From a virus (Duplodnaviria; Caudoviricetes), in the IMG/VR virus record IMGVR_UViG_3300021185_002017: a stretch of DNA of 64,000 nucleotides. One strand, given 5' to 3'. The notes under the pieces were generated by a model. That model worked only from the letters and a program-made list of their open reading frames with translations. It had not been told where the DNA came from and ran no database searches. The translations under genes were made by a program, and so were the position numbers. Positions 1 to 64,000 of this stretch are shown here, piece by piece. How positions within the stretch are numbered: position 1 is the first letter of the stretch; each line of letters begins with the position of its first letter.

Positions 1-88
1 TTGCGTTGTCACTTTGTTGTGACGATTGATTAGAACCTTTCGATTCCATTGCCGAGAGCTTCGCTCGGATTTCTGCTAATGAGGCCAT
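1..88 (-). CDS. 5' end of a probable ssDNA-binding protein (gp32-like), runs off the window
   Basis: Not in ORF track. ATG at 88 with AGGAGA RBS; translates MASLAEIRAKLSAMESKGSNQSSQQSDNA, resembling the N-terminus of gp32-like SSBs of large T4-like phages. Only 29 codons visible. Confidence 0.5.
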   Translation of the reverse strand, partial: MASLAEIRAKLSAMESKGSNQSSQQSDNA

Positions 89-157
89 GATATTTCTCCT
101 AAAATGTTTGCCATGTTTGCCATGTGTGTTATCTACAACATTGTGGATAACGGGTTT

Positions 158-186
158 ATTATAAATGCCTAGATAAACAAAGTCAA
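158..186 (-). promoter_or_regulatory. sigma70-type promoter
   Basis: Minus strand TTGACT-17 nt-TATAAT upstream of the ATG at 88. Confidence 0.6.
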
Positions 187-235
187 CCGTTTTTTTAAAA
201 ATGTTGACACATTTTTGTTTAACATGTTTATTTAT

Positions 236-260
236 GAAAAAACCCGCACTAGGCGGGTTT
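236..260 (-). terminator. Rho-independent terminator
   Basis: AAACCCGC-CTAGT-GCGGGTTT hairpin followed by a T-run on the minus strand, downstream of the 418 aa ORF. Confidence 0.7.
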
Positions 261-360
261 AAAATGGTATTCTACTCTATGAAACAAGTCAATTGCTTGT
301 TTATCACTAGTAGTGATGTGGACTTACTCTACACTAAGTGACGCTTCACAGCGGTTCTTA

Positions 361-1617
361 TTATAATATATCGTATTGCTCTAAGAAGTTTTCGTACTCA
401 TCACCTAAGTCTTTGCTTTCAACTGTAGGTGTATTTGTGTTTGCACCAAGTAAACAACTCTTAATTGTGCCGTACTCAAATTGGCTTAACTGACCACCTG
501 ATGTAATTTTCTTACTAACATTTTGTAAGTATTCAGATAGTTTAGTATCGTTTGCAGAAAAACTTAATTGGTTAACTTGATGTCCAAGTCTTGCTTCTGG
601 TGTAGCAAAGTCTACTAAGTCGTTTTCTTTTAGCAAGTCTGTTAGATTGGCAAATGATTCGTTTGCTACTGCTTTTGTAATATAACTTTCAAATGCTGTT
701 TTCTTAAGTGATAAAGACTTTAGTTGTCCTAATACATTACCAACTTTGTCATCAAAATGCGATACTGTAAACTTATCTCTTAATTCTGCATCATCATCTT
801 CAGATAACTCAACTGCTGTTGAAGTTAAGTTTTCAATTGTTGATTCGTATGTTTTAGCACCACTTAATTTCTTAAATGTATTTTTAATGCTTTCTATGTT
901 CTCTACTGCTAGTTGAACATACTCTGCATTATCTTCGTTCATGATTTTTGCTGTTTTAACATAGTGGACAAACTCTCTAAGTTTCTTAAGGTCTTGTGCC
1001 ATCTCAACAATGTTAGTAGCCTGTTCATCAAAAACTTCACCACCTTTTTGTACATGGCGAGCCATTGCTCTAGCCATTGCTAAATTATTTTCAGGTAGTT
1101 TAAATCTTTCGTCGCCTCTTTGTATAAAGATACTGTGAATGTTTCTGCTTCTTGAACCACGCACTTCTTCATTAACTGCTTTTTTATGTTTAACAACAAT
1201 CTTTACATTGTCCAAAGATTGGTAACTTGTTTTGCTAGACCCTGACATTGTGTCGAATCCTTCTTTAATATCTGCCATGTCTTTCTCCGCTTGTTTTGCG
1301 ATATCCTGTTTCTCTCCTACAGCCTTAATTTTTTTACCAAATATCTTGTAGTCGAATTTCATTAAATAGTCTTGAGCAAGATCCTTTAACATTGTTCTCA
1401 CTTTATGCTCACTTAAATCTTCGCTAGTATTCAGTACTAATGTTGATGTTGCTGAATCTAGTCTAACTAAAATATTAGGTTCACTTACAACAAATCGTGT
1501 AGCATCAGTTGGGTCTATAACTTGCTTGCCGTCAGCACTAAAACTGTCCACGCCAAAACCAAACCCTTTTAGTATGTTAAATGTTTTTTCTGATATAACT
1601 GGGATATTTACGCTCAT
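361..1617 (-). CDS. Hypothetical phage protein (late, probably virion-associated)
   Basis: 418 aa ORF directly after the terminase, preceded by GATAAATA (1623-1630); no recognisable catalytic motif. Confidence 0.8.
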   Translation of the reverse strand: MSVNIPVISEKTFNILKGFGFGVDSFSADGKQVIDPTDATRFVVSEPNILVRLDSATSTLVLNTSEDLSEHKVRTMLKDLAQDYLMKFDYKIFGKKIKAVGEKQDIAKQAEKDMADIKEGFDTMSGSSKTSYQSLDNVKIVVKHKKAVNEEVRGSRSRNIHSIFIQRGDERFKLPENNLAMARAMARHVQKGGEVFDEQATNIVEMAQDLKKLREFVHYVKTAKIMNEDNAEYVQLAVENIESIKNTFKKLSGAKTYESTIENLTSTAVELSEDDDAELRDKFTVSHFDDKVGNVLGQLKSLSLKKTAFESYITKAVANESFANLTDLLKENDLVDFATPEARLGHQVNQLSFSANDTKLSEYLQNVSKKITSGGQLSQFEYGTIKSCLLGANTNTPTVESKDLGDEYENFLEQYDIL

Positions 1618-1622
1618 AATAC

Positions 1623-1630
1623 TATTTATC
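1623..1630 (-). promoter_or_regulatory. T4-like late promoter (GATAAATA)
   Basis: Motif 5 nt upstream of the start at 1617; recurs before many structural genes. Confidence 0.65.
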
Positions 1631-1633
1631 TAA

Positions 1634-3211
1634 TTAGAGGAATCCGACTGGCAACGGTGCGTCACCATCATCATCATAATCGTTATCAACAATACCACTG
1701 TTAACAACACTATAAACAGCATCTTCAAATGTGCTAATATAATTAACCATACGAACTTGTAACATCATTGCCATAACTAAGTCGTCCATTTCGCCTGGTT
1801 TAGCCTTAAAACTATTGCCTCTAGAAACAAAATTCTTTAATTCACTAATAAGTACTTTACTTTTAACATGTATCCTATCCTGCTCTAGCAGTCGTTTAAA
1901 GTTTAAACATGCTTCCATTTTACTTCTATGTCCAGTATGAAAACCTTTGCGTCCACGCTTTCCTGCAACTTTTTTAGGATCATGTAAGAACTCTCCAGGG
2001 AAGTTTTCTTCACCTGTGTCTCTAATAACCACAAGTGCCGCTTCACCAATAGTATTGTTCTCTACTGTCCAGTATAAGTTTTTACATCCGCTGTTACTAA
2101 GGTACATTAACATTTCCATTAGTATTCGCATTTGTCCTTCTACTGGAGTTCTATTGTGTGCCCATTCTCCTACTTGCGTCATAGTAGATACATTCATAAC
2201 TTGTATGGCTGCATTATCGCCGCCTGTGCCTGAACTTGGGTCTAATGTTAAACTATATATGTGCTGTGGATTAGGTTTATCGTACCAACGAGCTTCACCC
2301 ATTTTACCAATCGGATCAACTCCTTCCATTTCTACTAATCGTAATGGACTAATAAGTGTTTCATCATATATGATAAATTCACATTCGTGTTCTCGTCTAA
2401 ATCTTTCTTCGCCGATTCTTGCTCGTTCTGCAGATGCCCATTCATCATCACGCTCGGGGTGTGAACTCCAAGTTGACAAGTAACCTTTAAATCCGTTGCG
2501 TCCTACCTCTTGTTCATTACCGTACTCGTCAAACAACTTGTTTGCTTCTGCCCAAATAAGTGCAAAAGTATCATCGTCACTGTTAGGCGTACTTGTTACA
2601 ATACAAGCACCACCTGTACTTAGTGTAGGAGATAGTGCTGTCCAAAACTCTTTAGCAATACGAGGAGGCACAAACGCAAACTCGTCTAAGTAGATAAGTG
2701 TTAAGGACATACCACGACCAGTATTTTCAGTTGTTGTAGTACTTACAATACGACTACCATTATCAAATGTTATACTGCCTTTGTTGTATTCTGTAACACC
2801 TGCTCTAATATGATCAGGGGCACACTCGTATGCATAACGAACTCGTTGCATAATTTCACTAGCACCACTTGCTTTGTGTGCCGCTACAAGTATTGTGCTG
2901 TCTGGTTTGAACATAGCAAACCAAAGTAAGTATCCTGCCGCTACAGTGGTTTTACCCATCTGTCTGCCTAGCATGTTAATACTAAATCTATTATTGTTGT
3001 AGTTTTCTATTAAGTCTAACTGATAATCAAATGGTTCAAAATCTATGCCACCCCTAGTAGGATGTTGTATACGCATATGATTAACCATAAAGTATAATGC
3101 ACCTGTCTCAGGGTCAGCACAATTTTTAAAGTCTCGTAAAGTCTCAGGTGTATATGCTACTTTGGCATAACCTTGTTTAACTAGACCAGTATCAACTGTA
3201 CCTCTAGCCAT
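1634..3211 (-). CDS. terL: Terminase large subunit (gp17-like)
   Basis: Walker A GRQMGKTT, Walker B LIYLDEFAF, VSTTTTENTGRG motif, RNase H-type nuclease domain (LTLDPSSG...DDLVMA). Confidence 0.95.
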   Translation of the reverse strand: MARGTVDTGLVKQGYAKVAYTPETLRDFKNCADPETGALYFMVNHMRIQHPTRGGIDFEPFDYQLDLIENYNNNRFSINMLGRQMGKTTVAAGYLLWFAMFKPDSTILVAAHKASGASEIMQRVRYAYECAPDHIRAGVTEYNKGSITFDNGSRIVSTTTTENTGRGMSLTLIYLDEFAFVPPRIAKEFWTALSPTLSTGGACIVTSTPNSDDDTFALIWAEANKLFDEYGNEQEVGRNGFKGYLSTWSSHPERDDEWASAERARIGEERFRREHECEFIIYDETLISPLRLVEMEGVDPIGKMGEARWYDKPNPQHIYSLTLDPSSGTGGDNAAIQVMNVSTMTQVGEWAHNRTPVEGQMRILMEMLMYLSNSGCKNLYWTVENNTIGEAALVVIRDTGEENFPGEFLHDPKKVAGKRGRKGFHTGHRSKMEACLNFKRLLEQDRIHVKSKVLISELKNFVSRGNSFKAKPGEMDDLVMAMMLQVRMVNYISTFEDAVYSVVNSGIVDNDYDDDGDAPLPVGFL

Positions 3212-4040
3212 TACCGAAACCTTCTATATTATTTTCTTTTGCGTATGTCATAATAGTGTTTGCAATTTGCATATGGCCTTCTCTACTAGGATGATGACGG
3301 TAGGTTTCTCCCGGGTCTGTGTGTACAAGATTCTGTCCACTAAGATGAGAGCATGGTATAAAGTTTTTACCAACATTTTGTGCTACCCTATCTAATATCA
3401 TTCTTCCTTGTTTATGTTTGCCAGGAACCCACCAGTATATGTAATTAATATTATTTTCTACAAAGTATTGTTTTCCACGATTAAAATGATCTGTTGCTTC
3501 AGCAATGTGTTTAAATACTTCTGATCTGTGATGATGTTTTCTAGGTGGATAATTTTGTGTTACTTCTTCGTAATACTTTTCCATTTCTTCATCAGGTATG
3601 TAATCAGGACTTACTTCTTCGCAATGCTGATCTAGGTTTTCATCTAAATGTCTTTTCAAAAACCAAAGTTTAAAGTTTTCAGGACTATCTAAGTCTTCTA
3701 ACTTAGCAAAAGATTCAACATACGATACTGGTTGTATTGTGTCGTTATTGATAGATGTTAGTGTTGACCACTGCTTGTATCTTACTGCTGTTAATTCAAT
3801 TACTACTGAAAGATTTTCTGTTGTGCCGTATTTTTCTTTGTACAGTTCACAGAAGTCTATGGTTTGATCGACACTTGATTGTGGTGGTTTACCTGTGTAA
3901 GAATGATTCCAAAACCGTTCTGGCTGGATATAATCCTTTAGATATGTTGCATAACTTGGTGAAACACCAGGGAAATGGGTTGTATTTTCTTTGCTATAAC
4001 CTGCGGCGAAACTTGCACCGTTAATATATAAATCTGACAT
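3204..4040 (-). CDS. SGNH/GDSL hydrolase-like protein
   Basis: N-terminal INGASF (G-x-S) block and C-terminal HHPSREGH block; GATAAATA at 4046-4053. Confidence 0.55.
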   Translation of the reverse strand: MSDLYINGASFAAGYSKENTTHFPGVSPSYATYLKDYIQPERFWNHSYTGKPPQSSVDQTIDFCELYKEKYGTTENLSVVIELTAVRYKQWSTLTSINNDTIQPVSYVESFAKLEDLDSPENFKLWFLKRHLDENLDQHCEEVSPDYIPDEEMEKYYEEVTQNYPPRKHHHRSEVFKHIAEATDHFNRGKQYFVENNINYIYWWVPGKHKQGRMILDRVAQNVGKNFIPCSHLSGQNLVHTDPGETYRHHPSREGHMQIANTIMTYAKENNIEGFGNG

Positions 4041-4051
4041 GCAGATATTTA

Positions 4052-4468
4052 TCAGCGGATCAGTTTGGCCTTAAGGGTATCTCGGAGTCTATCGATGATT
4101 GTTTGCTTATCAGTAGTATATGCAGGGTCTTCTTTGCTGTCATCTGCACATGCGTCACACTCTTCACCATCTTCATGATCGTGATCTGGGTGCATAATTA
4201 CTGCTGTTTCTGGCTCTTCGTCGCCTGATACTTCGCCTTCGGGCTCTTCTTGTTTAGGTAATGTAATACCTGCAAGTTTTAAAACATCGTGTAATTCTTG
4301 CATACTTGATGCATTAGCACTTACTGTTACAGAAGCATCACCTTTTCTTTTGGTTTTGCTGTAAGAAACATTTTCGCTGTCTTGATCTTGCCCGTCCATA
4401 CCAGGGTAGCCAGGCATCATGCCTTCCATTAAATTTAATAACTTTTTGTTCTCATCATGATTGTTCAT
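4052..4468 (-). CDS. Acidic hypothetical protein
   Basis: 138 aa ORF coupled to its neighbours; D/E-rich C-half. Confidence 0.7.
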   Translation of the reverse strand: MNNHDENKKLLNLMEGMMPGYPGMDGQDQDSENVSYSKTKRKGDASVTVSANASSMQELHDVLKLAGITLPKQEEPEGEVSGDEEPETAVIMHPDHDHEDGEECDACADDSKEDPAYTTDKQTIIDRLRDTLKAKLIR

Positions 4469-5166
4469 TATACTTTCCCGCCACCTGATTGACTAATAAC
4501 ATCAACTTCTTTACTTTGCTCGCCTGTGCGACCCATGTTAGGCTGATTCATCATGTCGTCGTGCATTTGTCTTAAATCATCGCCCATTAGTTGAGATTTT
4601 GTTGGATAGTTAGTAAAGTAGTCTGCACCTTTTTCTGCTTTAATTTTTTCTAATTCTGCTAAAAACTTAGTGTTGTATGCTTCACCAAATAAGTCAAAGT
4701 CTTCAATTTCTGCATTTTCGTTTTCGTAATGGTCGAAACTTTCTTGAGCTAATTCTGCTTCATCTTCGTTTACCACTCTTCCGTCATCTCTTACTTTACG
4801 CTCTGCAGCCATATCGCTTTCGATTCTTCTTGGGTCGTTAACACCGTAGCATAATACTCTACTGTGATCTAAACCTAAGTTAACTGCTAACCATACTTCT
4901 AAAATTCTTTCATTGACTGGGTACTTTAGGATAATATCTGAACTACAAACTTCACTAGTGCATTGTACGCCTTTGTAACGCACAAACTCTATTGGGTTTT
5001 CTTCTATAGGTGTTCTTTTAAAAGGAGTAGCACTAACTAAGTTATACTTTGCTAAACAACTTTCAACTTTAGCCATGTGTTCAGCACCGCAATCTGCAGC
5101 AAACTTAATTCTGTACCCGTATTCCTTGTTAAAGGATTCTGTTATATATTCGTTTAATAATTTCAT
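4468..5166 (-). CDS. Hypothetical phage protein (late)
   Basis: 232 aa ORF, RBS GAGAG, GATAAATA at 5199-5206. Confidence 0.75.
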   Translation of the reverse strand: MKLLNEYITESFNKEYGYRIKFAADCGAEHMAKVESCLAKYNLVSATPFKRTPIEENPIEFVRYKGVQCTSEVCSSDIILKYPVNERILEVWLAVNLGLDHSRVLCYGVNDPRRIESDMAAERKVRDDGRVVNEDEAELAQESFDHYENENAEIEDFDLFGEAYNTKFLAELEKIKAEKGADYFTNYPTKSQLMGDDLRQMHDDMMNQPNMGRTGEQSKEVDVISQSGGGKV

Positions 5167-5221
5167 ATTGTCTCTCTAAGTAATCCAATCGTTACAACTA
5201 TTTATCAATTTGAAGCAAAAA

Positions 5222-5698
5222 TTATTCGCCCTTCATAATTTTTAATAATTCGTTACGATCATATATTTGAGTAGGATTGCCGGAACCGTCGTCTGAAGCA
5301 TCGTTTTGATTCTTTGTTTTATCTAATCTTGCTTTTTTAAGCATCAAATCTAGTTGTTGTAACTTTGCTTTTGTTTTTGTATCTTTTGCTTCGAGTGCTA
5401 TTTTTAACATATTACTAGCCTCGGCAAATATTTTACCTGCGGCCATATCGCTTACATTCATACCTAATTGCATGAGCTGTGCATAACTGTCTAGTGCTTT
5501 AGTAGAGATGTCGTCCATCTCAGTTTCGTGTTCACCTAATCCTCTAATCTCTTTAAATGCATCATTAATTTTTTCTGCAACTGTTAAGCCGTTATTTACT
5601 ATCTCAATCTCTTGCTTAGTTTCTTGAGGAACTTTTTCACTTGCTAGTGCTTCGTCCATAGGTGGTAAATTAAATTCTTCTTCTAGTTTCTTTGTCAT
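5222..5698 (-). CDS. Probable terminase small subunit (gp16-like)
   Basis: Helical 158 aa protein ending DRNELLK, resembling gp16-like proteins; lies between gp4 and terL. Assignment from pattern and position only. Confidence 0.5.
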   Translation of the reverse strand: MTKKLEEEFNLPPMDEALASEKVPQETKQEIEIVNNGLTVAEKINDAFKEIRGLGEHETEMDDISTKALDSYAQLMQLGMNVSDMAAGKIFAEASNMLKIALEAKDTKTKAKLQQLDLMLKKARLDKTKNQNDASDDGSGNPTQIYDRNELLKIMKGE

Positions 5699-6417
5699 TG
5701 TTTAAATCCTAGTTTGATCAACTGTATTGTTCTACCGCCTATGTCTAGAGGATGAAACAATGTTTCTCTTTGCTTCTCATGATGTATTGTGTGGAAGCCT
5801 TCACCGAATGTAAGTAGTCCTACAACTAAATCATTGTGTGCTTCGCCGTTCCTGTGTGAATAAGAAAACACTAAACTGCCTATTAACTTAGCAAAACCTG
5901 CCGGTGCTAACCAAGCATATATTAGTGCAAACGGATCTATTAGTGACAATACTAGTGCATAAAATGCTATAAACTCCCAATAGTACTTAACCTGTGCCCT
6001 ATATAAGTTATCCCTTAATAAGTTACCTGCCCATTTAACATTGGGTTCTGTAAACACTTGCAAGAAGTGTGCGTAAAAGTATCCTTTGAATAAAGGACTA
6101 TGTGGGTCTTTTTCTGTATCAGTAAATTTATGATGTGCTCTATGAGTTGCTACCCAAAGTATTGCAGGGCCTACCATCATTATGTGTGCAAAGAATAACA
6201 TTACTAGCTCAAACCATTTAGGACATTTAAACATCTTGTGACTTAAATATCTATGGTAACCTAATGTTAATCCAAACAACATTATACCAGTGTACATAGT
6301 AGCACCAATAGCCCACTGTGTCGCTGTTGCATACATGAACATGGGCACAATGGCTAACATGCTGGCTACTTGTCCAGCAAAAAGACTATATTGCATTCCT
6401 GCTTTACCTAATTGCAT
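5695..6417 (-). CDS. Delta-9 fatty acid (acyl-CoA/acyl-lipid) desaturase
   Basis: Three His boxes HRYLSH, HRAHH (followed by DPHSP) and GEGFHTIHH, plus hydrophobic segments; GATAAATA at 6423-6430. Confidence 0.9.
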   Translation of the reverse strand: MQLGKAGMQYSLFAGQVASMLAIVPMFMYATATQWAIGATMYTGIMLFGLTLGYHRYLSHKMFKCPKWFELVMLFFAHIMMVGPAILWVATHRAHHKFTDTEKDPHSPLFKGYFYAHFLQVFTEPNVKWAGNLLRDNLYRAQVKYYWEFIAFYALVLSLIDPFALIYAWLAPAGFAKLIGSLVFSYSHRNGEAHNDLVVGLLTFGEGFHTIHHEKQRETLFHPLDIGGRTIQLIKLGFKQ

Positions 6418-6431
6418 AATGCTATTTATCG

Positions 6432-6887
6432 TTACTTTTTGCGTTTGCGGGGATTTCGAGGTTTGTTGTTACGAAATATTTGATCTTCGTTTATAACTTT
6501 GAACCTAATGCCTTTGCGTTTGCACCATTCTTGTGCAGCCGTCCATTTAGCGGCGTTTACAGCAACTTGCATCTGCTGTCCTTTGCCTCTAGCATTTTCC
6601 ATTGTGGTTTGATTTGCTGGTTTGATCTCTATAAGTTCAACATGTTCAGCACCACTTTTGTCTATGTACTGTATCATAAAGTCTGGTACATAGTTAGTGT
6701 ATTTGCCTGTTACTGGATTTTGATATGGTATCTTAACATTTTCACTAGCCCATTTTTTTATGTTAGGGTGTGCGTCACACATACGCATAAAGGCTAGTTC
6801 CCAACTACTTCTATAATATGGTTTTTTATTGCCGGCGTACTTAGGCGTGTTTACTACTTCGTAAACACCCTGAGCGAATTTACTCAT
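6432..6887 (-). CDS. gp4: Head completion nuclease (gp4-like, TnsA-type fold)
   Basis: YRSSWE...WASE..KIPY...YVPDF...IEIKP motifs. Confidence 0.85.
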   Translation of the reverse strand: MSKFAQGVYEVVNTPKYAGNKKPYYRSSWELAFMRMCDAHPNIKKWASENVKIPYQNPVTGKYTNYVPDFMIQYIDKSGAEHVELIEIKPANQTTMENARGKGQQMQVAVNAAKWTAAQEWCKRKGIRFKVINEDQIFRNNKPRNPRKRKK

Positions 6888-7318
6888 GGCTGAATTAGGC
6901 CTGCGACCCTGCTTTTACTGTTTACAGTTGGAACAGCAATACCAACACGACTTCCTATTGGTCGTAAACTATTCATTGCATTGTATGCATCAACTGTAAG
7001 GTTAAGTGAATTTTCATTAACATCAAAATATTCTAACGGGTCTATGCCTTGTGCATCAGCCACTGTTAACAATACTTCTGTCATTGCTTTTGCTGCTGGT
7101 TTTTTGAATCCTGCTTTTTGTAACTTGCTTTCAACCATACTAGTTTTTGCAGGATCAAATGTTTTGTTAGATGCCTGTGTTAATGTTGCAAGTAATTCTG
7201 AACTTGCTTCTGGTAATGGAAATTTTACAGTAGCAGAATCTAGAAATGCATGTAATGCTCCGTCGATTATATCATACTTAGTGGCATTACCAAATGTGTT
7301 ATATAATGAGGTGCTCAT
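6884..7318 (-). CDS. Hypothetical protein
   Basis: 144 aa ORF tightly packed between tail-tube-like gene and gp4. Confidence 0.7.
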   Translation of the reverse strand: MSTSLYNTFGNATKYDIIDGALHAFLDSATVKFPLPEASSELLATLTQASNKTFDPAKTSMVESKLQKAGFKKPAAKAMTEVLLTVADAQGIDPLEYFDVNENSLNLTVDAYNAMNSLRPIGSRVGIAVPTVNSKSRVAGLIQP

Positions 7319-8167
7319 TTATTTTCCTTGTTTACTTCTTGTTCTAGGACTCTCTGGACTACCTAAAAATTCATTGTTTCTAGTATATGAAGGAGTTTCT
7401 CTGTCTACTCCTTGAGTTAAAAATTTTGTTACAAGATCAAATACATCAACATTTTGCTCGAACCTATTTAGATCTTGCTGGTCTAAATCAAAGTTAAACT
7501 TCTGGTTAACTGTCATACTTTCTATTTCAAAGTCTATTGAAAATGTTCTAAAGCCAGAATCAGTATAATCTAGGTCATCGGGGGCAAATCCGGTTATTTG
7601 AGGTCTAAATAAAATATATTCAACTCCTCTACCACCATGGTATTGAATTATTCTGATACTATCAATAAAATGTGTTTCTTCGTGTATATCCATTCCTGCG
7701 TCATTGCTCTTCCATGCACTGGACATAAAAGAGGCTGGAGCAATAGTAGATGTAGCATTAGTGTCCCATTGCTTAGGATCGCCATCTCTTGTAGTGCCAT
7801 CGCCGGTGCCTGTTCTATTACGAGGATCGTTATATTGAAATGCAAAGTACTTCATAAACAAAGTAAGCCATTCGTTAGCCACAGTGTCAATGACTGTCAT
7901 ACTGCAAGGGCCGTAATCGACCCCTGTCTGTATAACTCTGCGATGATTGTATTGTCTTTTGATTGTTGTAGCAAAAGATATTTCTGGTATTTTACAAGTT
8001 TGAACCAGAGAACTAATCTGTGTTCTAAAAGACCCGGAATTATCCATTGCTTTTGCCAGTCTAGGGTTAAAGTGAAATTCCACAAACCCTTGAAACTTTT
8101 GTCTAGGTGGCGTAACATCAGGTTTAAACCTGTCTGCATTACGCCAATTCCTAAAGAAAGATGGCAT
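7319..8167 (-). CDS. Tail tube-like protein (gp19/gp54-like paralog)
   Basis: Tube-type pattern (CKIPEISF..TIKRQYN...DYGPCSMTVID...LDY); directly downstream of the tube gene. Confidence 0.6.
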   Translation of the reverse strand: MPSFFRNWRNADRFKPDVTPPRQKFQGFVEFHFNPRLAKAMDNSGSFRTQISSLVQTCKIPEISFATTIKRQYNHRRVIQTGVDYGPCSMTVIDTVANEWLTLFMKYFAFQYNDPRNRTGTGDGTTRDGDPKQWDTNATSTIAPASFMSSAWKSNDAGMDIHEETHFIDSIRIIQYHGGRGVEYILFRPQITGFAPDDLDYTDSGFRTFSIDFEIESMTVNQKFNFDLDQQDLNRFEQNVDVFDLVTKFLTQGVDRETPSYTRNNEFLGSPESPRTRSKQGK

Positions 8168-8181
8168 AGTTAGTTACCTTC

Positions 8182-8817
8182 TTAACCTGCTGGGCTAGTA
8201 GTCACTAAACCTGTTGCTGCGGCTGTGAATGGTGATTCATTACCAGCTCTACCGTTAACGTTATTTGTACCCGCTTCGTGTGTAGCATTATCAAATCTTA
8301 ATGTTAAAGTAACAATCTGTGACTCAGCTGCTGAATAGTCGTGATCACCGTAAGTAACGTTTTGGATGAAACATCCTTCTAAACGCCAAAACTCAGTTGG
8401 TTTGCTTATTTCAGTACCATCTAGTACTTCAATGTCAGTATCAAATTTAAAGTCGTTACTTGAAGCAGCAGTTGTTTGCTGATAGTGGTTGACTTGTCTT
8501 TGTACTTGAGCACCAACAAGTTTAGCAACACTGTTAGTAATATCATCACGAATAACAACATCTACTGTTTGCCATGTATGCTTGCCTTGTACATAAATTT
8601 TACTGTTAAAACTGTGTACTTCTACTTCGTCAACACTAACAGATGGTCTAGTTACACTTTGAACATTTTGTGTTAGTGATGTTGAATTTTGTGAACCTGC
8701 AAAAGGCGACAAAAAGTTTACACGGAAACGATACTTTAACTTAGGCATTAAAATGCCTGCTTTTTTATTAGCCTCGTCTATCGGTACTCCGAACTTATCT
8801 TTAGTTGGATTTGCCAT
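8182..8817 (-). CDS. gp19: Tail tube protein (gp19-like)
   Basis: VTRPSVSVDEVEV, GKHTWQTVDVVIRDD, WRLEGCFIQNVTYGDHDY, LTLRFD; follows the sheath gene; GATAAATA at 8861-8868. Confidence 0.85.
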   Translation of the reverse strand: MANPTKDKFGVPIDEANKKAGILMPKLKYRFRVNFLSPFAGSQNSTSLTQNVQSVTRPSVSVDEVEVHSFNSKIYVQGKHTWQTVDVVIRDDITNSVAKLVGAQVQRQVNHYQQTTAASSNDFKFDTDIEVLDGTEISKPTEFWRLEGCFIQNVTYGDHDYSAAESQIVTLTLRFDNATHEAGTNNVNGRAGNESPFTAAATGLVTTSPAG

Positions 8818-8909
8818 TTTTATATTCTCCTAAAAAATCTATAAATGTTTTATATGCTATTATTTATCAGATAATGACAAAAAACATAAACTCGAGTTTT
8901 AATTTAGTC

Positions 8910-8937
8910 AAAAAAAAGCACTCCGAAGAGTGCTTTT
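8910..8937 (-). terminator. Rho-independent terminator with C(UUCG)G tetraloop
   Basis: Minus strand AAAAGCACTC-TTCG-GAGTGCTTTTTTTT after the sheath gene. Confidence 0.85.
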
Positions 8938-8956
8938 AATTAGTTTAAGTATAAAC

Positions 8957-11770
8957 TTAACCAGTTGAACCCAAAGTATTTTGAATTCTAATCGGAATGT
9001 ATATAAACTCAACTGCTTTGACTGGCTGTATAGCAACGTCAATGTGCAATTCGTTTCTATCAATTCTCGCTGGTGTGTTATTTGATTCGTCACAAACTGT
9101 AACATAGTCAAATAAACCACGCTGTTGTATTAAACCACTAAGTAGTCTGTCAACAACTGCTTTTGCGTTATTTCTAGTAACACTGTCGTTTGGCTCAAAT
9201 AAGAACGGCTTAACTGCATCGTCAAGTTGCTCTCTGAGATAGATAACTAATCTTGAAACATTAACTCTATCCAACGCACTTGCTGATGGGTTTAATGTCT
9301 TTTGACCAAACACACTTATGCCTCTGCCTGGGAATGATGCAATTGGGTTTACCTTGTTTAAGTATAAACCGTCACGCTGTCCTTCGTTCAATGAAACTGG
9401 GACATATTCACCTTCTGCTGAGTCTAAGTATCCTACTGAAGTTGCATTACTAACTAAACCACGTTGGAAACCAGCCGGTGCAAACCAAGGGAAAGCAACC
9501 TGGTCATTGTATGCGAATGTACGCAATGCCATATGTGATGCTGGTACCATAATGTTAGTACCATCTGTGTTAGTAGTTAAACCATGTGGGTAATAAACAC
9601 CTGCTTGAGCACTTGCACTTACAAGACCGTTTTCACCGTTTTCTACTGCTGTATTAGCATTAGTTGCCCATGCTGCTGTGCTAGTATTATCGGCTTTTAG
9701 TCTAAGTGGAGCGTCAACGATTGCAAAGACTGTGTCTTTTCTGTCAACACTTAATGCTAACATTTCGTCAGTTAATTCAGGATATCCTGGAACTGCTACT
9801 AAGTTAAAGCGGTTTGTTTCGTTACGAATGTCATCGTTAGATGCAATTGCTGCTTGTAAAGATTTAGTTACTGCTTTACGCTGTGCCTTTCTTAACAATA
9901 AGCCTGTGCCATCTGCTGCGTTACCTGAGAATGATACCCAAACATCAGCAGTTGTACTTGAATCTAATGCATAGCCTTTACGCCATTGCTTAACATTACC
10001 ACCTGAAGCTCTGTAGTTCCAACCTAACATACCTTGTGGGTATAAAGATGCACTTGGAGCGTCTGCATCTAATGAAGATGCTGCTGATTGTCTAAAGTCA
10101 TCAAATAAGATACCGTCTGGTGTGCTTTGATCACCAAGATCAACTAGATTCCAACTTGAACCATCATACTTATAAAGTTTTAAGTTTTCAGTGTCTGAGC
10201 TGTCTAACCATACATCGCCACTTGCTAAAGAAGTAGTACCGTCACTTTGTAGTGTTGGTTCTGTTGCTTTAGTTTGGAAATCAGTTGTTAAACTTACCCA
10301 TGTAGTACCGTTGTGCTCTAGTAAGTCTACATTGTTAGTGCTGATGTCTGCATCATACCATAATGTAGCATTTGCTGTTTCGCCTACTGGCTCAGTTGCA
10401 CTTGGTGTATTAGCTGCTAAAGAAACTTTCCAGTTACTTGTAGTACCTGCGTTTAAGTTTAAGTCACTTAAACTAACACATGCTGAGTTTGAACCTTCAG
10501 TAAGTTTAATGTCATTACCTTTAGTACTTGTAAATGTTATAACACCTGCGTTATTCGATACTGTCACTTGGTCTGCAAATGTAGTTGTTACATTAGCGGA
10601 AGATAGTGCTGATTGAATATCAGTAACAACATCATCAACTGAAATATTACCACTTGTTGTACTTGTGATGAATACATCAATTTGTGTTGGTGAGTTGTTG
10701 ATGTTAATTTGGAATGCTTCGTCTACTGAATTAACTTTAGTATCAGGTATAGCAGTGTCGCTTACTGCGGAAGAACTTCCGAATGTAAAGCTGCTTTCAC
10801 CATTCCACATTTTTAATCTAAATGATGCAACTCTTGCGAAAGAGTCGTTAACTTGATCTAACCATAAAGCACCTGAGTTCAAAGAACCTGCTTTTGTATG
10901 ATAATCATATGCGTCTGATGCTTCACTAAGTAATGGAGCGTCCTTGCTTACGAACTGTCCTGAAACTGCATCGTACTGCTTAACTTGAACGTTTGCGCCA
11001 TTGTTAGGTGCTGTTGCTTGTAAGAATACATCACCTGCTGATAATGCACCACCTGAGAACTTAGTTGAAGGAATAGTTGTATGAGTTGCCCACTGATAGT
11101 CTGCACTTGATTTAGCACTTGACCATGCAGAAGAACCTACACTATACCAGTTACCTGCTAGTTTTTCATATATTGATATGAATGAAGCCTGAGCACCTGT
11201 GCTGTCAACTGTAACTGCTGCAAAAGAGCCGTTAGTTGAGAACGATGTTTTAGGTACAGTATTTGCATACACATCATTTTTACCTGCTAATAGAACTGTT
11301 TGTGTTACCCACTTGCTGCCGTCATATTCTTTAATACCGAATGTTGAACTGCCTGTGTCAACCCAAATAGCGTCTGCTGCTGGTTTAGCTGCTGGTGCAG
11401 TTGCACTTGCTTCTAATTGACCTAAGTCTACATCTGCTCTAAGTACATAAGCTCTGTTTGATAAGCCTAAGAAACTGTAAGCTGCTGCAAGACCGTATTC
11501 GTTTGTTTCGTCTCCGTGAACTGGTGTTCCGCCACTTGTTTTAAATGATGGGTTACCGTAGTTTTGTAGTAATTCACGCTGACTAGTTATATTATATAAC
11601 TTGTTTGCTGTTGCCTTTGTAGTATAAGCGGAAGTCGAAGTTCCATCTGGTGCTGTCTTATCTTGTGCTGTTGCAATTACGATAAGAGGAACAGTACCAG
11701 CACCTGCAGGTGCGTAGAAACTTTCGTCTGATACACTAATACTAACGCCTGGCGATACTAATGTTGCCAT
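8957..11770 (-). CDS. gp18: Tail sheath protein (gp18-like) with large internal insertion
   Basis: N-terminal LVSPGVSISVSDES; C-terminal PWFAPAGFQRG, KVNPI, GQKTL, RVNVSRL, AVEFIYI; GATAAATA at 11816-11823. Confidence 0.95.
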   Translation of the reverse strand: MATLVSPGVSISVSDESFYAPAGAGTVPLIVIATAQDKTAPDGTSTSAYTTKATANKLYNITSQRELLQNYGNPSFKTSGGTPVHGDETNEYGLAAAYSFLGLSNRAYVLRADVDLGQLEASATAPAAKPAADAIWVDTGSSTFGIKEYDGSKWVTQTVLLAGKNDVYANTVPKTSFSTNGSFAAVTVDSTGAQASFISIYEKLAGNWYSVGSSAWSSAKSSADYQWATHTTIPSTKFSGGALSAGDVFLQATAPNNGANVQVKQYDAVSGQFVSKDAPLLSEASDAYDYHTKAGSLNSGALWLDQVNDSFARVASFRLKMWNGESSFTFGSSSAVSDTAIPDTKVNSVDEAFQININNSPTQIDVFITSTTSGNISVDDVVTDIQSALSSANVTTTFADQVTVSNNAGVITFTSTKGNDIKLTEGSNSACVSLSDLNLNAGTTSNWKVSLAANTPSATEPVGETANATLWYDADISTNNVDLLEHNGTTWVSLTTDFQTKATEPTLQSDGTTSLASGDVWLDSSDTENLKLYKYDGSSWNLVDLGDQSTPDGILFDDFRQSAASSLDADAPSASLYPQGMLGWNYRASGGNVKQWRKGYALDSSTTADVWVSFSGNAADGTGLLLRKAQRKAVTKSLQAAIASNDDIRNETNRFNLVAVPGYPELTDEMLALSVDRKDTVFAIVDAPLRLKADNTSTAAWATNANTAVENGENGLVSASAQAGVYYPHGLTTNTDGTNIMVPASHMALRTFAYNDQVAFPWFAPAGFQRGLVSNATSVGYLDSAEGEYVPVSLNEGQRDGLYLNKVNPIASFPGRGISVFGQKTLNPSASALDRVNVSRLVIYLREQLDDAVKPFLFEPNDSVTRNNAKAVVDRLLSGLIQQRGLFDYVTVCDESNNTPARIDRNELHIDVAIQPVKAVEFIYIPIRIQNTLGSTG

Positions 11771-11874
11771 TTTGTTTTCTCCTAATATATTAAGATACGA
11801 ATGATCGTATGCACTTATTTATCAGAATTAAGGTATTATTGGGCTTTATGGAAATTGAAAGGTATTAGGGGATA

Positions 11875-12537
11875 TTATACTATTTTAAGTGTTTGTTTGA
11901 ATTCGCCTGTGTTCCAGTCTCGAATGTCTTCTACTTGTTTTTCTAGATCTTTAATTGTGCCGTTGTTTGTAATAATGTAGTCTACTGGATGACCTACCCA
12001 GTTCCATTCGCTTTCGTGTACATCTGCATATTTGGTTTTCATTATCTTGTGACTAACTGCATTAGTGTGTGCTGTTTTTGCTGTTTCGAACCATTCAGGT
12101 AAATCTCCGCGTTGTACCCAAATAACAACTCCACCCATTTCTTTGATAAGATCTAATTCGTTTTTAAATCTTGCATCGCTAATAACAGTACAAGGTGTAT
12201 CTACATGTTGCCTTCGTATGCGATATTCTAAACTGTGTAGCCAAATGTTAGAATCAAAGTGTGTGCGGAGTACATCTGTACCTATTAATTGCAAGGCTAA
12301 TCGAGGAGTGAAGTTTGGGATACCTAGTTTGCGACCCCAGTATAGGTCTGCTGTTTCACGGAAGTCTCTACTTTCAATAGTATCGCCTTCCATTAGTTCT
12401 CTGGGCCAACCAAATATTGATGCAGATAAGTCTTTTAATGGAGAAGCAAAACTATCTTCAACGCAACCACGCTCTACAAACATGTTTGCGACTGTGCCTT
12501 TGCCTGAACCTATTAGTCCAACTAATCCTATTATCAT
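11875..12537 (-). CDS. gp1: Deoxynucleoside monophosphate kinase (gp1-like)
   Basis: P-loop GLIGSGKGT, SFASPLKD, PRLALQLIGTD, ISDARF.NE, HESE motifs. Confidence 0.9.
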   Translation of the reverse strand: MIIGLVGLIGSGKGTVANMFVERGCVEDSFASPLKDLSASIFGWPRELMEGDTIESRDFRETADLYWGRKLGIPNFTPRLALQLIGTDVLRTHFDSNIWLHSLEYRIRRQHVDTPCTVISDARFKNELDLIKEMGGVVIWVQRGDLPEWFETAKTAHTNAVSHKIMKTKYADVHESEWNWVGHPVDYIITNNGTIKDLEKQVEDIRDWNTGEFKQTLKIV

Positions 12538-12540
12538 ATA

Positions 12541-13299
12541 TTAACCTATTACAAATCCTAGTGGGTCACTGCCTTCTTCCATCATGTGAACCGCTTCATT
12601 TAGTTTCTCTAACTCTGCTTGAGCTTCTGATTTCAGTGCATCACCGTTAAGAGTAATTGCACCACCTGCACCTGGTAAGCCTGAACTATATTTGCTTCTT
12701 GCTTCACCTAGCATAAACTTACTTTGTGCTAGTGCGTATGCACTTAACCAGTCACTTGCATAGACATCTTTTAACAGTATCATTTCTGGTATAAAGTTAT
12801 ATACACCTACTGCTACTTCTTCGTTATGTCTAACATTTCTTAAAATCTGTAATACTTTGCTGTTGCGATTCCAAATAAAGTTATATTCACTACCAAATAT
12901 ACGCCCTACTGTTTCTTTGTATTGTGAGAACGCATCATAAACTGCTAGGCCGCCTATTTGTCCTGCCTGCATCATGTACATGTTGTTGAATGCAACATCA
13001 AAAGGATCAAAGTTTACGCCGCCACTGTTAGTACCAATACCTCTACGATAAAGTCTTCTAACTTCCATTACTTCGTCTGGTAAAACATATTCAGTTACAT
13101 TTTCTTGAGTAGTAATAAAGATCATACTTTCTTCAACTGCACCAGAACTAAGTTGTCTATACTTAGCAAGTGCCTTGTTGATAGCAACATCGTAATGTTC
13201 TCTATCGAGTTCTACATCAACAATACCATCTGCTAAACGCAGTTTGATTTCGCTAATAAGTTGCTCTCTGTTTTCGTAACCTATTTTATTAATCGCCAT
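12541..13299 (-). CDS. gp13: Neck protein (gp13-like)
   Basis: LRLADGIVDVEL, K..LGEARSKY..LPG.GG.ITLNG pattern; GATAAATA at 13305-13312. Confidence 0.8.
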   Translation of the reverse strand: MAINKIGYENREQLISEIKLRLADGIVDVELDREHYDVAINKALAKYRQLSSGAVEESMIFITTQENVTEYVLPDEVMEVRRLYRRGIGTNSGGVNFDPFDVAFNNMYMMQAGQIGGLAVYDAFSQYKETVGRIFGSEYNFIWNRNSKVLQILRNVRHNEEVAVGVYNFIPEMILLKDVYASDWLSAYALAQSKFMLGEARSKYSSGLPGAGGAITLNGDALKSEAQAELEKLNEAVHMMEEGSDPLGFVIG

Positions 13300-13314
13300 A
13301 ACACTATTTATCTA

Positions 13315-14451
13315 CTAAAAGGCTTTTAATATGATAGTTGTGTCATTAAAACGCCCGTTCATCTTAGTATCCGTTGTCGTAAGGTCCTTAAACGCCTTAC
13401 TAAACTTAGTCTTTGCATTTCCAGTCCAGTTTTTAATTTGTTCTGCTGGTTTACGCAATGTTTTTTGTACACTCTTAGTAGGATGAAAATCTTGTAGTGT
13501 TGTTCCTTTAACAGTCATGCCGCCTTTTAGATCATCTACTACATACATGCCTACTTTACGAGTTTTTGTATTATACACCCAAATCTCTGTTGCGTCAATG
13601 ACTTCAGTTGGATTAATACTTGCAATACCTAATCCACTGTCATTAATCTGGAACTTCAATTTGCTTACAACTTTTTCTTTACTTACTGCTTTAGGCTTAC
13701 GAGTCTTTCTGTTTGCTTTGCCTGTTAAGATAAATGCATCACAAGCCGCATTAATTTTTTCATAAATGGCCAAGAAGTCTTTACGCATTTTCTTGTCCAT
13801 GAAGTTGTATGCTTCTTTAATGTCTTCGTCTTTCCATTCTACAACTTCTAATGCTTCTCGATATGCTGAATCAAAATCGTCTTTAATAATTTTTGCATGA
13901 TTAGGTTTTACAACGCCACCACCGTACACTTTCATTTCTGTAAACGGGTCAAACTTTTTAAGATCAAACTTACCAGTTACTAAATCATCAATGTGACCTT
14001 CCCAATTGCCTAATAGGCCTTGCACCTGCTCGAACATTCTTTGTTGTATACTAACTTTGGGTTTTGCATCAGCCGCCTTTGCTTCTTTCTCTTCTATGAT
14101 GTTTTCGGCTTTGTTTTCTAATGCAGGAATTTTATTTAATAGATGTTCCTTAACATCTGGGTTCATGTAGCCATTTGTTTTGTGCCAAATGTAAGTGTGT
14201 TTAGCAAACGAACTAAACCACACATCAGGAACCTTTCTTAACTTCTTGATTAGGTCTTTGTCTAAGCCGCTATCTTTTTCTAACCAAGTAAAGATTGTAG
14301 ATGCACATTTCTTGTCTGCTACTTCGTAATGTACAAAGTATTCAAACTTGCGATACAATTTAGTCTTCTCTTCGTCAGTTTTAAGGGTATGTATTTCCTG
14401 CCACTTAGGTTCTGGCATTAAATATATGTCTTTACTTTTGCGTCTGGCCAT
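13315..14451 (-). CDS. Conserved hypothetical protein of T4-like phages
   Basis: 378 aa basic protein; C-terminal WVYNTKTRK...TVKGTTL...SVQKTLRKP resembles proteins of T4-like phages; function unknown. Confidence 0.7.
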   Translation of the reverse strand: MARRKSKDIYLMPEPKWQEIHTLKTDEEKTKLYRKFEYFVHYEVADKKCASTIFTWLEKDSGLDKDLIKKLRKVPDVWFSSFAKHTYIWHKTNGYMNPDVKEHLLNKIPALENKAENIIEEKEAKAADAKPKVSIQQRMFEQVQGLLGNWEGHIDDLVTGKFDLKKFDPFTEMKVYGGGVVKPNHAKIIKDDFDSAYREALEVVEWKDEDIKEAYNFMDKKMRKDFLAIYEKINAACDAFILTGKANRKTRKPKAVSKEKVVSKLKFQINDSGLGIASINPTEVIDATEIWVYNTKTRKVGMYVVDDLKGGMTVKGTTLQDFHPTKSVQKTLRKPAEQIKNWTGNAKTKFSKAFKDLTTTDTKMNGRFNDTTIILKAF

Positions 14452-14684
14452 TAGTCACTCTCAATTTCATAAGGATTGTTATATACTTCTTTAACCAATG
14501 CTGGCCATTGATTAAATCCGATTATGCTATTTTTATCTTTCAACGCATTTTTATCCTTGAGAAATTGAACAATTTGTATGATCCCGCTGAACTTACCGTT
14601 TAGTTGTCCAGCTCTAAACGAAAAGTAACTGTTAAGAATTACAAATGCAAGTGCTAGTAGTATCTCATTAAATTCCATACCCAT
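14451..14684 (-). CDS. Small membrane-anchored protein
   Basis: 77 aa with N-terminal hydrophobic helix; coupled to the next ORF. Confidence 0.6.
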   Translation of the reverse strand: MGMEFNEILLALAFVILNSYFSFRAGQLNGKFSGIIQIVQFLKDKNALKDKNSIIGFNQWPALVKEVYNNPYEIESD

Positions 14685-14705
14685 GTCTCCGTGTCTAAAA
14701 ACGCT

Positions 14706-14734
14706 ATTTTAGCATTAGTTATCATCGATGTCAA
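14706..14734 (-). promoter_or_regulatory. sigma70-type promoter with extended -10
   Basis: Minus strand TTGACA-17 nt-TAAAAT with TGn directly before the -10. Confidence 0.7.
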
Positions 14735-14737
14735 GAA

Positions 14738-16606
14738 CTACTTATGATTGAGTGGAGAAATTAGGTTCGTTTGCCAGTTCCTACGGCGTCCAAAGAAGAG
14801 CCAATCGATGTGTTCGTCGGCTGTTTTTGCAAAATTATTGTAGCGATCACTGACTGTTACCGCTGAAGTTTGTAAAAGATCTGATGTTAATTCGACTGTT
14901 ACAGGTTCTGTAATGTACTGATCAAATTGTTTTGGCATTAGCAATGCTAATTTTTTGTAGTCGTTGATTACTTCATATGGCACATTAGCATATTGATCTG
15001 TAAAGTCTACTACTAGCTCTACTAAACGAGGCACATAATTATTTAACTGTGCAATAGGCATGAAACTGTTGATACCTTTCCATCCACCCTTGATAGTGTA
15101 GCCACCAATAGTATGCAAATTGTATCCTGTTTGTTTCCAAAGCGAGTATCCTTCTTTGTGTTGTTCGAACCATTTACTAATCTCTGGATCAGTTTGTACA
15201 TACTCCATTAGTGATGCATAGAATTCGCTGTATTGTATGTTTGCTTTACGATACATATAGTCTGCGATAAGTGTAGTTACACCGTAACTATGCATACCCA
15301 CAACAAACCAAGAGTACTTACTTAGATCGTACATTTCTTCTTTTGTTAATGTGCTAGAACTACTAATAATGTTAATTGACTCTGCTGTTCCGTTGTTAAT
15401 TTCTTGTTCTACATCACTAGTAGTTTCATAAAAATAATCGTATGCTCTAAATGTTTCCATTCCAAAAGTTTCTTTGTCTTCTACATTCATAGGGGCATTT
15501 TCAATCAACTGTAAATAAAAAATATCCATGTTAATAACATTGTTTTCAAACATTGTATCGATAACTTTTAACCAACTGCTGTATGTTTCGCCTGGCATAC
15601 CCATGATAAGTTCTGTCATAATTGGCAAATTATATTCTTTTGCTTTTTGTGTTACTACTGCAACACTGTTAATTTTCATGTTGTCTCGTTTAACATTCTT
15701 TAACACTTCGGGTGTTGTTGACTGAAAACTTGCAGCTGGTGCATTTTGAATATTAGCGTCTAATAACTTTCTACCAATTTGGTAAACTGCATCTATATTG
15801 TTTTTTGCATAACTAGCACTAAGAACTTCTGGGATACCTGTTCGTTGTTTTGCTTCTATCATGTAGTCTGCTATTTCTAAATCTCGTTTGAATGCACCAA
15901 AGTTACTTGCAGTAAAATTAAAATAAGGCATCTTGTTATCAGCACACCAGTTAATCTCATCATGTATTCGTTGCATGTGAAACTTATGCATTTTACTTGC
16001 TGTTGCACTACCCCAGTCACAGTAAGTACACTTGAATGGGCAACCTCTGTCTGTTTCTATCGTAGGCACCCATTCTATATCTGGGTTTGCTTCTATTAAA
16101 CTATCAAACACTCCTGTTAAATATGGACTTGGTAATTTGTCTAGTTCTTTTATTCTTTCAAACTGTAATGTTTTTGGCAAGTCTTCTCCAGCAATAATGT
16201 TTCGCATCACTGCAAGAGCGGCTTGTTCGCCTTCGTTAATTGCTATAGAATCTATATATGGGTGTTTGTCAAAGAAGTTTTTATCTCGCCATGGTATTTC
16301 AGGTCCACCTGCTACAATGATAATATCTGGGTTAACTCTTTTGAGTGTTCTTAACAGTTTGTAACAGTAATTAATATTCCACATATACATACTGCAAAAT
16401 ATTACATCACAATCAACAAGTTGTTCAACTGCATCGCCTATTAAAGGTCTTTGAAAAATCCAACTGTGTATTTTAAAGTTATCTTGTATATCTTTATATT
16501 GATTTACATAACTCCACAGGCATCCTAAAGTGTACGGCAAGTACCAACTGTTCAGATGTTTTGGTCCTGTCTGAAAATTAGGCTGTATTAGTCCTACGGT
16601 TTTCAT
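14738..16606 (-). CDS. B12-binding radical SAM protein
   Basis: N-terminal cobalamin-binding-like domain (SMYMWN..., IIVAGGPE) and CPFKCTYC in IETDRGCPFKCTYCDWG; ELIMGMPGET. Confidence 0.9.
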   Translation of the reverse strand: MKTVGLIQPNFQTGPKHLNSWYLPYTLGCLWSYVNQYKDIQDNFKIHSWIFQRPLIGDAVEQLVDCDVIFCSMYMWNINYCYKLLRTLKRVNPDIIIVAGGPEIPWRDKNFFDKHPYIDSIAINEGEQAALAVMRNIIAGEDLPKTLQFERIKELDKLPSPYLTGVFDSLIEANPDIEWVPTIETDRGCPFKCTYCDWGSATASKMHKFHMQRIHDEINWCADNKMPYFNFTASNFGAFKRDLEIADYMIEAKQRTGIPEVLSASYAKNNIDAVYQIGRKLLDANIQNAPAASFQSTTPEVLKNVKRDNMKINSVAVVTQKAKEYNLPIMTELIMGMPGETYSSWLKVIDTMFENNVINMDIFYLQLIENAPMNVEDKETFGMETFRAYDYFYETTSDVEQEINNGTAESINIISSSSTLTKEEMYDLSKYSWFVVGMHSYGVTTLIADYMYRKANIQYSEFYASLMEYVQTDPEISKWFEQHKEGYSLWKQTGYNLHTIGGYTIKGGWKGINSFMPIAQLNNYVPRLVELVVDFTDQYANVPYEVINDYKKLALLMPKQFDQYITEPVTVELTSDLLQTSAVTVSDRYNNFAKTADEHIDWLFFGRRRNWQTNLISPLNHK

Positions 16607-16607
16607 T

Positions 16608-17525
16608 TTACTTAGGATCTTGGTGTGTTACCCACCACTCGATTGTTCTTTCTAAGCCTTCGTGTAAATCTACTTTTGGTTCCCATCCTAGCATTTTTGT
16701 AATTTTACGATTAGTACTGTTAAGTAAAAATATTTCACCAGGTCTATGTGGCTTGTAATTCCATTCTATTTCGCCATTCCATCCTAACTTATGTGCAATC
16801 ATGTTTGCATAGTCCTTAATTTTAATTGCATTGTCTGGTCCTATGCAAAATATTTCTCCTGCACATTTGTCTGGGTTCTCAATAACACATTTCCATGCCT
16901 GAAGTAAATCATCAATGTAAATAAAGTTTCTGTAAGGCTCTGCATAACCTAATTGAATCTTTTCATGGTTATTAATCATTTGATTAATAATTTGTTCTGT
17001 TACAAAGAAGTCGTTATCTTTTCTACCATACGCATTAGTTTGCCTAATAGCAGTAAACGGTAAGCCATAACTTCTATGTGCATATTCTAAATACTTTTCA
17101 CAAGCATACTTGGCAACTGCATACGGAGCATTCGGATTTGGTTGTGTATCTTCGTCAAATGCTATCACATAGTTTTCTTGTCCAGCTCTGATTAAATCAC
17201 TAATAGGTTGCCAGCCATACACTTCCATTGTACTAGCAAACACAAAATTCTTTAAGTTTTTAAGTTCTCTACATGCTTCAATTAAATTTACTGTACCAAC
17301 ATAATTAATATCACTAAATTCTATTTGTTCTGTAAAACTTTTCTCTACTTCTGTTCTAGCGGCTAAGTGTACTATTATTTCTGGGTCAAATCTGCGTAAT
17401 TCTTCTTTTACATTTTCGTGTTCTCTGAGATCGCAACCTAACGCACAGATTTCGTGCTTATCTTGTAGCAATGGCACCATATGTGAGCCAATAAACCCAT
17501 CATGCCCTGTAATAAAAATTCTCAA
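16608..17525 (-). CDS. NAD-dependent NDP-sugar epimerase/dehydratase (extended SDR)
   Basis: ITGHDGFIG, VHLAA, ASTMEVYG, YAVAK (YxxxK), RQTNAYG; TTG start with GAGGA RBS. Confidence 0.9.
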   Translation of the reverse strand: MRIFITGHDGFIGSHMVPLLQDKHEICALGCDLREHENVKEELRRFDPEIIVHLAARTEVEKSFTEQIEFSDINYVGTVNLIEACRELKNLKNFVFASTMEVYGWQPISDLIRAGQENYVIAFDEDTQPNPNAPYAVAKYACEKYLEYAHRSYGLPFTAIRQTNAYGRKDNDFFVTEQIINQMINNHEKIQLGYAEPYRNFIYIDDLLQAWKCVIENPDKCAGEIFCIGPDNAIKIKDYANMIAHKLGWNGEIEWNYKPHRPGEIFLLNSTNRKITKMLGWEPKVDLHEGLERTIEWWVTHQDPK

Positions 17526-17577
17526 TTGTGTGTCCTCATTTGATAGTAACTATTTAGCAGATAGCGTTTTAGATCTT

Positions 17578-17585
17578 GATAAATA
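17578..17585 (+). promoter_or_regulatory. T4-like late promoter (GATAAATA)
   Basis: 5 nt before the ATG at 17591; back-to-back with a GCTAAATA variant on the minus strand (17551-17558). Confidence 0.65.
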
Positions 17586-17590
17586 GTGTT

Positions 17591-18652
17591 ATGCCAAGAT
17601 TGAGTTTATGGAATCCAACAAAGACAAACGATTTCGATTTTATTGATCGAGTCGTTGGTGAACACCTCCACGCGGGTGGGACCGGTGTGCATTTGCACAA
17701 ATATTTAGGTACACAGGCTATTGCAGACACAAAAGACCCTACAAGGCCTGGAACTGACGGCAGTAACACTGAAGTTTTTATACAAGACTTGCTATTCTTA
17801 GAAAATAGAGATAGACGATACGATAAAAACATATACGAGTTGCGTGGACAATACAACATAGGCGACAATGACGGATTTGATTTAACACAATTCGGAATGT
17901 TTTTGGCAAACGATACCCTGTTTATGAATTTCCATATAGAAAGTATGGTTGAAACAGTAGGTAGAAAATTAATGGCTGGTGATGTAATCGAATTACCTCA
18001 CTTACGAGACGACTTATTATTAGGTAGTGACGAAGCCATAAACAGATTTTATGTAGTAACGGATGCTAGTAGACCAGCAGAAGGTTTTGATCCTCGTTGG
18101 TGGCCTCATTTATGGAGAGTTAAACTAGGTCCTATTACAGACTCACAAGAATACAGAGATATTCTTGGTACCGGCGAGGAAGAAGGCGATCTTAGAAATC
18201 TTATTAGCACTTATGCTGACGAAATTGCAATTAGTGAAGCAATCACTGAAGCAGCTGAAAAAGATGTACCGTATAATCCTCAGCAGAACGATACAGCACA
18301 TTTATATGTAGATGAAAATGCAAAAGGCAAACCTAGAATTGACTTTGCTTCTGCAGATGGTACTCCACCAAACGGAGCATCTATAGTTGGTAGTGGGGAA
18401 TCATTCCCAACTAGTGGTACAACAGATGGTGATTACTTTTTGCGTACAGACTTTGTGCCTAATAGATTATTCGAAAAGCAAGGTTCTCGTTGGAAATTTA
18501 TTAAATCAAATAGCAGTGGGTCGTGGACGGCTGCAAATAGAATACTTACAGGCTTTATTAACAATGAAAATCTTGTTAGCAACGCAGACGGGACTATTAC
18601 AGGAGAAAAAGTCAATCTAAGCCAGGTAGTTAAGCCTAAGACGGATAACTAA
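17591..18652 (+). CDS. gp14: Neck/head-closure protein (gp14-like)
   Basis: QDLLFLENRDRRYD, LTQFGMFL.NDTLF, GRKLMAGDVIELPH. Start moved from 17576 to the ATG at 17591 because the longer start overlaps the promoter. Confidence 0.7.
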   Translation: MPRLSLWNPTKTNDFDFIDRVVGEHLHAGGTGVHLHKYLGTQAIADTKDPTRPGTDGSNTEVFIQDLLFLENRDRRYDKNIYELRGQYNIGDNDGFDLTQFGMFLANDTLFMNFHIESMVETVGRKLMAGDVIELPHLRDDLLLGSDEAINRFYVVTDASRPAEGFDPRWWPHLWRVKLGPITDSQEYRDILGTGEEEGDLRNLISTYADEIAISEAITEAAEKDVPYNPQQNDTAHLYVDENAKGKPRIDFASADGTPPNGASIVGSGESFPTSGTTDGDYFLRTDFVPNRLFEKQGSRWKFIKSNSSGSWTAANRILTGFINNENLVSNADGTITGEKVNLSQVVKPKTDN

Positions 18653-18681
18653 TGTTTAGTATTTTTAACAGAGGAAAGAAA

Positions 18682-19125
18682 ATGAACAGAGAATCAGTAT
18701 TTGAACAACTAAAAATTGACGAAGGAGTTGTTTATGAAATTTATAAAGACCATTTGGGCTACCCAACTTTCGGAGTTGGCCACCTGGTCCTCGAATCAGA
18801 TCCAGAGTTTGGACAAGAAGTCGGAACACCTGTCTCAGAAGACAGAGTTAGAGACTGCTTTGAACGTGACCTTGACACCTCAATTAGTGAGTGTGTTGCT
18901 TTATATGGAGAACAGTTCAATGAATGGCCAGGAGAAGTGCAAGAGATCTTAGTGAACATGATGTTCAATATGGGTCGTACTCGTTTAGGCAAGTTTCAAA
19001 ACTTCCGTAAAGCACTAGAAGCTCAGGATTGGAAACAAGCAGGAATAGAAGGCAGAGATAGCCGTTGGCACAAACAGGTAACTAACCGTGCTGAAAGACT
19101 AATGGTAAGATTAGAACAAGTATAA
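18682..19125 (+). CDS. Phage lysozyme (GH24, T4 lysozyme-like)
   Basis: LKIDEG...YKDHLGYPTFGVGHL (E...D...T catalytic arrangement), NMMFNMG, DSRWHKQVTNRAERL; ATG at 18682 after GAGGA RBS (track start 18652). Confidence 0.9.
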   Translation: MNRESVFEQLKIDEGVVYEIYKDHLGYPTFGVGHLVLESDPEFGQEVGTPVSEDRVRDCFERDLDTSISECVALYGEQFNEWPGEVQEILVNMMFNMGRTRLGKFQNFRKALEAQDWKQAGIEGRDSRWHKQVTNRAERLMVRLEQV

Positions 19126-19131
19126 GGCATT

Positions 19132-19575
19132 ATGGAAGAGATGAGAGAACTTAATGAGCAACGAGTTTGCGAATTATTAAATGAAATAGTAGAACTAGAA
19201 ATGGCTGGTGTTGTAAGATACGCACACAGTTCATTGATGATTACTGGACCATATAGATTACCTATTGTAACTTTTTTGCAAGAACAAGCAAATGAAAGTT
19301 TACAACATGCATTACAAGCAGGCGAATTTATAACAGGATTCGAAGGTCATCCAAGCCAAAAGATTTCTAAAATTGAAGAGAATCACGACCACAGTGTATT
19401 ACAAATACTCACCGAAAGTTTAGAACACGAAATGAATGCTGTCAGCAAGTACAAGGAACTATTAAATGAAGTTGCTGATGCGAGTATTATGTTAGAAGAA
19501 TATGCTAGAGGTCAAATTGGCATGGAAGAGCAACATGCTTTAGAAATCAAAAAGATGCTCAAGGACTTTGGATAA
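19132..19575 (+). CDS. Ferritin-like / bacterioferritin di-iron protein
   Basis: Four-helix pattern with E..E.AG..RY, E.NE..QH, LEHE..A..KY and EEQH ligands. Confidence 0.8.
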   Translation: MEEMRELNEQRVCELLNEIVELEMAGVVRYAHSSLMITGPYRLPIVTFLQEQANESLQHALQAGEFITGFEGHPSQKISKIEENHDHSVLQILTESLEHEMNAVSKYKELLNEVADASIMLEEYARGQIGMEEQHALEIKKMLKDFG

Positions 19576-19590
19576 CAAAGGTAACATATA

Positions 19591-20940
19591 ATGGCAAAGA
19601 AAAACTTAGATTACTGGTACGATGGCCAAGTTAAAAGATACTTGCAACAACTTATCAGAGTCTTTTCACATTTTCAAGTAGCAGAAAATACATCTAATGG
19701 TGTACACTACAATACTGTGCCTTGCCGTTATGCAGATCAAAGTAGAATGGTTGCACAAATACTACGCAATAACTCAGAGAATGTTGTTGCTAGTGCGCCT
19801 TTTATAGCATGTAGTATACAGAGTTTACAGGTTGCTAGAGATAGAATCATGGAGCCTAACTTTGTGAAAACTTCACAGGTTGCTGAACGAGAATTTAATA
19901 CTGCTACAGGACAATATGAATCAGGGCAAGGAAACTTGTACACTGTACAGCGATATATGCCTGTACCGTATAATTTAACATTACAAGTAGATATATGGAC
20001 AACCAACACTGATACTAAACTGCAAATATTAGAGCAGTTAATGATATTATTCAATCCTACTATACAGTTACAATCAAACAATAATCCATTAGATTGGACT
20101 AATATATTTGAACTTGAATTAACTGATGTGCAGTGGAGCAGTAGAAGTATACCGCAAGGCGTTGACGAATCAATTGATGTTGCAACAATGAGTTTTGCAA
20201 TACCTATTTGGCTTAGTCCACCTGCTAAAGTTAAGAAGCAAACTATTATACAACAAATAGTAACTGACTTACACGAAACAAACGATATAGATAGTTTAGG
20301 GTTTGATTCAGACTTAGCAGACTTTTTTGCACAGGTACCAGACACTGCTGAAATTGTTACAACACCAGGTGATTACAAATTACAAATTGACGGTGCTAGT
20401 GCGGTATTGTTAGATAGTGCATACAACGGAGTTCGTTGGGCTGACTTAATAGAGATGCAAGGCGAGTTAACAGCAACATCTAAACTTAAATTAAACTTAA
20501 CTAATGACAGCGATAATGATTTAGATGCTGTTATAGGAAGTGTATCATATAACACAATTGACCCAACAAAATTAATATTTAATATTGACCCAGAAACACT
20601 TCCAGCAGATACATTAGATAATGTAGATAAAATATTAGATCCTAGAACATCGTACCCAAGCGATGGCAGTTTAGCATCAGCAGAAACAGGACAAAGATAT
20701 TTAATAACAGAAACACTTACAAAGTCAGGATATCCTAATTGGGATATTGAGGCTAATGAAAATGATATCATAGAATATGATGGTACAAAATGGGTAGTAT
20801 CTTTTAATGCTAGTAACATTGATACTTTACAATATACAACAAACACATACACAAATAAGCAATATAAATGGTCCAATGGTTCTTGGACTAGCAGTCACGA
20901 AGGTGTTTACAATGCAACCTTTTGGCGTTTGTTGCTTTAA
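19591..20940 (+). CDS. gp15: Tail terminator / sheath stabiliser (gp15-like) with C-terminal extension
   Basis: YWYDGQVKRYL, PVPYNLTLQVDIWT.N.D.KLQILEQL..LFNP motif; extra ~200 aa C-terminal region. Confidence 0.85.
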   Translation: MAKKNLDYWYDGQVKRYLQQLIRVFSHFQVAENTSNGVHYNTVPCRYADQSRMVAQILRNNSENVVASAPFIACSIQSLQVARDRIMEPNFVKTSQVAEREFNTATGQYESGQGNLYTVQRYMPVPYNLTLQVDIWTTNTDTKLQILEQLMILFNPTIQLQSNNNPLDWTNIFELELTDVQWSSRSIPQGVDESIDVATMSFAIPIWLSPPAKVKKQTIIQQIVTDLHETNDIDSLGFDSDLADFFAQVPDTAEIVTTPGDYKLQIDGASAVLLDSAYNGVRWADLIEMQGELTATSKLKLNLTNDSDNDLDAVIGSVSYNTIDPTKLIFNIDPETLPADTLDNVDKILDPRTSYPSDGSLASAETGQRYLITETLTKSGYPNWDIEANENDIIEYDGTKWVVSFNASNIDTLQYTTNTYTNKQYKWSNGSWTSSHEGVYNATFWRLLL

Positions 20941-20951
20941 GAGGAAAATAA

Positions 20952-21374
20952 ATGACTACAGCAGCAGGAGTTTTATTTCTTGCTAAAGACACAGGAAGAT
21001 GTCTTTTTCAATTAAGAAAGGCTGAAAAGAGATTTAAAAACACATGGGGTTTCTGGGGAGGCACCATGCACAAAGCCGAAACGCCATATGCTTGTATCCA
21101 ACGAGAGTTAAAAGAAGAAATTGGGTTCGTTCCAGAACTTCAAAAATTAAATCCTATCGATGTATTCCAAAGTAAAGATAAAAAGTTTTTTTACTACAGT
21201 TTCATATATGTAGTAGACAAAGAATTTTCACCTATATTAAATAACGAGAGTGCAGGTTACTGCTGGGTTGATATTGATTGGTGGCCTTCTCCGTTGCACA
21301 CAGGAGCAAAGGTTACTCTTGTTAACAACAAAGGTGCAGAAAAAATTCACACAATCCTAGAAGTAAATTCCTGA
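20952..21374 (+). CDS. NUDIX hydrolase
   Basis: NUDIX box WGGTMHKAETPYACIQRELKEEIG. Confidence 0.9.
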   Translation: MTTAAGVLFLAKDTGRCLFQLRKAEKRFKNTWGFWGGTMHKAETPYACIQRELKEEIGFVPELQKLNPIDVFQSKDKKFFYYSFIYVVDKEFSPILNNESAGYCWVDIDWWPSPLHTGAKVTLVNNKGAEKIHTILEVNS

Positions 21375-21386
21375 TAAATATATAAC

Positions 21387-22013
21387 ATGAAAGGCGAGGT
21401 AATAAACTTCGAAGTTCTACGGATACAAAGCGAACTTGATAATTATAGTCGCACAGAAACCTTACCACACCTACTGTTGAACGGGGCATATGATTTAGAT
21501 GAAATATTTGATGCCTACTACGATAAACTAACACCCAAACACAAACTAATTGCAGATCACTTAAAGAGTAACTATGCTACTACTTTAACTAACTGTATAA
21601 CAAGTTTGCGTATGGCTTTGAAAAAAGAGTATGTGGCGGTGATGAAGGATTTATCAACGGAACATGAATCGTTTATATTTGACCATGTTATGAACAAATA
21701 TAGACCGGGCATAAATCCTGTTAGGGCATTGTATTACGAGATACGAGAAGTAAAAAGAAATTTTAGTAGTGAGAACGACTATCATGTCTGGCTGACTGAA
21801 TTACTTACAGACAAAGGCTTTAGAAATATTCTCGAAGATGCTCTAAGAAAAGATGTAACTCGATTAGAAAAAATTATTGCTAGATACTATTTGCCAATAG
21901 TTAAAAACTCTACTGATATACCGCTTGAACTGTTTCATGCTAAACAAACTATTAGTGACTTCCGTCACTATGCTGGTGTGTTTAGAGATATAGACGGTTC
22001 TATGTTTGAGTAA
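21387..22013 (+). CDS. Hypothetical protein
   Basis: 208 aa; GATAAATA at 21373-21380; its stop abuts the convergent cyclase stop with no gap. Confidence 0.75.
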   Translation: MKGEVINFEVLRIQSELDNYSRTETLPHLLLNGAYDLDEIFDAYYDKLTPKHKLIADHLKSNYATTLTNCITSLRMALKKEYVAVMKDLSTEHESFIFDHVMNKYRPGINPVRALYYEIREVKRNFSSENDYHVWLTELLTDKGFRNILEDALRKDVTRLEKIIARYYLPIVKNSTDIPLELFHAKQTISDFRHYAGVFRDIDGSMFE

Positions 22014-24071
22014 TTATTTAGAAGTAGCAATAAAAACACCGTCCCAATCTTTAGGCAGTGTTTGAGTCTTTTGAAATTCGCAACGCTCAATCCACATATC
22101 ATAATAACCTTTCATCTTACCTTCAAAGGCATCGTGTAGTTGCTCACATAATATAATTGCTTTATCAAAGTTTTGTTTACGATATTGCATGTGCATATCT
22201 TCGTGCATTTGTCTTGCTTTTGCATACTTGCCTACTTTAATATCAAGTACTGTGTATATTTCGATGCCCACAGTCTTTCCTTTTACTGCTAGGTCATCTA
22301 CTTTAAGATAAAAGAATTTATTATGTGTGTGCTTGTAAGTGTCTCCTCCCACTAACAACAAGCAACCATATTCCTTACACTTACTTTCTATTCTCGCGGC
22401 AGTACTAACTGCGTCTCCGAGTATGTCATATGAATGTCTGGCAGTGGAGCCCATCTCCCCAATATAACCGAGCCCAGTATTAATACCAGCACCCATACCA
22501 ACTGGCGGTCTACCTTCTTTAACAATTTTATCATTGAATTCCTCTACTGCTCTAAGCATTAGTAATCCTGTGTTCACAGCACTTGCAGGATGATCTGGGT
22601 CGTCCATTGGTGCATTGTGTATGTGCATACTTGCATCGCCAATATACTTAATAACCATTCCGTCTGCATCAAGTATAGGCTGTGTAATGGCATCCATGTA
22701 ACCATTCATTATTTTTGTTAGTCCTTGAACATCATCACCAAAACTTTCTCCTAGTGGGGTGAAGCCACGCAAATCTGAGAAGCATATACTAACTTCTTTT
22801 TTCATACCTTGTTTAATTAAGTCTGGATTTTCTTGCAACATTCTAACAACTGTAGGAGAGGCATATCCAGCAAATTGTTTCTGTATTTCTGCTCGTAGTT
22901 TAAACTGTATCCAAAAGTTATTAAAACTTGCCTGTGTAAAGATTAAGAATGCACTTATTGCAGGAAAAGTAGCATCAAATAAAACTAAGTTTGCTGTATA
23001 AGAATGTACACTATAATATACAATTCCGCCTATAATAGTGACTGTAGTTACTAATCCTGCCCATATAGGCAACTTATATATTGCTAAAGCAATTAATATC
23101 ATGCTCAACAACGCACACAGAAGCTCTGTAAGCAACGATAATTCAGATCTGGTAATGTTACTCCCGTCTATAAAATTCTGTAGCATAGACGCTTGTATTT
23201 GCTGTGGTAGTACGTTGCCTCTAGGTGTGGGTACCGGATTGGCAACGCCTTCTGCACTCACACCCACAATAACGAACTTTCCGCCTAAGTTAGGCAGTTC
23301 ACTCGCATCTACATATTCGTGTTCTTCAAAAGTGTTATTAAATCGTATATATGCTGTACCATTTGGTGTTGTTACTATTGGTTCAAAGGGTGGTACTGCA
23401 AACTCTTGTATTCCTATTTCACTAGTCTTTAAAATGTAACTAGGTTTTTGTGTATAAGTCCTTAACATCTCAATAGCAAAACTAGGATATATCTTTCCCT
23501 CTACTCCAATCGCTAGTGGGTAAGTTCTTGTTTGGTTATCAGGCTGAGGAGCACTTGCTACTACTCCAATACCTGCGGCTACACTTTCTAGTGGTTCAAT
23601 ATTCGTTACGAGATTCGGCCATGTCAGCAAGTAGTTGGTAGCGGGTACTGGGCCTATCGTTCCTGTACCAATGTGCGGACCTGTACTCTTTACTCCTCTG
23701 GAAGATGGGGTTTGGGATAAAACTATGCCGTTGTCTTTCATCCAACTGGAAAGTACTGGATCTCCTCCAAACCGGTCCGTCTCCGGAAACATCACTGTTA
23801 GCCCTATCATTCCTGCATTCTTGTTTCTCAGGTCTGATATTAGTTGTGCAAAATTCTGTCTTGGCCATGGCCATTGTCCCCACTGTTGTAGGCTTTTTTC
23901 GCCAATGTTTATTACTACAACTTCGTTACTTTGTTTAACTTCATCTAATTGTTGGTAGTAATCGAATGTCTGTGAACGCAGACTTTGAACTGGTGTTGGG
24001 TCAGCAACTTTGAGAGCTGTAAGTAATACTATAGATATTGCTACGGCCCAGCCGCTGTATAACCATTTCAT
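22014..24071 (-). CDS. CHASE2-domain class III adenylate/guanylate cyclase
   Basis: N-terminal TM, CHASE2 signature (GQWPWPRQNFAQL, FPETDR, PVPTP), three TM helices, cyclase core FSDLRGFT, KYIGDA, GINTG, YDILGDAVSTAARIE. Confidence 0.92.
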   Translation of the reverse strand: MKWLYSGWAVAISIVLLTALKVADPTPVQSLRSQTFDYYQQLDEVKQSNEVVVINIGEKSLQQWGQWPWPRQNFAQLISDLRNKNAGMIGLTVMFPETDRFGGDPVLSSWMKDNGIVLSQTPSSRGVKSTGPHIGTGTIGPVPATNYLLTWPNLVTNIEPLESVAAGIGVVASAPQPDNQTRTYPLAIGVEGKIYPSFAIEMLRTYTQKPSYILKTSEIGIQEFAVPPFEPIVTTPNGTAYIRFNNTFEEHEYVDASELPNLGGKFVIVGVSAEGVANPVPTPRGNVLPQQIQASMLQNFIDGSNITRSELSLLTELLCALLSMILIALAIYKLPIWAGLVTTVTIIGGIVYYSVHSYTANLVLFDATFPAISAFLIFTQASFNNFWIQFKLRAEIQKQFAGYASPTVVRMLQENPDLIKQGMKKEVSICFSDLRGFTPLGESFGDDVQGLTKIMNGYMDAITQPILDADGMVIKYIGDASMHIHNAPMDDPDHPASAVNTGLLMLRAVEEFNDKIVKEGRPPVGMGAGINTGLGYIGEMGSTARHSYDILGDAVSTAARIESKCKEYGCLLLVGGDTYKHTHNKFFYLKVDDLAVKGKTVGIEIYTVLDIKVGKYAKARQMHEDMHMQYRKQNFDKAIILCEQLHDAFEGKMKGYYDMWIERCEFQKTQTLPKDWDGVFIATSK

Positions 24072-24076
24072 ATCAA

Positions 24077-24084
24077 TATTTATC
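24077..24084 (-). promoter_or_regulatory. T4-like late promoter (GATAAATA) for the cyclase
   Basis: Exact motif 5 nt upstream of the cyclase start. Confidence 0.6.
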
Positions 24085-24589
24085 GTATTCTATTGCAGTT
24101 ATTTCTGGCTTCGGATAGCACATCATAGTTATTTGCAATCACATGAGCCATTATAAAATTTGGTGCGTATAAGTCGTTGTTTTGAATATCACGCCATTGT
24201 GAATATAATGCAGGACCTAGTAATATTAACTTTAGAAATATTATTTCTTCTGTTGAAGGTCGTTTGCCTAATAAGGGATTTAATTCTTCTACACAGTCAA
24301 ATTTTAATGCCTCTTTAGTTGTGTATACATCTAATAATTGTAATGTAAAAAATATTGTCCATTGCACATTATCAGCTCGTTCGAATGTAAAGTCTAAATC
24401 AAGTTTAGGGTGGGTGAGATGCTTAGGCATATCTTTGTACTGTTCTAATAGTACGCCGTTTATTGTTTCTTCACTGTAGCAACAATAATTACCTGCGTAT
24501 ATAAGTTGTTTTTGAGTTAATGTTAAACTGAGGGCATTTGTACTAAAAAATAAAAGCGACAACGATGCTATTATCATTGCCGCTTTCAC
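24080..24589 (-). CDS. Secreted/membrane hypothetical protein
   Basis: Signal-peptide-like N-terminus; LQLLDVYTT...ELNPLLG segment; GTG start. Confidence 0.65.
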   Translation of the reverse strand: MKAAMIIASLSLLFFSTNALSLTLTQKQLIYAGNYCCYSEETINGVLLEQYKDMPKHLTHPKLDLDFTFERADNVQWTIFFTLQLLDVYTTKEALKFDCVEELNPLLGKRPSTEEIIFLKLILLGPALYSQWRDIQNNDLYAPNFIMAHVIANNYDVLSEARNNCNRIR

Positions 24590-24590
24590 C

Positions 24591-24713
24591 TTACTCGCAC
24601 TCCTGAGGATTTTCAGAACAATATTTTTTGATTTGTTGAATTAACATTTTTATATCGCTCTCATTATCTGCCTTCTTCTCCTTTCGTGGAGACAAAAGGC
24701 TTAGTCCTTTTTT
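24591..24713 (-). other. Candidate programmed -1 frameshift site and 38 aa extension frame of the lipoprotein gene
   Basis: A_AAA_AAG (24713-24707) just before the TAA; hairpin 7 nt downstream (24699-24671); the -1 frame is open to TAA at 24593-24591. Confidence 0.65.
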
Positions 24714-25003
24714 GGTTCTTGCAATTCGTCAGTTTGTTTATCGACTTCCTGTTCTACAGTTTCTATAACACCACTAGCTGCTTCCGCTGCTGTAGTTGCT
24801 ATGCTAGAAGCATCTTTTAAAACCGCTTGACTTACAGTCGAAACGGCATTAACAGATCCATCTACTACGCCGGTTGTGAACTCTTTACCACCTTCAATAA
24901 CTGCACCAACTGATGCACATGACGGTAAAAATACCACCAAACTGAGACCTGCTAGAATAGTGAATAGTCTATTCATAAGGTTCTCCTTAGTTTGTTGTAA
25001 CAT
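24701..25003 (-). CDS. Small lipoprotein
   Basis: Signal peptide with lipobox-like FLPSC; probable start at MNRLF (after GGAGA RBS); GGTAAATA late-type motif at 25025-25032. Confidence 0.7.
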   Translation of the reverse strand: MLQQTKENLMNRLFTILAGLSLVVFLPSCASVGAVIEGGKEFTTGVVDGSVNAVSTVSQAVLKDASSIATTAAEAASGVIETVEQEVDKQTDELQEPKKD

Positions 25004-25052
25004 GCGGCATGCATATTACAATAGTATTTACCTTATATAAAGGCAAGTTATC

Positions 25053-25169
25053 TTAGATTAGAAGTAATCCTATTGCAAAGCCTATGTTTAAGCCTATAGA
25101 ACAAACTAATATAAAGTCCTTATTAAACGAATATGGTACTAGTTCTACTATTTCTTTGTTATGTGCCAT
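25053..25169 (-). CDS. 38 aa single-TM micro-protein (not in ORF track)
   Basis: AGGAATAGG RBS then MAHNKEIVELVPYSFNKDFILVCSIGLNIGFAIGLLLI*; fills the gap after the curlin gene. Confidence 0.55.
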   Translation of the reverse strand: MAHNKEIVELVPYSFNKDFILVCSIGLNIGFAIGLLLI

Positions 25170-25176
25170 CCTATTC

Positions 25177-26265
25177 CTAGTTGCTACCATTCACTGTTAT
25201 TGAACACCCTGCTGTGTTAAAACATATACCTGTGATGCTGTAAGTGCCTGCTGATGATGTCATGTTTTGTATTAAGTCAAGTGTGTAAGCACCAGTACCG
25301 TATGTTAAATCTATGGTTGCTGTTGCGTTATTGCTGCCTCGTTGGTTAACATCAACACTATGTCCATCACCATCTAACACAATGTCTGCCCATTTAACAC
25401 CACCGTTGCCTCGTTGATATAAGTCTACGGTGTTATTATCACCGCCTATTTCTATAAAGCCATCGTGTCCTGCTTTGCCCATTTGTGTATGCTCTACACT
25501 ATTACTATCGCCAGTAATAATATTTGCTAAATGATGTCCTGCTCCGCCGCCTGATCTGTTTGTATCTGTTTGATAACTTGCTAACGAATTATTATCTCCA
25601 GTCACAGTCCAGTATGCTTCGTGGTCTCCTACTTCGTCTGAATCTGTTGTGCCGTCGGCATGTTTGCCTTGCCATACTCTGAGATCGTTGTTATCTGATC
25701 CGGAACCCATAATAGCTCTAATATAATTGTCATCCTGCCCGTTACCCTGGAAAGCATCAATGCTATTATTGCTACCAGAAAATACTTCAAGGTAAGCATA
25801 ATGGTCATCGCCTTCTTGCCAAAGTTGTATTTCATTATCAGTGTTAGAATTACTAGTACCTGATTCTAACCAAGCATAATTGTTATCACCCATTACATCT
25901 ACTTTTAAATCAGTATAATTACCATGGGCATCTAATAATACTGCGTTGTAATCACCTTCTGTGTAGGCATCTAATGTTTGATTACTACCACTACTCCATA
26001 TACCTAAAACATTATTGTGGCCTCTTTGTTGTAGGCTTACTGTTTTTGTGGCGCCATTAAGAATGGCAGCTGAATTTGCGTTGTCTAATTTTCTAATTGT
26101 ATTGCCGGTCCCTGCTTGTAATATATCCATTGTTAGGTTATCACCTGTCTGATCTATATTTATTTCGTTGTCTTGGCCGTAGCATGCCTGTGCAGTAAAG
26201 AACATTAATATAACTAGTATACCTAAATGTGTTCCTGTTATTTTGTTTAATATATTTTTAATCAT
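25177..26265 (-). CDS. Curlin-repeat protein (CsgA/CsgB-like, long form)
   Basis: Signal peptide then many N-x-h-x-h-x-Q-x-G repeats (NEINIDQTG, NEIQLWQEG, NTVDLYQRG, HSVDVNQRG); probable start 26265 overlapping the FecR stop (track start 26295). Confidence 0.75.
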   Translation of the reverse strand: MIKNILNKITGTHLGILVILMFFTAQACYGQDNEINIDQTGDNLTMDILQAGTGNTIRKLDNANSAAILNGATKTVSLQQRGHNNVLGIWSSGSNQTLDAYTEGDYNAVLLDAHGNYTDLKVDVMGDNNYAWLESGTSNSNTDNEIQLWQEGDDHYAYLEVFSGSNNSIDAFQGNGQDDNYIRAIMGSGSDNNDLRVWQGKHADGTTDSDEVGDHEAYWTVTGDNNSLASYQTDTNRSGGGAGHHLANIITGDSNSVEHTQMGKAGHDGFIEIGGDNNTVDLYQRGNGGVKWADIVLDGDGHSVDVNQRGSNNATATIDLTYGTGAYTLDLIQNMTSSAGTYSITGICFNTAGCSITVNGSN

Positions 26266-27445
26266 TTTGTGTAATTTTAATGTATATGCCTTCACACTGG
26301 TTCAAGCAAAACACTGTTTCTCCCGTATCTGAATCGTTAATAATAATTTGAGCCATAGAGCCTTGTGCTAATTTTATTCCTATTTTATTATTAACTTCTC
26401 TTAGAAAAAATACCTTACCATCGTATTCTGGAAAATTATTAAACTGACTAGTAGGGTCTCGACCCCATTGTTGGCTTATTAATTTATCTCCAGAGCCACT
26501 TGACAGTTTTTCTTCTGCAAGTGCATCTATATCGTCACTTAAAACTTCAAGTAAATCGTTTAAAAACTCTACATTTAAATAATCTATATCTAACTCAGAA
26601 AATTCAAATTGTCGATCTGTATCTTCTTCTAATACTGCTTGGTCTAAAAAATCTTGGTCTAATCCATCAAAATCTAATAACCCAGCATCTCCTTTTAATT
26701 GTTCCTGTTGTTCTTCTTGTGCTACAGTAATCTCTTTTGGTTCTGATACAATGAACATGTTGTCTATCATATCTAAATTTAAGTTTACTAACTTAACTGG
26801 TGGAGTTGGTATAGTTTCAAATGTGCTTACCATTACTGCTTGGTATGCTTCATCTAATATTTGTGTACCACCATCATTAGTAACTGTTATACTTCCACTC
26901 GGAGCACAGCCTTCTTCTAATTTAACTTTGTCTGTACAATCTTCGTCTGGCAATAATATTACCAAACTTCTACCCAGTTCATCTACTGTGGTAGTAAAAT
27001 CTGTTCCCCTAATACCAATACTGGCTGTGGGGGTTTGTATTTGTATATTTTCTCTTGCTACAAGTCCTAATCCACCTGTGGCAAATCTTGCTGTTCCTGA
27101 CACAAAATTTAAAGCCATTTTACTTTTATTAGGGTCTGGATCAAATACATACTCGTTAATTTCCATGTATGTATTTTCTGTTAGACTAACTTGCGTATCG
27201 TCTACAAATTTAATCTTTAATCTACCGTTAGCAGTTTCTACTTCGTCCATGCTAACAATATTTGTTTCTAGTTCTGCTTGTAATGTTTCGCCTGTAGTTC
27301 TTGAAATCTTACCTACTGAACCAGATTGTTCAAATATGCCGCCAATATTCTCAGCGGCACTTATTGAACTTGTTGCAACGCAACTAAGTAGCAAAAGCCA
27401 CTTAATCTTGCTGAACAACGCTAACCGATGCATTTTCACTATCAA
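26258..27445 (-). CDS. FecR-domain periplasmic protein
   Basis: Signal peptide; DEVET.NGRLKIKFVDDTQVSL.EN...IQTPTASIGIRGTDF FecR signature; acidic C-half. True start is probably downstream of the track start. Confidence 0.85.
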   Translation of the reverse strand: MIVKMHRLALFSKIKWLLLLSCVATSSISAAENIGGIFEQSGSVGKISRTTGETLQAELETNIVSMDEVETANGRLKIKFVDDTQVSLTENTYMEINEYVFDPDPNKSKMALNFVSGTARFATGGLGLVARENIQIQTPTASIGIRGTDFTTTVDELGRSLVILLPDEDCTDKVKLEEGCAPSGSITVTNDGGTQILDEAYQAVMVSTFETIPTPPVKLVNLNLDMIDNMFIVSEPKEITVAQEEQQEQLKGDAGLLDFDGLDQDFLDQAVLEEDTDRQFEFSELDIDYLNVEFLNDLLEVLSDDIDALAEEKLSSGSGDKLISQQWGRDPTSQFNNFPEYDGKVFFLREVNNKIGIKLAQGSMAQIIINDSDTGETVFCLNQCEGIYIKITQND

Positions 27446-28196
27446 TTTCTAAATTGATAACTCCTGCACATGCTGGTGTGCATGTAGCAGTCATATTTTG
27501 TATCAGTTGGAAGTCTCCATCAGAGCCTTCGTATTCTACAATCATGCTGTTACCGTCATTACTAGCCTGCTTTGTTGCGAATGCATTGTCGTCACCTGTA
27601 ATATCAAAGTTCCAAACATTGTTACTTGAATCTATTACTATACCTGATAAAGTCTGTGTGCCGGTGGCATTATTGCCAGAACCTGCAGCCCATACTTTGC
27701 TGTTAGTAAAACTAGTTGAAAAGTCATTCCTGTCACCTAGTATAATTAGATCCATGTTGTTGCTTTCAGCAGCTGCGTTACCACCAATATCTATATCAAA
27801 TAAGTTCGTAGAACCTACTACGTTTGATAAGATATCGTTATAATCAGCACTACCTGAAGCACCCATGTTCATATCCCAAATATTACTATCGCCTTGGAAG
27901 TAAAAGTCAAGAACTGCTGTGCCGTCTCCGTCAGCAATCCATGAACCAAACATCTCGTTCAAGTTACCGTCTTGTATTAAGTCTACAATTAACGATGCAC
28001 CTGTAAGTGTTAAGTCCGCACTTTGACTTGTATTCCCGGATAAACTGTTACCGTAACCAGCCTGTAAGATAGTTAAGGTTAAGTTATCACCAACTTGTTC
28101 GATTAAAACTTCGTTATCTGCACTAGCTAAGTTCATTGATAAGAAGCAAATCGTAGCGAAGACACCTGCAATCATTTTGCGTGTAAAAGTCTTCAT
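27402..28196 (-). CDS. Curlin-repeat protein (CsgB/CsgA-like)
   Basis: Signal peptide ending ASA; DNEVLIEQVGDNLTLTILQAGYGN and further Q-x-G-x-x-N repeats; ATG at 28196 after GGAGA RBS (track start 28208). Confidence 0.7.
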   Translation of the reverse strand: MKTFTRKMIAGVFATICFLSMNLASADNEVLIEQVGDNLTLTILQAGYGNSLSGNTSQSADLTLTGASLIVDLIQDGNLNEMFGSWIADGDGTAVLDFYFQGDSNIWDMNMGASGSADYNDILSNVVGSTNLFDIDIGGNAAAESNNMDLIILGDRNDFSTSFTNSKVWAAGSGNNATGTQTLSGIVIDSSNNVWNFDITGDDNAFATKQASNDGNSMIVEYEGSDGDFQLIQNMTATCTPACAGVINLEIDSENASVSVVQQD

Positions 28197-28214
28197 TATA
28201 TTCTCCATATATGA

Positions 28215-29165
28215 TTAATCATTCTCATTATCCTCCGCTGACTTTTTGTCGTTAGAGGGGTTAGTTTTCAATTCTTCTGTGTCAGTACCGTCGACTGTAC
28301 CTAGTGTGATGTCATCCGATTCTAACGGATAATTTATTTTCCAGAAACCTCTTTCGTCTCCTTGTTCGATGAGAGCATACACTGCGGCTTCTATCGCTGA
28401 CCTGACCGCCCATGTTACACTTTCATTCTCTGTCATACCACTCTCAAGTTCGAGTAACTTTGTATCCATGTCAAGAAACTTGAATACATCACCACCCATG
28501 CCAACACTGAGAATAGTTTTGTATGTCTGTACATTTATGATCACTTCCCCAGTAAGTACACTAACTGCTCTAAGAGAAACTACAACGCTGTCTCTTCTAT
28601 ATTGATTAGTTGTGCCTATTCCTAGGTAACGAGCACCATTTCCACCGGTCTCAATATTAGAGTCGTAGCCTATGACGCCGCCTTCTAATATCACTCCCGC
28701 AAATAATAATGGTTGTACATCCTGTGGAGGAGTTTCAGCCGTAGCATAACTATCACGTGTGCTACGGATTATCTGTCTTTCTCTCACAAGATTATCTAGA
28801 CCCAACCCTCTTTCAACTACTCTGAACCAGGTTCCTTTAGGATCTGAATCAGCGCCTGCTGCTTTGAGTGCGTCTATTAATAAAGATTTTGCACCTTGGG
28901 TAACTGCGGTACTAAAACTAGCCGCCCCATCTGTACTCAATCTTTGTCCTGTTAAGTCGTCAAACTTGTATACTGCTACAATCGGTCTTGTTGCCGCTGG
29001 TGGCAGTTGTCGTAATTTTTTATATGTTGGTAGTTGTACTTCTCTAGGCTCTTCTATACATTCTAAAAAGCCAGTGTTACAGTTCGAATCGCCAGGCAGT
29101 GCCATACTTGCACAACCTGAGAACAAGCCTACACACATAAATGCAATTGCTATATTCTTAAACAT
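28215..29165 (-). CDS. csgG: Curli secretion channel lipoprotein CsgG
   Basis: Lipobox FSGC; VAVYKFDDLTGQ, FSTAVTQG, WFRVVER.GL.NL..ERQIIR, EGGVIGYDSN, ESVTWAVR.AIE.AV motifs. Confidence 0.93.
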   Translation of the reverse strand: MFKNIAIAFMCVGLFSGCASMALPGDSNCNTGFLECIEEPREVQLPTYKKLRQLPPAATRPIVAVYKFDDLTGQRLSTDGAASFSTAVTQGAKSLLIDALKAAGADSDPKGTWFRVVERGLGLDNLVRERQIIRSTRDSYATAETPPQDVQPLLFAGVILEGGVIGYDSNIETGGNGARYLGIGTTNQYRRDSVVVSLRAVSVLTGEVIINVQTYKTILSVGMGGDVFKFLDMDTKLLELESGMTENESVTWAVRSAIEAAVYALIEQGDERGFWKINYPLESDDITLGTVDGTDTEELKTNPSNDKKSAEDNEND

Positions 29166-29701
29166 TAGCCGCCTATACTTCCGATTCCGATCGGTATTTC
29201 AATTTCAGTGATACTGCCATCTGGAGCAACAATGGTAAGTCTAATTACTTCCATTCCATCTTCTGTATAAGTTCTTAAGTAAGACACTGAATTACCTTCA
29301 ATCGTAAATTCGCCTGCATCTGAGTTTGTACATGTAATAACTGTTGCTGGGTCACAGAACATACTGTCTACCAATCCTTTTGATATTTGTGCGTATATTC
29401 TAGACTCTAAATTTCTTATGAATTTGTTTATTGTGCTGTTAGCATCTTCTCGTTCTGCTTGTCTTAGTGCAGACTCGATGTCGTCTTTGATTTTATCTCT
29501 ACGACTTTTTTCTTGGTTTTCAATAGTTAGGTAATGTGCTCCAGTACCTATACCATTAAAACTTGGTGATTTAAATTTGTGAACCAATTGGTCAGCGGTT
29601 GCTGTACTTGGTAGTAATAATAGCATGCCTAATAAAATGTAGCCTAGTACTAATAAAGGCGTATCCTTTGGTCTCATTTCGTTAAGTTTCTTGTCTATCA
29701 T
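29165..29701 (-). CDS. csgF: Curli assembly component CsgF
   Basis: Signal peptide followed by LVHKFKSPSFNG, matching the CsgF N-terminal FxxPxFxG motif; coupled to csgG. Confidence 0.85.
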   Translation of the reverse strand: MIDKKLNEMRPKDTPLLVLGYILLGMLLLLPSTATADQLVHKFKSPSFNGIGTGAHYLTIENQEKSRRDKIKDDIESALRQAEREDANSTINKFIRNLESRIYAQISKGLVDSMFCDPATVITCTNSDAGEFTIEGNSVSYLRTYTEDGMEVIRLTIVAPDGSITEIEIPIGIGSIGG

Positions 29702-29704
29702 AGT

Positions 29705-29995
29705 CTATTCCTTCCTGTTTGTCTTTAACTGTTCTTCTGTTTGTGCATCCTTTATAATTTGTTCTTTGGCTTTATATTCTAAAACAACATTTACTTTTTG
29801 CTGTAATCTAATTAAATCTTGATCAAGCATACGAGTTTTGTCAATAACTTTAATTAAAGCCATGTGCATTTCTTCTAGAGCAGGATCAATTTCTTCTCCT
29901 ATGAACTTCCAGATAAAATACACAAAATATCCGAGGCCAACTGCCATCACTACAGGAAACCCGTAATCGTTAATAGCGTTGACTATTTCTTCCAT
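29705..29995 (-). CDS. Single-TM coiled-coil membrane protein (paralog of 30199-30495)
   Basis: INDYGFP + TM + heptad-rich tail. Confidence 0.7.
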   Translation of the reverse strand: MEEIVNAINDYGFPVVMAVGLGYFVYFIWKFIGEEIDPALEEMHMALIKVIDKTRMLDQDLIRLQQKVNVVLEYKAKEQIIKDAQTEEQLKTNRKE

Positions 29996-29996
29996 T

Positions 29997-30197
29997 TTAT
30001 TCTTCTTCTTCTACTAGTGTTGCCTCAATGTGTTCAAATCTGTCTATATCAAATTTCTTAAACACAATTGTGCCGTGTTTGTCTTCTGTTACAATAAATG
30101 TATCACCTGCTTTAAATCCTATTTGCTCTAATGATAATTCCTTGTCTAATTTCAATCCTTCCTCTGTAGTTTCTAGCTCATATTCTAGATATCGCAA
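29997..30197 (-). CDS. Small hypothetical protein (possibly AbrB/SpoVT-like fold)
   Basis: 66 aa, L..IGFKAGDTF.V pattern; TTG start; fold call is weak. Confidence 0.45.
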   Translation of the reverse strand: MRYLEYELETTEEGLKLDKELSLEQIGFKAGDTFIVTEDKHGTIVFKKFDIDRFEHIEATLVEEEE

Positions 30198-30198
30198 A

Positions 30199-30495
30199 CT
30201 AGTCTCTCCTTACATCAATTTTGCCTTCTTCAATGAAGTTTTCAGCTCTAGCAATACGTTCTATATCTGGTCTTAACTCTAAGGCACTACTAACTAACAT
30301 ATCAATCTTAATCATTTCGTTTGACATTGTTGTAGCTCTATTTTCTAAACTTTTACAAAAAATAGTTAAAGTTTTAACTTGCTCAACAACACCTTGGAGT
30401 ATTTGTTTTATAACTAAAAATATAAAGAAACCCATTACAATACTTCCAGCAATCGGTGCGCCAACATCGCCTATTAATTGAAAAATCTCGGTCAT
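30199..30495 (-). CDS. Single-TM coiled-coil membrane protein (paralog of 29705-29995)
   Basis: IGDVGAP + TM + heptad-rich tail; GGAG RBS; first gene of the curli cassette. Confidence 0.7.
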   Translation of the reverse strand: MTEIFQLIGDVGAPIAGSIVMGFFIFLVIKQILQGVVEQVKTLTIFCKSLENRATTMSNEMIKIDMLVSSALELRPDIERIARAENFIEEGKIDVRRD

Positions 30496-30585
30496 TGATT
30501 ACTCCGCCGTTTTATAATGTGTTCTTTACGGTGTTTACTGTATATGTGTATCACTCGTTATAGGAAGCCTACCTACCTATAACAG

Positions 30586-30593
30586 TATTTATG
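30586..30593 (-). promoter_or_regulatory. Late-type promoter (CATAAATA) heading the curli cassette
   Basis: Sits just after a strong terminator and is followed by an 8 bp hairpin (30557-30583). Confidence 0.55.
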
Positions 30594-30606
30594 ACTTTGG
30601 AGCCAT

Positions 30607-30634
30607 AAAAAAAGCACTCCGAAGAGTGCTTTTT
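30607..30634 (-). terminator. Rho-independent terminator with C(UUCG)G loop
   Basis: Same AAAAGCACTC-TTCG-GAGTGCTTTT stem-loop as 8910-8937, after the tail fibre gene. Confidence 0.85.
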
Positions 30635-30653
30635 ATAATACCTAAGTATTGGT

Positions 30654-33600
30654 TTACATCATGTTAACTAGTACTTCGATAACGCCTTCGCCGTCTTCGT
30701 TTGCACTAATTGCTTTACCAATGATATGTCCTGCTTGTGCTGCATTGTCTGCTTTAGCCATGCCGCCTTGTGCTGAAACAAGTAAGTCACCTTTAGCAAC
30801 TGGACCGCTTACCTTACAAGGTACTCGTCCTGCTAATGCTACTGGTAATGCTATACCTGGGCAGTCTGCATTCATTAAGTGAGCTGGGTCTGTTGAGATA
30901 ACACCAACTACAGCACTGTCGCTTTCGCTGTCTGTTGCTGTAATTTCTTTCTCGCCACCAAACTTAACAACTGTGCCTGCTTCGTATTCTGCATCTGCTT
31001 CATAGTTCTCAGCCAAGTCAGCGTATCTTGCTGAAGTTGCTGTTGCACTAATTGTACCAGCACTAAAGTTACCTGAGCTGTCTCTTGCTACAACTTTACT
31101 TGCTGTGTTAGCACTTGTTGCATCAACTGATACTGTATCTGCTGCTACTACAATGTAAGATCCTGCACCAACATTTAGTGTTGCGCCACCGCTTGTAGCA
31201 CCACCTGTTAAACCAGATCCTGCTGTAACTGCTGTAATGTCACCAACTGTTGTTGAATAACCGTAACTTAAAATCTTGTCTTCAATAGCTGCTGAAGTCA
31301 TTAACGATGTATCGTTGTTTGCAAAACTCTCTGTACTTATTTGTAGTGTACTACCTGCAAAGTGAGAAGTTGTTAAACCACTTACATTTAATGTTGCTGT
31401 ACCACTTGAAGCACCGCCACTTAAACCAGATCCTGCTGTAACACCAGTGATGTAACCTGTATCTGTTAAACTAATAGCACCTGTGCTATCATCATATGTA
31501 ATACCAGTTCCGCCACTAAACAATCCTCTGATTGTAGCATCACTTCTATCTGAGTCTGTGAAACTAATTACACCAGTTGTGCTGTTGTATGAAATGTCAC
31601 CACTTGCACTAATTGCTGCTCTAGCTCTTGCAGTTGTATGGTAAAGGTTAGTTGAACCTTCACTAACACCGTCTGTATCACTCTGTGTATAACTAATAAC
31701 ACCTGTTCCTGAGTTATAAGAAAGTGAACCAGTTGCACTAATTGCTGCTCTAGCTCTTGCTGTTGTATGATATAAGTTACTTGAACCTTCTGAAACATCG
31801 TCAGTGTCGCCACTTAGTTCGCTTAAAGCATCTTTTGTATCAACTTGTGCATCAACATAAGTTTTTACTGCTAACTGTGATGGTGCTAAACTATCTGAAG
31901 CACTTGCAAAAGAGTCATCATCGTCAATTGCTGCTTGTACTCTAGCATCTGCTAATGTATTAACATATGAATCAGTAATCGAAACGCTGTCTGCTGCTAC
32001 AGTAATACCATTTCCGCCTACAACATTCAATGTAACTGCACCACTAGTGCCGCCACCTGTTAAACCATTACCTGCTGTTACTGCTTCAATGTCACCTGCA
32101 TCGTTAGTGAAACTAATTACACCAGTTGTACTGTTGTATGAAATGTCACCACTTGCACTAATTAAAGCTCTAACTTCGCCATCTGTTCTTTCAGTAAAAC
32201 TCATTACACCAGTTGAACTGTTGTATGCTAAGTCACCACTTCCACTAATTGCTGCTCTTGCATCACCGTCTGCGTATTGAGTAATAGTTGTTGCAATAGC
32301 ACCGTCTGTTACAGTAATACCTGTACTAGCACTAAAGTGAGCTCTTACTTCTGAAGCACTTGGACCTGTGTAAGTAATAACACCTGTTCCTGAGTTGTAT
32401 GCTAAACTTCCGTCTCCACCAGCATCTGTTACACTGATATGAGCTCTTGCTTCACTTGCACTTGGACCTGTGTAAGTAATTACACCAGTTGTGCCGTTAT
32501 ATGCTAAACTTCCGTCTCCGCCTGCGTCTGATACTGAAACAGCACCTCTTGCTCTTGCATTTGTGAAGTATAAGTTACTTGAACCTTCAACTAAGTCGTC
32601 AGTTTCAGTAGCAATCTTAAAGTTTGTAGAACCATCATTTGTAAACTGCCATTGGCCTTCACTTTCGTCCCATATAAGACTTACATCTGCACTTGAACCT
32701 CTGTTTACAGTTAAACCTGCATCTTCACTTGGAGCACCACTTGCGTCTCTGTTTAATTCAATAACGCTATCTGCTAATGCAGTAATTTGTGAATTAACAA
32801 TAGTTTGTGTACCACTAATTGTAACGTTACCGTTAAACACTGCATCGTCACTGTATGTCTTAGCACCTGCTACTGTTTGAGCACCACTTGTTCTTACTAC
32901 TGTTGTATCAACATCTACTGTTCCTGCACTGTAATCAATACCATCGCCGCCTACTAAGTGAGCGTCAATTCTTGCTTCAGTTTCTGCTGCACTAACACCT
33001 GTAAATGTAAGTACACCTGTGCTGTTGTTATATGCTAATGAACCATCACCACCTGCGTCAGTTACACTAAGGTGAGCTCTTACTTCAGTAGCACTTGGCC
33101 CTGTAAATGTAAGTACACCAGTTGAACTGTTATATGCTAATGAACCATCACCACCTGAGTCTGTTACGCTGACAGCTGCTCTAGCTCTTGCATCTGTATA
33201 ATACTGATTTGAACTACCTTCTGCTACTGCGTCACTATCAACTGCATCAACGTATGCTTTAGTAGCTGCGTCTTGTGCTTCAACTGGATCATCAACATTA
33301 TTAATGTTGCTACTGTTCATGTTAATGTTTGAACCAAACTTAACACCGCCTGTTGAACTGATTGTTTTAGCTGCTGTAAGTACAACATCTGACTTGAGCT
33401 GGATTGAACCACCTGATGTCATTTCCAAGTCACCGGAGCCAGTAGTTAAAATACTAATGTTCTGGTTATTGTCTGCACTAAATTGAATTGTTCCTGAATT
33501 ATCTTCAAGTACTTTTTGTCCGTTAACGTAAAGTGATCCTGGACCAACATATACATCTTTCCATACTTTGGAAGCACTACCTAATGAGTATGTATTGCTG

Positions 33601-33887
33601 ACACTAGGTATCAAATTACCTTCTAAGTCTTCGTAGTCTATTGCAAGTGTTGCTGCACCATCTGCTGCTCCACCTGTTAAACCTGAGCCTGCTACAACCG
33701 ATGTAATATCACCTGTTGCCGCAGCTACTACCTCATCGTACTTTGCTAATCGTGTGCCACCAGCAGTAGACCCGTCGTGGACACGAATTGTATCCAAATC
33801 GGTATCGACCGTGATTTCACCTACTAAGCCTGTAAATGAGCTGTGTTGTGCGGTCGTACCGCGTCTAAACTGAATAGCTGTTGCCAT
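30654..33887 (-). CDS. Tail fibre/spike protein with Mtd_N-like N-terminus, internal repeats and C-terminal autoproteolytic chaperone (peptidase G2-like)
   Basis: IQFRRGTT...GEITVDTD...VHDG.TAGG; repeats EGSSNLY.T.ARAR and D.GGDGSLAYN; C-terminus ARYADLAENY...GVIST.PA.LMN...VALAGRVPCKV; GATAAATA at 33935-33942. Confidence 0.85.
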   Translation of the reverse strand: MATAIQFRRGTTAQHSSFTGLVGEITVDTDLDTIRVHDGSTAGGTRLAKYDEVVAAATGDITSVVAGSGLTGGAADGAATLAIDYEDLEGNLIPSVSNTYSLGSASKVWKDVYVGPGSLYVNGQKVLEDNSGTIQFSADNNQNISILTTGSGDLEMTSGGSIQLKSDVVLTAAKTISSTGGVKFGSNINMNSSNINNVDDPVEAQDAATKAYVDAVDSDAVAEGSSNQYYTDARARAAVSVTDSGGDGSLAYNSSTGVLTFTGPSATEVRAHLSVTDAGGDGSLAYNNSTGVLTFTGVSAAETEARIDAHLVGGDGIDYSAGTVDVDTTVVRTSGAQTVAGAKTYSDDAVFNGNVTISGTQTIVNSQITALADSVIELNRDASGAPSEDAGLTVNRGSSADVSLIWDESEGQWQFTNDGSTNFKIATETDDLVEGSSNLYFTNARARGAVSVSDAGGDGSLAYNGTTGVITYTGPSASEARAHISVTDAGGDGSLAYNSGTGVITYTGPSASEVRAHFSASTGITVTDGAIATTITQYADGDARAAISGSGDLAYNSSTGVMSFTERTDGEVRALISASGDISYNSTTGVISFTNDAGDIEAVTAGNGLTGGGTSGAVTLNVVGGNGITVAADSVSITDSYVNTLADARVQAAIDDDDSFASASDSLAPSQLAVKTYVDAQVDTKDALSELSGDTDDVSEGSSNLYHTTARARAAISATGSLSYNSGTGVISYTQSDTDGVSEGSTNLYHTTARARAAISASGDISYNSTTGVISFTDSDRSDATIRGLFSGGTGITYDDSTGAISLTDTGYITGVTAGSGLSGGASSGTATLNVSGLTTSHFAGSTLQISTESFANNDTSLMTSAAIEDKILSYGYSTTVGDITAVTAGSGLTGGATSGGATLNVGAGSYIVVAADTVSVDATSANTASKVVARDSSGNFSAGTISATATSARYADLAENYEADAEYEAGTVVKFGGEKEITATDSESDSAVVGVISTDPAHLMNADCPGIALPVALAGRVPCKVSGPVAKGDLLVSAQGGMAKADNAAQAGHIIGKAISANEDGEGVIEVLVNMM

Positions 33888-33946
33888 TTTATATTCCCCT
33901 AAATCTTTGTTAGAAAATGATTTTTATTTAACACTATTTATCATTA

Positions 33947-35341
33947 TTACTTAATTAGCCACCTTTCTAAGTCATCTGAGATATCAGCCAACTTGATCCA
34001 TGACTCGCCTGTTACTTGTCCCTTACACACAATTGCACATCCGTGTGTTATCACTGGTGCCCACTCGTTGCGTACTGTCCTACTTTTATATTCCTGTTGT
34101 CTTTCGAATTCTGGCGTTTCGTGTCCTGTGTACATATCTTCGCCGTTTGTGTGAGTTTCATACACTACTGTATTTTCTGGTTGCAGAAAATTTCTAGGTA
34201 GTGTAGAGTTGAAATGACTCTCAATAGTATGGTCTCTGTTTTCCCATTCCATTATGTGTACTCCAAGCTCTTTTTTATTCCCACGCTCATCAGCGTAATA
34301 TTTGTCTTGCCAGTAATTCCAGCCTGCTCCGCCGATCACTGCTGGGTTTTTAGAAACCACCCCAACAATGTCGTCACCTTCACCTGCAGTTACTAATTTG
34401 CCTTTAGGGCTAAGTGCAACTACAAATCCGGTTCTATCTTCTCTGCGAGGATTACCGTCTCCCCACTCAAACATTTCTGCATAACCTGAATTGTTACTGT
34501 GTACTGCACCGTCGCTAAATACTGCTCCTGTGCCGTCTACTGTAAATACTTTTTGTGCATAAGGATCGCCGTTTTCCATACTTTGATTCTTTGCTTCAAT
34601 AAAATTGTATGATTTATTATTGGTTGCCTGCGTTTCGATATCTATCATGTTACCATGAAAGAATCTACTAGGTGCATAACCGTGGAATACATTTCTGTTA
34701 TTATTAGGCTGATACACATTCAATCTACTTTGTGTATCGTCGTGCATAAGTCCTAATGACAAATCGCCTGCTCCAGTTAAATTTATTCCCTGTCTATTTT
34801 TTCTACTAACGCCTCTAAATAAAAATGCATTGCTATCATCAGCATCACTTTCAATTAGCAAACCTCTTACAGTTCCTTTACCGTCAACTGGCAAAGATGC
34901 TTCACTGTTATAATTAGATCTAATATGAACACTACCTGGCCCAATTGCTTTTGGTGACTGTGTTCCTATTCCAAGTGCTCCGCCTTTGTTAAAGCTCTGC
35001 ATTACAAGTTCACCTTTAGTAACATTAAGGCCATCTTTAGTGCCACTGAATCTAAATGTTTCAGGCCCTGCAAGTACTAATTCCGTTTTGCTTAGTGTTG
35101 CTTCCACTTTGTCCTTTGTTTTTTCAATGTGATCAAGTCTTTTGTTTTCTGCAATTACTTGTTCTCTAATTTCTTTATATAACTCTTTCTTTAATTCTGC
35201 TTTAAATTCTGCTAACGCATCTGCTGTAGTAGGTTCCTTCTTTTTTCTTGCGGTTCCTATTGGCTGCGTTTCTTGTTTTTTCTCTACCTTTTCTACCTTT
35301 TTCTTTACTACTGGTTGTGTGTCTTTTTTAACTCTTGGCAT
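33947..35341 (-). CDS. Virion appendage protein with C-terminal peptidase G2-like domain
   Basis: GYAEMFEWGDGNP..EDR.G.VV...DIVGVVS..P pattern, like phi29 appendage chaperones; highly charged N-terminus. Confidence 0.65.
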   Translation of the reverse strand: MPRVKKDTQPVVKKKVEKVEKKQETQPIGTARKKKEPTTADALAEFKAELKKELYKEIREQVIAENKRLDHIEKTKDKVEATLSKTELVLAGPETFRFSGTKDGLNVTKGELVMQSFNKGGALGIGTQSPKAIGPGSVHIRSNYNSEASLPVDGKGTVRGLLIESDADDSNAFLFRGVSRKNRQGINLTGAGDLSLGLMHDDTQSRLNVYQPNNNRNVFHGYAPSRFFHGNMIDIETQATNNKSYNFIEAKNQSMENGDPYAQKVFTVDGTGAVFSDGAVHSNNSGYAEMFEWGDGNPRREDRTGFVVALSPKGKLVTAGEGDDIVGVVSKNPAVIGGAGWNYWQDKYYADERGNKKELGVHIMEWENRDHTIESHFNSTLPRNFLQPENTVVYETHTNGEDMYTGHETPEFERQQEYKSRTVRNEWAPVITHGCAIVCKGQVTGESWIKLADISDDLERWLIK

Positions 35342-35365
35342 GTGTGTGTCCTATTGCTATTATGT

Positions 35366-36340
35366 TTAACTTACTATTGCTCTGTCTGTGATTCTTCTCC
35401 AGTTACTGCCATCGCTAAATGCCATAACTGCTCCACCAGTCTCATCGCTTACATAAATCATTTGACCTGCTACCGATGCGTCTGGTAAATTTGCTACTAC
35501 ATAAGAATCACTTGTTGGACCAAATGTATCCTTGATGTACTCAAAGTCGCCAACTGTTGCTGACTCCTCTACTGTACCAAAACTGATTATCATATTTGCT
35601 GTATCTGCTACAGAGCCGTAATCTGAAATAGGTTCAAATAATACGCCTTGTACGACACCAGTTTTTAATGTACTTGAACTTTTATCGTATGTTAATGCAT
35701 CGTTGCCTCCGAAAGAACCACTGTCGTTAAACTGTATATCAGTGTTTCCACCTTCTGGGTTTGCACTAACTGTTGTGAACGAAAGTGCTCCACTTCCATC
35801 TGTAACAACTACTTGACCTGCTGAGCCATCTGCTGTTGGAAGTGAGTATGCATTATTGATTGTGGTTGCACTACCTTGTACCTTAAAGACTTCGTTAGTG
35901 TTGTCTGCGTCATATACTTTAAATATAGGATCACTACTACTGCTGTTATCTCTTATGCGTACTTGAGTTGCTGTACCGTTTGAATGTCTTAAATCTAGTG
36001 CTGAACCAGAGAACTGAAGGCTTGGATTTGTTCCTAATCTTAAATTACCGTTAACAAATAATCTTTCATTAGATGCTGTTGAACCTATGCTAACTGTATC
36101 GTTTGTGCTGTCAACAAATAAAGTACCGTCATCAACATTTAATTCAGTTAAAGTTTCACCTATATTCTTCCAACTTGTTTCGTAGATATCTAACGTTGCG
36201 TTAGCAGAGTCAAAGAATAAGTCACCGTTTGATATATCAGCAGACGGTCTTGTACCTGTTGATATTTTGCTACCACTGTCTTTCTTTCCGATCTTGAATT
36301 CAGATGTAGTGGTACCTTTGAAATTTCCAAAAATTGCCAT
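35366..36340 (-). CDS. Tail fibre-associated structural protein
   Basis: G/S/T-rich beta-type sequence (LPTADGSAGQVVVTDGSG.LSF; C-terminal GQMIYVSDETGG...FSDG.NWRR); GATAAATA at 36414-36421. Confidence 0.7.
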   Translation of the reverse strand: MAIFGNFKGTTTSEFKIGKKDSGSKISTGTRPSADISNGDLFFDSANATLDIYETSWKNIGETLTELNVDDGTLFVDSTNDTVSIGSTASNERLFVNGNLRLGTNPSLQFSGSALDLRHSNGTATQVRIRDNSSSSDPIFKVYDADNTNEVFKVQGSATTINNAYSLPTADGSAGQVVVTDGSGALSFTTVSANPEGGNTDIQFNDSGSFGGNDALTYDKSSSTLKTGVVQGVLFEPISDYGSVADTANMIISFGTVEESATVGDFEYIKDTFGPTSDSYVVANLPDASVAGQMIYVSDETGGAVMAFSDGSNWRRITDRAIVS

Positions 36341-36443
36341 TTATTTCCCCGGTTAGTTCAGAGTGTGTAAATACACACTGTCAGTGCAATTGCACTGTCT
36401 AGTCCGTTGTATGTATTTATCTTTTTGGAAAGTATCTTAGGGT

Positions 36444-39400
36444 TTATACTAATATTTCGATAACACCAGGTTGTGCATCAGTTTTTGTTTCTAATGCTCT
36501 ACCGATTATCTGTAAAGGACTTAGTGTTTGAGGATTAGCTGCAACCATTGCATGTCCTGGTAAGTTACTTGTAATTAACACATCACCTTTGTTTACATTA
36601 CCTGTAACTTTACAAGGTATTCTTCCACGCAATGCTACTGCAACTACATGTTCGCCTTCGCAATGTGAATTCATTAAATGTGCTGGGTTTGTACTTACAA
36701 CGCCAACTGCTTTGTAACTACCTGGGTCTTCTGTAGTACTTACTTCGTGTTCACCGCCAATTATTAATACAGTACCTGGATCATAATTTGCATCTGCTAC
36801 ATAATTCTCAGCCAAGTCAGCGTATCTTGCTGAAGTTGCTGTTGCTGTAATAACACCTGCACTAAAGTTACCCGAGCTATCTCTAGCAACTACTTTACTT
36901 CCTGTATTGGCCGATGTAGCATCAACTGAAACAGTATCTGCCGCTACAGTTATATATGAACCTGCGCCTACATTTAATGTTGCGCCTCCACTAGTAGCAC
37001 CACCTGTTAGACCTGAGCCTGCTGTTACGGCTGTAATATCACCAACTGTTGTTGAATAACCATAACTTAAAATTTTATCTTCAATGGCCGCTGAGGTCAT
37101 TAATGATGTATCGTTGTTTGCAAAACTTTCTGAGCTTAGTTGTAATGTACTTCCTGCAAAATGAGAAGTTGTTAATCCGCTAACTGCTAGTGAAACTGTA
37201 CCTGATGTACCGCCTCCACTTAAACCAGTGCCTGCTGTAACACCTGTTACATAACCAGTATCTGTTAAACTAATAGCACCTGTGCTATTGTCGTATGTAA
37301 TACCAGTTCCACCACTTAAAGCACTTCTGGCTCTTGCGTTTGTAAAGTATAAGTTACTTGAACCTTCTGATAAATCATCTGTATCAGCTGCCGCTATCCT
37401 GGCATCTGCTCTAGCATTTGTATAATAAAGGTTACTTGAACCTTCTGATAAATCATCTGTGTCGGCTGCTGTTATTCTAGCGTCTACTCTTGCATCTGTA
37501 TAATAAAGGTTACTGCCTTCTGAAATATGTGCTGTGGTACTTGGTATGCTAAACACACCTGTGCTTTCAGTATAACCTGCTGTACCGAGTGTTGCACTTA
37601 CTGCCTCTCTTGCTCTTTGATCTGTATAATACTGATTTGAACTACCTTCTGATAAATCGTCTGTATCTTTAGAACTTAAATCTAGTGAACCGCCTATAAC
37701 ACCGAGAACAGATGAATCAACGTATGCTTTAATACTTTGTTGTGTTGCTAAGTGTGTTGCACTAGCAGACACCATGTTGTCTTCGTCTTTAATAGCACTA
37801 CCACTTACTCCAGTGTCTAGAACAGCACTTGTAAGTGTTTTATTTGTAAATGTTTGCGTACCTGTTAATGTAGCAACTGTTGAATCAATAGAGATATCAT
37901 TTGCACTAGCAGTAATACCTGTGCCTCCAACAACATTTAATGTAACTGCACCTGCTGTGCCACCACCTGTTAAGCCGTCACCTGCACCAACTGCTGTAAT
38001 GTCAGCTGCATTTGTGTTAGCAATTGAAATTGTTGTACCTGAGTTACTAATTGCAATACCTGCACCTGCAGCAAATGTTACCAAGTCACCACTTTCGACA
38101 ACTACATTTCCTGTTGTAGGTGTTACAAATTTCCAAGCATTATAATTATCTGCTGTAGATGTAAATGCACCAGTACTGCTGTTATAACTTAGTTCAGTAC
38201 CACTTGCACTAAACTCTGATCTAATTTGACTTTGCGATACGCCTGAGTAACTAAACTGCCCTGTTGAACTATTGTAACTAAATGTTCCGTCACCTGCATT
38301 ATCTATAGCACTAAATGCTCCACGGATTGCACTAATGTCACCATCTATTGTGATTACATTTCCTGATTCCGTTGCATTAGTATATGTGCCACCGTCTATA
38401 CTTCTAATACCTGCGTATGTTGTTGCACCGTCAACTCTGTCACCTGCGTAAATGTTTGTACCTGTATTACCTACATCTTCTAATGCTCCAACATCAACTG
38501 CTGGAGTAATTTCTCTTGCTTGTCCGTCTACATAAATGTATGCTTTAGCAAGAGTACTATCATGATATATTGCACCCGATACTGTTGATGAACTGCTTGG
38601 TGTTACTAATTCTCCAGTAAATGATGTTCTATCGGAAATGTTTTGATCGCCCGATGTTCTTACAACTGTGTTATCGACTTCTATGTCATTTGCATTAGCA
38701 GTAATACCGTCACCGCCAACAACATTAAATGTTCTACTAGCGGTAATATCTCCGCCGCCGGTTAAACCAGCACCTGCTGTTAGTGTTACACCTGAGTGAG
38801 CAACATGTTCATCTGCTACAAATCCACTTAAATTGTCGTGTACTATATCTGAATCTGTTGTAGTAATCACTCCAGCATTAATTCCGATACCTGTTCCGCC
38901 ACTAAAGTGAGCTCTAACATTATCTGCTGAATTATCTATCCTTGCTTGTACTTCTGACAGGCTTGGTCCGTTGTATGTAAATACTCCATTGCTATAAGCA
39001 AATGATCCATCGCCACCGATGTCTGATGCACTAAACAAGTTTTTAATGTAAGTATCATCAGTTGAGAATGTTCTATCAGCAGTTAAGTTGCCGCCTCCGT
39101 TGAGACCTGTTCCTGCTGTTAATGTTCTGCCTTGTAGTGTTGATATGTTGGCAGTATTGTTTGTTACTACTGCACCAACATTGTCTGCATTACCTAATGC
39201 TGTTGCTAATTCGTTTAATGTATCAAGTGAGCCATCTGCTCCGTCTACTAAACTTGTAATTGCTGCTTCTACATATTCTGTAGTAGCCGCTATGTTGTTG
39301 CCACCTGTACCAGCAACATAACTTCCGCCACTGTTAGTAGGCTTAATACTTGTTTGACTAGGAAGTGTTACAGCACTACTAAATGTTTTTGCACCTGCAA

Positions 39401-40616
39401 TAGTTTGTGTGCCACTTGTTCTAACAACTGTGTTATCAACTTGTATATCATTTGCATTTGCAGTAATACCATCGCCACCGATAACATTAAATGTTCTACT
39501 AGTAGTAATGTCACCACCACCTGTTAAACCTGATCCTGCTGTTAGTGTAACTCCACTGTGAGCAATATGTTCGTCTGCAACAAAGCCGTCTAAACTATCG
39601 TGCTGTATTTGACTTTCGACTGCTTCGTAAACACCAGTACTGCTGTTGTAAGTAACACCGTTACCTGCACTAAAGTGAGCTCTTACTTCACTTGCACTTG
39701 GACCGGTGTATGTAAATGTACCAAGTCCGCTGTTATAAACTAATGAACCATCACCACCTGCATCTACTACACTAAAGTGGGCTCTTACTTCTACTGCACT
39801 TGGTCCTGTGTAAGTAAATACGCCATTGCTATATGATAGGCTTCCGTCGCCTCCTGTATCAGTTACACTTAAATAATTTTCTATATCCGATTCTACTGCA
39901 CTTTGGAAATCATTAACTTGTGAGTGCGGTATTGATATGTTTTGATTTGCTGCTGTTGTTATTTGTCCTTGAGCATTTACAGTAAATGTAGGTATTGCTG
40001 TAGCACTACCATAACTGTTTGCACTAACACCACTGTTAGTAATGCTTATTGCACCACTGCTTAAAGTAATTCCTGTGCTACCACTGAAATGAGCTCTAAC
40101 ATTATCTGCTGAATTATCTATTCTTGCTTGTACTTCTGCTAAACTAGGACCGGTGTATGTAATTACACCATTTGCATAACTTAAACTTCCGTCACCGCCT
40201 GTATCAGTTACACTAATTGCCGCTCTTGCTCTAGCATCAGTGTAGTATAAATTTGAACCTTCTGATAAATTTGTTGTACTATGATTACTAATACTACTAA
40301 CGGTACCTGTAACATCACCAGTTACATCACCCACGATGTCTGTTGTTAAGGAAGGACTTGCTCCAGTGAAAAGAATATCTTTGTCGATTGAGATTTTACC
40401 ACTGCTGTGATCGTACTGTATAGATGCTTCCGTTGTGTTACTTTTTAAAATAAGTTTTGATGCTACATCGTCGCCGTCAGCATTTACAACAAGTTCGTCT
40501 GATTCTAACCTGTTAACTAATTGTGTTGATTCTACTTGGGTAACATTACCTGTAACGGTAAGTTTACCTAGAACCAGTAACTCTTCATCTGCTGCTATAA
40601 CTGTGCGTTTTGACAT
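36444..40616 (-). CDS. Long tail fibre protein with internal repeats and C-terminal peptidase G2-like chaperone
   Basis: Same repeat families and ARYADLAENY C-terminus as 30654-33887; start moved to MSKRT at 40616 because the track start (40661) overlaps GATAAATA at 40652-40659. Confidence 0.85.
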   Translation of the reverse strand: MSKRTVIAADEELLVLGKLTVTGNVTQVESTQLVNRLESDELVVNADGDDVASKLILKSNTTEASIQYDHSSGKISIDKDILFTGASPSLTTDIVGDVTGDVTGTVSSISNHSTTNLSEGSNLYYTDARARAAISVTDTGGDGSLSYANGVITYTGPSLAEVQARIDNSADNVRAHFSGSTGITLSSGAISITNSGVSANSYGSATAIPTFTVNAQGQITTAANQNISIPHSQVNDFQSAVESDIENYLSVTDTGGDGSLSYSNGVFTYTGPSAVEVRAHFSVVDAGGDGSLVYNSGLGTFTYTGPSASEVRAHFSAGNGVTYNSSTGVYEAVESQIQHDSLDGFVADEHIAHSGVTLTAGSGLTGGGDITTSRTFNVIGGDGITANANDIQVDNTVVRTSGTQTIAGAKTFSSAVTLPSQTSIKPTNSGGSYVAGTGGNNIAATTEYVEAAITSLVDGADGSLDTLNELATALGNADNVGAVVTNNTANISTLQGRTLTAGTGLNGGGNLTADRTFSTDDTYIKNLFSASDIGGDGSFAYSNGVFTYNGPSLSEVQARIDNSADNVRAHFSGGTGIGINAGVITTTDSDIVHDNLSGFVADEHVAHSGVTLTAGAGLTGGGDITASRTFNVVGGDGITANANDIEVDNTVVRTSGDQNISDRTSFTGELVTPSSSSTVSGAIYHDSTLAKAYIYVDGQAREITPAVDVGALEDVGNTGTNIYAGDRVDGATTYAGIRSIDGGTYTNATESGNVITIDGDISAIRGAFSAIDNAGDGTFSYNSSTGQFSYSGVSQSQIRSEFSASGTELSYNSSTGAFTSTADNYNAWKFVTPTTGNVVVESGDLVTFAAGAGIAISNSGTTISIANTNAADITAVGAGDGLTGGGTAGAVTLNVVGGTGITASANDISIDSTVATLTGTQTFTNKTLTSAVLDTGVSGSAIKDEDNMVSASATHLATQQSIKAYVDSSVLGVIGGSLDLSSKDTDDLSEGSSNQYYTDQRAREAVSATLGTAGYTESTGVFSIPSTTAHISEGSNLYYTDARVDARITAADTDDLSEGSSNLYYTNARADARIAAADTDDLSEGSSNLYFTNARARSALSGGTGITYDNSTGAISLTDTGYVTGVTAGTGLSGGGTSGTVSLAVSGLTTSHFAGSTLQLSSESFANNDTSLMTSAAIEDKILSYGYSTTVGDITAVTAGSGLTGGATSGGATLNVGAGSYITVAADTVSVDATSANTGSKVVARDSSGNFSAGVITATATSARYADLAENYVADANYDPGTVLIIGGEHEVSTTEDPGSYKAVGVVSTNPAHLMNSHCEGEHVVAVALRGRIPCKVTGNVNKGDVLITSNLPGHAMVAANPQTLSPLQIIGRALETKTDAQPGVIEILV

Positions 40617-40693
40617 TTTTAAATAATCCCTACTGTAAACAATATAATAACTATTTATCAAGAAAGATAAAATATGTTATTATGAACGCATAG

Positions 40694-40729
40694 CCAAAAA
40701 AATACCCCTCTGCTTTCGCTTTGGGGTAT
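40694..40729 (-). terminator. Rho-independent terminator
   Basis: Minus strand ATACCCC-AAA-GC-GAAA-GC-AGA-GGGGTAT followed by T-run, after the porin gene. Confidence 0.65.
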
Positions 40730-40748
40730 ATTTCAAAGTATTTCTACT

Positions 40749-41396
40749 TTATAGTGTTTTCCACACTGAGAAGATAAAAGAATCCTCATCAGAGAGTAAA
40801 CTGCCATCATCAGCAGTAAAGTCAACATAAGAAACTTTACCTGTTAATCCACCAACTGGTAGATCAAAAGTTTTACTTATTTCTATGTTGTCTCCAACAC
40901 CATCACTCATGCCGTAAGCGATGTCTACAACTTCTAAACCAGAATATCCTATTCTAGTATAGTCATTATAGTTATCGTTGCCCATTACATGTGCAAAACT
41001 AAAGTCTTTCACATCAAGGCTTACAAACGTTTCAGATCCATTTAGACTTGAATCGCCTGCGTATGTATAATCAGCAAAGCCTACTTTAACAGACACAGAG
41101 TCACTAAGGTCTCTTCCGTATGCTAAGTATGAGTAAACTTCAGCATCAGCATCACTGCCTGCAAAGTCTACTTGGCCAACCCAAACACCTGCTTCAACTC
41201 CGTTTTCAAGATCTAAACCAATAGATCCAAAAGCAGAACTTCCGCCGTCAGTTTGAGAGATTCCACGAAACACATAGTCACTTCCGTAACCAACAGTTCC
41301 GTCCCATTTTGCCGCATTGGCATTGAACGCAATCATTGACAATAGTATAATTACTAATGCTTTGAATCCGTTCTCTATATTGAATAAAGTTTTCAT
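40749..41396 (-). CDS. TorF-like (Gcw_chp / TIGR02001-type) outer membrane protein
   Basis: Signal peptide ANA, then SDYVFRGISQTDG..A..G..D signature and alternating beta-strand pattern; GGAGGA RBS. Confidence 0.85.
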   Translation of the reverse strand: MKTLFNIENGFKALVIILLSMIAFNANAAKWDGTVGYGSDYVFRGISQTDGGSSAFGSIGLDLENGVEAGVWVGQVDFAGSDADAEVYSYLAYGRDLSDSVSVKVGFADYTYAGDSSLNGSETFVSLDVKDFSFAHVMGNDNYNDYTRIGYSGLEVVDIAYGMSDGVGDNIEISKTFDLPVGGLTGKVSYVDFTADDGSLLSDEDSFIFSVWKTL

Positions 41397-41472
41397 TTAT
41401 TCCTCCTTTTTTCTACCGGGGCTTCTAAGTAGAGACAGAATTGTCCTACCTTTTGTCCACGGCATAGTTACT

Positions 41473-41501
41473 ATTATACAGAAAAACCTGCATGATGTCA
41501 A
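41473..41501 (-). promoter_or_regulatory. Consensus sigma70 promoter for the porin gene
   Basis: Minus strand TTGACA-17 nt-TATAAT, a perfect consensus. Confidence 0.8.
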
Positions 41502-41598
41502 GTGTTTGTAGGTATTATTTAATTCGGTTTTTTAGGGTAAAAAAGTGCCTGTTAAGTTCTCGCCGTGTTTAATCACAGCAATAACATAGATACTCAAA

Positions 41599-42309
41599 CT
41601 ATTGTAAAATAGACGAAATCCTGTCGTAAAGGTCTTTGTGTGCTTCTGCACCTGGGTGGCAACCATCTGGAAATAAGTTGCTAGATTGCATATTAGAAAT
41701 AACTGCTTCTGCTAGAGTAATATGTTTGGAAAGATTATCGGCTCTAACATCTAAATCTAGTAGAGAAGGCACAGCACTGCTAAGATGATCTGTGGCTTTC
41801 ATTGCTAATAATTCTGCTCTCCAATCTGGTACACAATAATGTACCTGTAGATATGAGTTCAACGCAAATGGATCTAACGGTGCTGCACCGCCAATTGCAA
41901 TTAGTTTAGCATTAGGAATTTTTTGTAGTATATTGTTTATACCATTGTATGTGAGATGTCTCAATTCACTTAATTGACTATAGAGTAATGTAGCATCAAC
42001 TTTATCTCTGTCTCTAAGTAAACTTGTACACATCCAAATAATATAATCTATGTTAGTGTCTTGTTGTAATGTTAATTCTGTGTACTCTTCTGATGCTAGT
42101 TGTAAGTCGCATACAGTGTTTCCATCTAAAAGACTTTCAGCACGATCAATTGCTTGTAAGTTACTACTGCCATTTACAGAAACATTGTATACATTGTGCC
42201 CTGCATTTGCTAACAATCTCGATAAATGATGATTACCATTTGCTGTACCTTCTGCTACCATAGGCCAATCTGGTACACCGTAACTATCACCTAACATTAA
42301 TATATTCAT
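41599..42309 (-). CDS. SGNH/GDSL hydrolase-like protein
   Basis: LGDSYG (S), SVNGSSN, C-terminal DGCHP (DxxH); AATAAATA late-type motif at 42315-42322. Confidence 0.7.
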   Translation of the reverse strand: MNILMLGDSYGVPDWPMVAEGTANGNHHLSRLLANAGHNVYNVSVNGSSNLQAIDRAESLLDGNTVCDLQLASEEYTELTLQQDTNIDYIIWMCTSLLRDRDKVDATLLYSQLSELRHLTYNGINNILQKIPNAKLIAIGGAAPLDPFALNSYLQVHYCVPDWRAELLAMKATDHLSSAVPSLLDLDVRADNLSKHITLAEAVISNMQSSNLFPDGCHPGAEAHKDLYDRISSILQ

Positions 42310-42328
42310 AACTGTATTTATTTAAGTC

Positions 42329-42357
42329 AAAAAAAAGCACACTAAAAAGTGTGCTTT
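42329..42357 (-). terminator. Rho-independent terminator after the capsid gene
   Basis: AAAGCACACT/AGTGTGCTTT stem with T-run on the minus strand. Confidence 0.8.
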
Positions 42358-42384
42358 CTCTTATTCTTATAAGTCTGTTAAGGC

Positions 42385-43524
42385 TTACTGGAATGCTACG
42401 TTTGACAATGAAATTGCATCAACGTAGTCTGCTGCGTTACCCAAAGATGAAGCAGTGTTTGTTAGTTCTTTATAACCATAACGTGTCATAAAGCTAACTA
42501 CTGGTTCAAATGTGCTTGGATCCATAACTGGACCTGTGCTCATTAATGGGATATATGGGCAGTAGAATGCTGGAGCATCTGATTCGCTTGAACCTTTGTA
42601 ACCAACAAGTACTTTAGTACCGTCAGCTGCGTAGTTGTCTACGAATACTTTGATTGTTCCGTTTAATGTTCCAACAAACTTAGTGTTTGTAGGAGCGTCA
42701 AAAGAACCTTCAGTTGTTCTTGCGAACGTTGAAGTTGATGCACTTTGCAAGATTGTTAACGCTTCTGGAGATACTACAATGTAGTTACCTGCACCACGTC
42801 TTGTTCTTGCTGCGATTCTGTTAGCTGCTCTATTGATTTCAATAGCCAATGCTGCGTGTCTGTCACCAACGTATACTGATTGTCCACTTAAAGAACTAAA
42901 GTCTAAAGTAGTACCAGCACCTGCTAATGAACGTAATGAACCGATAATTTCTTGGTCGATTTCAACTACGATTTCTTGTGCTAAAGCCTGCATAATTTCA
43001 GCTTCAACATCAACACCGTGCATTGATTCTGCATCTTGAGCTGCCTCAAAAGTCCAACGAGCTGATAAACGTCTAGTTTTAGCTTCTACTGTTTCTTTTA
43101 AGATCTGAATGCTCATTTTCTTACCTGGGTTTCCTTCAGCTGCTGCTGTAGCATCTGGAGAACCTGCGTAAGTTGAAGCAAGTTTGAAAGGACTTAAAGC
43201 CTCATCACCTGCTGTTGCCCCACCTGCAGTTTCCGCATAACGGACTCTTAGTGTGTGGATTTGGCCAACTGGACCAGTCATTGGTTGAACACCGACTAGC
43301 TCGTTAGCTATTACTGAAGGCATAACCCTTCTGATTAAAGGTAACATTACCTTGTTTAAAGTTGCGACTGAACCTGCACCTGTAGCACCTGTAGTTGCGG
43401 CCTCTGACAAATAGCGTTTTGTATTTTCGAGGACCACATCCAATGAAGATTTTCTGTTTCCAGAAACACCTTCGAGCAATGCTTCTTTGGTTGCGGACCA
43501 GTTGCTTTCAAATAAATTTGCCAT
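42385..43524 (-). CDS. gp23: Major capsid protein (gp23-like)
   Basis: PLIRRVMP..IA.ELVGVQPMTGPVGQI..LR, TVEAKTRRL.A.WT.EAAQD, E..IDQEII, FYCPYIPL, F.TRYG motifs. Confidence 0.95.
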   Translation of the reverse strand: MANLFESNWSATKEALLEGVSGNRKSSLDVVLENTKRYLSEAATTGATGAGSVATLNKVMLPLIRRVMPSVIANELVGVQPMTGPVGQIHTLRVRYAETAGGATAGDEALSPFKLASTYAGSPDATAAAEGNPGKKMSIQILKETVEAKTRRLSARWTFEAAQDAESMHGVDVEAEIMQALAQEIVVEIDQEIIGSLRSLAGAGTTLDFSSLSGQSVYVGDRHAALAIEINRAANRIAARTRRGAGNYIVVSPEALTILQSASTSTFARTTEGSFDAPTNTKFVGTLNGTIKVFVDNYAADGTKVLVGYKGSSESDAPAFYCPYIPLMSTGPVMDPSTFEPVVSFMTRYGYKELTNTASSLGNAADYVDAISLSNVAFQ

Positions 43525-43539
43525 TATTAATTACTCCTG

Positions 43540-44649
43540 TTATTTTGAAAGTCCGGCTAGTTTTTTAATGTAATCTAATTCAACTACATTATCTGTTTCG
43601 TCATCAGAAGCTGCTTTCACAGTTTCTTTGTTACCAGTGTGTTCTTTAATCACTGATTCAGACAATGTCTTCTTAACTCTAGGTGTTTCGCCATCTAAAA
43701 CGCTAGGTAAGTACTTGTTAAAAGCACTTTCTAGTTTTTCAGTGGTAACACTTTCAAGTAGATCTGACATAATTTCTTTCTTCTCTTTGCCAAGTGGCGC
43801 CATTAGTTCGTTAAGTGTCTCTTTACGAGTATAACGATCTTCTGCTATTTTTAACTTGCTTTCAGTAAGTTTAGATGCTTCTTGCGATGCTTCTATAGTT
43901 GCTGTTGCTTCGTTAATCTTAGTTTCCATCTCAGCGAGTGTTCTCTGTAATGTCTTAATTTCTTTGCTTTCGTTTAAGTACGATGTGTTGTACTCGTTAG
44001 CGAAAGATTCAAAAATTCGACGTCCAAAGTCATTTTCACGAGCTTTAGTGATGTCATTACGGAAAGATTTAACTTCTTCAGTGATAACTGTGTTGATTTT
44101 ATTCTCAACCAAGTCAGCTGCTTTAGAAATGAAAGCCTTCTTAGCATTCGCTAATTGTGCTTTACCTTCTCTTACCATTTTAACTTTTTGCTCTACTAAT
44201 GATTTCTTATCTTCGTGGAACTCAGCAATTTCAGTTGCTAAAGATTCTGTAATAAACTCATCAAGTTTAGTAACATGTTCTGCTACTCTTGATTTGTCTG
44301 CTCTTAGTTCTTTAACTTCTTTTGCTAAGTTTTCAGTTACGAAAGAATTTAATAGTTTAGCGTGTTCACTAATGGCTTTGTGATATTTGACTCTGTCTTC
44401 CGCCAATGCACCTTTTTCTTCTGCAATTTCTGCCACTTCTGCTGTAACCTTATCAGTGATAAAGTTATCAACTGCTTCAACGATCTTGCTCTTATCGTGC
44501 TCGTATCGTTGTGCAAACTCCTCACGAAGTTCTGCAGTAAGTGATTCTCTTGCTTCAAGTACTTTGGCTTCCCATGCTTCTTGTAGAGATTCTTTAACTT
44601 CAGAAGTTAAATCTGTCCCTTCAATTAGGTCTTTAAATGTCACTGCCAT
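43540..44649 (-). CDS. gp22: Prohead core scaffolding protein (gp22-like)
   Basis: Long coiled-coil E/K-rich protein between protease and capsid genes. Confidence 0.75.
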   Translation of the reverse strand: MAVTFKDLIEGTDLTSEVKESLQEAWEAKVLEARESLTAELREEFAQRYEHDKSKIVEAVDNFITDKVTAEVAEIAEEKGALAEDRVKYHKAISEHAKLLNSFVTENLAKEVKELRADKSRVAEHVTKLDEFITESLATEIAEFHEDKKSLVEQKVKMVREGKAQLANAKKAFISKAADLVENKINTVITEEVKSFRNDITKARENDFGRRIFESFANEYNTSYLNESKEIKTLQRTLAEMETKINEATATIEASQEASKLTESKLKIAEDRYTRKETLNELMAPLGKEKKEIMSDLLESVTTEKLESAFNKYLPSVLDGETPRVKKTLSESVIKEHTGNKETVKAASDDETDNVVELDYIKKLAGLSK

Positions 44650-44668
44650 AGTAGTCTCCTACTTCCTG

Positions 44669-45295
44669 TTATATTTTTAATTCTTTGATAAGTTTGTGAA
44701 TCTCACCTACCAAATGTTTTTCTGCACTCATGTCGTGTGTAACTTGTCCGGCTAATTCGTGCAACATTGCACCGCCTTTCATGTTAAATAGACTCTCATA
44801 GATAGTCTTAGGATAAGCATCCGGTGCACTAGGCTGGGCCACAATGTCGACTGTTATAATATCAAAGTCAGATACTTTACCTGACTCATTTACATTACCA
44901 CTGCCTCTACTGCTCACGCCTAGCTTCGCACCTGCTTTTAACAATGCTTTCGCTATGTTACCCATCGGTGTATCTATGATTTTTAATTTGCCTAGTCCAT
45001 TAGCGTCATCACAATGCATTTCTGTAATGATATGACTTACTCTATCTAAGTTAATTTGTAACTCTTCTGGGTGATCTAACTCGCCCATTACAGTTTCACC
45101 TTCACCTAAACGGTTACGAACACTCTCTACAGCACGTTGGATCTCATCTTTAGGATATACTCTTCCATTTTGATTTTTTACATCGCCTTGAATGAATAAT
45201 CCTTGCATGAAAAGGTCTTTACCGTCTTGTGACTCCATAATCTGCACATTAGCAGCACTTGGACTCAAATATTCGTATAGCTTTCTGGATTGCAT
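44669..45295 (-). CDS. gp21: Prohead core protease (gp21-like)
   Basis: G.FIQGDVKNQNGRVYP, GELDHP, LGVSSRG.G, D.VAQPSAP.AY motifs. Confidence 0.95.
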   Translation of the reverse strand: MQSRKLYEYLSPSAANVQIMESQDGKDLFMQGLFIQGDVKNQNGRVYPKDEIQRAVESVRNRLGEGETVMGELDHPEELQINLDRVSHIITEMHCDDANGLGKLKIIDTPMGNIAKALLKAGAKLGVSSRGSGNVNESGKVSDFDIITVDIVAQPSAPDAYPKTIYESLFNMKGGAMLHELAGQVTHDMSAEKHLVGEIHKLIKELKI

Positions 45296-45313
45296 CTTAA
45301 TTTATTCTCCTAC

Positions 45314-46075
45314 TTACGCCTTTTTAGGCTCAACTTTAATGTTGTCTGTAGGTGTGTGATCTTTTGCACTTTCGCCTTTAACACCTTCGCTACCGTCTTT
45401 TGCTTTTACTGGTGAACCAGCGCCTGCTACTTTAGTTGCTTTTGGTGCTTTAGTTAAAGGTGACTCGGATGAATCTGCTTCGCCTGCTTTAGGTGCTGCA
45501 ACATTATCAGATAACTTAGTTGCTTCTTCAACAACTTCGTCTTCTTCTTCAATTGCTTCTTCTTCAGATTCTTCAACTGCTTCTTCGTCATCTTCAGTTG
45601 CTTCATCTAAATCATACTCAACACTTTCAAGATCAAGTTCTGCTTCTTCTTCGTCGCCTAACTCAGCTTCTGGCTCATCACCAGCTGCCATTAATGCGTC
45701 AAATTCTGCTTTTAATGATTCTAATTCGTCTGCGATATCTTCGACTTTGTCTTCTAGGTCTTCTTCACCTTCTGACTCATCTTCACCTTCTTCGTCTGAC
45801 TCTTCGTCACCGAAAGGCATTTCTTCGCTTTCTTCGTCGTCGTCTTCGCCGATTTCATCTGCTTGGACTTCGTCTTCGTCTGAAGTAATATCATCTTCAA
45901 AGTCATTACTTTGATCGATAACTTCAGTCACTTCTTCTTCCTCTACCTCTTCATCAAGAAGGCTTTCATATTGCTCACGGGCTTTGTCTACGACATACTC
46001 GTGTAACAACTCTTCGGCTTTCTCATTTTCTTCAGCAAGGAGAAGTTCTAATATTGATTCTAACTTCTTAGACAT
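45314..46075 (-). CDS. Highly acidic prohead core/internal protein
   Basis: D/E-rich 253 aa protein between portal and protease (the T4 gp67/gp68 position). Confidence 0.6.
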   Translation of the reverse strand: MSKKLESILELLLAEENEKAEELLHEYVVDKAREQYESLLDEEVEEEEVTEVIDQSNDFEDDITSDEDEVQADEIGEDDDEESEEMPFGDEESDEEGEDESEGEEDLEDKVEDIADELESLKAEFDALMAAGDEPEAELGDEEEAELDLESVEYDLDEATEDDEEAVEESEEEAIEEEDEVVEEATKLSDNVAAPKAGEADSSESPLTKAPKATKVAGAGSPVKAKDGSEGVKGESAKDHTPTDNIKVEPKKA

Positions 46076-46231
46076 TGTGGCCTCCTTAATTGTTTATAAT
46101 GCAAACTTACGCCAATAAGAATTGCATGATTACCATTTACTTATAGCAATCTATTAAATTTGTGTTATAATGGTGTTTTTTTGGTACCAAAACAGTCATA
46201 TAATGACTTTTCTGGTCAAATGTGGGTGTGA

Positions 46232-46432
46232 TTACAACGTTGGCTCTTCGCCACCTGCTTTGTACATAACTTTTACAAACTTTGTATGTTCTATGTCTTC
46301 TGCTCTGCTGATTTCTCTAACTTTTCTTAACTTGTTTAATTCTTTAAGTGTTAGTTTAGATTTTCTAGTATCCTCTTCGGCTCGTAAAGTTTCTTGGTCT
46401 CTACTAGGTTCGTAAAATTCATTAATTTTCAT
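46232..46432 (-). CDS. Small hypothetical head-region protein
   Basis: 66 aa coupled to the portal stop (TAATG); DTRK.KLTL..LNKLRK motif. Confidence 0.7.
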   Translation of the reverse strand: MKINEFYEPSRDQETLRAEEDTRKSKLTLKELNKLRKVREISRAEDIEHTKFVKVMYKAGGEEPTL

Positions 46433-48153
46433 TATATTAATTGCTCGCCTTCTGCCGGTGGAACCGTATTATCTGTAGTTGTATTTATGCCATCTGCCCC
46501 TAAAGCAGGATCTTCAAGCCCAGAAAGGTCCGGTTCTGCATTAATATCAACTGCTGCATCAGGTTCTGGTCTAACACCTATGTTTTTAAGTGCGGCTGCT
46601 TTCTCATTATCTTGATATTTTTGATAATCGTTCTCTTCACGCCACATCTCTTCGTTGCTCTTCATTTCGTTGTCGCTTAGACCCATATACTTTTGTAAAG
46701 CAAATCGCTTACTCATATAAGGTAACTGTGCAACCTGATTAAACATTTGAGCTCTTTCTGTATTAAGTTGTAGTTCTCTATAACTACTAAAGTTCATTGG
46801 CTTATTAAACAACATTCTAAATGTGCCGTTATCAATGTCAATGCCTTTGAACTTTAAGAAAAGTTTAAATTCTCTGTCTAAATCTTCTTGTACTTGTTTT
46901 TGTAGTCTTTCAACATATTTTGCAAATCTATATTCCTGAATGTATGCAACACCTACTTTACCATCGTTGTAAGTAGCACTTCCATCGTCTGGTCCTGTTG
47001 GCAAATAACTAGCAGGAATACGCAAACCTCTTAATAGTTTGTTATTAAAGTATCTTAAGTCGTCTATTTGTCCTAAGTTCTCACCACCTGGTAGTGTATC
47101 AACTTTGGAACCTCTGCCGTCTGCTGTTTGTGCAAAGAAGTAGTCTTCTAACATGCTCATTGGATTGTATGCACTGTCTGTTACACTGCTACCGTCGCCT
47201 TTGCTGTTAGGTACTCGTTTTTGTTGTACTTCGTATTTTACTCGTTCTAAGTATTGCTGTGCTTTGTGTGCAGGCATGTTACCTACATCAATAAAGAATA
47301 CTCTTCTTTCAGGTGCTCTATGCACTCTGTAAATAATAATTGAATCTTCTAATAGTTCTTTTTGCTTGAACACTTTAAAGATAGGTTCAAGTATGCTAAC
47401 ACCAAATGGCCATGCATGGTCCATTCCTTCTGTTAAACTAACATGCACAACATGTTTTGCATCAACTGGAACACCTTCGCCGGCACCCTCAACTGAGCCT
47501 GTCATGTAGTTGTTGCTTACAGTGTTAGTAGGACTCATTATGCCTGTTAAGCCTTGTCCACTACCATATGGTCTAGCATGTAATGCTGCTGGGTCTGTTG
47601 CAACTTGTTCTGCAAAGTTTGCTTCTAGGTTTTTAATAAAGTATTGCTCTATCTTCTTACCTTCACTTTCGTTAACAACAACCTTTTCAATGTTTGCAGG
47701 ATCTACCCAGTACAATTCATATGTTTCTGGATCTCTGATAAAGAACTGGTCTCCGTACTTACATGTGCTACGGAACATTCTAAATGCACGTTTATGCATT
47801 TTATTTAATCTTACCCAATTATGTAATGTCTTATCTATAATTTTTGCTTCTGTATCACTCGGAGAGGACAAAAAGTCAATAGTAAAAGGTAATCCGGAAT
47901 AATCGTTTTCTTGTGTGCCAAATTCAGCAATAGTATCTAACGCCGCATTTACTTCTAAGTCTGAATCCATTTGATCGTACTGAACATAACGCATAAGCCT
48001 ATTAGGGCTACCTGCATATACTTCTGGCAACCAACTATTAAACCTGCTTGTTGCCGCCGCACCAAATGTGCCGTCTGCCTTATCTGCACCCGTTTGGATG
48101 TTTAAAGGTAAACCTGAGTTATCAAAGGGTGTAAAATGCTTTCGCCAGCTCAT
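46432..48153 (-). CDS. gp20: Portal protein (gp20-like)
   Basis: EDSIIIYR..RAPERRVFFIDVGNMP..KA.QY, SMLEDYF...R...V.TLPGG.NLG...D..YF..KL.R.L.IP.S; GATAAATA at 48184-48191. Confidence 0.95.
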   Translation of the reverse strand: MSWRKHFTPFDNSGLPLNIQTGADKADGTFGAAATSRFNSWLPEVYAGSPNRLMRYVQYDQMDSDLEVNAALDTIAEFGTQENDYSGLPFTIDFLSSPSDTEAKIIDKTLHNWVRLNKMHKRAFRMFRSTCKYGDQFFIRDPETYELYWVDPANIEKVVVNESEGKKIEQYFIKNLEANFAEQVATDPAALHARPYGSGQGLTGIMSPTNTVSNNYMTGSVEGAGEGVPVDAKHVVHVSLTEGMDHAWPFGVSILEPIFKVFKQKELLEDSIIIYRVHRAPERRVFFIDVGNMPAHKAQQYLERVKYEVQQKRVPNSKGDGSSVTDSAYNPMSMLEDYFFAQTADGRGSKVDTLPGGENLGQIDDLRYFNNKLLRGLRIPASYLPTGPDDGSATYNDGKVGVAYIQEYRFAKYVERLQKQVQEDLDREFKLFLKFKGIDIDNGTFRMLFNKPMNFSSYRELQLNTERAQMFNQVAQLPYMSKRFALQKYMGLSDNEMKSNEEMWREENDYQKYQDNEKAAALKNIGVRPEPDAAVDINAEPDLSGLEDPALGADGINTTTDNTVPPAEGEQLI

Positions 48154-48228
48154 AAATCTAATAGTCCTGTCTTATTATAATACTATTTATCAACTATTTT
48201 AAAGTATAAAATTTAATATTGGCTGTGG

Positions 48229-51200
48229 TTAGAAACTGTCTGAAAGATTTCCAGTAAGTTTGTTACCTGATCTAAGTAGTTTATTTGTTTGTTCTTGGTT
48301 TTTAACCATTTGCTCAAATAACTCTTTGTTTGATGTTCCTGGTATTTCTGCTGCTTTGCCGCCTGTGTCTGCTTCTGCTTGTGCTGTTTTTAGTTCTGGT
48401 TGCTGTGTTTGTACTGTTTCGCCTACAGGATTCATTGCTTTAGCAACACTAGGCGCCTGTGCTCTAGCTCTGGCTGCATCTTCTGGAGATACAGTAGAAG
48501 CCATGCCGCCTTGTTTCATTGTATCTCGTCTGCCTGCTCCTCTTGCTTTAGCACGTTCGAACGGAGTCATTTCTGCACGAGTTTTAGTTACTGCTCCTGT
48601 GTCTACTTCTGCTCGTTTAGCATTATCGAGATCCATTTGTGCTAATGCTACTTCGCCGTCTAATGCTGTCTGCTCAGTGATATCTGCAAAATCATTTATA
48701 CCTTTTGCCTGTGCTGCAACTGCTGCATCTAATGCTTTCTGTGCTTCTTCTACAGATGGTGTATCTGGCGATACCATAAGATCATCGCCGTACTCTGCAC
48801 TAAACGATGCACCTGTGTAGCCTTCTTGTTTGCTAGGAGTTGTTGTATCAGTAGGTGTTGGTTGCTCTTGTTGTATCGGACCAAATGTTTTCATAGCAGC
48901 CATCTTCATCAAGTCCATCATGTTGATGTTGTCCATGGACTCGTTTAATGTGTCTATGCCTTCTGCTAAATGTGCAAACTGTTTTCCTGCTGCTTTGCCG
49001 TCTAACTGCTCCATTGCTGTATTAAAGTTTTCAACTGTTTGGCCCATGTTGTTCATGTTCTCTGTCATTGAAACTATTGCCGGTGCTGCCGCTCCAATCT
49101 TAGCAAGTTTATCAAACGGTGATTCAGAACCAAACAAACTACCTAGTCCATCAAGTACTCCGCTAATTAATCCACCTGCACTAAATGCTGCCATACCAGC
49201 CGCTAGTGATACTAAACCAGGTCCTAGTAATAATACATTTTTAGGGTCTACATCGTTAAGCAGTTTGAAACTGCCCATTAGTTCAACCATTGCTGGGGCA
49301 GCAATTTTAACTGCAACTGCAAATGGAACAAGTGCTAAGCCTAATGCACCAATTGCTAATGCACCTACGCCTATTACTGGTGCTATAGGTGCTAACAAGA
49401 ATGCTGCCGCTCCTAATACACCTAATGCTACTGCACCTGCGGCTACGCCTGCCCAGTTAATGTCTGCAAACTGTTGGAATGCTTTTCCTGCAACAAACAT
49501 TGCTCCGCCTAATGCACCTAATACAACTGTACCTAGTAATGCTTTAGGATCTCCTAAAACTTTTAAACCTTGTCCTAAACCTGTTAATGTTCCTTTTAAT
49601 AAGCCGCCTATACCTGCACCAATACCTTTACCTGCATCGCCTATGCCTTTGGCTAATGAACTTATGCTTTTTTGTATGCCTTTAGCAATATTGCTTACAG
49701 AGTTGCTAATACCTTTGCTTAAATTTGTTAGCACATCAGATATACCTTTGGATATATCTTTCATGCCTGTTGCTAATGACTTTGTAAAGCTCTTAGATTT
49801 TTTACTTGCAGTGTCCATGGCTTTTGAACCCATGTCCATTTCTTTTGCTTTGCCTGTGATCTTGTCTTTGGCTTTACCAAACAAGCCATCAAGTTTGCCG
49901 CCTGTTGCTTTGCTTATACCGCCTGTGACTTTGCCCATCATGTTCTTAGCACCATCCATCAAAGACTTGCCCATGTTAGCAAACATCGATGGCATTGTTT
50001 TACCAAAGAGGCCTAACGCACCGCTTAATACTTTAAAGCCTACTACGCCCAGTGTTACTACACCTAGCAGTTTACCTAGCATATTACTAAGTCTTAGTCC
50101 GCTACTTTCTCCGTCACCGAAGATATTTGCTAATGCAGAAACTTTTTCTCCTAAGTAAGAGAAGACGGAAGTAATTGGACTTAACACTGCCATAACAGTA
50201 TCTAATGCTGATGCAAGTACTTTAAATGCAAATACAACTGGGCCAATGAAAACACCTAGCACTTTCATAACACTCATAAAGCCTTTACCGAACGACATGA
50301 TACCTGAACCAATATCTTTTGCTGTTTGTATCATATCCGGTATTTTTTTAATAAAGTCTGCAATATATTCTGCGGCAGTTCCTATCATAGGTATTAATCG
50401 TTCGCCGAACGATTTACCTAAACTTTTAGCACCTTTTGTTAAATCAGTAACACCTTCGAGATTTTTCATACCAAAGATTTCGCCAATTACTGGCATCAAT
50501 GCTTCGCTGATTGTTTTTTGTGCTGATTCAAATGCTTTAGTTAGTTTGCCTGTCTTGCCGCCAAGTTTACCTAAGTCGCCTACAGCATTACCTAGCCCAC
50601 CTAAGAAGCCTAATTTTAAACTTTCAAAGATACCAGTAATCTCTTTCATTATCTTAGATAATGTATTAGTACCGGTTTGTACGCCGTCCATGGTTAAACC
50701 TGCACCCATGTCTTTAATCTTTTTAGCAGATGCTTCAAATTGTATAATGGCTTTTGCCATACTAGCGGCCTGTGCGTCACCTGCTCTGTCTAGTAAGAAT
50801 ACTCTTTGTTTTTCTGCATCGGACAAATTACCAAGTTGCTGAGTCATGTCTAACGCCATTTGTTCAGCGTCTTCTTGACTTAGTGTACCGTTTTTAATTT
50901 GCTTAATGTAATCATTCATTGGGCCTGCTAAACTAGGCAGTGTTCTAATGTACCCAGTCATGCTTTCACTGAAGCCCATTGCGCCACTTGCCGCTGCTTC
51001 TGTCATTGCGGCTGCAATTGCTCCGCCTTCTTCTCCGCCCATAGCTCTCATAGTACTACCAAAATCAGTAATACCTGAGATAACTTTACCTCTTAATTCT
51101 TTGTCAAACTTTAACAAACTAGATGTAAGTACTGGAGTTTGCTGTATTAAACTGTCTGTAAACGCAACTATGTTATCAACACTTTCACCAAGTACTGATG

Positions 51201-52059
51201 CATATTTTTGTTGTGTTTTAATAGTTCTAGTAACTTGCTGAGTCATTCTAGTTTGATTCATTCCGTCTAGAATACCCATTGCTCTTCGTTTTTGCAACTC
51301 AGCACCCATACGCTCAACACTGTCATCTAGACTCATGCCTAATTCTACACCACTGTTTGTTGCATCCATAAATGCACCAGTGAGTTCAGTAAATGCTTTT
51401 TTGCTCATTGTTTGAACAACACCAGAGAAGTTACCAAGTGTTGCCGCGGCATCTATACCCATTGTGCTTAGGTCTGCCATTGCATCAGCGGCACTCATGC
51501 CACCTTGCCCTACACTGTCAGTAAATCCTGCACCTACTTTAGTAAGTTCGTTTAGTGTTCCGCCTAATCCCATAAAGGAATCTACAAGCATTGTGCCGTA
51601 TATAGTAATTGCTGCTATAGTACCTGTGATTGCTGTAGACGCTGTTTCGTACATTTTAACAAAAGCAGTTTCGCCTATTGCGGCACCTTTGTTAAATTTA
51701 TCTAGTGATGCTGCTGCACCATCGGCTGCGGCTGAAATTTTACCAGGACTACCACCACCGTTAGTAACTGTAGGAGGTCCTGCAGGTGCACCTGGTGCTG
51801 GTTTGTTTTTAGCAAATTCTTTACCTAATCCTTCAGTTACCTTGTGTAAGAGGTCTCCATCTTTAATTAGTTCTTTATGACGCTTTTCTGCATCTTTAGA
51901 ATCGGATTTTGCTTGTTCGAGTAATGCTTTAAGGCCTTCTTTGTTTTCTTTTGTTAAAGTCGTCAACATTGTCAGCATTGAATCTGCTGTACTTTCTAAA
52001 CTCCAATCAGGTACAATTGCCTGCGACCCATCTGGTAAATCTATTCTCAACGATGCCAT
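48229..52059 (-). CDS. Tape-measure-like protein
   Basis: 1276 aa, A/G/M/K-rich helical protein with hydrophobic patches; GATAAATA at 52083-52090; adjacent to gp26/gp51-like genes. Confidence 0.75.
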   Translation of the reverse strand: MASLRIDLPDGSQAIVPDWSLESTADSMLTMLTTLTKENKEGLKALLEQAKSDSKDAEKRHKELIKDGDLLHKVTEGLGKEFAKNKPAPGAPAGPPTVTNGGGSPGKISAAADGAAASLDKFNKGAAIGETAFVKMYETASTAITGTIAAITIYGTMLVDSFMGLGGTLNELTKVGAGFTDSVGQGGMSAADAMADLSTMGIDAAATLGNFSGVVQTMSKKAFTELTGAFMDATNSGVELGMSLDDSVERMGAELQKRRAMGILDGMNQTRMTQQVTRTIKTQQKYASVLGESVDNIVAFTDSLIQQTPVLTSSLLKFDKELRGKVISGITDFGSTMRAMGGEEGGAIAAAMTEAAASGAMGFSESMTGYIRTLPSLAGPMNDYIKQIKNGTLSQEDAEQMALDMTQQLGNLSDAEKQRVFLLDRAGDAQAASMAKAIIQFEASAKKIKDMGAGLTMDGVQTGTNTLSKIMKEITGIFESLKLGFLGGLGNAVGDLGKLGGKTGKLTKAFESAQKTISEALMPVIGEIFGMKNLEGVTDLTKGAKSLGKSFGERLIPMIGTAAEYIADFIKKIPDMIQTAKDIGSGIMSFGKGFMSVMKVLGVFIGPVVFAFKVLASALDTVMAVLSPITSVFSYLGEKVSALANIFGDGESSGLRLSNMLGKLLGVVTLGVVGFKVLSGALGLFGKTMPSMFANMGKSLMDGAKNMMGKVTGGISKATGGKLDGLFGKAKDKITGKAKEMDMGSKAMDTASKKSKSFTKSLATGMKDISKGISDVLTNLSKGISNSVSNIAKGIQKSISSLAKGIGDAGKGIGAGIGGLLKGTLTGLGQGLKVLGDPKALLGTVVLGALGGAMFVAGKAFQQFADINWAGVAAGAVALGVLGAAAFLLAPIAPVIGVGALAIGALGLALVPFAVAVKIAAPAMVELMGSFKLLNDVDPKNVLLLGPGLVSLAAGMAAFSAGGLISGVLDGLGSLFGSESPFDKLAKIGAAAPAIVSMTENMNNMGQTVENFNTAMEQLDGKAAGKQFAHLAEGIDTLNESMDNINMMDLMKMAAMKTFGPIQQEQPTPTDTTTPSKQEGYTGASFSAEYGDDLMVSPDTPSVEEAQKALDAAVAAQAKGINDFADITEQTALDGEVALAQMDLDNAKRAEVDTGAVTKTRAEMTPFERAKARGAGRRDTMKQGGMASTVSPEDAARARAQAPSVAKAMNPVGETVQTQQPELKTAQAEADTGGKAAEIPGTSNKELFEQMVKNQEQTNKLLRSGNKLTGNLSDSF

Positions 52060-52219
52060 TAAGTTTCCTCTTTAACTGCAAGTATTTATCTGAAAAATTA
52101 AAACTAGGTTTAATACTGAATTACCTATAATTTAAAACCCTGTTTAACAGAACCGATAAATATGTAGTTAAAGAAGTAATAGTACATAATGTGCTAGTAC
52201 AAATTTAGGATGATAACAT

Positions 52220-53089
52220 ATGACAAACAAACACAATCCATTAAGTTCGCATTTTAGAGCACCTAAACTTTTTGCACCTATTCCAAGTGCTGGAAAGTTT
52301 TACGACACTTCTGTGTTGGAAATGCCTGAAACGCTAGAACTACCTATATTTGCTATGACAGCAAAAGACGAAATGATTATGAAGAATCCTGATGCACTAC
52401 TAAACGGCGAGGCAGTTGCACAGGTTGTACACAGTTGTGTACCTAATGTCAAGAATGCTAGAGCAATGTTAAGCAGTGATATTGATGTATTACTAGTTGC
52501 TATACAAGGTGCCACATACGGCGATGAAGTAGAAGTAACTGCAGAATGCCCAAATTGTAATGAAGACCAAACCGGTGTTGCAAGTGTTGAAGAAGCAATT
52601 AGTAGCATGGGTACTCTAGAAGAAGAGTATGTTGTAGAGCATGACGGGTTAAAAATTCAAATACGACCTTTTACTTATGCCAGCACAATACAAGCAGGTA
52701 TTACAAATTTCCAAAGCACTAGAAGTTTACAAGCATTAGCAGATGTTCCAGATGAAATGGAAAGACTAAGTTTGTTTAACAACAACTTCAAGCAGATTGC
52801 TGCATTAAACTTTAGTTTAATAGTAGACAGTGTTTCAAGTGTTAGTTTCACAGACGAAGAAGGCGAGGAACAAATTGTTACTGACAGAAATCATATCACA
52901 GAATTTTTAGACAATGCAGACAGCAAGATTGGTAAATCAATCGAAGACAAAATTGCAGAGCTAAACAGCATTGGTATTAATCATGAAATGAAAATGCAAT
53001 GCGAAAAATGTCAGGAAGATAACGGTGAACCAGTAGTGTTCGAAAGCCGTGTAAACTTTGACCCAGTAAATTTTTTCACAGCTTCCTAG
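52220..53089 (+). CDS. gp26: Baseplate hub / tail assembly chaperone (gp26-like)
   Basis: PSAGKFY, MTAKDE, D.D.LLVAI..ATYG, CPNC and CEKC motifs; GATAAATA at 52155-52162. Confidence 0.8.
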   Translation: MTNKHNPLSSHFRAPKLFAPIPSAGKFYDTSVLEMPETLELPIFAMTAKDEMIMKNPDALLNGEAVAQVVHSCVPNVKNARAMLSSDIDVLLVAIQGATYGDEVEVTAECPNCNEDQTGVASVEEAISSMGTLEEEYVVEHDGLKIQIRPFTYASTIQAGITNFQSTRSLQALADVPDEMERLSLFNNNFKQIAALNFSLIVDSVSSVSFTDEEGEEQIVTDRNHITEFLDNADSKIGKSIEDKIAELNSIGINHEMKMQCEKCQEDNGEPVVFESRVNFDPVNFFTAS

Positions 53090-53132
53090 CAACCTCCGAA
53101 CCAGAGGACATAGTGGCGTACCTAGGTAAGCT
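53068..53132 (+). other. Candidate programmed -1 frameshift (gp26 to gp51 fusion)
   Basis: Overlapping slippery heptamers A_AAT_TTT and T_TTT_TTC, downstream 10 bp stem, and an open -1 frame continuous with 53113-53307. Confidence 0.65.
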
Positions 53133-53307
53133 CAAAGACGATCAAACTGCCCTAAGCAAAAACATTGCTGAATTAGTAATATACAGTGAAGGTGCAGTTT
53201 CCTGGTCAGAGGCTTGGCATATCCCACCCTTAGATAGAGACCTGCTAATTAAAACACTTAATAAATTCAATAACGCCAAAGCAGGCAACAATAACGAAAT
53301 GCTCTAA
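53113..53307 (+). CDS. gp51-like baseplate assembly protein / C-terminal frameshift extension of gp26
   Basis: V..SE...SWSEAW.IP..DR.LLI pattern resembles gp51 and T-type chaperone tails; GTG start with GAGGA RBS. Confidence 0.6.
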   Translation: MAYLGKLKDDQTALSKNIAELVIYSEGAVSWSEAWHIPPLDRDLLIKTLNKFNNAKAGNNNEML

Positions 53308-53335
53308 GCGGAACGCTGGTTACTTCCGTCCGCGC

Positions 53336-53452
53336 CTAAATTTTTTCAATACCGTTAAATGCTTCATGCCCCTCGAAGTACATTTGTATCATAACGTGGA
53401 TAGCAACATCTACAACCACTAACACAAAACACATTGTTAAGAAGACTGGCAT
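53336..53452 (-). CDS. 38 aa membrane micro-protein (not in ORF track)
   Basis: MPVFLTMCFVLVVVDVAIHVMIQMYFEGHEAFNGIEKI*; TAATG-coupled to the upstream lipoprotein. Confidence 0.55.
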   Translation of the reverse strand: MPVFLTMCFVLVVVDVAIHVMIQMYFEGHEAFNGIEKI

Positions 53453-53625
53453 TATGTTCTTTTAAATAGATCAGCTGCGTTACACTGTGGCTGGCTTCTG
53501 CAATCTCTAATATTATTTTGCCACATCACTGGGTCAGGCATCCAATCAAATTGGGGAGCTGGAGTTGTATATGTGGTTGAGTTGCATCCAGTCAGAATGA
53601 TTCCTAGCAATAGTAATCTTTTCAT
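53452..53625 (-). CDS. 57 aa Pro-rich lipoprotein (not in ORF track)
   Basis: AGAGGA RBS; MKRLLLLGIILTGC lipobox then NSTTYTTPAPQFDWMPDPVMWQNNIRDCRSQPQCNAADLFKRT*; CGTAAATA late-type motif at 53647-53654. Confidence 0.7.
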   Translation of the reverse strand: MKRLLLLGIILTGCNSTTYTTPAPQFDWMPDPVMWQNNIRDCRSQPQCNAADLFKRT

Positions 53626-53699
53626 GTTCTATTCCTCTTAGACTATTATTTACGCTCTAGCACACACAATAGTTTACAATGTTACAATTTATAACACTT

Positions 53700-54200
53700 T
53701 ATAGACACTTCGTGTCTTACCTTACGCATTCATTTGTTTCATTTCATGAAACGCATTCATTTGTAAGATATTTTTTTTAATTAAGAAGTTATCAAGAAAG
53801 TGGAGCCATAATTCACCTGTTGCCAGGTGAATAAAAAAATGGATGTCATCAAGATGAGCATCGCCATTTATATCTCGGGTGCTGTTAGGAACCGGTGAGC
53901 CTTCTGTCCCCATACACTACCGTCACTGTCTTTCGACCTCACGGAAATTTGTAAAACCTAGAATAATTTAGTTGAACAAATTTGCAGGTTGCTTTTTCTC
54001 ATTGCCTGCATCATTTTAAAGCCATAACGTTGTTTGCTTCTTACCGACTACAGTCCAGAATCTCGCACCGTGTTTAACGGATTGTCAAGGACGACAGTTT
54101 TATAGGCCCTGTCGGGGCGGTGTAGTTCCTTATGTAAGGGTTCTGTGAATTTGCCTGAATTTAGTTTGACTTGGTGTCTGTGTGTGCCTTGTTCGATATA
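53700..54200 (-). ncRNA. Candidate long structured non-coding RNA (unassigned)
   Basis: ~500 nt with no convincing gene, many nested stems and two GNRA-capped hairpins on the minus strand; no family recognised. Confidence 0.4.
53724..53764. repeat. 14 bp direct repeat ACGCATTCATTTGT x2
   Basis: Copies at 53724-53737 and 53751-53764. Confidence 0.85.
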
Positions 54201-54203
54201 TAG

Positions 54204-54629
54204 TTATATCTTTTTCATCGCTTCACGGAGGATTTGTGAACCTCCTACTCTGACATTTATTATACCATTATAATACTCGTCTGTCAAGAGAACTTTGCGA
54301 TTAAATTGTTCTTCTGCTTCTAAATAACTTGCAACGCCTCTACTTGGGCATATATGCAGTATCTCTCTTGTAAATTTATCCTCGCCTAGTTCTAAAACGT
54401 CTGCTTGGAGATGATCCGAGCTACCCCAATAGGTACGCCAGTCACTTTCTTTTGTGCCTCGGCGTTTGTTCTTTTTTCCTTTTAGTGGTGGCTTGGTTGT
54501 TTTAAATTTTGCTAATTTTTTGCCTATGTACTTTTTGTCGTTAGTTGTGTTTGTGATTAAGTATACAAATGCTTCACAACCTTCTGGAAGTGTGTCTATA
54601 GTTTTGTTTTTATAAGTCCATTGCGACAT
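54204..54629 (-). CDS. GIY-YIG family endonuclease-like protein
   Basis: FVYLITN...KKYIGKK, ESDWRTYWGSS, F.REIL..C motifs typical of stand-alone T4-like GIY-YIG proteins. Confidence 0.85.
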   Translation of the reverse strand: MSQWTYKNKTIDTLPEGCEAFVYLITNTTNDKKYIGKKLAKFKTTKPPLKGKKNKRRGTKESDWRTYWGSSDHLQADVLELGEDKFTREILHICPSRGVASYLEAEEQFNRKVLLTDEYYNGIINVRVGGSQILREAMKKI

Positions 54630-54638
54630 AGTACATAG

Positions 54639-55424
54639 TTATCTACTGCCAATGCTATGCACGAACTTATATCGGCTAATCTGTTCTAAGTCGGGTTTGT
54701 GTGTAAGTTTACCTAACTCAATATATCCTATTGCTAATTTTGGGTCGTCAATTGGGTGTGGCAGTTTGTGTGCAATTTGCATACACCAACGCTTTACATG
54801 TTTTGTAACTGCTTTTGCATCAACACACTGATCTGGTGCAAACCATGCAAGTAAATCGCTTTTAACTATGCTAGTGGGAATTATATGTTCTGGTGGAACA
54901 TCTACATCATTGTCGTAGCATATTTCCATTATGTGCTTACCTACATGTGGATAGTTCATGTACAAATAATTATCTAGTCTAGTAGGCGAAAACAATTCGT
55001 AATCACTGTCCTCTAATGGTTGAGGTGAAGGCTCGCCTGTTGCTGTACTAATTAAGAAGCGTCTATTTTTATTGCTTGTTATATCTTCTAAATGATGTAA
55101 GTGATAGTTAAACATACTAAGCCACTCTCGTAACTCTCCTGTTTCATTGTGTACATGGTCCGGGAAGTTTTCGTGTAGTCTATTTAGATCATCACTGCCT
55201 GTGAATATTTCAGGCTTGATGCGTTTGATGTTTTCTATACTGTGATCTAAGTTTGCTTGTACTTCTGCTATTGTTTCGCCCCAGTTATAAAACTGAGTAC
55301 GACTTACAAACTCGTAATTGTTATCTTTGTAGTTGTTCCAAATTACTTCAGCAATACGGTTGTCAAATAGTTCGTATGTGAGTGTGTACTCTGCATTACG
55401 GCCTAAGTGTATATCAATCCACAT
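54639..55424 (-). CDS. Hypothetical protein
   Basis: 261 aa ORF overlapping the gp46 stop; LNRLH.NF...FNYHLHHLE segment. Confidence 0.7.
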   Translation of the reverse strand: MWIDIHLGRNAEYTLTYELFDNRIAEVIWNNYKDNNYEFVSRTQFYNWGETIAEVQANLDHSIENIKRIKPEIFTGSDDLNRLHENFPDHVHNETGELREWLSMFNYHLHHLEDITSNKNRRFLISTATGEPSPQPLEDSDYELFSPTRLDNYLYMNYPHVGKHIMEICYDNDVDVPPEHIIPTSIVKSDLLAWFAPDQCVDAKAVTKHVKRWCMQIAHKLPHPIDDPKLAIGYIELGKLTHKPDLEQISRYKFVHSIGSR

Positions 55425-57177
55425 ATTCGGTGTCAGTGTTGTACATAGTGAATCCTCCTTCCTTGACCACTGTTAGTACATTATTCACTCTACCTACTAG
55501 TTCTTCTTTGTGCGAAATAAGGAAAATATTTTTACCTTGCTCTCTATTCATCTTCTTAAGGATACTTAAGGCGTTCTCTACACCCATTGTATCCATACCT
55601 GAGTCGATTAATTCGTCAATACACATTAGGTTCATCGGCGCATTTAAGCTCTCATACATGTCTCTAAATGCCCAAGATAAGCCCAAAATAAGTCGATTGC
55701 GTTCGCCTCTACTTAGATTATCAAAGTCTAAGTCGCGTCCATATTCTGTTATTTCGACATTTAAATCGTTCGCAAATTTTACATCATGCGGCAATCCTAA
55801 CTTATCTAAGTACCATGCTAACCTGTGATTTAGGTATGCAATGTTCTGATCAATAATCTTTTTACGGATAAAACTATCCTTGCTTGTTAACAGTTTGTAC
55901 AAGAACTCTTGATGATCTTTTAAGAATGTTAATTCATTTATTAAGTCAAAACTAACTTCTTGTAAGCCTGTTTCTTTGAGCATCTCTATTTGTTCAACAT
56001 AAGGATTCTCTTCCTCTTGCTTAGTTTGGTACTGTTGAGCAAGAGATTCTAAATTGTGTTTGTGTTCGTATGCTTCTTCTACTGTAGCATAAAATGTACT
56101 TACTGTTTCAGGCACATCAATAATTTCCATTGCCTTTGTGATTTCATCAACCTTTTGCTCACTGGCAGCATTTAGCTCTGTTTCAGATGCAATCTTTTCT
56201 TTTAGTTCATTTATATAATCGCTGTGTGTATCCAAGTGTGATGTAGTTTGTTTACATGCATGGCATACACCTGCTTCAGCGTCTACTAAGTTTCCTTCAA
56301 GCTCTGTTAGTCTTTTTATGTTGCGTGTATTACTTGCTTGAATTGTTTTTAATTCTTTAGACAATGTGTTATAATTGTCTTGCTGTTCTTTGGCACTAAC
56401 ATTTTGTTTGTGCGATTCAATCTCCTTGTTGACATCTAGTTCGCCTAGTGTAGTTATTGCTACTTCTAGATCTTTTACTTTCTGATTGTGTGTGGCTTCC
56501 CATGCTTTTTTACGGCTTTCTATTTCTTGTATGTTTTTATCTATACGACCGTTTGCATCTTTAACAGCACTGATACGCAACTCTTCTTCTTTGATGTTGT
56601 CACGAGTAAATTTAGTTTTTTCTTTTAGCAACTCTGCTTTTGCACTTAGATCAGTAATACCTAGCAACTGCTCGATCATATCTTTTTGATCGTTGTTCTT
56701 CATACTGAGGAAAGGTTCGCTGTATGTGTTTAATGCAACCAAATGCTTAAACATGTTATGCGGAAAGCCGATAATCTTTTCAATTGCTTTTTGTGTTTCT
56801 CTACTATCGCCTTGCTGTTCTTCGCTTATAGTATCTTCACCGTTTACTATAAACTTTAACACATTAGGTCTACGACCACGCTCAATACGATAGTCAACAC
56901 CCTTAGACTCAAACTCAACAGTGGTCATCATGCCTTTACTGTTTGTTTTGTTAATTAAGTTATCGCGGCGAATGTTAGTAAGTGCCTCACCATACAATGC
57001 ATAACTGAGTGCATTAATAATAGTTGTCTTACCTGTACCGTTTCTACTACCATCTCCACCCATGTCTAAGTTATGACCTAGCACTAGGGTTAGTTGACAG
57101 TTGTCAAAGTTTACTGCTTGAGTATTGTTGCCCACACTCATAAAGTTACGGGCTGATACATTTTTAATCTTTAGCAT
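55414..57177 (-). CDS. gp46: Recombination endonuclease ATPase subunit (gp46, Rad50/SbcC-like)
   Basis: RNFMSVGN, Walker A NGTGKTT, CHAC zinc hook, LSRGE signature, IDELID, LISHK. Confidence 0.95.
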   Translation of the reverse strand: MLKIKNVSARNFMSVGNNTQAVNFDNCQLTLVLGHNLDMGGDGSRNGTGKTTIINALSYALYGEALTNIRRDNLINKTNSKGMMTTVEFESKGVDYRIERGRRPNVLKFIVNGEDTISEEQQGDSRETQKAIEKIIGFPHNMFKHLVALNTYSEPFLSMKNNDQKDMIEQLLGITDLSAKAELLKEKTKFTRDNIKEEELRISAVKDANGRIDKNIQEIESRKKAWEATHNQKVKDLEVAITTLGELDVNKEIESHKQNVSAKEQQDNYNTLSKELKTIQASNTRNIKRLTELEGNLVDAEAGVCHACKQTTSHLDTHSDYINELKEKIASETELNAASEQKVDEITKAMEIIDVPETVSTFYATVEEAYEHKHNLESLAQQYQTKQEEENPYVEQIEMLKETGLQEVSFDLINELTFLKDHQEFLYKLLTSKDSFIRKKIIDQNIAYLNHRLAWYLDKLGLPHDVKFANDLNVEITEYGRDLDFDNLSRGERNRLILGLSWAFRDMYESLNAPMNLMCIDELIDSGMDTMGVENALSILKKMNREQGKNIFLISHKEELVGRVNNVLTVVKEGGFTMYNTDTEYVD

Positions 57178-57178
57178 A

Positions 57179-58198
57179 TTAAATTTCTAACTCGTTATAG
57201 ATATCGATTAACTTATCTCGTTCGATTGTGGTAGAATCAATTGTGTCTAATTGTTGTAGCACTATTTGATCTACACTTTCAAATTTTATCTCACTGCCTT
57301 CAAATTGCTCTTCTTCTTCTTTGATAGGAATAAGTTGCAATTCCCTAACATTATATTGTTCAGCAAACTTCTCTTTAATGAAAGTTGCCTCTTCATATGA
57401 AATACTGATATCTAATTTTACACGAGCATAGGTATACTTGTCAAGTAAATTCTCATGGTTGTCCAGCAATTGTTTAAGACTAAACACTCTGTACTTAGGA
57501 CATTCGCTCCAATTTACATAGATAGGTTCCTCTCCCCATGTTAAGAACATAGCACCACGCTCGTCATCATCTACATCTGCATAGTTGTGAGGGAAAGCAT
57601 TACCTAAGTAATGTATATTGTTTTTAAACTGACGCTTATGGAAGTGTCCTGAGAATACATATTCTGGGCCTGATAACATTTTATCATTAATGCCTCCGCC
57701 ATGGTCTGGCATCTCTACCATTGCATTCATTTTAAAATACGGAAGTTCAAAATGACCAAACATGTACTTGACTTGCATCTTGGCAACTTTTTTGTATTCG
57801 TCGCCAACTAGCCATGGAATGATAGCAACATCATCTTGCTGGAAGTGTTCGTCTACCATTACAAAGTTAGAAAGTTCTCTAGCATATTCAATACTGTTCA
57901 TATCTCGTTTGTCTCTATAATAGAGATCGTGATTACCAGTTATAAAATATACTGTTTCAAAATTGTCATTTAGTTTTTTAAGATCTTTAATTGTTGCATT
58001 CATTGTTGCAACATTAATACTTGATCGGTGATGCATCCAGTCACCAAGGAAAATACATGTTTCAGCATTCCTTGCTTTTGCTTCTGCAATAAACCAATCT
58101 ATGTATCTGTGGCAATCATCTAAGTGTAGACGACTGTTTTGTTTTAGCCCGTAATGTATATCCGTAAAACAGGCCGCTGTTTTAAACAACTGACTCAT
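57179..58198 (-). CDS. gp47: Recombination endonuclease nuclease subunit (gp47, Mre11/SbcD-like)
   Basis: DIHYG, LGDW.H.R, GNHD, GHFE, SGHFH metallophosphoesterase motifs. Confidence 0.95.
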   Translation of the reverse strand: MSQLFKTAACFTDIHYGLKQNSRLHLDDCHRYIDWFIAEAKARNAETCIFLGDWMHHRSSINVATMNATIKDLKKLNDNFETVYFITGNHDLYYRDKRDMNSIEYARELSNFVMVDEHFQQDDVAIIPWLVGDEYKKVAKMQVKYMFGHFELPYFKMNAMVEMPDHGGGINDKMLSGPEYVFSGHFHKRQFKNNIHYLGNAFPHNYADVDDDERGAMFLTWGEEPIYVNWSECPKYRVFSLKQLLDNHENLLDKYTYARVKLDISISYEEATFIKEKFAEQYNVRELQLIPIKEEEEQFEGSEIKFESVDQIVLQQLDTIDSTTIERDKLIDIYNELEI

Positions 58199-58204
58199 AT
58201 AAAA

Positions 58205-59080
58205 CTACTCTGGGTTATTTTCTTGCTCTGCAGCCGATTCAGCAGCATCTCTTAAACTACGAATTTCTTCTTCGTGTTTAATCTGTCTACTGAAACTAGG
58301 CATGTGTCCTTGATCAATAAGAATATCATCTCTGATAGTTTGGTTGCGTTTCTCAATGTTTAATACTCTTGTGAAACTGTTATTGACAACTGCTGTGTAA
58401 TATGCAAATGGATTGTCCGACTTAGACTCGTCAAACTGTAAACCAATTTGAGATAACTGCACTAATGCTTGTCCTCTCATTTCGTCTACATAAGTATAAC
58501 CACGCCAGTTAGCTCTGTGTGAATAACGCTCTACTAGTTTTAAGAACATAGTTCCTAACTTGTTTGTTATTCTTCCGTGATTAACATTAAACTGTCCATT
58601 ACTTAAACTTCCTTCCCAATGACTACGAACAACTTCTTTTAACTCTGTGCCTTGATAAGCATAATGCTTAAATGCCGGGAAGTTTACTTTTGCTCTTTCG
58701 TCTGCAGGTGTTTTAGGATTCTTCTTCCTGCCTGGCTCTAGTGGAATGTGGTCCATGTTCATTACACGGAATACTAATTCTTCTAAGTCAAACGAATCTG
58801 GGTCTACAGCAAACTCTTTTTGCTTAGGCTTGTTTTTGTAATCTGCCCTGTCATGCGTAGACATTGCTACAGCATACGCTTCGCTTTGTAGTTTATTTGC
58901 TTTGTTTAATCTTGCTTCTGCAATAGTTGCATCGTTTATATCTTTGATATCACGGACTATGATGTCATAATTACTGTACTTCTCATCTGAAATCTGGCAG
59001 TAAGTTAGTTTACTTTTGTTGATTTCTTTTAGGATATCCTTGTTGTTTAGATAATTTACTGGTGCTGGTTTCTTTATCAT
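58205..59080 (-). CDS. gp55: Late-transcription sigma factor (gp55-like) with insertion
   Basis: YLNNKD.L N-terminus; RYSHRANWRGYTY.DEM, FDESKSDNPFAYYT...N.F.R....EK. Confidence 0.85.
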   Translation of the reverse strand: MIKKPAPVNYLNNKDILKEINKSKLTYCQISDEKYSNYDIIVRDIKDINDATIAEARLNKANKLQSEAYAVAMSTHDRADYKNKPKQKEFAVDPDSFDLEELVFRVMNMDHIPLEPGRKKNPKTPADERAKVNFPAFKHYAYQGTELKEVVRSHWEGSLSNGQFNVNHGRITNKLGTMFLKLVERYSHRANWRGYTYVDEMRGQALVQLSQIGLQFDESKSDNPFAYYTAVVNNSFTRVLNIEKRNQTIRDDILIDQGHMPSFSRQIKHEEEIRSLRDAAESAAEQENNPE

Positions 59081-59108
59081 ATGTGTTTATACCTCTAGGT
59101 TTATATCT

Positions 59109-59136
59109 ATTATACAGTCATTATTAGTAAAGTCAA
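59109..59136 (-). promoter_or_regulatory. sigma70-type promoter for the gp55-gp47-gp46 operon
   Basis: Minus strand TTGACT-16 nt-TATAAT. Confidence 0.55.
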
Positions 59137-59209
59137 GTATTATTTACCCAGTTTCAGCAATTATAATGGTATATATTGAATCTGGTAAATAGTACTATAG
59201 GAGAAGATT

Positions 59210-59992
59210 ATGGCAAACAGCGGAACCGGCGGCAGCTTTTTAAAAGGACTCTCAAGAGCATCTTACTTAACAAGCCTAGCAACAGACTTAAATCAAATTG
59301 CTCAAGCGGGTACATCGCTTGGAGACCAACCTGGCATAACTACTGATGTAGACTGGAGAGCAAGACTTCGTCCAAAAAACGGCGGAAGAGACTTATTCTG
59401 GAAAGGTGCAGACGATAGTTTAACAGGCGATACTGATTATTTGCTAAAACCATTAAAAGAAGCCGGTGGCCTAATTTGGCAGTACACACCTGATATTTTG
59501 GTGAGTGCTCAAGTAAACTATAACCAAACAGACTTCCATGGGCAAAACTATCCTGTAATGACTTACAAAAACACTATACCACCTGCTATTCCTATAACAG
59601 CAGATTTTAGTGCTAACACAGTTCCAGAAGCAAGATACTTATTAGCAGTACAGCATTTCTGTAAAGTTGCAACTAAGTCGTTCGGTGGCGATGCCGCAGT
59701 AGCAAGTGGCTTCTATGGAACACCTCCTCCGGTACTATTGTTTGAATACTTAGGTCATCATGGCTTTAACAAAGTGCCAGTTGTACTAACATCATACAGT
59801 ATGAACTTACCAGCAGATGTAGACTATGTACCTGTGCGTACTGGTGTAAGAGGTGAAGAAACAACTTATGTACCAACGCTGATTAACTTCCAGCTCAACT
59901 TGCAACCAACATATACACCACACAAATTGCGTAAGAGATTTGACTTACAAGCATTTACTACAGGTAAAAATTACAAGGATGGATTTGTATAA
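59210..59992 (+). CDS. Baseplate-tail tube junction protein (gp48/gp54-like)
   Basis: LIWQYTP.I, Y..T.PP.I.ITADF.A, G.PPPVL.F...G, VPVV.TSY pattern; GGTAAATA at 59184-59191. Confidence 0.65.
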   Translation: MANSGTGGSFLKGLSRASYLTSLATDLNQIAQAGTSLGDQPGITTDVDWRARLRPKNGGRDLFWKGADDSLTGDTDYLLKPLKEAGGLIWQYTPDILVSAQVNYNQTDFHGQNYPVMTYKNTIPPAIPITADFSANTVPEARYLLAVQHFCKVATKSFGGDAAVASGFYGTPPPVLLFEYLGHHGFNKVPVVLTSYSMNLPADVDYVPVRTGVRGEETTYVPTLINFQLNLQPTYTPHKLRKRFDLQAFTTGKNYKDGFV

Positions 59993-60291
59993 TGGCTAAA
60001 TTTCACAGAGCAGATAGTTTCTTAAAACCAACAGGCGTGTATGACATCTTTTTAGATGTTAACAAATTACCTTCTGTGCCTAAGTTACCATCTGACGATA
60101 CATATATTATTGAAGCAAAATATGTTAACAGGTTAGACTTATTAGCATTTGACCAATATGGTTCCACTAGACTTTGGTGGATAATTGCTTTGAGAAACAT
60201 TGATATAATTAAAGATCCAACAAGAGATGTAACAGCAGGATTAGAAATATACTTACCTAGTAAAAACACAGCAGAAAGACTAGCAGGCTAA
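59992..60291 (+). CDS. Baseplate wedge protein (gp53-like, LysM-type)
   Basis: RLDLLAFDQYGSTRLWWIIA.RN...DP.......G.EI.LP. Confidence 0.8.
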   Translation: MAKFHRADSFLKPTGVYDIFLDVNKLPSVPKLPSDDTYIIEAKYVNRLDLLAFDQYGSTRLWWIIALRNIDIIKDPTRDVTAGLEIYLPSKNTAERLAG

Positions 60292-60292
60292 T

Positions 60293-62749
60293 ATGGCGAT
60301 TGAACCAGCAGAACAGTACGATCCGTTTTTAAAGAAAAATGTATTCGGAAACATTCTAGATCAAGTTGACAATTATCAGTACAACTTAAAGTTATACATG
60401 ATACCTCCAGTTGGCCAACCAGTTGGCACACAGGCGTCAGCAGACGACCAAGGCGGCTCAACTGATGCTAGAGCAGACAAGCCTAGCAATGCAAAAAATA
60501 GTAGCGGACAAGGAGGCTACTTACAAAATTCATTAACAGCAAGTCCAGCAGAAACAATCATACTTGCCCAAACGGGTGTTACAGGAACTCAAATAGATAA
60601 CTTAGAAATTGAATCTGTAGTAGGCCCAGGTGGCGGAGTAGAGAATGCTAGAGTAAATTTTGATATTATTCAACCTGGTGCTGCAGACTTCCTAGATCAA
60701 ATGGTTGCTGCCAAGGCGTACTTAGGTGACCAAATTACTGCACAAGATGTTCCTATATTTTTAGAAATAAATTTTAAAGGTTATGCCGGCGATATCGATG
60801 ATGAGGATAACGGAGGTGAACCAATATTAGTAGCAGGCCCGTATAGGTACATGTTAAAAATCTCTAATGTGACTTTGGAGATTGACGAAGCAGGTAGCAC
60901 ATATCAATTTAGTACTGTACCAGTTGACCAGTTAGCATACATTGATACTAATTTTAGAATGCCAAAAAAACTAGAGTCAATAGGCACAACTATTGAAGAG
61001 CATGTTGAAGACTTAGTAGCAAAAATTAGAGAGCATAACGAAACAAACAATGACAAGTATTCAATACAAGATGAGATTACAATTGACTTGTCTGGATTAA
61101 CTGAAGGTGAAAGAGGTTTAAAAGATACCAAACTTACTAACACAGAAGATTCACGAGCGGAAGAAATTAACAGAATTATGAACCCTGAGCTAGAGGGTAA
61201 AACAGAAGACGAGTATGAAGACATTCTAAAAGATGCTACAAAGGATGAAGGTACACTTGATATTGTTGTGTCTGAAAACAAAGTAACAGTTAGAGAAGGT
61301 GTGTCTTTTGAAAGATACATTGCTACATTGCTTTCTATGAATGATGAGTTCTTTGCTAGATGCACAAGATCTATAAAAGCAGATGATCCTGCTAACAACG
61401 AAGTTAGAAAAGATCAAGCATTTATTGAATGGTTTAAATTAAATGCTTATGTAAAATACGCCGCATTTGATTACAAAAGAAATGCTTATGCAATGGAAAC
61501 AGTATTTAAACCAACACTGTTTAAAACAGCAAAGAATACAGTACAAGCAGACCCGGCAGAAAATTCAGGACTAACTGGCGATGATGTAAGAGCAAGAGTT
61601 GATGGCTTGCCTATATTTAAAGCATACCATTACTTGTACACAGGATTGAATGATCAAATTAAACAATGTCGTATCGATTATAAATCCGGTATTGCAATTC
61701 TCACAGCACCTGCAGGAGGTGTGTCAGGAGACTTTAGTACTGTTTTAGCAAAAACACTTAGTAATAGTGCTACACCTGATGAAGACTTATCAGGTAATGA
61801 CTTAGCAACTGCGGCTGTTAAAGCAGCCAATGAAGAAGATAGATCTAAAGCAATAGACAGTATGTTTAGCAAAAAGAACAGTAGCCCAGATCGTGAGAAA
61901 GATATTGCAGGTGTCGGTAGGATATTAAAACTATCTGATGCAGAAATAAAAGATGCTATAGAAAATAGAAACGGTGCCAATGCTAATAGAATCAAAGAAA
62001 CATTAAAAAACAAAGGTGCAGCCCAAGCAATAAGAAACGCACAGATTAATGCCGCAAGAACACCAGACGATCGTAAAAACCCTGATACAACAAACTATAC
62101 GCCTTCACTTAGCGGGTACACATATTCTGCAGACATCATTGGCAGTGTAAGCGACAGACTAGATCAAGCCGCGGCACTAACAGCCTCACAAGAACTTGCA
62201 GAGTCCTTAAAGCCAAAAGAGGAAGAAGATGCAAACGCTGATGCAAGTGGACCACAGGAATCAATTGTTGTTGCTTCTGTGCCAAACCCAGCAGAAGATG
62301 CAACTTATAATGGCACACCGAGAAACACAGTTTTTGGATATTTAATGCAACAACATGCTATTGATGATTTCCTTGTAACCCTTGATATGGAAATAAAAGG
62401 TGACCCATGGTGGTTAGGTCCTGCTTCTGCAGATAACCAGCCAGAGAAAAAAGGAAGCGAATTTGTTGAAGATAAAACTGATGAAAAAAGTATAAGAACT
62501 GCTGGTGATGAAAACTATGTATTATTTGATTTGCAAACACCGAGACTATACGACTTTGATGTAGACGACGAGGACAGTGATAGCAATAGCGGGTACTGGA
62601 GTAAAATGGGTACATCATATTTTATAACAGGCGTTTACCAAGTTAGAGGTGTTAACCATATGTTCTCAGGTGGAGAATTTTCACAGGAAGTTAGTATGAT
62701 TAGACAAACAGCAATAGACTTGAAGAAAACAGAGAAAGGTGCGGAGTAA
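60293..62749 (+). CDS. Baseplate hub protein (gp27-like)
   Basis: 818 aa between gp53- and gp5-like genes; C-terminal MEIKGDPWWL and G.Y.V..V.H.F..GEF.Q hub motifs. Confidence 0.65.
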   Translation: MAIEPAEQYDPFLKKNVFGNILDQVDNYQYNLKLYMIPPVGQPVGTQASADDQGGSTDARADKPSNAKNSSGQGGYLQNSLTASPAETIILAQTGVTGTQIDNLEIESVVGPGGGVENARVNFDIIQPGAADFLDQMVAAKAYLGDQITAQDVPIFLEINFKGYAGDIDDEDNGGEPILVAGPYRYMLKISNVTLEIDEAGSTYQFSTVPVDQLAYIDTNFRMPKKLESIGTTIEEHVEDLVAKIREHNETNNDKYSIQDEITIDLSGLTEGERGLKDTKLTNTEDSRAEEINRIMNPELEGKTEDEYEDILKDATKDEGTLDIVVSENKVTVREGVSFERYIATLLSMNDEFFARCTRSIKADDPANNEVRKDQAFIEWFKLNAYVKYAAFDYKRNAYAMETVFKPTLFKTAKNTVQADPAENSGLTGDDVRARVDGLPIFKAYHYLYTGLNDQIKQCRIDYKSGIAILTAPAGGVSGDFSTVLAKTLSNSATPDEDLSGNDLATAAVKAANEEDRSKAIDSMFSKKNSSPDREKDIAGVGRILKLSDAEIKDAIENRNGANANRIKETLKNKGAAQAIRNAQINAARTPDDRKNPDTTNYTPSLSGYTYSADIIGSVSDRLDQAAALTASQELAESLKPKEEEDANADASGPQESIVVASVPNPAEDATYNGTPRNTVFGYLMQQHAIDDFLVTLDMEIKGDPWWLGPASADNQPEKKGSEFVEDKTDEKSIRTAGDENYVLFDLQTPRLYDFDVDDEDSDSNSGYWSKMGTSYFITGVYQVRGVNHMFSGGEFSQEVSMIRQTAIDLKKTEKGAE

Positions 62750-64000
62750 TGAGTATGAGCCGCAGAGATAGAGCAAGTAAGAAAAATCCTGTACTTAAAA
62801 AGAATATTAGTAAAGATGCAGTATTTGGAATATACCTTGCAGAAATAGTCTCAACAAAAGACATTAGCAGAACAGGCCGTGTGCGTGTGTTTGTTCCTGC
62901 AATCAGTAAAGATAAAAATTCCCCTGCAGGATATTTTGATGCAGTGTGGACTAGTCCGTTTGCTGGTAGCACAGACCCAAGGCAAGTAGGAACGAATGTA
63001 AAAGTACCAGAAGAAACAATGAGCAGTTACGGTTTATGGACAACAGTTCCAGATAACGGTAACTTAGTATTAATTGCATTTGGCGACGGTAATACAAAGT
63101 ACCCAATGGTAATGACTTGCTTGTTTGCTGACAAACTAAATTACAGTCTCCCTGGTAATGCAGGAGGCAAAACTTATCAAGCCGCAGGTCTAAAACTACC
63201 TACACTAGAAAAAAATAAGCGAACAGAAGATATCAACCACAACGATACTTTTAGACCAATACAGCATACATTAGCAGAACAAATTGTTAAGCAAGGATTA
63301 GCACACGACCCAATCAGAGGAGCCGGCTCTTCGAGTGCAAGAAGAGAATCGCCAAGCGAAGTATTTGGTTTACTAACACCTGGTCCTAGAGATGCAACTA
63401 ATTACAACCATAGACTTGGTGGTCACAGTATTACACTAGATGATAATTTAAATTCTAGACAAATAAGAATCCGTTCAGCACAAGGTAATCAACTATTATT
63501 AGATGATACAAGCGGAATGGTTTACTTGATTAATAAAGATGGTAATGTGTGGATGGAGTTTGCTTCATCAGGACATGTATTTTTGTACGCAGAAAACGAT
63601 ATTAGTATGCGAACAAAACGCAACTTTAATATACGAGCCGACAGTGATGTAAACATTGAAGCAGGACAGAATGTTAATATTAAAGCCGCAAAGGATACTA
63701 CCGGAGAAGAATATCAAAACGAAGGTAAAGGCACAGGCGGTGTAGTAAATATTGAGGCTTTAGCAGATATGAATTTACTTGCTGACTCTAATATTTTTGA
63801 AACAGCAGTTAAAGGCGAGATGCATCTTAATTCTGCAGGTTCAATAAAAGCAACAACTGGAGACAGTTTGCATTATAATGCTGCAAATGATGTAGCAACT
63901 ACAGCAGGTGGTAAAGTTACAACTGGCTCAGGCGGCGTGATAGTACTAGAAGCAGGTGGTAACATTGTAGAGAAAGCATCTAAAGTATTAATGAACAGCG
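62749..64000 (+). CDS. gp5: Baseplate central spike (gp5/VgrG-like), 3' truncated (not in ORF track)
   Basis: ATG overlaps the previous stop (TAATG); D.SRTGRVRVFVP, SPFAG, SYGLW..VPDNGNLVLIAF.DG OB-fold motifs, then GHS..LDD and repeated beta-helix segments; appears open to the window end. Confidence 0.8.
   Translation, partial: MSMSRRDRASKKNPVLKKNISKDAVFGIYLAEIVSTKDISRTGRVRVFVPAISKDKNSPAGYFDAVWTSPFAGSTDPRQVGTNVKVPEETMSSYGLWTTVPDNGNLVLIAFGDGNTKYPMVMTCLFADKLNYSLPGNAGGKTYQAAGLKLPTLEKNKRTEDINHNDTFRPIQHTLAEQIVKQGLAHDPIRGAGSSSARRESPSEVFGLLTPGPRDATNYNHRLGGHSITLDDNLNSRQIRIRSAQGNQLLLDDTSGMVYLINKDGNVWMEFASSGHVFLYAENDISMRTKRNFNIRADSDVNIEAGQNVNIKAAKDTTGEEYQNEGKGTGGVVNIEALADMNLLADSNIFETAVKGEMHLNSAGSIKATTGDSLHYNAANDVATTAGGKVTTGSGGVIVLEAGGNIVEKASKVLMNS

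What the first reader, a model, noticed from the sequence alone, without database searches (positions are those of the whole stretch)
53700..54200. Candidate large structured ncRNA downstream of the GIY-YIG gene
Seen: the longest gap without a credible gene in this dense window. Stems (plus coordinates): ACTACA/TGTAGT (54047-54052 / 54121-54126) enclosing CCGT/ACGG (54068-54080) and CGACAG/CTGTCG (54092-54114); TGCAGG/CCTGCA (53983-54010); AAATTTGT/ACAAATTT (53945-53983); CCGT/ACGG (53920-53944) containing GUC-GAAA-GAC; and a 9 bp AUUCACCUG-GCAA-CAGGUGAAU hairpin (53811-53832). Both GNRA loops read correctly only on the minus strand, the same strand as the nuclease gene. Inference: a multi-domain RNA, possibly a partner or guide of the GIY-YIG protein, a ribozyme-like element or an origin-priming transcript.
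Basis: partly seen in the sequence, partly recalled or inferred. Interest (0 to 1): 0.68.

Follow-up and report, generated by a model that had tools for sequence, protein, structure and literature searches.

The report
New large knotted RNA of ocean phages
The gene-free stretch behind a small nuclease gene of this uncultured marine T4-like phage encodes a real, roughly 500-base, intricately folded and knotted RNA that matches no catalogued RNA family, travels with the nuclease gene as one cassette in hundreds of ocean phage contigs, and has an unknown job.

Summary
Observation confirmed.

- **Structure:** across 56 non-redundant homologues, 96% of cells in an 84-pair, 16-helix model are paired, against 35-41% for slid controls. 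48 pairs carry compensatory changes.
- **Tertiary features:** one pseudoknot, and two "twin boxes" that always mutate identically, are also supported.
- **Family:** no Rfam family matches, no ORF is conserved, and no prokaryotic genome holds it.
- **Distribution:** the RNA occurs in more than 230 viral and metagenome contigs. It always lies downstream of, and co-oriented with, a 141-aa domain-only GIY-YIG nuclease gene.
- **Cassette:** the nuclease gene plus RNA has changed orientation relative to its flanks at least 4 times.
- **Other types:** more distant phages carry other, unalignable structured regions (types B-D) at the same place.
- **Limit on the guide idea:** the same nuclease family stands without such an RNA in Melnitz phage and cyanophages, so a guide or partner role is not shown.
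- **Folding energy:** it is uninformative here (z -0.8 to -2.1).

Function is unknown. My best guess, about 40%, is an RNP or regulatory partner of the nuclease. Earlier follow-ups of this scan found the same family in other genomes.

The parts
53700..54203 (-). Whole RNA unit ('type A'), from just after the nuclease stop codon to the terminal hairpin P14.
   Evidence: Conserved as a block with the nuclease gene at 70-97% nucleotide identity. nhmmer gives E 1e-116 over 53690-54137. Alignments A1 and A2. No conserved ORF and no 3-base periodicity.
54127..54203 (-). Variable 5' tract. It starts with the motif AUAACUA, which overlaps the stop codon, holds 1-5 'GGCAC' repeats at 9-12 nt spacing and/or GAC-N5-GUC mini-hairpins, and ends in conserved ACAUAGG.
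   Evidence: 56 representatives. The motif is kept even where other genes separate the nuclease gene from the RNA. GGCAC is not enriched elsewhere in the window.
54047..54126 (-). Domain 1: P1 closes a junction of P2, P3/P3a and P4.
   Evidence: P2 has 4 of 4 pairs with double changes, P4 has 3 of 4, and P1 has 3 of 7 (the alignment register differs between clades).
53945..54040 (-). P5, P6 (with the invariant loop UGAGAAAAAGCAA) and the long hairpin P7.
   Evidence: P6 is 100% paired with 4 of 5 double changes. P7 has 12 of 14 pairs with double changes.
53879..53944 (-). Near-invariant core: P8 (with a hairpin insert of variable length), P9 and P10. It also holds pseudoknot PK1, UGAG (53941-53938) paired with CUCA (53899-53896) in the P10 loop.
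   Evidence: P10 pairs 269/291 and 273/287 covary. PK1 is 100% paired, with 3 of 4 pairs showing double changes.
53845..53854 (-). Twin box 1 (UCUUGAUGAC).
   Evidence: Its variable positions are identical to those of box 2 in 141-142 of 142 distinct sequences, with 2-3 states each.
53811..53832 (-). P12, a 9-bp hairpin with a GCAA loop, preceded by a U-run. Its 3' arm holds an SD-like AGGUGA followed by an invariant UAUG.
   Evidence: 4 of 8 pairs with double changes. Column 254 covaries with the pair 367/382, which points to an alternative helix or a base triple. The FourU resemblance is weak and not significant, E 4.2.
53788..53797 (-). Twin box 2 (UCUUGAUAAC).
   Evidence: No complementary partner was found in the RNA, within +-1.5 kb in 101 loci, or in the 64-kb window.
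53703..53768 (-). 3' module: the long imperfect hairpin P13 (53720-53768) and the terminal hairpin P14 (53703-53717) with a C-GAA-G loop. There is no U-tract.
   Evidence: P13 has 6 of 6 pairs with double changes and P14 has 5 of 6. The module is also present behind the different 'type B' body in L006. No intrinsic-terminator match.
54204..54629 (-). The 141-aa GIY-YIG nuclease gene (catalytic domain only), which forms one cassette with the RNA.
   Evidence: PF19835 E 2.5e-33. phrog_447. AlphaFold2 pLDDT 96.9. Best solved fold is the I-TevI catalytic domain 1LN0, probability 0.99. Invariant Y23, Y34, G36, Y67, S70, E104, N121.

Best explanation
**Shown.** The stretch 53700-54203 (minus strand) is a gene for a new, large (about 450-500 nt), multi-domain, pseudoknotted non-coding RNA. 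It is confined to uncultured marine T4-like (jumbo) phages. Together with the upstream 141-aa GIY-YIG nuclease gene it forms one genetic cassette. That cassette sits at the 3' end of an operon, at the convergent junction between the gp46 (Rad50-like) operon and the baseplate-hub operon, in either orientation.

**Inferred (about 40%).** The RNA is made as the tail of the nuclease transcript, or from a start near the conserved AUAACUA...ACAUAGG tract, and ends at hairpin P14. It folds into a stable particle and works with the nuclease as a ribonucleoprotein or regulator. It would supply what this domain-only enzyme lacks, either substrate selection or restraint of activity. The two 'twin boxes' that flank hairpin P12 are the best candidates for a sequence-reading element. 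They change between phages yet stay identical to each other, and they have no complement nearby. This is as expected if both contact the same variable partner in trans.
For: **Real RNA**
- 84-pair model: 96.1% paired, 48 pairs with double changes, covariation 0.335 against 0.04-0.08 for slid partners, and 0 of 500 shuffles reach it.
- Pseudoknot PK1 is 100% paired, with 3 of 4 pairs covarying.
- Invariant G-U pairs fix the strand.
- No conserved ORF and no codon periodicity.

**New family**
- No Rfam 15 family at E<=10 in the window or in 21 homologous loci.
- No blastn hit in 50,697 GenBank phages.
- 0 hits in 185,579 prokaryote species.
- No description found in the literature searched.

**Linkage to the nuclease gene**
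- The nuclease gene lies upstream on the same strand in every viral locus with enough upstream DNA, and in 89 of 91 metagenome loci.
- Its start codon abuts or overlaps the stop codon of whatever gene lies upstream, in both orientations.
- On a tree of the 935-nt cassette, orientation needs 5 changes, of which at least 4 are forced by well-supported branches.
- More distant phages carry other ORF-free structured regions (types B-D) in the same place behind the same nuclease. Type B has 18 pairs with double changes and its own twin boxes.

**Nuclease**
- It is the catalytic domain only.

**Twin boxes**
-.
Against: - The nuclease family is huge: 7,994 or more clusters at 90% identity and 2,028 representatives at 50% identity, mostly 130-150 aa. 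So 'domain-only' is the family norm.
- Close or clear relatives stand without a large RNA. In Melnitz phage (75% identical) ordinary genes start 150 nt downstream. In cyanophage S-ShM2 the gene is followed by small ORFs and a tRNA. phiM12 is similar.
- The Melnitz protein nests among the RNA-linked ones on the tree.
- In roughly 10% of type-A loci, 1-2 unrelated genes separate nuclease and RNA, some on the opposite strand. The RNA therefore need not be co-transcribed with the nuclease gene.
- The covariance model (CM) of type A does not detect types B-D.
- RNA types do not follow the nuclease tree cleanly, although that tree is poorly resolved.
- No guide-like match to any target was found.
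- There is no expression data. The sigma-70 promoter inside the nuclease gene is not conserved.
Confidence: 0.4

Rival explanations
1. Autonomous trans-acting RNA, such as a ribozyme, a scaffold, or a decoy aimed at host or competitor machinery. On this reading its adjacency to the nuclease gene only reflects sharing the end of an operon, or hitch-hiking with a mobile nuclease gene. The nuclease works alone.
For: - Relatives of the nuclease function without such an RNA.
- Genes are inserted between the two in about 10% of loci, and the conserved AUAACUA...ACAUAGG 5' tract stays with the RNA rather than with the nuclease gene.
- The near-invariant core, pseudoknot and GNRA loops resemble self-contained large RNAs.
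Against: - No instance of the RNA was found without the nuclease gene upstream, among more than 200 loci.
- The pair, and not the RNA alone, is what flips.
- Different RNA types occupy the same position behind the same gene.
Confidence: 0.35
2. Cis-acting 3' element of the operon: a 3'-UTR stabiliser, a terminator or insulator at the convergent junction, or a translational control element (the SD-like AGGUGA plus AUG sequestered in P12).
For: - It always lies at the 3' end of a transcription unit at a convergent junction.
- P14 is a stable terminal hairpin.
- P12 hides an SD-like sequence next to an invariant AUG and gives a weak FourU-like hit.
Against: - About 450 nt with 16 helices, a pseudoknot and a near-invariant core far exceeds what termination or stabilisation needs.
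- The mini-ORF after the AUG is not conserved in frame or length.
- In most loci no same-strand gene follows.
- P14 has no U-tract.
- The FourU hit has E 4.2, which is not significant.
Confidence: 0.1
3. DNA-level element, such as a replication origin with a priming transcript or a recombination or inversion site. On this reading the 10-bp-phased GGCAC repeats are iterons, the twin boxes are recombination cores, and the C-GAA-G hairpin is a stable single-stranded DNA hairpin.
For: - GGCAC repeats at 9-12 nt spacing.
- Identical direct repeats flank P12.
- The cassette inverts repeatedly.
- From my own knowledge, d(GCGAAGC)-type hairpins are unusually stable in DNA.
Against: - Dozens of compensatory changes, with strand-specific G-U pairs, show selection on a single-stranded RNA fold on one strand.
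- No inverted repeats were seen at the cassette ends in the flanks I read. This was by eye, not a systematic search.
- The number and presence of GGCAC repeats are highly variable.
Confidence: 0.07
4. Known element in disguise or decayed coding sequence: a group I intron around a homing endonuclease gene, an IscB/TnpB-type omega RNA, or a pseudogenised C-terminal half of a longer Seg protein.
For: GIY-YIG genes often sit in group I introns of T4-like phages, and T4 Seg proteins are longer than 141 aa (both from my own knowledge).
Against: - No Rfam hit at all.
- The cassette interrupts no gene and occurs in both orientations.
- About 140 aa is the norm for this family.
- No reading frame is conserved.
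Confidence: 0.02

Closest known systems
GOLLD, ROOL and OLE (large 'ornate' bacterial and phage RNAs of unknown or poorly known function; Rfam families; PMC12286853)
   Same: Size class (hundreds of nt), many helices with strong covariation, highly conserved junctions and loops, and (for GOLLD and ROOL) frequent carriage by phages or prophages. Function was unknown at discovery.
   Different: No covariance-model match. The host group differs (marine T4-like jumbo phages). It is strictly linked to a GIY-YIG nuclease gene. It has twin boxes that co-vary by identity.
HEARO / omega-RNA with IscB, and TnpB omega-RNA (RNA-guided nucleases of mobile elements)
   Same: A large structured RNA encoded next to, and co-oriented with, a small nuclease gene, with the pair behaving as one mobile unit.
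   Different: The nuclease fold is GIY-YIG, not RuvC/HNH. No guide segment with an identifiable target was found. There is no RF02033 match. Relatives of the nuclease work without an RNA.
Free-standing GIY-YIG homing endonuclease genes of T4 (seg genes) and I-TevI in group I introns
   Same: The protein has the SegE-type GIY-YIG domain and the I-TevI catalytic fold. The cassette has re-oriented several times at one intergenic site.
   Different: The protein has no DNA-binding domain. The gene is near-universal in its clade rather than sporadic. The RNA is not an intron, because no gene is interrupted.
IS110 bridge RNA (PMC11208160)
   Same: An RNA with two separate sequence-reading elements whose contents are constrained relative to each other.
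   Different: The partner protein would be a nuclease, not a DEDD recombinase. The boxes here are identical direct repeats of about 10-12 nt, with no identified DNA partners. The resemblance is conceptual only and was not tested.
VIPR vrRNA (bioRxiv 10.64898/2026.04.26.720920)
   Same: Phage-encoded, with a variable repeat tract followed by a conserved structured tail.
   Different: vrRNAs are about 100 nt, with 5-nt YNNGG repeats and a RAMP protein. Here the repeats are GGCAC at about 10 nt spacing, the body is about 400 nt, and no RAMP was found.

Membership tests
Any Rfam 15 family (4227 models, including group I/II introns, RNase P, tmRNA, 6S, GOLLD, ROOL, OLE, raiA, HEARO and Polynucleobacter-1 RF01718) | Covariance-model match at or near the family's gathering score. 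| tested here: not met
   No match at gathering score over the 64-kb window. At E<=10 only chance-level hits appeared, to HIV SL4, FourU and snoRNAs, all far below their gathering scores. None appeared in 12 type-A loci or in 9 loci of types B-D. RF01718, named as closest in earlier notes, never appeared.
Group I intron carrying a homing endonuclease gene | Interrupts a host gene, with exons on both sides. | tested here: not met
   The cassette starts at the stop codon of the upstream gene and ends at a convergent junction. It occurs in both orientations.
Group I intron carrying a homing endonuclease gene | P3-P9 core with the P7 guanosine-binding site. | tested here: inconclusive
   No RF00028 hit. 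No manual fit was attempted beyond noting that the S-element-like GAGAUAUA is not conserved.
Omega-RNA / HEARO type guide RNA | A neighbouring IscB/TnpB (RuvC) protein, plus a terminal guide segment that matches a target. | tested here: not met
   The neighbour is GIY-YIG. No complement of the variable boxes was found within +-1.5 kb or in the window.
Type III toxin-antitoxin RNA (ToxI-like) | Tandem direct repeats that are processed by the toxin. | tested here: not met
   Tandem Repeats Finder found no array in the RNA.
VIPR vrRNA | 9-16 YNNGG pentanucleotide repeats and a RAMP (Vipr) gene. | tested here: not met
   The repeats are GGCAC at 9-12 nt spacing, 1-5 copies. I looked for no RAMP by fold. 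The neighbouring 261-aa protein has no Pfam or PHROG hit.
SegE-type GIY-YIG nucleases (Pfam PF19835) - the protein | Domain match, catalytic Tyr/Tyr/Glu/Asn residues, and the GIY-YIG fold. | tested here: met
   E 2.5e-33 over the full profile. Y23, Y34, E104 and N121 are invariant in 70 diverse homologues. The AlphaFold2 model has pLDDT 96.9 and best matches the I-TevI catalytic domain.
Free-standing homing endonuclease (T4 Seg-like) | A C-terminal DNA-binding domain and sporadic presence/absence among close relatives. | tested here: not met
   The protein is 141 aa and is the catalytic domain only. It is present in essentially all loci of the clade. L026-L031 lack both the gene and the RNA at this site.
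One superfamily comprising type A and types B-D downstream RNAs | Detectable homology of the RNA bodies. | tested here: not met
   CM R1 of the type-A core finds nothing in loci of types B-D (E>0.5 with filters off). nhmmer finds only the shared 3' module in L006. What is shared is architecture and motifs: AUAGGC after the stop codon, box-hairpin-box with identical boxes, and a terminal hairpin with a CGAAG loop.

The most novel reading that the evidence does not exclude
The RNA and the 141-aa enzyme form the first RNA-dependent GIY-YIG nuclease. The folded body would be a scaffold. The two identical, fast-evolving twin boxes would read a nucleic-acid target, for example two identical half-sites or the same sequence on two DNA molecules. 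That would give this domain-only nuclease programmable specificity for phage-phage competition or host DNA attack. A parallel novel reading is that the RNA is a new ribozyme class.
Probability: 0.15. Interest if true: 0.95.

Novelty: categorically new. Interest (0 to 1): 0.8.

Why it matters
- Large, highly structured RNAs with strong covariation are rare, and several turned out to be mechanistically important (RNase P, group I/II introns, omega-RNAs, bridge RNAs).
- This one is abundant in the surface ocean. Hundreds of contigs from TARA, JGI and ENA assemblies hold it, on phage genomes of up to about 340 kb.
- It has a pseudoknotted, near-invariant core.
- It carries a feature I know no precedent for: two boxes that vary between phages but remain identical to each other, with no complementary partner nearby.
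- It is genetically welded to a minimal nuclease.
- If the two work together, this would open a new class of RNA-assisted nucleases. If not, it is a new orphan RNA class in some of the most numerous large viruses of the sea.
- Either way it is directly testable with synthetic RNA and protein, because both are small.

Tried and rejected
1. **Known RNA family.** Five cmscan runs found nothing.
2. **tRNA or tmRNA.** ARAGORN found none.
3. **Protein-coding.** The 63-aa ORF 53722-53913 starts at an AUG inside the invariant core. It is open for 35 aa or more in only about a third of homologues, with variable ends, and variability has no 3-base periodicity.
4. **Decayed C-terminal half of a longer Seg protein.** The family norm is about 140 aa.
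5. **The perfect sigma-70 promoter at 54287-54259 as the RNA's promoter.** It is not conserved outside the closest relatives.
6. **T4 EndoII (DenA) identity of the nuclease.** There is no sequence hit to PDB and the best fold match is I-TevI, not EndoII. Only the nrdB-adjacent position in cyanophages and Melnitz is reminiscent.
7. **Canonical 11-nt GNRA receptor in P10 (UAUGG/CCUAA).** The covarying register excludes it.
8. **A closing helix ACAUAG/UUAUG, and an L10-P12 switch.** Neither shows covariation (read).
9. **VIPR-like repeats.** They differ in period and in partner protein.
10. **GGCAC or CACAUAGG as a genome-wide promoter motif.** Neither is enriched.
11. **A cis or nearby complement of the twin boxes.** None was found.
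12. **Homology of types B-D to type A by CM.** Not detected.
13. **Metagenome contigs as a proxy for transcripts.** No contig ends coincide with the RNA ends, so this was uninformative.
14. **Supplement of the 10,000-candidate virus RNA paper.** It is not held, so I cannot tell whether this RNA is one of its unnamed candidates.

Full report
**Context**

The window is part of an uncultured marine T4-like myophage.
- Its nearest GenBank relatives are the Methylophilales phages Melnitz (Kyanoviridae), and they match only in the nuclease gene.
- Around the finding, on the minus strand, lie a Rad50-like gp46 gene (55414-57177), a 261-aa gene with no family match (54639-55424), a 141-aa GIY-YIG gene (54204-54629), and then a 578-nt stretch without a credible gene (53626-54203).
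- After that come a 57-aa lipoprotein-like ORF and, on the plus strand, baseplate-hub genes (Pfam T4_baseplate).

**Check of the observation**

- Single-sequence folding is not convincing. The z-score is -2.06 on the minus strand and -2.01 on the plus strand for the whole gap, and -0.84 for the core.
- Comparative evidence is decisive. Using the neighbouring 261-aa protein as a handle, I fetched 31 related viral contigs.
- In 25 of them the nuclease gene plus about 500 nt downstream are conserved as one block at 70-97% nucleotide identity. In 11 of them the block is inverted relative to the 261-aa gene.
- No ORF is conserved downstream of the nuclease gene.
- RNAalifold on 18 sequences already gave 36 pairs with compensatory changes.

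**Size of the family**

- An 18+8-base pattern from the invariant core retrieved at least 119 viral contigs and at least 119 metagenome contigs (TARA, JGI, ENA).
- The same pattern found none in one genome each of 185,579 prokaryote species.
- From 56 representatives sharing under 96% identity I made alignment A2 and a hand model of 84 pairs in 16 helices.
- On A2, 96.1% of cells form standard pairs, against 35-41% when partners are slid by 1-3 columns.
- 48 pairs show changes on both sides. The covariation score is 0.335, against 0.04-0.08 for slid partners, and 0 of 500 shuffles reach the observed values.
- Many invariant G-U pairs fix the strand as the nuclease strand.
- The 63-aa ORF that starts inside the invariant core is open in only about a third of sequences. 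Column variability has no 3-base period: 0.153, 0.184 and 0.151 for the three phases.

**Anatomy (window, minus strand)**

- *5' tract, 54203-54127.* It is variable. It starts with AUAACUA, which overlaps the stop codon, carries 1-5 GGCAC repeats at 9-12 nt spacing and/or GAC-N5-GUC mini-hairpins, and ends in conserved ACAUAGG.
- *Domain 1, 54126-54047.* P1 encloses P2, P3/P3a and P4.
- *Middle, 54040-53945.* P5, P6 with an invariant loop, and the long hairpin P7.
- *Core, 53944-53879.* P8, P9 and P10 are nearly invariant.
- *Pseudoknot.* UGAG (53941-38) pairs with CUCA in the P10 loop (53899-96). It is 100% paired, and 3 of 4 pairs covary.
- *Column 254.* It covaries with the P12 pair 367/382, which points to an alternative helix or a base triple.
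- *3' part.* Box 1 (53854-45), a U-run, hairpin P12 (53832-11), box 2 (53797-88), the imperfect hairpin P13 and the terminal hairpin P14 with a C-GAA-G loop (53717-03). No U-tract follows P14.

**Twin boxes**

Earlier notes on other genomes said that two boxes always mutate together. I tested this on 142 distinct sequences.
- The positions just 5' of UGAU are identical in both boxes in 141 or 142 of 142 sequences.
- Those positions take two or three states each (U/A/C, A/U, A/U/G).
- Rarer changes 3' of UGAU are mirrored as well.
- No column of the RNA covaries with the boxes as a complement.
- No reverse complement sits at a fixed place within +-1.5 kb in 101 loci.
- The 64-kb window holds no other exact copy on either strand.
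- I have no explanation that the data prove. A shared partner in trans is the simplest.

**Linkage to the nuclease gene**

- In every viral locus with enough upstream sequence the nuclease gene lies upstream on the same strand. The same holds in 89 of 91 metagenome loci.
- The stop codon is usually about 270 nt before the core.
- In roughly a tenth of loci other genes are inserted between the two: an opposite-strand 165-173-aa ORF, or two same-strand ORFs. In those loci the AUAACUA...ACAUAGG tract stays with the RNA.
- The nuclease start codon abuts or overlaps the stop codon of whichever gene is upstream. That gene is gp46, the 261-aa gene, or, in inverted loci, a small hub-operon ORF.
- On a tree of the 935-nt cassette, orientation needs 5 changes, of which at least 4 are forced by well-supported branches. 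The nuclease protein tree alone is too poorly resolved to show this.
- The nuclease gene plus RNA is therefore the unit that moves.

**Wider picture**

Searching with the nuclease protein gave more than 586 viral loci.
- Of the best 80, 39 carry the type-A RNA, 14 are too short to tell, and 27 carry no type-A RNA.
- Most of those 27 still hold a 450-600-nt ORF-free region behind the gene. These regions fall into type B (15 loci), type C (5), type D (4) and singletons.
- Type B is itself structured, with 65 predicted pairs, 18 of them with double changes, among 14 sequences. It shows its own twin boxes flanking a hairpin.
- A covariance model of the type-A core does not detect types B-D, and Rfam knows none of them. 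A single superfamily is therefore suggested by architecture but not demonstrated.

**The protein**

- It matches PF19835 (SegE GIY-YIG domain) and phrog_447.
- The family has at least 7,994 clusters at 90% identity, on contigs up to 344 kb, and 2,028 representatives at 50% identity, mostly 130-150 aa.
- The catalytic Tyr, Tyr, Glu and Asn are invariant.
- AlphaFold2 gives pLDDT 96.9, and the best solved match is the I-TevI catalytic domain.
- There is no DNA-binding domain, but that is the norm for the family.
- In GenBank the family is often mislabelled 'NAD synthetase'.
- In cyanophage S-ShM2 the gene follows nrdA/nrdB and is followed by small ORFs and a tRNA. In Melnitz it follows the RNR small-subunit gene, with real genes starting 150 nt downstream.
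- The Melnitz protein nests among the RNA-linked ones on the tree.

**Interpretation**

What is shown:
- This is a new, large, pseudoknotted phage RNA.
- It forms a cassette with a minimal GIY-YIG nuclease gene.

What is inferred:
- Its role. I give about 40% to a functional partnership with the nuclease (RNP, specificity factor or inhibitor).
- About 35% to an autonomous RNA that merely shares the cassette.
- About 10% to a cis-acting 3' element.
- About 7% to a DNA-level element.
- About 2% to a known element or decayed coding sequence.

The strongest argument for partnership is that the pair, in several RNA versions, stays together through repeated rearrangement. The strongest argument against is that near relatives of the enzyme manage without such an RNA.

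**Comparison with known systems**

- It resembles GOLLD, ROOL and OLE in size, ornateness and phage carriage.
- It resembles omega-RNA/IscB in genetic layout.
- It is a member of none of these: no covariance-model match, a different protein fold, and no guide-target match.
- I found no paper that describes it. I could not check the unnamed candidates of PMC10690425.
- Earlier follow-ups of this scan reported the same family in other genomes. Their 'Polynucleobacter-1' resemblance is not borne out by cmscan here.

Noticed in passing
L290, L317, L328, L342, L006 (type B); L284, L315 (type C); L321, L339 (type D); each 0-600 nt downstream of the nuclease stop codon: More distant phages, whose gp46 is about 50-55% identical, carry different ORF-free structured regions of 450-600 nt behind the same conserved nuclease gene. 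These regions cannot be aligned to type A. Type B covaries and has its own twin boxes (CACAUGAAG | UACAUGAAG).
   Followed up: partly
window 54259-54287 (-): A perfect sigma-70 consensus promoter (TTGACA-17-TATAAT with an upstream TG) lies inside the 3' end of the nuclease gene and points into the RNA. It is present only in the closest relatives, where it might add a separate start for the RNA.
   Followed up: partly
L041, L060, L095, L098, L127 (-850 to -330 from the RNA core); L040, L111 (-1750 to -290): Some lineages have inserted genes between nuclease and RNA. In one group it is an opposite-strand 165-173-aa ORF. In another it is a 343-aa ORF plus a 142-aa ORF on the same strand. I did not identify their functions.
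   Followed up: no
GenBank records of cyanophages and rhizobiophages (for example NC_015281.1 163368-163817; NC_027204.1 162711-163124): This GIY-YIG family is widely annotated as 'NAD synthetase' in GenBank and in PHROG 447. That appears to be a propagated misannotation.
   Followed up: partly
window 54639-55424 (-): The 261-aa protein between gp46 and the nuclease gene has no Pfam or PHROG match. It is present in only some lineages, while others join gp46 directly to the nuclease gene.
   Followed up: no
window 53720-53768 (-): In this phage the two arms of P13 carry an exact 13-nt direct repeat (CAAAUGAAUGCGU, twice). This second internal duplication was not seen in the more distant homologues I looked at.
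   Followed up: no
L350 (S-ShM2) 4113-4185: In this cultured cyanophage a tRNA-Arg gene lies about 200 nt behind the homologous nuclease gene, and annotated small ORFs overlap it. In these phages too, stable-RNA genes follow this nuclease gene.
   Followed up: no
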